Both the position numbers and the translations under genes were made by a program. Source: Escherichia coli (GTDB lineage Bacteria; Pseudomonadota; Gammaproteobacteria; Enterobacterales; Enterobacteriaceae). From it: a stretch of 64,000 bases of DNA. The notes under the pieces were generated by a model. That model was not told where the DNA came from. It made no database searches and saw only the letters and a list, made by a program, of their open reading frames with translations. Positions 1 through 64,000 of the stretch are shown in pieces; position 1 is the stretch's first letter; each line of letters opens with the position of its first letter. Location: assembly GCF_013315695.1 (NCBI RefSeq), contig NZ_CP054353.1; one strand, given 5' to 3'.

Positions 1-869
1 TAGTGGGTCAGCGGCGGCTCTTTTGCTGACTTGCGGCCTAAACGCTCCATGCTGCGGGCGATCATATCCAGCATCGGGTAAGGAACCGAACGAATACGAC
101 AGTCAATATTCAACTCGTCGATCAGCTTCTGCACGATGCTGCGCAGTGTGCGATGCTCGCCGTTGGTGATGTTGTACACACGCCCGGAAGGTAGCTTATC
201 GCAGGCTTCCTGGCTTGCCAGCCACATGGCGTGCACGGCATTTTCATAGTAGGTCATATCGACCAGCGCACTGCCGCCGTGCGGTAACAGAATGCTGCCG
301 TAGTGGTGCATCATATGCGCCAGACGGGGGATAAAGACTTTATCGTGCGGTCCGAACAGACTTTGTGGGCGCAGAATAGTAAAGCGCGTTTGTGGATTTG
401 CCTGCGAAAGCATATTGATCACTTCTTCGCTGGCTGCTTTGCTACGGGCAAACTCGTTAGCGAAGCGGTGAGGGCGAAAATCTTCTTTAATATCGCGATG
501 GTGGTGATAATCGAAGTACAGGGAGGGGGAAGAGATATGAATAAAGTTACGCACACCCCAGGCGACAGCCCATTCACCCAGGCGGCGAGTGGCGCGAACG
601 TTAGCCAGATCGAAAGCCTGTTGTGTCCCCCAGGGCGAGGTAAAGCTGGAGCAGTGCCACAGCGTATCAATGCCCGCGAGCATCACTTTAGCTTGTGATG
701 AGACCAGCTCGGTCAGATCCGCCGGAACAAACTCTGCGCCCATTTTTTCCAGCAATTTACCCATTGCCTCGTTGCGACCGGTCGCTCGCACGCTGATGCC
801 TTTCTGGCATAAAAACTCTACCGCGTTTCGACCTAAGCCGCTGGTGGCGCCGGTAACCAGTACCTTCAT
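1..869 (-). CDS. ybjS: NAD(P)-binding epimerase/dehydratase-family protein YbjS, 3' end cut by the window edge
   Basis: Minus-strand translation begins [20 protein letters not shown] (Rossmann GxxGxxG motif). Its position upstream of ybjT matches K-12 order. Confidence 0.7.
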
Positions 870-967
870 ATCAATCCACTGTTGTTGAGAAAATAACGTG
901 CGCATTCTTCCGTGATTTCCTCCATGATGCAATGGGAAACATGAAAGAATAACGCAGGTTTTGTCGA

Positions 968-2398
968 TTAATCTGTGCTTTGTTCTGCCAGTCTGGCGAT
1001 TCGTTTTGCCATTCCGCGAAAAATAAACAGATGCGCGGGGATCATCAATAACCAGTAAAACAACCCTGGCATACCGTGCGGATGCCAGAATGCGCGAACA
1101 TCGATAGTACGATAGTCACCTTTATCTTCCAGGGTAAAACACAGTCGTCCCAGCCCCGGCGCTTTCATGCCAAATAACAGCGTAAGTTGTTTTTGCGGTT
1201 CAACGACAATCACTTTCCAGCTATCCACCGCATCTCCGGTCTGCAAATATTCACGCTCCGGGCGGCCTTTTGCCAGCTTATGACCGATCGCGCGGTCCAT
1301 CAGCGCCCGGGTCTGCCACAAAATATTACCAAAGAAATAACGCTCTCTACCGCCGATTTGATTCACCACCTGCCATAAAGCCGCAAGGCTGGCGGACGTT
1401 TTAACGGTAAACCCCGCCTGTTTGGCGAAATAACCGTACTCCGGTCGCCAGCGGGCAAAGGCCTGAGCGTCGTATCCCCAGTCGCTGGAGTTGACCAGCT
1501 TTTCTTCCTCTTTCAGGGTGCGACGTACCGCGTCATCGAAAGCAATCAGCCGTTGTGGGATGAGTGCACGTAACGCGGTGTCATCTGCCAGCAGATCGTG
1601 TTTCAGCCCCTGAATCAACGCTTTGGCGGTGGTGGGCGGTACGGAAGTAATCACATTGAGAAACCACACCGAAATCCAGCGGGTCGGAAAGGGGATGGGG
1701 ATCAACCAGCGGCGCTTACCGCTCACCGCCATAAAATGTTCAAACTGTTGCTGATAACTGAGTACTTCTGGCCCAGCGGCTTCGAAGATGCGATGTTCGC
1801 AGGCCGGATGATCTAACAGCGCCACCAGATAGTGCAGCAGGTTTTCCAGCGCAATGGGCGTGGTGCGTGAACGGACCCAGCGTGGCGGCGTTAACACGGG
1901 CAAGTTGTAAACCATATCGCGCATGACTTCGAACGCCGCTGAACCTGCACCAACGATTATTCCGGCACGCAATTCGGTCACCGGGACACCCGCTTCACGA
2001 AGAATATCCGCCGTAGCCTGACGGGCGCGCAGATGGTCCGACTGCTCATGTGGCGGGGCCTGCAACGAACTGAGAAAGATTAATTGCTTAACTGGGACTT
2101 CACGTAGCGCATCGCGGACGTTGAGGGCCACCTGGCGCTCCTGAGCGATAAAATCGCCGCCTTCGCCCATGCTGTGCACCAGAAAATAGACCGTATCGAT
2201 ATCCTGCAACAGGGCCGGAAGGTTATCCGGCCAGCTGAGATCGACTTTATGGCAACTGACATTTGCCAGTTGCAGCTTTGCAAGCCTGTCGACATGACGT
2301 GCCGCCGCCAGGATCTGATGCCCCTGCTGGCTGAGTGTTCGCACCAGATGCTGACCAATGTAGCCACTGGCACCGAGAACTAAAATGCGTTGCGGCAC
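968..2398 (-). CDS. ybjT: putative NAD-dependent oxidoreductase YbjT
   Basis: The 501-aa track ORF contains the [18 protein letters not shown]... sequence I remember for K-12 YbjT (476 aa). I placed the start at the GTG at 2398; the track ORF begins further upstream. Confidence 0.8.
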
Positions 2399-2408
2399 GT
2401 CTCCCTCC

Positions 2409-3410
2409 TTAACGCGCCAGGAATGCGCGCCAGTGGGCGGCGACTTCCGCCAGCTGAGCGCGCGAGACGTCAAGATGCGTCACCAGGCGGACAATCGGCG
2501 AGGCGTTAATCAGCACGTTTCTCGCTTTCATGTATTCGCCTAACGCGGCAGCATTTTCTTCCCCGACGCGAACAAACAGCATATTGGTGTCCTGACGCAT
2601 CACATCCGCGCCTGCTTCACGCAGCTGCTCCGCCATCCAGGCAGCGTTGTCGTGGTCTTCCTGCAAGCGCGCAACGTTATTTTTCAGGGCATATATTCCG
2701 GTGGCAGCCAGAATGCCGGACTGGCGCATCCCGCCACCTGTCATTTTCCGCCAGCGAATGGCACGTTTAATGTAATCACGATTACCGACGAGTAATGAAC
2801 CGACTGGCGTCCCAAGACCTTTCGACAGGCAAATGGTGAACGAATCACAATATTGTGTGATCTCTTTCAGTTCGCAGCCGTAAGCCACCACAGCATTAAA
2901 GATGCGCGCACCGTCCACATGCAGCGCCAGATTGCGCTCGCGGGTAAATTCCCATGCTTCTTTGAGGTATTCACGCGGCAGCACTTTGCCGTTGTGAGTG
3001 TTTTCCAGACTGAGTAATTTGGTGCGGGCGAAATGGATATCGTCGGGTTTGATTTTCATCGCCACTTTATCCAGCGGTAGCGTGCCGTCGGCAGCCGCGT
3101 CGATGGGTTGCGGTTGAATACTGCCCAGCACCGCCGCGCCACCGGCTTCAAACAGATAGTTATGCGCGGCCTGACCGACAATATACTCTTCGCCGCGTTC
3201 ACAGTGACTGAGCAGAGCGACCAGGTTGGCCTGAGTGCCGGTAGGCAGAAAAATGGCGGCTTCTTTACCGGAAAGCTCTGCTGCATAGTCCTGCAGAGCA
3301 TTAACGGTAGGGTCGTCTCCGTAAACGTCGTCCCCAACCGGGGCGGCCATCATCGCTTCGAGCATGGCGCGGCTCGGTCGGGTAACGGTATCACTGCGTA
3401 AATCAATCAT
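2409..3410 (-). CDS. ltaE: low-specificity L-threonine aldolase
   Basis: 333-aa ORF starting [40 protein letters not shown], a PLP aldolase. Its place between ybjT and poxB matches K-12. Confidence 0.9.
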
Positions 3411-3446
3411 GGCATGTCCTTATTATGACGGGAAATGCCACCCTTT

Positions 3447-5165
3447 TTACCTTAGCCAGTTCGTTTTCGCCAGTTCGATCACTTCATCACCGCGTCCGCT
3501 GATGATTGCGCGCAACATATACAAGCTGAAACCTTTGGCCTGTTCGAGTTTGATCTGCGGTGGAATGGCTAATTCTTCTTTGGCTACTACCACATCCACC
3601 AACACCGGACCGTCGATGGAAAAGGCGCGTTGCAGGGCTTCATCGACTTCAGAGGCTTTTTCCACGCGAATACCCGTAATTCCGCACGCTTCGGCAATGC
3701 GGGCAAAGTTGGTGTCGTGCAGCTCAGTACCGTCTGTCAGGTAGCCTCCGGCTTTCATCTCCATCGCCACAAAGCCCAGCACGCTGTTATTAAAGACGAT
3801 AATTTTCACTGGCAATTTCATCTGCATTACTGAGAGGAAATCGCCCATCAACATACTGAAACCGCCATCGCCGCACATGGCGACCACCTGACGTTCCGGC
3901 TCGGTTGCCTGCGCACCCAGCGCCTGCGGCATGGCGTTAGCCATCGAACCGTGGTTAAACGAACCTAACAGACGACGCTTGCCGTTCATTTTCAGATAAC
4001 GTGCCGCCCACACCGTTGGCGTACCAACGTCACAGGTAAAGATGGCGTCATCGGCGGCAAAATGACTAATTTGCTGCGCCAGATATTGCGGGTGAATGGC
4101 TTTCTCGCTCGGTTTAGCTAAATCATCCAGCCCTTTGCGGGCGTCGCGGTAATCTTCCAGCGCTTTATCCAGAAACTTGCGATCGGTTTTTTCTTCCACC
4201 AGTGGCAGCAATGCCCGCAGGGTTGATTTGATATCGCCGACCAGTGCCATATCTACCTTGCTATGCGCGCCGATGCTGGCTGGGTTGATATCAATCTGAA
4301 TAATTTTGGCATCGGTCGGGTAGAACGCGCGGTAGGGAAATTGCGTGCCGAGCAGCACTAACGTATCGGCATTCATCATGGTATGGAAACCTGACGAGAA
4401 GCCGATTAATCCCGTCATTCCGACATCATACGGATTATCGTATTCGACATGCTCTTTACCGCGCAGGGCATGAACAATAGGCGCTTTAATTTTCCCGGCA
4501 AACTCAACTAACTCTTTATGCGCCCCCGCGCAGCCGCTGCCACACATCAGGGCGATATTGCTGGAATAACGCAGCAGTTGCGCCAGTTTGCGTAACTCTT
4601 CTTCTTCCGGCGTCACGACTGGTTGTGGCGCATTATACCAGTGGGTAGTTGCCCCTTCTGGTGCAGGTTTTAACGCCACGTCGCCCGGTAACACGACAAC
4701 GGAAACGCCACGGTTTAGCACTGCTTTGCGCATAGCAATTGCCAGCACTTGTGGGATCTGCTCTGGGCTGGAAACCAGCTCGCAATAGTGACTACATTCG
4801 CGGAATAGCTCTTGTGGGTGGGTTTCCTGGAAATAGCCGCTGCCAATTTCGCTGGAGGGAATATGAGCGGCAATCGCCAGTACCGGAACGTGATTGCGGT
4901 GGCAATCGAACAGGCCGTTGATTAAGTGCAGGTTGCCGGGGCCGCACGATCCGGCACAGACCGCCAGTTCTCCGCTAAGTTGTGCTTCAGCGCCAGCGGC
5001 AAACGCCGCCACTTCTTCATGCCGGGTGGACATCCACTCGATGGTGCCCATGCGATTAAGACTGTCACTAAGACCGTTCAGAGAGTCGCCCGTGACTCCC
5101 CAGATGCGTTTCACTCCTGCCGATTCGAGTGTTTTGGCGATATAAGCTGCAACCGTTTGTTTCAT
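3447..5165 (-). CDS. poxB: pyruvate oxidase (ubiquinone-dependent, TPP/FAD)
   Basis: 572 aa, the same length as K-12 PoxB. N-terminus [35 protein letters not shown]-binding motifs present. Confidence 0.95.
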
Positions 5166-5297
5166 GGTTCTCCATCTCCTGAATGTGATAACGGTAACAA
5201 GTTTAGTTCATCTGACGGAGGGGGAAGGGATGGGAGAAAAAGGAGGCACTAACGGTTAAATAGCCCGATGAAAGGAATATCATCGGGCATAAGGCGA

Positions 5298-6266
5298 TTA
5301 TGCGAGAACCAAATCCCCCTGCGGATGGCAGGAGCAGGCCAGTACGTAACCTTCAGCGATTTCGGCGTCGGTCAGCGTCATTGTGCTGCTCACCGTATAT
5401 TCACCGGAAACCACTTTCGTCTTACAGCAGCCGCAAACACCTGCGCGGCAGGCGGCGACAACCGGAACGTTATTGCTTTCCAGCGCCTCCAGTAGCGTGG
5501 TGCCAACCGGGGCGTAAAATTCTCGTGCCGGTTGCAGTTTGGTGAATTTCAGACCGCTGATCGCCGCTTCCGCTACTGGGGTGAAGAATTTCTCTTTAAA
5601 GAAACGCGTCACGCCGAGCGCTTTCACTTCCTGCTCTACCCAATCCATATATGGAGCAGGGCCACAGGTCATCACGGTACGTGAGGCTAAATCAGGGACA
5701 CCTGCCAGCAGTTCGCGAGTGAGACGACCAGCGATAAAGCCTTCGGTAACGTTATTTTCCGCCACCAGCGTTACCGGATAGTTACGCCACTCATCGGCGA
5801 AAATCACATCCTGCGGCGTACGCACGTTGTAGATCACCTGCACATCGGCCTGTGGACGGTTCTTCGCCAGCCAGCGACGCATCGACATAATCGGCGTAAC
5901 GCCGCAGCCTGCCGCCAGCAACAGGAATTTATCTTCTGCTTTATCGTCGCAGGTAAATTCCCCCATCGCGTCCGAAAGCCAGAGATAATCACCGCGTTTT
6001 ACATCGCGCGTCAGCCACTGGGAGCCGACACCGTCATCAATCCGCCGCACAGTCAGGGTGATGTATTCACTCACGCCTGGCGTGGAGGAAATGGTGTAAG
6101 CACGCAGCGTTTCCGCTGAGTTACGCACGCTGACCAGTGCATATTGCCCGGCGCGATATGGGTAGTAATCGTGGCAAATCAGGGAAATCGTCCACACATC
6201 CGGCGTTTCTTGCGTAATGTGATGAACCTGCATCCGCCACGGGCATTGATTCGTTGGCATCGTCAT
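5298..6266 (-). CDS. hcr: NADH oxidoreductase for the hybrid-cluster protein
   Basis: MTMPTNQCPWRMQVHHITQETPDVW..., with a C-terminal 2Fe-2S ferredoxin CxxxxCxxC...C motif. Start set at the second ATG by comparison with K-12. Confidence 0.9.
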   Translation of the reverse strand: MTMPTNQCPWRMQVHHITQETPDVWTISLICHDYYPYRAGQYALVSVRNSAETLRAYTISSTPGVSEYITLTVRRIDDGVGSQWLTRDVKRGDYLWLSDAMGEFTCDDKAEDKFLLLAAGCGVTPIMSMRRWLAKNRPQADVQVIYNVRTPQDVIFADEWRNYPVTLVAENNVTEGFIAGRLTRELLAGVPDLASRTVMTCGPAPYMDWVEQEVKALGVTRFFKEKFFTPVAEAAISGLKFTKLQPAREFYAPVGTTLLEALESNNVPVVAACRAGVCGCCKTKVVSGEYTVSSTMTLTDAEIAEGYVLACSCHPQGDLVLA

Positions 6267-6277
6267 CGACAAACTCC

Positions 6278-7930
6278 TTACGCGCTCAACAGTTGCTTCA
6301 TGTCTTCTTCAACAGTGGTGATAGAACGCAGGCCGAATTTCTCGTTCAGCACCGCCAGCAGGTCTGGTGTCAGGAAACCAGGTGCAGTCGGGCCGGTGAC
6401 GATATTTTTCACACCCAGAGAAAGCAGCGTCAGCAGAATGACAATCGCTTTCTGTTCAAACCAGGAGAGCACCAGCGACAGCGGCAGATCGTTGACTCCG
6501 CAGCCCAGTTTCTCTGCCAGCGTTACCGCCAGAATAATTGCTGAGTAAGCATCGTTACACTGACCAGCATCTACCAGACGCGGCAGACCTTCGATATCGC
6601 CAAACTCAAGTTTATTAAAGCGATATTTACCGCAAGCGAGGGTCAGGATCAGGCAGTCATCCGGCACGCTGGTGGCGAAATCGGTGAAGTAGTGACGCTC
6701 GCCGCGTGCGCCGTCACAGCCGCCAAGCAGGAAGATATGACGCAGTTTTTCACGGCTCACCAGATCAATCAGCGTATCGGCTGCGCCAAGCAGTGTCTGG
6801 CGACCAAAGCCCACGGTGATCAGGTGCGGAATTTCGCTGTACGGGAAGCCCGCCATCTGTTGCGCCTGGGCAATGACCGCAGAGAAATCTTCGCCATCCA
6901 GATGACGCACACCCGGCCAGCCAACGATGCTGCGGGTCCAGATACGATCGTCATAAGCGCCTACGGTTGGGTCGATGATGCAGTTTGAGGTCATCACGAT
7001 GGGGCCAGGGAAACGAGCGAACTCCACTTGCTGATTCTGCCAGCCGCTGCCGTAGTTACCGACCAGATGCTTGAATTTACGCAGCTCCGGGTAACCATGC
7101 GCAGGCAGCATTTCGCCGTGGGTGTAGACATTAACGCCCGTGCCTTCTGTCTGTTCCAGCAGGTTGTAGAGATCTTTGAGATCGTGACCGGAAATCAGAA
7201 TGCATTTACCCGCCGTCGCTTTGACGTTGACCTGGGTTGGCGTCGGGTGACCGTATTTACTGGTTTCGCCTGCATCCAGAATGCTCATCACTTTGAAGTT
7301 CATCTGGCCGATTTCCATTGAACACTCAAGAAGCGCGTTCATATCGGCAGGCCAGGTCCCCAGCCACGCCATGATTTTATGGTACTGGGCATAAATATCA
7401 TTGTCGTATTGACCGAGAACGTGTGCGTGTTCCATATAGGCCGCCGCACCTTTCAGGCCATACAGGCACAGCAGACGCAGGCCGAGAATGTTTTCGCCAA
7501 TCGCCGCTTTATCTTTGTTAGGGGTAAATTCTGCTGCCTGACGTTGCAGCTCGCCGAGATCGTCGCTCACCAGTTGCAGGTCAGCCATCGGGTTATCGAC
7601 GCGGGCGTTGGCATCTACAGCCAGGCAGTGTGCTTTCAGCGCCTCGCGCAGGGCAATCGCTTCACGAGCGTAGCCGACAATACGCGGAGAATCGAAGTTA
7701 ACGTTGGTCAGGGTTGAGAAAAAGGCACGTGGCGCAAAGCTGTCTACATCGTGGTTGATGATGCCGTATTCACGCGCTTTTACCGCCCAGGCCGAAAGCC
7801 CTTGCAGCGCCGCGATGAGTAAATCCTGAAGGTCAGAGGTTTCCGCCGTTTTACCACACATCCCCTGCGCGTATGAGCAGCCGTTTCCTGCCGGAGTACG
7901 GATAGTTTGTTCACATTGCACACAAAACAT
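6278..7930 (-). CDS. hcp: hybrid-cluster protein (hydroxylamine reductase)
   Basis: [27 protein letters not shown]... N-terminal Cys cluster, about 550 aa. Confidence 0.95.
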
Positions 7931-7936
7931 GATCAC

Positions 7937-8073
7937 ACCTTTTAAAGTTATATTTAATATACATGTTTAAGGTTAAGACGCTTAACGCGGGGATAAAAGG
8001 GATTTTTCATGCAACTTTAAGGGAGATTGATTTAGCGCAATTTTGGCGGCAGGGATCTACCGCCAGAGAGGTA
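7937..8073 (-). promoter_or_regulatory. hcp upstream region with an FNR-like TTGAT half-site
   Basis: TTGATttagcGCAA sits near 8025-8040 upstream of hcp. hcp is FNR-activated in K-12. Motif assigned by eye only. Confidence 0.25.
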
Positions 8074-8973
8074 TTACGCGGAAAAAAAGGCGATGAGGAT
8101 CGGCACTAACAGGCTGAGAATAAAACCGTGAACAATCGCCGCCGGGACCATATCCAGCCCGCCAGTACGTTGAAGAACGGGCAGGGTGAAATCCATCGAC
8201 GTCGCACCGCATAAGCCCAGTGCAGTAGAGCGGCTACGGCGAATCAGCCCAGGGATTAACATAATAGCAATCAGCTCACGGGCCAGATCATTAAAAAACG
8301 CCGCGCTCCCGATTACTGGACCAAAAGATTCGGTCAATAAAATACCGGAAAGAGAATACCAGCCGAAACCGGAGGCCATTGCCAGCGCGGTATTGATGGG
8401 AAGATCAAGAATAAAGGCGTTAATTAAACCACCAATTAATGAACTGGCAACCACCACCACGGCGACAATCATTCCCCGGCGATTAAGGACAATCTGCTTT
8501 AAGGTCATGCCATTATTGCGCAACTGAATACCGACGAGGAAAAGTAGCAGAATTAAGGTGTATTCACTGGCTTTGGTCGCGTGTTGTAAGAAAGCCAGTC
8601 CACTCAGACCAATGGCAAAACCAATCACTACTACGCCGCACAGTTTTAGCGACTCCAGTGCCATCGCAATACGCGACGGGAGTTTTTCTTGATGATGGTG
8701 GTTGCGCCATGGCAGGCCGCGCTCCAGCCACAACAACGCAATAATATTGCAGAGTAAAATAATGGTAATGCTGACGGAGGAATAATGCAGAATCGCCAAC
8801 AGGTTACTGGCGAGGTTATCGAGAAACGCCAGACTGATACCCATAAAAAAGAGAATGAGGTAAACCATCCAACTTAATAGCTGATTAATAACTCTTAATG
8901 CAGCTTTTTGGCGAAGCGGAATGAGGTAACCCACAATCAGGGGAACCAGAATGATTAACAGCCCAGAAAACAT
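8074..8973 (-). CDS. lysO: lysine exporter LysO (YbjE)
   Basis: Polytopic membrane protein. Sequence MFSGLLIILVPLIVGYLIP matches the K-12 YbjE N-terminus. The start codon (complement cat) is at 8971-8973. Confidence 0.85.
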   Translation of the reverse strand: MFSGLLIILVPLIVGYLIPLRQKAALRVINQLLSWMVYLILFFMGISLAFLDNLASNLLAILHYSSVSITIILLCNIIALLWLERGLPWRNHHHQEKLPSRIAMALESLKLCGVVVIGFAIGLSGLAFLQHATKASEYTLILLLFLVGIQLRNNGMTLKQIVLNRRGMIVAVVVVASSLIGGLINAFILDLPINTALAMASGFGWYSLSGILLTESFGPVIGSAAFFNDLARELIAIMLIPGLIRRSRSTALGLCGATSMDFTLPVLQRTGGLDMVPAAIVHGFILSLLVPILIAFFSA

Positions 8974-9099
8974 GAAAACCCAGTCCTTGCAAAGATGAAG
9001 TCGAAATGCGCGATGACACACTACTGAAAGCGGAAGGACGAGTAAAGTTGCAATTAAAAGGAAATGTTATGCAAAAGGAGCAGTAGAGTATTCGTTTTC

Positions 9100-10450
9100 A
9101 TTTAAAGATGTTCTTGCGCTTTAATTACAAACCGCACCGGTGTTGGTGGCGTCAAAATCGCTGAAGCGTTCCCCGAAGGCCGGGGCAGCCCACATGGATG
9201 TGGGCTGAGGGCGCGTCTTACAAGGATAATGAGATGGACGCTCCAGATTTTACGGTATCAAAGTACCAGACTGGATCGTTGCAATACGTCCTGAAAAATT
9301 AGGGGCGTCCACATGAAAGTATCAACTCTTGGTATCGACCTGGCAAAGAACGTTTTTCAGCTTCATGGTGTCGATCATGAAGGCCATACTATTTTGCGTA
9401 AAAAGCTCACCCGGGCTAAGTTTGTTCAGTTTGTGATTCAACTGGAACCTTGTCTGATTGGCATGGAAGCCTGCTCATCCAGTCATTATTTTGCGCGATT
9501 ATTCACCCGCTATGGTCATGAGGTAAAACTCATACCTCCGCAGTATGTGAAGCCTTATGTGAAAACGAACAAGACGGATGCAGCAGATGCTGAAGCAATC
9601 TGCGAAGCGGTAACCCGTCCGAATATGCGTTTTGTTCAGATAAAAACCGAAGAGCAGCAGGCCGTTTTAGCGTTACACACTGAACGGGGAATACTTATCC
9701 GTGAGCGGATTGCCTGTGCCAATAGTTTAAGAGCCACACTTGCTGAGTTTGGTATTACGATTGCGGCCGGACAAAGCCATTTAACACGTGAGCTGCCAGC
9801 CATTCTGGAGGATGGCGAAAATGGTTTATCTCCCTTTGTCAGAACCAGCATCTACAGACAGTCTAAACATATCCGGGAACTTGAAGAACAAGTTAAACAG
9901 GTAGAAGAAGCTCTGGCCTCCTGGTATAGAACGCAGGAAGCCTGCCAGAGAATGGCCAAGATCCCGGGGGTTGGCATGCTAACGGCCACTTATGTGGTAG
10001 CAGCAGTGGGTAATGCCCGACAATTCAGTACCGCAAAGCAGTTCGCTTCATGGCTGGGGCTGACACCAAAGGAACATTCCAGCGGCGGGAAACAGCAACT
10101 GGGAGGGATCAGCAAACGTGGAGATGGATATTTCCGATACCTGCTGGTTCACGGCGCACGCGCACTTACCGCCTGGGTCAACCGAAACGGCGCGGTTGAG
10201 GAGAATTCCTGGCTTCAGGGACTCCTTGAGCGGAAGCACTACAATGTAGCTGTTGTCGCCATGGCGGCAAAAACAGCGAGGATCATGTGGTCAATGTTGT
10301 CACACAATACTGAATATCAACCTCGGCAGCTCGCCTGACACAAGGTCAGTCAATCTGACGAGGTGCTGAAAAAAAGTTAACGTCCTGGTAGGTGCAGGTG
10401 ACTTCAGAAGATGGCAAAACAGGTAAGACCGCAGGCAGGATACACCGAGA
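9100..10450 (+). mobile_element. IS110-family insertion sequence; ends not resolved (this family has no terminal inverted repeats)
   Basis: A DEDD-type transposase gene is flanked by structured non-coding DNA between lysO and yohP. It sits exactly at a break in K-12 synteny. Confidence 0.6.
9313..10338 (+). CDS. IS110-family transposase/recombinase (DEDD RuvC-like N-domain with a C-terminal Tnp domain)
   Basis: 341 aa. MKVSTLGIDLAKNVFQLHGVD...MEACSSSHYFAR...KTNKTDAADAEAICEA is the canonical IS110/IS1111 N-terminus. RBS aggggcg precedes the ATG. Confidence 0.9.
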   Translation: MKVSTLGIDLAKNVFQLHGVDHEGHTILRKKLTRAKFVQFVIQLEPCLIGMEACSSSHYFARLFTRYGHEVKLIPPQYVKPYVKTNKTDAADAEAICEAVTRPNMRFVQIKTEEQQAVLALHTERGILIRERIACANSLRATLAEFGITIAAGQSHLTRELPAILEDGENGLSPFVRTSIYRQSKHIRELEEQVKQVEEALASWYRTQEACQRMAKIPGVGMLTATYVVAAVGNARQFSTAKQFASWLGLTPKEHSSGGKQQLGGISKRGDGYFRYLLVHGARALTAWVNRNGAVEENSWLQGLLERKHYNVAVVAMAAKTARIMWSMLSHNTEYQPRQLA

Positions 10451-10839
10451 GGTAACAAGGGCAAGTTAGCCCGTAGAGGATGATTGGTACCTGCCTGGCG
10501 GATTTCATCATGGTTCGGGATAAAAATCCCATCAGAAACCGGATATATGGCTGCACCTACCCGTTTTATTACATAACTGAAGAAAGCATTGCATTCCGGG
10601 AGCGTCCATATATGTTACCTCGCGCCCGACCCGGTAGCCGTAAGGGATAAGCCGAGGGCACCGCGCAGCGGCGATTTTGTTCGCCAGAGCCCGGGGGTGC
10701 AGGGGGCGGCGGCGATTGGCCGCCCCCTGCGCGCTCCTTGCGCCAGTGATTATATGAAGCAATGCACATGACAGGAGCGCAACAGGATGAGAGACTGAAC
10801 TATTCTCGTTATTTTCGGACCTGATGACATTAATTAATT

Positions 10840-10923
10840 TTAAAATATCATCTTAAATACGCCAGTCACCACCAGTAGCCCAATCAGGAAAATAATCAAT
10901 ACAGCCCAGAGTATAATTTTCAT
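10840..10923 (-). CDS. yohP: small membrane protein YohP (27 aa)
   Basis: Minus-strand translation is MKIILWAVLIIFLIGLLVVTGVFKMIF, matching K-12 YohP as I remember it. Absent from the ORF track, which lists only ORFs of 60 aa or more. Confidence 0.85.
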   Translation of the reverse strand: MKIILWAVLIIFLIGLLVVTGVFKMIF

Positions 10924-11146
10924 TGGCGTTCCTTTATTTGTGAGTGCTGAATAAGTATAGGAAAAAACGAAGCCCTTTGCCGCTATTCATAAACGATTAA
11001 GATAAATCGGAAGATATCATTCGCTTAGTGTATATTTTTCTGGATATGTCGTTTTATTGCCACTGATGTATTGCCACGCGAAACTAAAAAATATATCGCA
11101 ACACACGGTAATCTCCGCGCACCTTTTCTTACCTGATTATTCCCCC

Positions 11147-12583
11147 ATGAATCGTGATTCTTTTTATCCAGCCATCGCCTGTTTTCCGCTGTTACTGATG
11201 CTAGCCGGGTGTGCGCCTATGCATGAAACCCGCCAGGCGTTAAGCCAGCAAACACCCGCGGCACAAGTTGACACCGCATTACCCACGGCGCTGAAAAATG
11301 GTTGGCCAGACAGCCAATGGTGGCTGGAGTATCACGATAATCAACTCACCTCATTAATTAATAACGCACTACAGAACGCACCGGATATGCAGGTGGCTGA
11401 ACAGCGCATTCAGCTGGCTGAAGCCCAGGCGAAGGCAGTTGCCACTCAGGATGGTCCACAGCTCGACTTTTCTGCGGATATGGAGCGGCAAAAAATGTCG
11501 GCAGAAGGGTTAATGGGGCCGTTTGCTTTGAACGATCCTGCCGCAGGTACGACCGGTCCGTGGTACACCAACGATACTTTTGGCTTAACGGCGGGCTGGC
11601 ATCTCGATATCTGGGGAAAGACTCGGGCGGAGGTTACTGCTCGCCTCGGTACGGTTAAAGCACGGGCGGCGGAACGCGAGCAAACCCGCCAATTGCTGGC
11701 TGGCAGCGTAGCCCGCCTGTACTGGGAGTGGCAAACCCAGGCGGCGTTAAACACGGTCTTACAGCAAATCGAAAAAGAGCAGAACACCATTATCGCCACC
11801 GATCGCCAGCTATATCAGAACGGGATTACTTCTGCAGTTGAAGGTGTGGAAACCGATATTAATGCCAGCAAAACCCGGCAGCAGCTCAACGATGTCGCGG
11901 GGAAAATGAAAATTATTGAGGCACGGTTAAGTGCGCTCACCAACCACCAGACAAAGTCATTGAAGCTTAAACCGGTCGCGTTGCCGAAAGTGGCAAGTCA
12001 GCTTCCTGATGAACTCGGGTACTCCTTACTGGCCCGGCGGGCAGATTTGCAGGCGGCGCACTGGTACGTTGAGTCATCGTTAAGCACTATTGATGCGGCA
12101 AAAGCGGCATTTTATCCTGACATCAACCTGATGGCCTTTCTGCAACAGGATGCGTTGCACTTAAGCGATCTGTTCCGTCATTCCGCGCAGCAAATGGGCG
12201 TTACGGCAGGCCTGACGCTACCCATTTTCGATAGTGGTCGTCTTAACGCCAATCTCGATATCGCAAAAGCCGAAAGCAACTTGTCTATCGCCAGCTACAA
12301 CAAAGCGGTGGTTGAAGCGGTAAATGACGTGGCGCGGGCGGCCAGCCAGGTTCAGACACTGGCGGAGAAAAACCAGCATCAGGCGCAAATTGAGCACGAT
12401 GCCTTGCGTGTGGTAGGTCTTGCGCAGGCGCGCTTTAACGCGGGCATCATTGCTGGTTCCCGCGTCAGCGAAGCCAGAATCCCCGCGCTGCGTGAGCGGG
12501 CCAATGGCCTGTTATTGCAAGGGCAGTGGCTGGATGCCTCCATTCAACTCACCGGTGCGCTGGGCGGGGGTTACAAACGCTGA
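11147..12583 (+). CDS. mdtQ: outer-membrane efflux lipoprotein (OprM/NodT family) MdtQ
   Basis: MNRDSFYPAIACFPLLLMLAGC lipobox, then outer-membrane-factor repeats. Intact here (a pseudogene in K-12). Confidence 0.85.
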   Translation: MNRDSFYPAIACFPLLLMLAGCAPMHETRQALSQQTPAAQVDTALPTALKNGWPDSQWWLEYHDNQLTSLINNALQNAPDMQVAEQRIQLAEAQAKAVATQDGPQLDFSADMERQKMSAEGLMGPFALNDPAAGTTGPWYTNDTFGLTAGWHLDIWGKTRAEVTARLGTVKARAAEREQTRQLLAGSVARLYWEWQTQAALNTVLQQIEKEQNTIIATDRQLYQNGITSAVEGVETDINASKTRQQLNDVAGKMKIIEARLSALTNHQTKSLKLKPVALPKVASQLPDELGYSLLARRADLQAAHWYVESSLSTIDAAKAAFYPDINLMAFLQQDALHLSDLFRHSAQQMGVTAGLTLPIFDSGRLNANLDIAKAESNLSIASYNKAVVEAVNDVARAASQVQTLAEKNQHQAQIEHDALRVVGLAQARFNAGIIAGSRVSEARIPALRERANGLLLQGQWLDASIQLTGALGGGYKR

Positions 12584-12635
12584 TGATATGCGCCTTCTAT
12601 ACTTAACATTTATTCAGCGTTAAGTGGAGAACTCG

Positions 12636-13397
12636 ATGGCACAGGTCGCGATAATTACCGCCTCCGATTCGGGGATCGGCAAAGAGTGCGCGTTATTACT
12701 GGCGCAGCAGGGGTTTGATATTGGCATTACCTGGCACTCAGATGAAGAAGGGGCAAAAGATACCGCGCGTGAGGTAGTTAGCCACGGCGTACGTGCGGAG
12801 ATCGTGCAACTGGATCTCGGCAATCTACCAGAAGGGGCACTGGCGCTGGAGAAACTTATTCATCGGCTGGGGCGTATTGATGTGCTGGTGAATAATGCGG
12901 GCGCAATGACCAAAGCGCCGTTTCTTGATATGGCTTTCGATGAGTGGCGCAAGATTTTTACCGTTGATGTCGATGGTGCATTTTTATGCTCGCAAATTGC
13001 TGCCCGCCAGATGGTGAAGCAAGGGCAGGGCGGTCGCATCATCAACATTACATCGGTACATGAACATACGCCGCTGCCGGATGCCAGCGCCTACACAGCC
13101 GCTAAACATGCGCTCGGCGGGTTAACCAAAGCAATGGCGTTGGAGTTGGTCAGGCATAAAATTTTGGTGAACGCAGTCGCACCTGGGGCGATCGCCACGC
13201 CAATGAACGGCATGGATGACGGCGATGTGAAGCCCGACGCGGAGCCTTCGATTCCCTTGCGACGTTTTGGCACAACGCATGAGATTGCCAGTCTGGTGGT
13301 ATGGCTTTGTTCGGAGGGCGCAAATTACACCACCGGGCGGTCGTTGATAGTGGATGGCGGCTTTATGTTGGCGAATCCGCAGTTCAACCCAGAATAG
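12636..13397 (+). CDS. yohF: short-chain dehydrogenase/reductase YohF
   Basis: MAQVAIITASDSGIGKECALLLAQQGFDIGITW... SDR with TGxxxGIG and YxxxK motifs. Confidence 0.9.
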   Translation: MAQVAIITASDSGIGKECALLLAQQGFDIGITWHSDEEGAKDTAREVVSHGVRAEIVQLDLGNLPEGALALEKLIHRLGRIDVLVNNAGAMTKAPFLDMAFDEWRKIFTVDVDGAFLCSQIAARQMVKQGQGGRIINITSVHEHTPLPDASAYTAAKHALGGLTKAMALELVRHKILVNAVAPGAIATPMNGMDDGDVKPDAEPSIPLRRFGTTHEIASLVVWLCSEGANYTTGRSLIVDGGFMLANPQFNPE

Positions 13398-13429
13398 CGC
13401 AGTGAGGTGCGTGGTTATTTCATTGGGTT

Positions 13430-13505
13430 AGGCCAGATAAGACACGCCAGCGTCGCATCAGGCATGGTGCACCGGATGTCGGATGCGGCGCGAACACCTT
13501 ATCCA
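13430..13505. repeat. REP-like extragenic palindrome
   Basis: GC-rich imperfect palindromes (gccagataagacacgccagcgtcgcatcaggc...ccggatgtcggatgcggcgcgaacacc) between the convergent yohF and yohD. Confidence 0.5.
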
Positions 13506-13516
13506 GGGCAATAGTT

Positions 13517-14095
13517 TTACGCCTGATGATCCGGCTTTTTCTTCCCGCGCCGTTTCAGCCACCAGCGCACGCCTACCACCAGAACCACGACCAGAATCAA
13601 CCAGACCCAGTGCTTCAAATGCTGGTCGAGATTGTGCAACCACGGCGCAATCACCTGCCCACCAGCGTAACCGATAGTGGTAAAAATCAGCGACCAGGCA
13701 AATGCGCCGAGAATATTCAGCGGCAGAAAGATTTTCGGCGGCAGCTGGCTGGCACCAATCAGCGTCGGGCCAATGACCCGAAAGCCATACATAAAACGCG
13801 TACCAATGACAAACAGATACGGATGGCGTTGGATAAGTTTCTGCGCCCGCTCAATTTTATCCTGATGTTTCGAGAAACGGCGTAACAGCTTGCCGCCAAA
13901 CCGCCGCCCGCACAGATAAAGCACCTGGTCGCCAATCATGCCGCCAAGCGCCACAGAAAGTACCACCAGCGGGAACTTTAATAGCCCCTGATGTGCCGCA
14001 ACGCCTCCCAGCAAAGTCACGGTTTCACCTTCCGCCAGGCTACCGATCACCAGCGCGGCATAACCATATTGTGAGATGAGTGTATTGAGATCCAT
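13517..14095 (-). CDS. yohD: DedA-family inner-membrane protein YohD
   Basis: MDLNTLISQYGYAALVIGSLAEGETVTLLGG..., DedA/SNARE-associated family. Confidence 0.85.
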   Translation of the reverse strand: MDLNTLISQYGYAALVIGSLAEGETVTLLGGVAAHQGLLKFPLVVLSVALGGMIGDQVLYLCGRRFGGKLLRRFSKHQDKIERAQKLIQRHPYLFVIGTRFMYGFRVIGPTLIGASQLPPKIFLPLNILGAFAWSLIFTTIGYAGGQVIAPWLHNLDQHLKHWVWLILVVVLVVGVRWWLKRRGKKKPDHQA

Positions 14096-14264
14096 AGGAC
14101 AGTCTGTCTCCCTTTGCTTGCCTGTAAGCATACACCCTGTGAATCATTCACGCTGAAAAAGGACGTACATCAGACGGTGCAAATTACATGAGCGAACAAA
14201 AAATAATCACAAGCTGACTTATACTTGAACTGTCAGGTTCATGAACTCACAACAAGGGGGCGGT

Positions 14265-14852
14265 ATGAGCCATGTCTGGGGACTGTTTTCCCATCCCGAT
14301 CGTGAAATGCAGGTGATTAATCGCGAAAACGAAACGATTTCTCACCATTACACCCACCACGTTTTGCTGATGGCGGCGATTCCGGTGATTTGCGCCTTCA
14401 TTGGCACTACACAGATTGGCTGGAATTTTGGCGATGGCACTATCCTGAAGTTATCCTGGTTTACCGGACTGGCGCTGGCTGTCTTGTTTTACGGCGTTAT
14501 GCTGGCTGGGGTTGCGGTGATGGGGCGGGTCATCTGGTGGATGGCGCGTAATTATCCGCAGCGTCCGTCACTTGCGCACTGCATGGTCTTCGCGGGCTAC
14601 GTTGCAACTCCGCTGTTTTTAAGCGGTCTGGTGGCGCTTTACCCGCTGGTCTGGTTGTGTGCGCTGGTCGGCACGGTGGCGCTGTTTTACACCGGCTACC
14701 TGCTGTATCTCGGTATTCCGAGCTTCCTGAATATCAACAAAGAGGAAGGACTTAGCTTCTCCAGTTCGACACTGGCGATAGGCGTGCTGGTGCTGGAAGT
14801 GCTGCTCGCCCTTACCGTTATACTATGGGGCTACGGTTATCGTTTGTTCTAG
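14265..14852 (+). CDS. yohC: Yip1-family inner-membrane protein YohC
   Basis: MSHVWGLFSHPDREMQ... with multiple TM helices. Confidence 0.85.
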   Translation: MSHVWGLFSHPDREMQVINRENETISHHYTHHVLLMAAIPVICAFIGTTQIGWNFGDGTILKLSWFTGLALAVLFYGVMLAGVAVMGRVIWWMARNYPQRPSLAHCMVFAGYVATPLFLSGLVALYPLVWLCALVGTVALFYTGYLLYLGIPSFLNINKEEGLSFSSSTLAIGVLVLEVLLALTVILWGYGYRLF

Positions 14853-15025
14853 AAAGTTCTTTTGCGCTGCATTGCTGGCGTAAATGTCAGCAATGCAGCA
14901 TTTCCTCACGATTCTTCTTTGACGATCGCACTTTTTGCTCGTTATGATGGCGTCGCTAGCCTCAGTAAATCCTTACTCCGGCGGTGCGCAACCCGTGCGC
15001 GTGAACCACTATCTGAATGCTCATC

Positions 15026-15958
15026 ATGCCGAAATTTCGAGTTTCTTTATTTAGCCTGGCCCTGATGCTGGCTGTGCCTTTTGCACCGCAGGCCGTTGCG
15101 AAAACGGCAGCCGCTACCACCGCGTCACAACCGGAAATTGCCTCCGGTAGCGCGATGATTGTTGATCTGAATACCAACAAAGTGATCTATTCGAACCACC
15201 CGGATCTGGTGCGTCCGATTGCGTCTATCAGCAAATTAATGACCGCGATGGTTGTGCTGGATGCACGACTGCCGCTGGATGAAAAACTAAAAGTGGATAT
15301 CAGCCAGACGCCGGAGATGAAAGGGGTCTATTCGCGCGTACGACTGAACAGCGAAATCAGCCGTAAAGATATGCTGTTGCTGGCGCTGATGTCTTCAGAA
15401 AACCGCGCGGCGGCAAGCCTTGCGCACCATTATCCCGGTGGTTACAAAGCCTTTATTAAGGCGATGAACGCGAAAGCGAAATCGCTCGGAATGAACAACA
15501 CGCGCTTTGTTGAACCAACCGGATTGTCGGTGCATAACGTTTCAACCGCCCGTGACTTAACCAAACTGCTCATTGCCAGCAAACAATATCCGCTGATCGG
15601 GCAGTTAAGTACCACCCGGGAAGATATGGCAACCTTCTCTAACCCGACGTATACGCTGCCGTTCCGCAATACTAACCATCTGGTGTATCGCGATAACTGG
15701 AATATTCAGTTAACTAAAACCGGCTTTACCAATGCGGCGGGCCATTGTCTGGTGATGCGTACGGTTATCAATAATAAACCGGTGGCGCTGGTAGTGATGG
15801 ACGCGTTTGGCAAATATACCCATTTTGCCGATGCCAGCCGCCTGCGTACCTGGATTGAGACCGGTAAAGTGATGCCTGTTCCGGCAGCAGCGTTGAGCTA
15901 TAAAAAACAAAAAGCCGCCCAGATGGCGGCGGCGGGGCAGACGGCACAGAACGATTAA
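15026..15958 (+). CDS. pbpG: D-alanyl-D-alanine endopeptidase PBP7
   Basis: [25 protein letters not shown] signal peptide; SxxK (SISK) and SxN (SSEN) motifs. Confidence 0.9.
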
Positions 15959-15996
15959 ATGAATGACGGATGGCGATACTCTGCCATCCGTAATTT

Positions 15997-17712
15997 TTAC
16001 TCCACTTCCTGCCAGTTTTTCCGCTTACTGGTTTTACCGATCCCCGGATTCATACTGTTGGTCGGATCGTTCTCGCGATAGAACTTCTGCAACGTCTCCG
16101 GTGCTTTATACAAATGACCGACGTTATGCTCGGCAGGGTATTGCGCGCCGCGCTGCTGCAGCAGTTCCAGCATCTGTTCTTTCAACGCATGCACATCCAC
16201 GCCTTTTTTCACGATGTAATCCTGATGGAAGACATAGCACATAAAATGGCCGTAATAGAGCTTGTGCACCAGCTGGCTGTCGATCTCCGGCGGTAAATGC
16301 TCATACCATTCGGTGTCGTTACGCCGCAGAGCGATATCCAGCGCCAGAATGTCTTCGACTTCATCGGAATGCACAGCCTGATAACGAATTGCTGCGCCCG
16401 CAGCGGCGAAACGGTGTAAAAACGCTTTGCTGCCTTCCTCCGGCGTACAGACAAAGAAATCGCCCTCGGCCTGTTTGAAATAATCCACCAGCCACGATTT
16501 GGCTTCACCGACGCCATCGCCCGCCATTTTTAACAGCAGATGATGCTCGTATTTATCGCGCCAGTTTTTCATGCGTGGCGGTAAATGGCTGGGGAACAGG
16601 TGACCGAATTTTTGCATTGCACGGTCGGTAAAATGCGGACGGAAGAATTTCACTTTCTCCAGCATCGCATCGGTGCGTCCCTTGAGATTAAAGAAGAACG
16701 GCATCTTGTCGGTGCCTAACTTATCAATCATCAGGAAGGTGTCTTTGCCGTATTTTTCCGCAATATCGTAGATATCCCGGTGCATATATTCCCCGGCAAC
16801 CGGCAAATTTTCGAAATTAGCCAGAATATGACGGCGGATTTCGGTCAGCACTTCCGGCTGGTTGGTGCCGATATAAAACACCTGCTGATTTTTTTCCGCT
16901 TCGAAGGTATCAAGACGTACCGCAAAGACGGCCAGCTTACCTGCGCAACCAGAAGATTCAAATAACCGATCCGGATCAGCGTTATAACGTGCGGGCGTGT
17001 CGGCTTCAATATCACGAACGCGGTGGACATAGTCATAATCGTGGGCGTGACGACCATCGTGGCGCACATCGTCATCTTTGATGCGATCGTCATCCAGCTT
17101 GCTAAGGATCTGCTCCGGCGTTTCGCCCAGATCAATCCCCAGATGGTTAACCAGCGTCAGCTTGCCATCTTCATTTATACGCGCGAATAACGACATTTCG
17201 GTATACGCCGGGCCACGTTGCACCAGCGAACCACCAGAGTTATTACAGATACCGCCGATGACCGATGCGCCTATACACGATGATCCAATCACCGAGTGCG
17301 GTTCGCGTCCCAGCGGTTTGAGGGCTTTTTCCAGTGAATAGAGCGTGGTGCCCGGATAGGCCAGCACCTGTTCGCCCTTGCCGAGAACGTGTAGCTTGTC
17401 GAGACGCAGGGTGCTGATGATCACGATATCGCGATCATAGTCGTTACCGTTTGGCGTAGATCCTTCGGTCAGACCTGTATTGGCGGCCTGCATGAGAATA
17501 ATTTTGTCGGCGGTGACGCAGGCTTTCAGCACCCGCCACAATTCCAGTAGTGAGCCAGGGAAAACGACAGCCAGCGCGTCGCCCTGACCAGAACGGAAGC
17601 CCTTGCGATAGCGGGCCGTTTTTGCGGGATCGGTGAGCAGGTGTGAATGACCGACCAGACGGGCAAGTTCATTCAAAAAGGCTTTATTATCAGTTGTTGT
17701 CATGGAAGACAT
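15997..17712 (-). CDS. dld: FAD-dependent D-lactate dehydrogenase
   Basis: MSSMTTTDNKAFLNELARLVG... matches the K-12 Dld N-terminus. About 571 aa from the second Met. Confidence 0.9.
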   Translation of the reverse strand: MSSMTTTDNKAFLNELARLVGHSHLLTDPAKTARYRKGFRSGQGDALAVVFPGSLLELWRVLKACVTADKIILMQAANTGLTEGSTPNGNDYDRDIVIISTLRLDKLHVLGKGEQVLAYPGTTLYSLEKALKPLGREPHSVIGSSCIGASVIGGICNNSGGSLVQRGPAYTEMSLFARINEDGKLTLVNHLGIDLGETPEQILSKLDDDRIKDDDVRHDGRHAHDYDYVHRVRDIEADTPARYNADPDRLFESSGCAGKLAVFAVRLDTFEAEKNQQVFYIGTNQPEVLTEIRRHILANFENLPVAGEYMHRDIYDIAEKYGKDTFLMIDKLGTDKMPFFFNLKGRTDAMLEKVKFFRPHFTDRAMQKFGHLFPSHLPPRMKNWRDKYEHHLLLKMAGDGVGEAKSWLVDYFKQAEGDFFVCTPEEGSKAFLHRFAAAGAAIRYQAVHSDEVEDILALDIALRRNDTEWYEHLPPEIDSQLVHKLYYGHFMCYVFHQDYIVKKGVDVHALKEQMLELLQQRGAQYPAEHNVGHLYKAPETLQKFYRENDPTNSMNPGIGKTSKRKNWQEVE

Positions 17713-17907
17713 TTTCCACTCCTTGTGGTGGCGAAAAAATATCACAAACTAGAATAGCGCCTTGTATGACAATTCAGCGAGTGAATATTTTGAAAATTCA
17801 GACAATAAACTGAGCATTCTTTTTCTCTCTCTATCATGCTTATGGCAAACTACGGTTTTTGCACCATTTTCGCTGCCTCGTCGGGCAACAGAGGAAGAAA
17901 AATCCAT

Positions 17908-20205
17908 ATGAAATGGCTATGTTCAGTAGGAATCGCGGTGAGTCTGGCCCTGCAGCCAGCACTGGCGGATGATTTATTCGGCAACCATCCATTAACGCCC
18001 GAAGCGCGGGATGCGTTCGTCACCGAACTGCTTAAGAAAATGACAGTTGATGAGAAAATTGGTCAGCTGCGTTTAATCAGCGTCGGCCCGGATAATCCGA
18101 AAGAGGCGATCCGCGAGATGATCAAAGACGGGCAGGTTGGGGCGATTTTCAACACCGTAACCCGTCAGGATATCCGCGCCATGCAGGATCAGGTGATGGA
18201 ATTAAGCCGCCTGAAAATTCCTCTTTTCTTTGCTTACGACGTGCTGCACGGTCAGCGCACGGTGTTCCCGATTAGCCTCGGTCTGGCCTCGTCTTTTAAC
18301 CTCGATGCGGTGAAAACAGTCGGGCGTGTCTCTGCTTATGAAGCGGCAGATGATGGCCTGAATATGACCTGGGCACCGATGGTCGATGTTTCGCGCGATC
18401 CGCGCTGGGGACGTGCTTCCGAAGGTTTTGGCGAAGATACGTATCTCACCTCAATAATGGGTAAAACCATGGTGCAAGCGATGCAGGGTAAAAGTCCGGC
18501 AGATCGCTACTCGGTGATGACCAGCGTCAAACACTTTGCCGCTTACGGCGCGGTAGAAGGCGGTAAAGAGTACAACACCGTCGATATGAGTCCGCAGCGC
18601 CTGTTTAATGATTATATGCCGCCGTACAAAGCGGGGCTGGACGCAGGCAGCGGCGCGGTGATGGTGGCGCTGAACTCGCTGAACGGCACGCCAGCCACCT
18701 CCGACTCCTGGCTGCTGAAAGATGTTCTGCGCGACCAGTGGGGCTTTAAAGGCATCACCGTTTCCGATCACGGCGCAATCAAAGAGCTGATTAAACATGG
18801 CACAGCGGCAGACCCGGAAGATGCGGTGCGCGTGGCGCTGAAATCCGGCATCAACATGAGTATGAGCGACGAGTATTACTCGAAGTATCTGCCTGGGTTG
18901 ATCAAATCCGGCAAAGTGACGATGGAAGAGCTGGATGACGCTGCCCGTCATGTACTGAACGTTAAATATGATATGGGGTTGTTTAACGACCCGTACAGCC
19001 ATCTCGGTCCGAAAGAGTCTGACCCGGTGGATACCAATGCCGAAAGCCGCCTGCACCGCAAAGAAGCGCGTGAAGTGGCACGCGAAAGCCTGGTGTTGCT
19101 GAAAAACCGTCTCGAAACGTTACCGCTGAAAAAATCAGCCACCATTGCGGTGGTTGGGCCATTGGCGGACAGCAAACGTGACGTGATGGGCAGCTGGTCC
19201 GCAGCCGGTGTTGCCGATCAATCTGTTACTGTGCTAACAGGGATTAAAAACGCCGTCGGTGAAAACGGTAAAGTGCTGTACGCCAAAGGGGCGAACGTCA
19301 CCAGTGACAAAGGCATTATCGATTTCCTGAATCAGTATGAAGAGGCGGTCAAAGTCGACCCGCGCTCGCCGCAAGAGATGATTGATGAAGCGGTGCAAAC
19401 CGCGAAGCAATCTGATGTGGTGGTGGCTGTGGTCGGTGAAGCTCAGGGGATGGCGCACGAGGCCTCCAGCCGTACCGATATCACTATTCCGCAAAGCCAA
19501 CGTGACTTGATTGCGGCGCTGAAAGCCACCGGTAAACCACTGGTGCTGGTGCTGATGAACGGACGTCCGCTGGCGCTGGTGAAAGAAGATCAGCAGGCTG
19601 ATGCGATTCTGGAAACCTGGTTTGCGGGGACTGAAGGCGGTAATGCAATTGCCGATGTATTGTTTGGCGATTATAACCCGTCCGGCAAGCTGCCGATGTC
19701 CTTCCCGCGTTCTGTCGGGCAGATCCCGGTGTACTACAGCCATCTGAATACCGGTCGCCCGTATAATGCCGACAAGCCGAACAAATACACTTCGCGTTAT
19801 TTTGATGAAGCTAACGGGGCGCTTTATCCGTTCGGCTATGGTCTGAGCTATACCACTTTCACCGTCTCTGATGTGAAACTTTCTGCGCCGACCATGAAGC
19901 GTGACGGCAAAGTGACCGCCAGCGTGCAGGTGACGAACACCGGTAAGCGCGAAGGGGTGACGGTAGTTCAGATGTACCTGCAGGATGTGACGGCTTCCAT
20001 GAGTCGCCCGGTAAAACAGCTGAAAGGCTTTGAGAAAATCACCCTGAAACCGGGCGAAACCCAGACTGTCAGCTTCCCGATTGATATCGAGGCGCTGAAG
20101 TTCTGGAATCAACAGATGAAATATGACGCCGAGCCTGGCAAGTTCAATGTCTTTATCGGCACTGATTCCGCACGCGTTAAGAAAGGCGAGTTTGAGTTGC
20201 TGTAA
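17908..20205 (+). CDS. bglX: periplasmic beta-glucosidase (GH3)
   Basis: MKWLCSVGIAVSLALQPALA signal peptide followed by GH3 domains. 765 aa from this ATG. Confidence 0.9.
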   Translation: MKWLCSVGIAVSLALQPALADDLFGNHPLTPEARDAFVTELLKKMTVDEKIGQLRLISVGPDNPKEAIREMIKDGQVGAIFNTVTRQDIRAMQDQVMELSRLKIPLFFAYDVLHGQRTVFPISLGLASSFNLDAVKTVGRVSAYEAADDGLNMTWAPMVDVSRDPRWGRASEGFGEDTYLTSIMGKTMVQAMQGKSPADRYSVMTSVKHFAAYGAVEGGKEYNTVDMSPQRLFNDYMPPYKAGLDAGSGAVMVALNSLNGTPATSDSWLLKDVLRDQWGFKGITVSDHGAIKELIKHGTAADPEDAVRVALKSGINMSMSDEYYSKYLPGLIKSGKVTMEELDDAARHVLNVKYDMGLFNDPYSHLGPKESDPVDTNAESRLHRKEAREVARESLVLLKNRLETLPLKKSATIAVVGPLADSKRDVMGSWSAAGVADQSVTVLTGIKNAVGENGKVLYAKGANVTSDKGIIDFLNQYEEAVKVDPRSPQEMIDEAVQTAKQSDVVVAVVGEAQGMAHEASSRTDITIPQSQRDLIAALKATGKPLVLVLMNGRPLALVKEDQQADAILETWFAGTEGGNAIADVLFGDYNPSGKLPMSFPRSVGQIPVYYSHLNTGRPYNADKPNKYTSRYFDEANGALYPFGYGLSYTTFTVSDVKLSAPTMKRDGKVTASVQVTNTGKREGVTVVQMYLQDVTASMSRPVKQLKGFEKITLKPGETQTVSFPIDIEALKFWNQQMKYDAEPGKFNVFIGTDSARVKKGEFELL

Positions 20206-20269
20206 TGCTTTAGCAAGGGCGCGACGTTTGCGCCCTTTGCCTGATGTTCATATCTTAACTTGCTGAATT

Positions 20270-20345
20270 TTCGCCCTTTGTAGGCCGGATAAGGCGCTCG
20301 CGCCGCATCCGGCAGGAAACGCCGGACCGAATATGCCTCTTAAGT
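20270..20345. repeat. REP element
   Basis: tgtaggccggataaggcgctcgcgccgcatccggcagg is the classic REP consensus, downstream of bglX. Confidence 0.7.
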
Positions 20346-20456
20346 ATTTATCTGATTCTGTAACTGAATCCGTCCGCTCAGGCTAACCCTGTCATTATCA
20401 ACTATGCTTTTCTCTTAATTCGCTGAAAACAACAGTAAAAGAATGAGGAAAGCATC

Positions 20457-21374
20457 ATGCCACTCTCAAAGGTCTGGGCAGGTTCACTGGTTTTGTTGGC
20501 AGCCGTGAGCCTGCCGCTGCACGCGGCTTCCCCAGTTAAAGTCGGTTCAAAAATCGATACCGAAGGCGCGCTGCTCGGCAATATCATTTTGCAGGTGCTG
20601 GAAAGCCACGGCGTACCAACGGTCAATAAAGTGCAACTTGGAACGACTCCTGTGGTGCGCGGGGCGATTACTTCCGGTGAACTGGATATCTATCCGGAAT
20701 ATACCGGCAATGGCGCGTTTTTCTTTAAAGATGAAAACGATGCGGCATGGAAAAATGCCGGGCAGGGCTACGAGAAAGTCAAAAAGCTCGATGCAGAGCA
20801 AAACAAGTTAATCTGGCTGACGCCCGCACCTGCGAATAACACCTGGACCATCGCCGTGCGTCAGGATGTGGCAGAGAAAAATAAACTCACTTCGCTTGCT
20901 GACCTGAGTCGTTACCTGAAAGAGGGCGGCACCTTCAAACTGGCTGCCTCAGCAGAGTTTATCGAACGCGCCGATGCGTTACCCGCGTTTGAAAAAGCCT
21001 ATGGCTTTAAGCTCGGTCAGGATCAGTTGCTGTCACTGGCTGGTGGCGATACGGCAGTGACGATCAAAGCCGCTGCTCAGCAAACCTCTGGCGTTAATGC
21101 CGCAATGGCTTACGGTACCGACGGTCCGGTCGCGGCGCTGGGGCTGCAAACCTTAAGCGATCCGCAAGGCGTGCAACCTATCTACGCACCTGCACCAGTG
21201 GTGCGTGAATCGGTGTTGAAGGAGTATCCGCAAATGGCACAGTGGCTACAGCCAGTCTTCGCCAGCCTCGATGCAAAAACATTGCAGCAACTGAATGCCA
21301 GCATTGCTGTGGAAGGACTGGATGCCAAAAAAGTGGCTGCCGACTACCTGAAACAAAAAGGGTGGACGAAGTAA
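20457..21374 (+). CDS. osmF: glycine betaine/osmoprotectant ABC transporter periplasmic binding protein
   Basis: MPLSKVWAGSLVLLAAVSLPLHAASPVKVGSKIDTEGALLGNIILQVLE..., YehZ/OsmF. Confidence 0.9.
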   Translation: MPLSKVWAGSLVLLAAVSLPLHAASPVKVGSKIDTEGALLGNIILQVLESHGVPTVNKVQLGTTPVVRGAITSGELDIYPEYTGNGAFFFKDENDAAWKNAGQGYEKVKKLDAEQNKLIWLTPAPANNTWTIAVRQDVAEKNKLTSLADLSRYLKEGGTFKLAASAEFIERADALPAFEKAYGFKLGQDQLLSLAGGDTAVTIKAAAQQTSGVNAAMAYGTDGPVAALGLQTLSDPQGVQPIYAPAPVVRESVLKEYPQMAQWLQPVFASLDAKTLQQLNASIAVEGLDAKKVAADYLKQKGWTK

Positions 21375-21380
21375 TTTCCC

Positions 21381-22538
21381 GTGACTTATCTACGTATTAA
21401 TCCTGTTCTGGCGCTGTTGCTGTTGCTGACGGCAATCGCAGCGGCGCTGCCGTTTATCAGTTACGCGCCTAATCGTTTAGTTTCGGGTGAGGGGCGTCAT
21501 CTCTGGCAGCTGTGGCCGCAAACGATCTGGATGCTGGTGGGCGTTGGTTGCGCCTGGATGACAGCCTGTTTTATTCCCGCTAAAAAAGGCAGCATTTTTG
21601 CACTCATTCTGGCGCAATTCGTCTTCGTATTGCTGGTGTGGGGAGCAGGAAAGGCGGCGACACAACTGGCACAAAATGGCAGTGCGCTGGCGCGTACCAG
21701 CCTCGGCAGTGGTTTCTGGCTGGCTGCGGCGCTGGCATTGCTGGCCTGTAGCGATGCCATCCGCCGAATCTCCACGCATCCGCTGTGGCGCTGGTTGTTG
21801 CATATGCAGATTGCCATTATTCCGCTGTGGTTGCTGTACTCCGGCACGCTTAACGATCTCTCGCTAATGAAAGAATACGCCAACCGTCAGGATGTGTTTG
21901 ACGACGCGCTGGCACAACATCTGACGTTGCTGTTTGGTGCGGTGCTGCCTGCGTTAGTGATTGGTGTGCCGTTGGGCGTCTGGTGCTACTTTTCCACTGC
22001 GCGGCAGGGGGCGATTTTTTCGCTACTCAATGTCATTCAGACCGTGCCTTCGGTGGCGCTCTTTGGCCTGTTGATTGCGCCGCTTGCCGCGCTGGTTACG
22101 GCCTTTCCGTGGCTGGGTAAGCTCGGCATAGCAGGAACCGGAATGACACCCGCACTGATTGCGCTGGTGCTCTATGCCTTGCTGCCGCTGGTGCGCGGCG
22201 TGGTAGTCGGCTTGAACCAGATCCCGCGCGATGTGCTGGAGAGCGCCAGAGCGATGGGCATGAGCGGGGCGCAGCGATTCCTGCATGTTCAGTTACCGCT
22301 GGCGTTACCGGTATTTCTGCGTAGCCTGCGGGTGGTGATGGTGCAAACCGTCGGCATGGCGGTGATTGCGGCGTTAATCGGCGCAGGCGGTTTTGGTGCG
22401 CTGGTTTTCCAGGGGCTGCTAAGCAGTGCCATTGATTTAGTGTTGCTGGGGGTGATCCCGGTAATTGTTCTGGCGGTGCTGATCGATGCGCTGTTCGATT
22501 TGCTTATCGCACTGCTGAAGGTGAAACGTAATGATTGA
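21381..22538 (+). CDS. yehY: osmoprotectant ABC transporter permease
   Basis: 385-aa polytopic permease; its stop overlaps the yehX start. Confidence 0.85.
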
Positions 22539-50308: not shown

Positions 50309-50818
50309 GTGGCTACGCAGACTGAAGTTGCCAGGCATTTAAGTCTGACCGATCGCCAGCTTCGCAGATTGCAGAAATTGCCGGGTGCCCCGATATCGAA
50401 TAAGCGAGGGCAACTGGATCTGGATGCCTGGCGCGATTTTTACATATCGTATCTGAGAAGAAGTAAAAACGATGTGCCTGATGGCGATAGCGAAGACGAC
50501 TATGAGGAGAAATTGCTTATTGCCAGATGGGAACTGACAGCAGAACAGGCTGTTACACAGCAGTTAAAAAATGAGGTGTCAAAAGGAAAACTTATTGACA
50601 CCGGGTTCTGTATTTTTGCCCTCAGCAAGCTGGCAATGGCGTTATCCAGTACGCTTGATTCCATCCCTTTATCCATGCAGCGACAGTTTCCTGATTTAAC
50701 ACCGCGCCATCTTGACCATCTGAAAACCCTTATTGCGAAGGGGGCAAATCAGTGTGCGCGGGCGGGGGATAAATTACCGGATTTACTCGATGAATATATC
50801 AGAGCAACAACTGAATAA
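50309..50818 (+). CDS. nu1: terminase small subunit (Nu1-like)
   Basis: C-terminal ...TGFCIFALSKLAMALSSTLDSIPLSMQRQFPDLTPRHLDHLKTLI parallels lambda Nu1. GTG start. Confidence 0.8.
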   Translation: MATQTEVARHLSLTDRQLRRLQKLPGAPISNKRGQLDLDAWRDFYISYLRRSKNDVPDGDSEDDYEEKLLIARWELTAEQAVTQQLKNEVSKGKLIDTGFCIFALSKLAMALSSTLDSIPLSMQRQFPDLTPRHLDHLKTLIAKGANQCARAGDKLPDLLDEYIRATTE

Positions 50819-52707
50819 TATGATGAGTGCTGTCACAACAGCATTACAGCCCCTGATAAGGGCATTGCCGGTGACGCCAGTTGAATGGGCTGATCAAAAT
50901 TATTATCTGCCTAAAGAATCTTCATATGGTGAGGGAGAATGGAAAACGCTGCCGTTCCAGATCGCCATCATGAACAGCATGGGGAATGATCAGATCCGGA
51001 CTGTTAATCTGATTAAATCTGCCCGTGTTGGCTATACAAAGATGTTGCTGGGGGTGGTCGGGTATTTTATTGAGCATAAATCCCGAAACAGTCTGCTTTT
51101 TCAGCCCACGGATTCTGCCGCTGAAGATTTTATGAAGTCTCACGTGGAGGCGACGATTCGGGATGTGCCATGTCTGAAAGACCTTTCTCCATGGCTGGGG
51201 CGTAAACATCGTGACAATACTCTCACGCTGAAACGCTTTTCATCGGGTGTGGGCTTCTGGTGCCTGGGCGGCGCTGCCGCCAAAAACTACCGTGAAAAAT
51301 CCGTGGACGTGGTCTGCTATGACGAACTTTCCTCGTTCGAACCGGATGTCGAAAAAGAGGGTTCGCCAACCCTGCTTGGGGATAAACGTATTGAGGGCTC
51401 TGTATGGCCCAAATCCATTCGCGGCTCGACGCCTAAAATCAAAGGCACCTGCCAGATCGAAAAAGCGGCCAACGAGTCGGCGCATTTCATGCGTTTTTAT
51501 GTGCCCTGCCCGCACTGTGGGGAGGCGCAGTATCTGAAATTTGGCGATGAGTCCACGCCTTTTGGCCTTAAATGGGAGAAGGACAGCCCCGAAAGCGTTT
51601 TCTACCTCTGTGAACATCATGGCTGCGTGATCCATCAGTCTGAGCTTGACCAGAGCAACGGGCGGTGGATCTGTGAAAACACGGGGATGTGGACCCGCGA
51701 CGGTCTGACGTTTTTCAGCGCTGCGGATAATGAAATTCCGCCGCCGCGCTCCATCACATTCCATATCTGGACGGCGTACAGTCCGTTCACCACCTGGGTA
51801 CAGATTGTCTATGACTGGCTGGATGCACTGAAAGATCCCAACGGCCTGAAAACCTTTGTGAACACCACGCTGGGCGAGACCTGGGAAGAGGCCGTGGGCG
51901 AAAAACTCGATCACCAGGTGCTGATGGATAAGGTTGTGCGTTACACGGCTGCGGTGCCTTCCCGGGTGGTTTATCTGACGGCGGGCATTGACTCGCAGCG
52001 AAACCGTTTTGAGATGTATGTCTGGGGATGGGCTCCGGGAGAGGAAGCCTTTCTGGTGGATAAAATCATCATTATGGGGCGTCCCGATGAGGAAGAGACG
52101 CTGTTACGTGTGGATGTGGCGATCAACAAAAAATACCGCCATGCAGACGGAACCGAAATGACCATTTCCCGTGTCTGCTGGGACACCGGGGGGAATTGTC
52201 TATCAGAGGTCAAAAAAACACGGTGTTTTCCGGGTGCTGCCGGTAAAAGGTGCATCTGTTTATGGCAAGCCGGTGATCACCATGCCAAAAACCCGCAATC
52301 AGCGGGGCGTGTATCTGTGCGAAGTGGGGACGGACACCGCAAAAGAAATTCTCTATGCCCGTATGAAAGCCGATCCCACGCCTGCGGATGAAGCCACGTC
52401 GTATGCCATCCGTTTTCCTGATGATCCGGAGATTTTTTCGCAGACAGAGGCGCAGCAACTGGTGGCGGAAGAGCTTGTGGAGAAGTGGGAAAAAGGAAAG
52501 ATGCGTCTGCTGTGGGATAACAAAAAGCGGCGTAACGAAGCGCTGGACTGCCTGGTGTATGCCTACGCGGCATTACGTGTGTCCGTGCAACGCTGGCAGC
52601 TTGATCTGGCTGTACTGGCAAAATCCCGGGAAGAAGAGACGACCCGGCCAACCCTTAAAGAACTGGCAGCGAAGCTGTCCGGAGGAGTGAATGGTTACAG
52701 TCGCTGA
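50790..52707 (+). pseudogene. A: terminase large subunit (gpA-like), interrupted by a frameshift near 52205-52215
   Basis: MNISEQQLNN...PVEWADQNYYLPKESSYGEGEWKTLPFQ matches lambda A through ...SRVCWDTGG. The reading frame then shifts and resumes (IVYQRSKKHGVFRV...EALDCLVYAYAALRVSVQRWQLDL) at a ggggggaa homopolymer. Confidence 0.75.
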
Positions 52708-52897
52708 ACTGCAGGCGCTGCGTCAGGCGCGCCTTGATTTATTAACCGGTAAACGGGTGGTGTCTGTCCAGAAAGATGGTCGCAGAATTGAATATACGGC
52801 AGCTTCTCTGGATGAGCTTAACCGGGCGATCAATGATGCGGAGTCGGTACTGGGGACAACCCGCCGTCGCCGTCGTCCGCTGGGAGTGAGGTTATGA
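52691..52897 (+). CDS. W: head-tail joining protein W
   Basis: 68 aa, at the lambda W position. Confidence 0.7.
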   Translation: MVTVAELQALRQARLDLLTGKRVVSVQKDGRRIEYTAASLDELNRAINDAESVLGTTRRRRRPLGVRL

Positions 52898-54486
52898 AAC
52901 GAACGCCTGTCCTGATTGATGTGAACGGCGTTCCGCTTCGGGAGAGCCTCAGCTACAACGGTGGCGGTGCAGGATTTGGCGGGCAAATGGCAGAGTGGTT
53001 GCCACCCTCGCAGAGTGCCGATGCGGCCCTGCTGCCCGCGTTGCGTCTGGGGAATGCCCGTGCAGATGATCTGGTGCGCAATAACGGAATAGCGGCCAAT
53101 GCGGTGGCCCTGCATAAGGATCACATTGTCGGGCATATGTTTCTGATCAGTTACCGTCCGAACTGGCGCTGGCTGGGGATGCGGGAGACCGCGGCAAAAA
53201 GTTTTGTCGATGAGGTGGAGGCGGCCTGGTCAGAATACGCAGAAGGGATGTTTGGTGAGATCGACATGGAAGGGAAACGCACGTTCACGGAATTTATCCG
53301 TGAAGGTGTGGGCGTTCATGCGTTTAACGGCGAAATCTTTGTGCAGCCGGTCTGGGATACGGAGAGCACGCAACTGTTTCGTACGCGTTTTAAAGCCGTG
53401 AGTCCGAAACGGGTGGACACGCCAGGACACGGTATGGGGAACCGTTTTCTGCGGGCCGGTGTGGAGGTCGATCGATATGGTCGTGCCGTTGCGTACCATA
53501 TCTGTGAGGATGATTTTCCTCGCTCCGGGAGTGGACGATGGGAACGGATCCCGCGTGAACTTCCCACCGGGCGTCCGGCCATGCTGCATATTTTCGAGCC
53601 GGTGGAGGACGGGCAGACCCGTGGGGCCAATCAGTTTTACAGCGTAATGGAACGGCTGAAGATGCTCGATTCCCTGCAGGCAACACAGCTTCAGTCGGCC
53701 ATAGTGAAGGCGATGTATGCAGCGACGATTGAAAGTGAACTTGATACCGAAAAGGCCTTTGAATATATCGCCGGTGCGCCGCAGGGGCAGAAGGATAATC
53801 CGCTTATTAATATTCTGGAGAAGTTCTCCACCTGGTATGACACGAATAGCGTGACGCTGGGCGGTGTCAAAATTCCGCACCTTTTCCCCGGTGATGATCT
53901 GAAACTTCAGACCGCGCAGGATTCAGACAATGGATTTTCGGCGCTTGAACAGGCGCTGCTGCGGTATATCGCCGCCGGTCTTGGCGTTTCCTACGAACAG
54001 TTGTCCCGTGATTACTCGAAGGTCAGTTATTCAAGTGCCCGCGCATCCGCCAATGAGTCGTGGCGCTATTTTATGGGGCGGCGAAAATTTATTGCGTCCC
54101 GGCTGGCCACGCAGATGTTTTCCTGCTGGCTGGAAGAGGCACTTCTTCGGGGGATTATTCGTCCGCCACGGGCGCGTTTTGATTTTTATCAGGCGCGATC
54201 AGCCTGGTCACGGGCTGAGTGGATTGGAGCCGGAAGAATGGCCATTGACGGGCTCAAGGAGGTTCAGGAATCAGTGATGCGCATTGAGGCCGGACTGAGC
54301 ACGTATGAGAAAGAGCTGGCGCTGATGGGCGAGGATTATCAGGACATTTTCCGCCAGCAGGTCAGGGAATCTGCAGAGCGGGAAAAAGCCGGACTCTCAC
54401 GTCCGGTGTGGATAGCGCAGGCGTATCAGCAGCAGATAGCGGAGAGTCGCAGGCCGGAAGAGGAGACAACACCACGTGAGACGTAA
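52894..54486 (+). CDS. B: portal protein B
   Basis: 530 aa, lambda B-like. Confidence 0.85.
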   Translation: MKRTPVLIDVNGVPLRESLSYNGGGAGFGGQMAEWLPPSQSADAALLPALRLGNARADDLVRNNGIAANAVALHKDHIVGHMFLISYRPNWRWLGMRETAAKSFVDEVEAAWSEYAEGMFGEIDMEGKRTFTEFIREGVGVHAFNGEIFVQPVWDTESTQLFRTRFKAVSPKRVDTPGHGMGNRFLRAGVEVDRYGRAVAYHICEDDFPRSGSGRWERIPRELPTGRPAMLHIFEPVEDGQTRGANQFYSVMERLKMLDSLQATQLQSAIVKAMYAATIESELDTEKAFEYIAGAPQGQKDNPLINILEKFSTWYDTNSVTLGGVKIPHLFPGDDLKLQTAQDSDNGFSALEQALLRYIAAGLGVSYEQLSRDYSKVSYSSARASANESWRYFMGRRKFIASRLATQMFSCWLEEALLRGIIRPPRARFDFYQARSAWSRAEWIGAGRMAIDGLKEVQESVMRIEAGLSTYEKELALMGEDYQDIFRQQVRESAEREKAGLSRPVWIAQAYQQQIAESRRPEEETTPRET

Positions 54487-55981
54487 TCTTTCACACATTA
54501 TTGCCGCAGCATTCAATGAACCGCTGCTTCTGGAGCCCGCCTATGCGCGGGTTTTCTTTTGCGCGCTCGGGCGCGAGATGGGGGCAGCAAGTCTTTCGGT
54601 ACCGCAACAGCAGGTACAGCTTGATGCTCCCGGGATGCTGGCTGAAACGGACGAGTACATGGCCGGAGGTAAACGACCGGCCCGTGTTTACCGGGTGGTG
54701 AACGGTATTGCGGTACTGCCGGTGACCGGCACGCTGGTGCACCGGCTGGGGGGGATGCGGCCATTTTCCGGAATGACTGGCTATGACGGCATTGTCGCCT
54801 GTCTTCAGCAGGCAATGGCAGATAGCCAGGTGCGGGGCATACTGCTGGACATTGACAGTCCGGGCGGGCAGGCCGCCGGCGCGTTTGACTGCGCTGACAT
54901 GATTTACCGCCTCCGGCAGCAGAAGCCGGTCTGGGCACTGTGTAATGACACGGCCTGTTCTGCAGCCATGCTGCTGGCGTCGGCCTGCTCCCGACGGCTG
55001 GTTACCCAGACATCCCGTATCGGCTCCATTGGCGTGATGATGAGCCATGTCAGCTATGCCGGTCATCTGGCGCAGGCCGGTGTGGATATCACGCTGATTT
55101 ACTCAGGAGCGCACAAGGTGGATGGCAATCAGTTTGAAGCGTTGCCGGCAGAGGTTCGCCAGGACATGCAGCAGCGGATTGATGCGGCGCGCCGGATGTT
55201 TGCCGAAAAAGTGGCGATGTATACCGGTCTGTCTGTTGATGCGGTCACGGGAACAGAGGCTGCCGTTTTTGAAGGTCAGTCCGGCATTGAGGCCGGGCTG
55301 GCGGATGAATTAATCAATGCGTCGGATGCCATCAGTGTGATGGCCACGGCGCTGAACAGTAATGTCAGAGGAGGCACTATGCCGCAATTAACTGCAACGG
55401 AAGCCGCCGTGCAGGAGAACCAGCGAGTGATGGGGATCCTGACATGCCAGGAAGCGAAAGGACGTGAACAGCTTGCCACGATGCTGGCAGGGCAACAGGG
55501 CATGAGCGTTGAACAGGCCCGGGCGATTCTGGCCGCGGCGGCACCGCAGCAGCCGGTGGCATCCGCACAGAGTGAAGCCGATCGCATTATGGCGTGTGAA
55601 GAAGCGAACGGTCGTGAACAACTGGCGGCAACGCTGGCGGCGATGCCGGAGATGACGGTGGAAAAAGCCCGCCCGATCCTGGCTGCTTCACCGCAGGCGA
55701 ATGCCGGACCATCACTCCGTGATCAGATCATGGCACTGGATGAGGCAAAAGGGGCTGAGGCGCAGGCTGAACAGCTGGCTGCCTGCCCGGGAATGACTGT
55801 GGAGAGCGCCCGGGCTGTGCTGGCTGCGGGATCAGGTAAGGCAGAACCGGTCTCTGCATCCACAACCGCCCTGTTTGAACATTTCATGGCGAACCATTCA
55901 CCGGCTGCGGTCCAGGGGGGCGTGTCACAGGCGTCAGAAGACGGTGATGCGGACGTGAAAATGCTCATGGCCATGCCATGA
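54476..55981 (+). CDS. C: head maturation protease/scaffold (lambda C-like S49/ClpP-family peptidase with a nested Nu3-like C-terminus)
   Basis: The S49 peptidase core and repeated ...EAKGREQLA... scaffold segments lie in a single 501-aa ORF. Confidence 0.8.
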   Translation: MRRNLSHIIAAAFNEPLLLEPAYARVFFCALGREMGAASLSVPQQQVQLDAPGMLAETDEYMAGGKRPARVYRVVNGIAVLPVTGTLVHRLGGMRPFSGMTGYDGIVACLQQAMADSQVRGILLDIDSPGGQAAGAFDCADMIYRLRQQKPVWALCNDTACSAAMLLASACSRRLVTQTSRIGSIGVMMSHVSYAGHLAQAGVDITLIYSGAHKVDGNQFEALPAEVRQDMQQRIDAARRMFAEKVAMYTGLSVDAVTGTEAAVFEGQSGIEAGLADELINASDAISVMATALNSNVRGGTMPQLTATEAAVQENQRVMGILTCQEAKGREQLATMLAGQQGMSVEQARAILAAAAPQQPVASAQSEADRIMACEEANGREQLAATLAAMPEMTVEKARPILAASPQANAGPSLRDQIMALDEAKGAEAQAEQLAACPGMTVESARAVLAAGSGKAEPVSASTTALFEHFMANHSPAAVQGGVSQASEDGDADVKMLMAMP

Positions 55982-56017
55982 AGTCAGTGCTGAACATCAA
56001 TACGAGGTTTTTACAAT

Positions 56018-56365
56018 ATGGTGACGAAAACCATCACTGAACAGCGTGCGGAAGTACGTATTTTTGCCGGTAATGATCCGGCTCACACCGCCACAGGCAG
56101 CAGCGGGATTTCCTCGGCAACACCGGCACTGACACCCCTGATGCTGGATGGGGCCACCGGGAAACTGGTGGTCTGGGACGGACAGAAAGCCGGTAGTGCG
56201 GTTGGCATACTGGTACTGCCGCTTGAAGGCACAGAGGAGGTGCTGACCTATTACAAGTCGGGGACCTTTGCGACGGAGGCAATCCGCTGGCCTGAAAGTG
56301 TGGATGAACACAAAAAGGCCAACGCCTTTACCGGCAGTGCCCTGAGTCACGCGGCGCTGCCGTAA
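56018..56365 (+). CDS. D: head decoration protein D
   Basis: 115 aa at the lambda D position; ...YKSGTFATEAIRWPE. Confidence 0.8.
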   Translation: MVTKTITEQRAEVRIFAGNDPAHTATGSSGISSATPALTPLMLDGATGKLVVWDGQKAGSAVGILVLPLEGTEEVLTYYKSGTFATEAIRWPESVDEHKKANAFTGSALSHAALP

Positions 56366-56422
56366 CACGTTATCAGGCCACCGCGTTGGCCTGACTGATT
56401 TCTTAATGAAAGGAACTGATTT

Positions 56423-57451
56423 ATGGGATTGTTTACGACCCGCCAGTTACTCGGTTATACCGAACAAAAAGTTAAATTCCGTGCGCTGTTTCTGGAGCTG
56501 TTTTTCCGCCGTACGGTGAATTTCCACACCGAAGAGGTGATGCTGGACAAAATTACCGGAAAAACGCCGGTGGCGGCCTATGTCTCCCCGATCGTTGAAG
56601 GAAAAGTGCTTCGCCATCGCGGTGGTGAAACCCGCGTGTTACGTCCGGGCTACGTCAAGCCCAAACACGAATTTAATTACCAGCAGGCGGTTGAGCGCCT
56701 TCCTGGTGAAGATCCGGCTCAGCTGAACGACCCGGCCTACCGTCGTCTGCGTATCATTACCGATAACCTCAAACAGGAAGAGCACGCCATTGTCCAGGTG
56801 GAAGAAATGCAGGCGGTGAATGCCGTGCTGTATGGCAAATACACCATGGAAGGGGATCAGTTTGATACTGTCGAGGTGGATTTCGGGCGCTCTGAAGGAA
56901 ATAACATTGAGCAGGCTGACGGTAAAAAATGGTCTGAGCAGGACCGTGATACGTTTGATCCGACGCATGATATTGACCTCTACTGCGATCAGGCCAGCGG
57001 CCTTGTGAATATCGCCATTATGGACGGTACGGTCTGGCGTCTGCTGAATGGCTTTAAGCTGTTCCGCGAAAAACTGGATACCCGTCGCGGCTCAAATTCA
57101 CAACTCGAAACGGCAGTGAAAGATCTGGGGGCGGTGGTGTCCTTCAAGGGGTATTACGGCGATCTGGCCATTGTGGTGGCGAAAACGTCTTATGTGGCAG
57201 AGGACGGTACCGAAAAACGTTATCTGCCGGAGGGCATGCTGGTGCTGGGGAATACGGCAGCAGAGGGCATTCGTTGCTATGGTGCCATTCAGGATGCGCA
57301 GGCGTTGTCCGAAGGTGTGGTGGCCTCTTCCCGTTACCCGAAACACTGGCTGACCGTGGGCGATCCGGCCCGTGAATTCACCATGACGCAGTCCGCACCG
57401 CTGATGGTGCTGCCGGATCCGGATGAGTTTGTGGTGGTACAGGTGAAATAA
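56423..57451 (+). CDS. E: major capsid protein E
   Basis: 342 aa, lambda E-like. Confidence 0.85.
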   Translation: MGLFTTRQLLGYTEQKVKFRALFLELFFRRTVNFHTEEVMLDKITGKTPVAAYVSPIVEGKVLRHRGGETRVLRPGYVKPKHEFNYQQAVERLPGEDPAQLNDPAYRRLRIITDNLKQEEHAIVQVEEMQAVNAVLYGKYTMEGDQFDTVEVDFGRSEGNNIEQADGKKWSEQDRDTFDPTHDIDLYCDQASGLVNIAIMDGTVWRLLNGFKLFREKLDTRRGSNSQLETAVKDLGAVVSFKGYYGDLAIVVAKTSYVAEDGTEKRYLPEGMLVLGNTAAEGIRCYGAIQDAQALSEGVVASSRYPKHWLTVGDPAREFTMTQSAPLMVLPDPDEFVVVQVK

Positions 57452-57502
57452 TCCGTGAGCGGGGGCGAAATGCCCCCGTGTCTTTTTTCACAGGAGGCTG
57501 AG

Positions 57503-57886
57503 ATGGCAACAAAAGAAGAAAATCTGAATCGTCTTCGTCAACTGGCTGGCCTGCTGGGGCGCGAGGCGGATATGTCGGGGAGTGCTGCGGATATTGCTCA
57601 ACGTGTGTCTGAGTGGGAAGAGGAGCTTGCTGTTTCCCCGGAGGGCATTATGCACTCTGATGAGAGCGGGGCTGATCAAAATCACACAGACGATGGTGAG
57701 CAGTTGCACAACACTGATGCTCCGGATGATGTTAAAGCGGTCCGTGTGCGGAAATGCCTGCATGTGATGGGGTATTGCCCGGAGACAGGCCGTCCCGTTG
57801 AACTGACGTACCGGGGCATGCGTGTTATGGTGCCATCACCACTGGCGACAGCCATGATACAGCACGGAACGGCTGAGCATGCGTGA
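57503..57886 (+). CDS. FI: DNA-packaging protein FI-like
   Basis: Start at the ATG preceded by aggagg; 127 aa; position and architecture as for lambda FI. Confidence 0.6.
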   Translation: MATKEENLNRLRQLAGLLGREADMSGSAADIAQRVSEWEEELAVSPEGIMHSDESGADQNHTDDGEQLHNTDAPDDVKAVRVRKCLHVMGYCPETGRPVELTYRGMRVMVPSPLATAMIQHGTAEHA

Positions 57887-58232
57887 TTTTCAGAATGCCT
57901 TTGATGCTGCCCTCGCCGGGGTGGACAGTACGATCGTTGAAGTGATGGGGATCCGTGCGCAGTTCACCTCCGGAGCACAACGTGGCGGCGAAGTTCAGGG
58001 GGTTTTTGACGATCCGGAGTCGCTGGGTTTTGCCGGTGGCGGGGTCCGTATTGAAGGAAGCAGCCCGTCATTATTTGTGCGGACGGATACGGTGCGTGCC
58101 GTGCGGCGTGGTGACACGCTGACCATTAACGGCGAGATGTTCTGGGTGGATCGTGTTTCTCCGGATGACGGGGGAAGCTGTTATCTCTGGCTCAACCGTG
58201 GGCAACCACCCGCTGTTAACCGGCGACGATAA
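57879..58232 (+). CDS. FII: head-tail connector FII
   Basis: 117 aa. Confidence 0.7.
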   Translation: MRDFQNAFDAALAGVDSTIVEVMGIRAQFTSGAQRGGEVQGVFDDPESLGFAGGGVRIEGSSPSLFVRTDTVRAVRRGDTLTINGEMFWVDRVSPDDGGSCYLWLNRGQPPAVNRRR

Positions 58233-58247
58233 ACGCAGGGTGAAATT

Positions 58248-58823
58248 ATGGCGATAAAAGGGCTTGATCAGGCGATTGATAATCTGAGCCGGGTTCGTAA
58301 AAACGCCATTCCGGCGGCTTCAGCAATGACGATTAACCGCGTGGCCACAACGGCGATTAATCAGTCTTCATCACAGGTTGCCCGGGAGACAAAGGTACGC
58401 CGGAAACTGGTTAAGGAACGGTCCAGACTGAAACGGGCCACGGTCAGAAATCCGAATGCAAAAATTATCGTTAACCGCGGTGATCTCCCTGTGATTAAGC
58501 TGGGGATCAGAATGCTGGGGCGTCGTCCGGACAGCATACTCAAAGCCGGTCAGCATCGTTATCAGCGGGCATTTATCCAGCGATTAAATAATGGGCGCTG
58601 GCATGTTATGCAACGTCTTCCCCAGGCCAGATATGAGGAGGGCAATGACGACAAGGGAAGGAAAAAGCGTAATCGCCTTCCCATTCAGGTGGTGAAAATC
58701 CCGATGGCGGCCCCACTGAAACAGGCATTTGATGAGAATGTTGACCGTATCCGGCGTGAACGCCTGCCTAAAGAACTGGCATACGCGCTGAAACAACAAC
58801 TGAGGATTGCGATAAAACGATGA
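58248..58823 (+). CDS. Z: tail completion protein Z
   Basis: 191 aa. Confidence 0.7.
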   Translation: MAIKGLDQAIDNLSRVRKNAIPAASAMTINRVATTAINQSSSQVARETKVRRKLVKERSRLKRATVRNPNAKIIVNRGDLPVIKLGIRMLGRRPDSILKAGQHRYQRAFIQRLNNGRWHVMQRLPQARYEEGNDDKGRKKRNRLPIQVVKIPMAAPLKQAFDENVDRIRRERLPKELAYALKQQLRIAIKR

Positions 58824-59215
58824 AACACACTGACATTCGTGCCGCAGTGCTGGATGCACTCGAGCAGCATGAACACGGGGCGACGCTGTTTGATGGTCGC
58901 CCCGTTGTTTTTGACGAAGAGGATTTTCCTGCGATCGCGGTTTATCTGACGGATGCAGAGTATACCGGTGAAGAGCTGGATGCAGATACCTGGCGGGCCA
59001 CGCTGCATATTGAGGTGTTTTTACCGGCACAGGTACCGGATTCAGAGCTTGATCAGTGGATGGAAAGCCGGATTTACCCGGCGATGACTGCGATCCCGGC
59101 ACTGGCAGGACTGATTACCACGATGGTTACGCAGGGCTATGAGTATCGTCGTGATGACGATATGGCGTTATGGAGCTCTGCGGATCTGACTTATTCCATT
59201 ACATACGAGATGTGA
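58820..59215 (+). CDS. U: tail terminator protein U
   Basis: 131 aa. Confidence 0.75.
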
Positions 59216-59222
59216 GGACGAT

Positions 59223-59969
59223 ATGGCAACACCAAATCCCCTGGAGCCGGTAAAAGGTGCCGGTACCACTCTGTGGGTTTACAACGGCAAGGCTGATGCT
59301 TATGCAAACCCGTTGTCAGACGATGACTGGCAGCGACTGGCTAAGGTGAAGGATCTGACGCCGGGCGAGATGACGGCTGAATCCTACGATGATAACTACC
59401 TGGATGATGAAGACGCGGACTGGAGCGCGACCGGGCAGGGGCAGAAATCTGCAGGTGATACCAGTTTTACGCTGGCCTGGAAACCGGGAGAGGAAGGTCA
59501 GAAAGGGCTTATAGGCTGGTTTGAAAGCGGCGATGTCCGGGCCTATAAAATCCGTTTTCCGAATGGCACGGTGGATGTGTTTCGTGGCTGGGTCAGCAGT
59601 ATCGGTAAGGCCGTGACGGCGAAAGAAGTGATCACCCGCACGGTGAAAGTCACTAACGTGGGTAAACCTTCTGTAGCGGAAGAACGCAGCAAAATTACGC
59701 CGGTCACTGCGATTAAGGTAACGCCGACAGGTACGGTTGAAAAAGGGAAAACAACCACCCTGACCGTTACTGTGGAACCGGAAAATGCAACGGATAAGAC
59801 ATTCAGGGCGATTTCCGCCGATCCATCAAAAGCCACCATTAGCGTGAAAGATATGACGATTACTGTGACGGGGGTTAAGGATGGAAAAGTCAGCATCCCT
59901 GTGATTTCCGGTAATGGTCAGTTTGCTGCGGTGGCTGAAATTACCGTTAATAATGTGCCGGGTGGCTAA
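59223..59969 (+). CDS. V: major tail protein V with a C-terminal Ig-like (Big_2) domain
   Basis: 248 aa; C-terminal ...[26 protein letters not shown]... Confidence 0.85.
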
Positions 59970-59987
59970 AGAGCTGAGAGATAAGCG

Positions 59988-60419
59988 ATGTTCCTGAAAA
60001 CAGAACAATTTGAATATAACGGTGTATCCGTCACGCTTTCTGAGCTGTCTGCGCTGCAGCGTATTGAGCATCTTGCCCTCCTGAAACGGCGGGCAGAAGA
60101 GGCTGAAGCCAGCGGCAACCTGCAGGTGAGTGTGGAAGATCTTGTCAGAACCGGCGCGTTTCTGGTGGCGATGTCCCTGTGGCATAACCATCCACAGAAA
60201 ACGCAGTCACCGTCAATGAATGAGGCCGTGATGAAGATAGAGCAGGAAGTGCTCACCACCTGGCCTGCCGATGCCATTGCCCGGGCGGAAGACGTGGTGT
60301 TGTGCCTGTCCGGGATGATCGAAGCTGTTCGTCCGGATACTGATATTACTGAAGTGGCGAAAAATAACACGCTGACTGATGATGATTTTTCTGCGGGAAA
60401 GTCTTCGACGGCGAGCTGA
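59988..60419 (+). CDS. G: tail assembly chaperone G
   Basis: 143 aa ending ...FSAGKSSTAS with the slippery site near its end. Confidence 0.8.
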   Translation: MFLKTEQFEYNGVSVTLSELSALQRIEHLALLKRRAEEAEASGNLQVSVEDLVRTGAFLVAMSLWHNHPQKTQSPSMNEAVMKIEQEVLTTWPADAIARAEDVVLCLSGMIEAVRPDTDITEVAKNNTLTDDDFSAGKSSTAS

Positions 60420-60859
60420 ACTTTGCCCTCAGACTGGCGCGTGAGATGGGGAGACCCGACTGGCGCGCCATGCTTGCCGGGATGACATCCACCGAATATG
60501 CCGACTGGCACCGTTTTTACCGCACGCATTATTTTCAGGATACCCAGCTGGATATGCATTTTTCCGGGCTGACGTACGCTGTACTCAGCCTGTTTTTTTG
60601 CGATCCGGATATGCATCCCTCTGATTTCAGTCTGCTTGTCCCCCGGCATGAGGAAGAGCAGGTGGAGAGGCCGGATGAGGACAAAATGCTGATGCAGAAA
60701 GCGGCAGGACTTGCCGGAGGCGTCCGGTTCGGTGGGGACGGAGGGCGCGATATTTTATCGTCTGCGGATGTGGCGGATGTCATGGTGGATGATGCCGCAT
60801 TAATGATGGCTTCAGCGGGGATTCCGGGAGGTGTGAGATATGTCCCAGCCGGTTGGTGA
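60395..60859 (+). CDS. T: tail assembly chaperone G-T C-terminal extension (-1 programmed frameshift)
   Basis: Slippery heptamer gggaaag at 60395-60401; the -1 frame ORF 60446..60859 continues into H. Confidence 0.7.
   Translation, partial: GKVFDGELNFALRLAREMGRPDWRAMLAGMTSTEYADWHRFYRTHYFQDTQLDMHFSGLTYAVLSLFFCDPDMHPSDFSLLVPRHEEEQVERPDEDKMLMQKAAGLAGGVRFGGDGGRDILSSADVADVMVDDAALMMASAGIPGGVRYVPAGW

Positions 60860-64000: not shown

What the first reader, a model, noticed from the sequence alone, without database searches (positions are those of the whole stretch)
9022..10923. IS110-family element sits at a synteny breakpoint joining the ybjE (min ~20) and yohP/mdtQ (min ~48) loci
In K-12, lysO(ybjE) is followed by aqpZ near 0.914 Mb, and yohP lies between mdtQ and dusC near 2.23 Mb. 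Here the two loci are fused through one IS110-family element. The 2.2-Mb block (yohP to mlrA) is inverted relative to the 0.9-Mb block. That pattern fits an IS-mediated inversion of about 1.3 Mb roughly centred on the terminus, which preserves replichore balance. Only one junction is visible in this window.
Basis: partly seen in the sequence, partly recalled or inferred. Interest (0 to 1): 0.6.

Follow-up and report, generated by a model that had tools for sequence, protein, structure and literature searches.

The report
IS-flanked terminus inversion junction, E. coli
This is one end of a 1.3-1.5 million-base flip of the E. coli chromosome around its replication terminus, most likely made by recombination between two oppositely oriented copies of a site-specific insertion sequence; the flip is real, but it has already been described in strains such as SMS-3-5.

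Summary
lysO (K-12 0.915 Mb) and yohP/mdtQ (2.229 Mb, inverted) are joined through one IS110-family element. The element itself is window 9228-10613 (1386 bp), not the whole 9022-10923 gap. It sits at one fixed position and orientation inside a TRIP1 repeat, between the left part of TRIP1a and the right part of TRIP1c.

The junction is no artefact. It occurs in 84 of 5426 complete E. coli genomes. The predicted reciprocal junction, dusC-IS-aqpZ, also occurs in 84, including genomes 99.9-100% identical to the window.

The flipped segment is 1,314,180 bp in K-12 coordinates. Its midpoint lies 18.6 kb from dif. No genome has an IS-free lysO/yohP junction. One genome has lost the second copy scarlessly. 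Five genomes carry both copies in K-12 order.

SNPs place the exchange within 521 bp spanning the IS 3' end and the adjoining TRIP1.

Best explanation: homologous recombination between two inverted, RNA-guided-targeted IS copies.

The inversion is published for SMS-3-5 and IAI39 (Li 2024; Goodall 2021). Li et al. credit the TRIP1 repeats and do not mention the IS. That is the only new point here. Ordinary mechanism; low-to-moderate interest.

The parts
8074..8973 (-). lysO (ybjE), the last gene of the K-12 0.9-Mb block.
   Evidence: It corresponds to the annotated lysO in IAI39 and MG1655. The ORF is listed.
9132..9227 (+). Left 96 bp of TRIP1a, the lysO-aqpZ copy of the TRIP1 repeat. It ends at the insertion point ...ACA(A/G)GG-AT.
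   Evidence: The alignment to MG1655 is collinear up to 9227. TRIP1a is defined as starting 158 bp upstream of ybjE (PMC10888264). Locus-specific SNPs at 9140-9165 mark this as the a-copy.
9228..10613 (+). IS110-family (IS1111-group) insertion sequence, 1386 bp. An AT dinucleotide lies on both sides (9226-9227 and 10612-10613), so one AT is counted inside the element.
   Evidence: The boundaries come from empty sites in MG1655 and from the scarless empty site in KFu014. The same 1386 bp is present in 179 of 5426 genomes.
9234..9244 (+). Left subterminal inverted repeat, ATGGACGCTCC.
   Evidence: Read directly from the sequence. Its reverse complement lies at 10599-10609.
9313..10338 (+). Transposase gene, 341 aa (DEDD_Tnp_IS110 plus Transposase_20 domains).
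   Evidence: Pfam PF01548 and PF02371. NCBIfam NF033542, 'IS110 family RNA-guided transposase', scores 359 bits against a cut-off of 140. There are distant hits to solved ISCro4 and IS621 transposases.
10339..10613 (+). 3' non-coding region of 275 bp, the expected location of the seekRNA/bridge RNA in IS1111-group elements.
   Evidence: The 5' non-coding part is only 85 bp. The architecture matches that described for ISEc11 in PMC11187229. No RNA was demonstrated here.
10449..10457 (+). Candidate target guide GAGGTAACA, the reverse complement of the target T|GTTACCTC immediately right of the insertion point.
   Evidence: 21 of 500 shuffles gave a match at least as long. This is suggestive only.
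10599..10609 (-). Right subterminal inverted repeat (GGAGCGTCCAT on the + strand).
   Evidence: Read directly from the sequence.
10614..10783 (+). Right 170 bp of TRIP1c, the yohP-dusC copy. It is in reverse orientation relative to K-12.
   Evidence: It is identical to the MG1655 yohP-dusC spacer on the minus strand from GTTACCTCG onward. The locus-specific tail is seen.
10840..10923 (-). yohP, the first gene of the inverted 2.2-Mb block.
   Evidence: It corresponds to annotated yohP in IAI39 and MG1655.
11147..12583 (+). mdtQ (yohG). It is an intact ORF here.

Best explanation
An IS1111-group member of the IS110 family inserts at one fixed position and in one fixed orientation inside TRIP1 repeats. 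Targeting is probably guided by an RNA made from its 3' non-coding region.

E. coli carries TRIP1a (lysO-aqpZ, 0.915 Mb) and TRIP1c (yohP-dusC, 2.229 Mb) in opposite orientation, at nearly equal distances on either side of dif. When both are occupied, the chromosome holds two inverted repeats of about 1.65 kb each (IS plus TRIP1 arms).

Host homologous recombination between these repeats flips the 1.3-1.5 Mb between them. Because the flip is nearly symmetric about dif, it swaps replichore arms while keeping gene strand bias and the fork trap. It is therefore tolerated, can be fixed in a lineage, and can flip back.

The window shows junction 1 of this inversion.

Shown here: the anatomy, both junctions, site specificity, the existence of both isomers, and a crossover interval.

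Inferred: RecA dependence, RNA guidance, and the order of events.
For: 1. Both junctions exist and are reciprocal. lysO-TRIP1a(L)-IS-TRIP1c(R)-yohP is in 84 genomes. dusC-TRIP1c(L)-IS-TRIP1a(R)-aqpZ is in 84 genomes. The two IS copies are inverted relative to each other.

2. The IS is site- and orientation-specific. It has the identical insertion point GGGAT|GTTACC at TRIP1a, at TRIP1c, at both hybrid junctions and at a divergent TRIP1-like copy between yegH and asmA.

3. Inversion goes with the IS. An IS-less junction-1 query found no IS-free junction 1 in 5426 genomes: every full-length hit was split by the IS. Only one genome, KFu014, has an IS-free junction 2. Its flanks equal those of SMS-3-5, including a private 1-bp deletion, and the site is scarless. 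That fits later precise excision.

4. Pre-inversion states and both isomers exist. Eight genomes have lysO-IS-aqpZ and ten have dusC-IS-yohP in K-12 order. Five have both.

5. The crossover can be mapped. The two copies in CE10 differ at six SNPs. The junction-1 copy in SMS-3-5 and IAI39 is 'a-type' at all six, and the SMS-3-5 junction-2 copy is 'c-type' at five of the six. The exchange therefore lies in the window-equivalent interval 10222-10742, which is 392 bp of IS 3' end plus 129 bp of TRIP1.

6. IAI39 junction 1 and CE10 site A share a private SNP (9188A) and identical Hcp and LysO proteins, yet differ in arrangement. That implies a recent flip.

7. The flip is symmetric. Its midpoint is 18.6 kb from dif in K-12 and 47.8 kb from dif in MSB1_4I.
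Against: The association between the IS and the inversion is not phylogenetically corrected. Most inverted genomes may descend from one or a few events in the IAI39/SMS-3-5 lineage.

The mapped crossover interval includes 129 bp of TRIP1, so an exchange within TRIP1 itself is not excluded.

Gene conversion is evident. The TRIP1 bases next to the IS are homogenised between copies in CE10 and in SMS-3-5. This could blur the SNP map.

CE10 is an older assembly. Its K-12 order across 1.4-kb repeats could in principle come from reference-guided scaffolding. This caveat is from my own knowledge and was not tested.

RecA dependence and the guide RNA were not tested. The guide match is weak (21 of 500 shuffles).
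Confidence: 0.8

Rival explanations
1. Homologous recombination between the TRIP1a and TRIP1c repeats themselves (266-273 bp, about 94% identical) made the inversion. This is the proposal of Li et al. 2024. Under it the IS copies are bystanders that inserted into TRIP1 before or after the event.
For: K-12 already has the two TRIP1 copies in inverted orientation without any IS. The published interpretation is in PMC10888264. The mapped crossover interval contains 129 bp of TRIP1. KFu014 has an IS-free junction 2.
Against: No junction 1 lacks the IS in 5426 genomes. Over 5000 genomes lack the IS pair, and none shows either junction. TRIP1 offers six-fold less homology than IS plus TRIP1, and less perfect homology. 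The KFu014 flanks are identical to those of IS-bearing SMS-3-5, which fits excision after the inversion.
Confidence: 0.13
2. The IS-encoded RNA-guided recombinase itself catalysed, and can reverse, the inversion. It would do so by exchanging the two identical IS-right-end/TRIP1 junctions. This would be a natural bridge-recombinase megabase inversion.
For: The crossover interval 10222-10742 contains the IS right end/TRIP1 boundary at 10613/10614. IS110-family recombinases can make programmed inversions when engineered (titles and abstracts listed; my own knowledge of the 2024 IS621 work).
Against: The known chemistry pairs a donor (the joined IS ends) with a target. Recombination between the left end of one copy and the right end of the other would give an IS dimer plus an empty site, not one IS at each junction. 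Exchange between two like junctions has not been described. Nothing here distinguishes this from ordinary homologous recombination.
Confidence: 0.04
3. The junction is an assembly artefact, a contig mis-joined at a repeated IS.
For: The IS is a 1.4-kb repeat present in 2-4 copies in these genomes. Short-read assemblers cannot bridge such repeats.
Against: The same junction and its reciprocal partner are present in 84 complete genomes from many sources and sequencing platforms. Flank SNPs are consistent between them.
Confidence: 0.01

Closest known systems
TRIP1a/TRIP1c chromosomal rearrangement of E. coli (Li et al. 2024, Genes 15:236, PMC10888264). The SMS-3-5 terminus inversion was also noted by Goodall et al. 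2021 (PMC8347550).
   Same: The two loci are the same (ybjE/aqpZ and yohG/yohI). The junction types are the same (ybjE-yohG and aqpZ-yohI). The strains are the same (SMS-3-5, IAI39). The extent is the same: they give 1,313,407 bp and I measure 1,314,180 bp in K-12 coordinates. The inversion spans terE, D, A, C and B and leaves the fork trap functional.
   Different: Li et al. attribute the event to the TRIP1 repeats and never mention an IS at the junctions. Here every junction 1, and all but one junction 2, carries a 1386-bp IS inside TRIP1. The crossover maps to the IS 3' end or the adjoining TRIP1.
IS1111-group IS110-family elements with seekRNA/bridge-RNA targeting: ISEc11, ISKpn4, ISPa11, IS4321/IS5075. 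Also the repeat-targeting relatives IS621 and ISPpu10.
   Same: A single DEDD-type transposase of about 340 aa. Subterminal inverted repeats. A long non-coding region downstream of the transposase gene. Insertion at one sequence in one orientation inside a dispersed repeat. A scarless empty site after loss.
   Different: The target differs: TRIP1 at ...TTTTACAGGG-AT-GTTACCTCG..., versus GTGAAAATACTG for ISEc11. The length differs: 1386 bp versus 1433-1443 bp. Similarity to the solved IS621 and ISCro4 transposases is only distant (E about 1e-7 to 1e-8). I could not assign an ISfinder name. The guide RNA is not demonstrated.
Classical terminus- or origin-symmetric inversions between inverted repeats, such as the rrnD-rrnE inversion of E. 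coli W3110 and IS-mediated inversions in Shigella and EDL933.
   Same: Recombination between inverted repeats on opposite replichores. Near-symmetry about dif. Preservation of strand bias and of the fork trap.
   Different: Here the repeat pair is created by a sequence-guided IS landing in a pre-existing pair of inverted host repeats. The breakpoints are therefore predetermined and recur.

Membership tests
IS110 family, IS1111 group (insertion sequence) | A transposase with an N-terminal DEDD/RuvC-like domain (PF01548) and a C-terminal Transposase_20 domain (PF02371). | tested here: met
   PF01548 has E = 3e-15 and PF02371 has E = 1e-24. NF033542 scores 359 bits against a cut-off of 140.
IS110 family, IS1111 group (insertion sequence) | Subterminal inverted repeats, the IS1111-group hallmark that is absent from the IS110 group proper. 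| tested here: met
   An 11-bp ATGGACGCTCC lies at 9234-9244, and its reverse complement lies at 10599-10609. The criterion is taken from PMC11187229.
IS110 family, IS1111 group (insertion sequence) | A long non-coding region downstream, not upstream, of the transposase gene. | tested here: met
   There are 85 bp upstream and 275 bp downstream of the ORF.
IS110 family, IS1111 group (insertion sequence) | Sequence- and orientation-specific insertion without a long target duplication, plus precise excision. | tested here: met
   The same point and orientation are used at four kinds of TRIP1 site. Only an AT is shared at both ends. KFu014 has a scarless empty site.
IS110 family, IS1111 group (insertion sequence) | A seekRNA/bridge RNA whose loops pair with both strands of the target. 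| tested here: inconclusive
   A 9-nt complement to the right target flank lies at 10449-10457, but 21 of 500 shuffles do as well. No Rfam family matches. No RNA data are available.
IS110 family, IS1111 group (insertion sequence) | A circular intermediate with abutted ends that form a promoter. | not testable with these tools
   This needs PCR or sequencing of excised circles.
TRIP1 intergenic repeat (Rudd 1999; Li 2024) | A GC-rich repeat of about 266-273 bp at fixed loci. TRIP1a starts 158 bp upstream of ybjE and ends 70 bp after aqpZ. TRIP1c starts 43 bp after yohI (dusC). | tested here: met
   The MG1655 spacers at both loci share the repeat in opposite orientation. The offsets match the published ones.
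Inversion by homologous recombination between inverted IS copies | One copy of the repeat at each breakpoint, in mutually inverted orientation, with flanks exchanged reciprocally. | tested here: met
Inversion by homologous recombination between inverted IS copies | Both isomers occur among genomes that carry both copies. | tested here: met
   84 genomes are inverted. Five genomes are in K-12 order with both sites occupied: CE10, XJ6.1, JNEC-KY178, Res13-Lact-PER13-34 and LR778147.
Inversion by homologous recombination between inverted IS copies | The crossover lies inside the repeated unit. | tested here: inconclusive
   The interval is 10222-10742. It lies inside the IS-plus-TRIP1 repeat, but it does not separate IS from TRIP1, and gene conversion is evident.
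Inversion by homologous recombination between inverted IS copies | Dependence on RecA. | not testable with these tools
   This needs genetics.

The most novel reading that the evidence does not exclude
The 'TRIP1-mediated' rearrangements reported for E. coli may really be driven by this RNA-guided IS. At the extreme, the IS recombinase itself, rather than RecA, would flip the 1.3-1.5-Mb terminus segment by exchanging the two IS-right-end/TRIP1 junctions. That would be a natural bridge-recombinase megabase inversion switch. The mapped crossover interval includes that boundary, so my evidence does not exclude it.
Probability: 0.04. Interest if true: 0.8.

Novelty: already known. Interest (0 to 1): 0.25.

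Why it matters
The inversion is a lineage marker for the IAI39/SMS-3-5 group and relatives. It is also a clean natural example of a replichore-symmetric flip that leaves dif and the Tus/ter fork trap workable.

The useful increment is a correction to the literature. The breakpoints are occupied by a site-specific IS110-family element that targets TRIP1. The homologous substrate is therefore about 1.65 kb of IS plus repeat, not 266 bp of imperfect repeat.

This explains three things:
- why only TRIP1a/TRIP1c genomes carrying the IS are inverted;
- why the product is always an inversion, since the guided orientation follows the inverted TRIP1 copies;
- why both isomers and a scarless excision product exist.

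Practically, assemblies and synteny-based typing of these lineages should expect either orientation.

Tried and rejected
- **Rfam scan.** A scan of 8800-11200 at E<=1 gave only a chance mir-611 hit. No curated bridge-RNA or seekRNA family matched.
- **Local GC skew.** The profile across the junction is dominated by gene orientation. It says nothing about replichore polarity at this scale.
- **Counting junction 1 with an IS-less query.** This query under-counts: 51 genomes against 84. The tool did not join the two pieces in every genome. I used it only to show that no unsplit, IS-free junction 1 exists.
- **The chimeric short-flank junction-2 query.** It gave 97 genomes at >=80% coverage. That threshold also admits K-12-order sites that carry the IS, so I repeated the search with 1.5-kb flanks and got 84.
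- **ISEc11 as the identity of the element.** Rejected. ISEc11 has a different length and a different target.
- **Transposase-mediated left-end by right-end recombination between copies.** Rejected on product structure. It predicts an IS dimer plus an empty site.
- **Literature searches.** I searched for an IS-based description of this inversion and found none. Touchon 2009 only says that three genomes show 1-2 rearrangements.
- **Lineage of the window.** I could not determine the phylogroup or sequence type of the window's lineage. I also could not tell whether its inversion is independent of that in the IAI39/SMS-3-5 lineage.
Full report
**What is in the window**

Window 1-25 kb is E. coli core chromosome. 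Genes poxB, hcr, hcp and lysO lie on the minus strand, as in MG1655. After an intergenic gap come yohP (-), mdtQ (+), yohF, yohD, yohC, pbpG, dld, bglX, osmF-yehYXW and mlrA. All of these are in the reverse of their MG1655 orientation.

The gap contains a 341-aa ORF at 9313-10338 (+). It carries the two domains of IS110-family transposases, PF01548 and PF02371. It scores 359 bits against NCBIfam NF033542, 'IS110 family RNA-guided transposase', whose cut-off is 140. It has only distant similarity to the solved ISCro4 and IS621 enzymes.

The K-12 positions it quoted are right to within about 1 kb.

**Exact anatomy**

Aligning the gap to MG1655 shows that the left side is collinear with the lysO-aqpZ spacer up to window 9227. 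The right side is collinear with the yohP-dusC spacer, on the opposite strand, from 10612/10614 onward.

The foreign DNA is therefore 9228-10613, 1386 bp. An AT dinucleotide lies at both borders.

The element has:
- 11-bp subterminal inverted repeats (ATGGACGCTCC at 9234-9244, reverse complement at 10599-10609);
- 85 non-coding bases before the transposase gene;
- 275 non-coding bases after it.

This is the architecture of the IS1111 group of the family, as described for ISEc11 (PMC11187229). It is not ISEc11 itself, which differs in length and target.

**The IS sits inside a host repeat**

In MG1655 both spacers contain the same GC-rich repeat of about 270 bp. The two copies are in opposite orientation and neither carries an IS. 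This repeat is TRIP1. TRIP1a lies between ybjE (lysO) and aqpZ. TRIP1c lies between yohG (mdtQ)/yohP and yohI (dusC). The published offsets match (PMC10888264).

In the window, the IS is flanked by the left 96 bp of TRIP1a and the right 170 bp of TRIP1c.

The insertion point, ...TTTTACAGGG-AT|GTTACCTCGCG..., and the orientation relative to TRIP1 are identical at:
- un-inverted TRIP1a (strain MEW);
- un-inverted TRIP1c (CE10);
- both hybrid junctions;
- a more divergent TRIP1-like copy between yegH and asmA (ECONIH1, MS14384).

The 3' non-coding region contains GAGGTAACA (10449-10457). This is the reverse complement of the nine bases beginning at the T of the AT core. It is what a target guide would look like, but 21 of 500 shuffles give a match as long. 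No Rfam family matches. RNA guidance is thus inferred from family membership. It was not shown here.

**The second junction**

I built the predicted reciprocal junction, dusC-TRIP1c(left)-IS-TRIP1a(right)-aqpZ, and searched 5426 complete E. coli genomes. It exists, with the IS in the predicted orientation. With 1.5-kb flanks it is found in 84 genomes. The window's own junction is also found in 84 genomes.

Genomes whose junction-1 flanks are 99.9-100% identical to the window carry both junctions. These are MSB1_4I, OZ547117, MS 21-1, OZ546925 and OZ546911.

| Genome | IS at junction 1 | IS at junction 2 | Enclosed segment |
|---|---|---|---|
| MSB1_4I | 3,405,661-3,407,046 | 1,856,392-1,857,777 | 1,547,883 bp |
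| SMS-3-5 | 910,011-911,396 | 2,313,793-2,315,178 | 1,402,396 bp |

**Symmetry about the terminus**

In MG1655 the two insertion points are 915,111/2 and 2,229,292/3. The distance between them is 1,314,180 bp. dif lies at 1,590,750-1,590,777, which is 18.6 kb from the midpoint.

In MSB1_4I, dif is at 2,583,938-2,583,965. It is 726 kb from one IS and 822 kb from the other. Flipping the segment moves dif by 37 kb in K-12 coordinates and by 96 kb in MSB1_4I, which is under 2% of the chromosome.

Goodall et al. noted that the SMS-3-5 inversion spans terE, D, A, C and B and leaves the fork trap functional (PMC8347550).

A local GC-skew profile of the window was uninformative.

**Which repeat recombined?**

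Li et al. 2024 described exactly these junctions: 68 aqpZ-yohI and 58 ybjE-yohG in 6725 genomes. They described the SMS-3-5 inversion and a more complex state in IAI39. They ascribed them to recombination between TRIP1 repeats. Their text does not mention an IS at the junctions.

My data point to the IS pair as the driver, for five reasons.

1. The IS occurs in only 179 of 5426 genomes, yet every junction 1 contains it. An IS-less junction-1 query returned no unsplit hit.

2. An IS-less junction-2 query returned a single genome, KFu014. Its flanks are identical to those of SMS-3-5 junction 2, including a private 1-bp deletion. The site is scarless (GGGAT|GTTACC). KFu014 still has the IS at junction 1. 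This looks like precise excision after the inversion, as expected for this IS family.

3. Intermediates exist. Eight genomes have lysO-IS-aqpZ and ten have dusC-IS-yohP in K-12 order. Five have both: CE10, XJ6.1, JNEC-KY178, Res13-Lact-PER13-34 and LR778147. So both isomers occur among two-IS genomes, 84 inverted and 5 not.

4. The two copies in CE10 differ at six SNPs.

| Window-equivalent position | CE10 site A | CE10 site C | SMS-3-5 J1 | IAI39 J1 | SMS-3-5 J2 |
|---|---|---|---|---|---|
| 9583 | G | A | G | G | A |
| 9615 | C | A | C | C | A |
| 10174 | T | A | T | T | A |
| 10201 | G | A | G | G | A |
| 10206 | T | C | T | T | T |
| 10221 | G | A | G | G | A |

   The junction-1 copy of SMS-3-5 and IAI39 is a-type at all six. 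The SMS-3-5 junction-2 copy is c-type at five of the six. The first locus-specific base to the right is 10743. The exchange relative to CE10 therefore lies in 10222-10742, which is 392 bp of IS plus 129 bp of TRIP1.

5. IAI39 junction 1 and CE10 site A share a private SNP (9188A) and identical Hcp and LysO proteins, yet differ in arrangement. This argues for a recent flip within one clone.

**Caveats**

- The counts are not corrected for shared ancestry.
- TRIP1 bases next to the IS are homogenised between copies in CE10 and in SMS-3-5, so gene conversion is at work.
- The crossover interval does not exclude the TRIP1 arm.
- CE10 is an old assembly, and its order across 1.4-kb repeats deserves confirmation.
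- I could not decide whether the window's lineage inverted independently. Its flanks are about 2% diverged from IAI39/SMS-3-5 on the lysO side and about 0.7% on the dusC/aqpZ side.
- In this lineage the two IS copies differ at only one base, 9304.

**Mechanism and rivals**

The best-supported account has three steps.

1. A sequence-guided IS lands in the same orientation relative to TRIP1 at two TRIP1 copies that the host keeps inverted on opposite replichores.
2. This creates a perfect inverted repeat of about 1.65 kb.
3. Host homologous recombination flips the intervening terminus-centred segment.

The guided orientation is why the outcome is an inversion and not a lethal deletion. My confidence in this account is 0.8.

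| Rival | Probability | Main point |
|---|---|---|
| TRIP1-only recombination | about 0.13 | Not excluded by the crossover interval, but no IS-free junction 1 exists |
| Catalysis by the IS recombinase, exchanging two like junctions | about 0.04 | Not excluded by the crossover interval, but it has no precedent; left-end by right-end recombination would give the wrong product |
| Assembly artefact | about 0.01 | Excluded for practical purposes by 84 complete genomes with both junctions |

**Novelty and verdict**

The inversion and its breakpoints at the two TRIP1 loci are published for SMS-3-5 and IAI39. IS-mediated, terminus-symmetric inversions are textbook biology. The finding is therefore correct but already known.

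What I did not find in the searchable literature:
- the breakpoints carry a TRIP1-specific IS1111-type element;
- inversion tracks occupancy of both sites;
- both isomers and a scarless excision product exist in nature.

That is a modest refinement of a known case, not a new kind of system.

Noticed in passing
window 25063-64000 (integrase ORF at 25063-26349, - strand; tRNA-Met, tRNA-Arg and tRNA-Arg at 42692-42941): A lambdoid prophage is integrated next to mlrA (yehV), a classic Stx-phage attachment site. It fills the rest of the window. It is 99.63% identical to the MSB1_4I prophage. The window's integrase ORF is intact, whereas in MSB1_4I an ISKpn26 splits it. The window therefore comes from a close relative, not from MSB1_4I itself.
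   Followed up: partly
window 11147-12583 (+): mdtQ (yohG) is an uninterrupted ORF here and is annotated intact in SMS-3-5. It is a pseudogene in MG1655 and has an internal stop in IAI39 and CE10.
   Followed up: no
L004 and L005, 3853-5603 (MS14384 and ECONIH1, yegH-asmA spacer): A divergent TRIP1-like repeat lies between yegH and asmA, next to a relE-fragment/HTH pair. It carries the same IS at the same position. This locus is not among the five TRIP1 loci (a-e) listed by Li et al. 2024. It is the only IS copy in the single-copy genomes I inspected.
   Followed up: partly
L016 383-765 (KFu014, dusC-aqpZ spacer): An inverted genome has a scarless, IS-free hybrid TRIP1 at junction 2. Its flanks are identical to those of SMS-3-5. 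This is a natural example of apparent precise excision of the IS. It would leave only about 270 bp of homology and so 'lock' the inversion.
   Followed up: yes
Alignment A6, window-equivalent 9174-9223 and 10641-10698: TRIP1 bases immediately next to the IS are identical between the two copies within CE10 and within SMS-3-5, but differ between those strains. Distal TRIP1 bases stay locus-specific. This looks like gene-conversion tracts extending out of the IS.
   Followed up: partly
L007 198-5173 (MSB1_4I, upstream of dusC): A 3-hydroxybenzoate/gentisate catabolic cluster (mhbT, gtdA, maiA, 3-hydroxybenzoate 6-monooxygenase) abuts dusC. MG1655 and CE10 have yohJK at that position.
   Followed up: no
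L011 and L010 (MSB1_4I 2.556-2.656 Mb, around dif): Inside the big inversion there is a further rearrangement. The block tqsA...rspB runs opposite to the adjacent lsrK...ydfJ block. The joints are marked by prophage remnants and by IS2, IS4 and IS1. hipA is missing next to dif. IAI39 is also reported to have a nested re-inversion.
   Followed up: no
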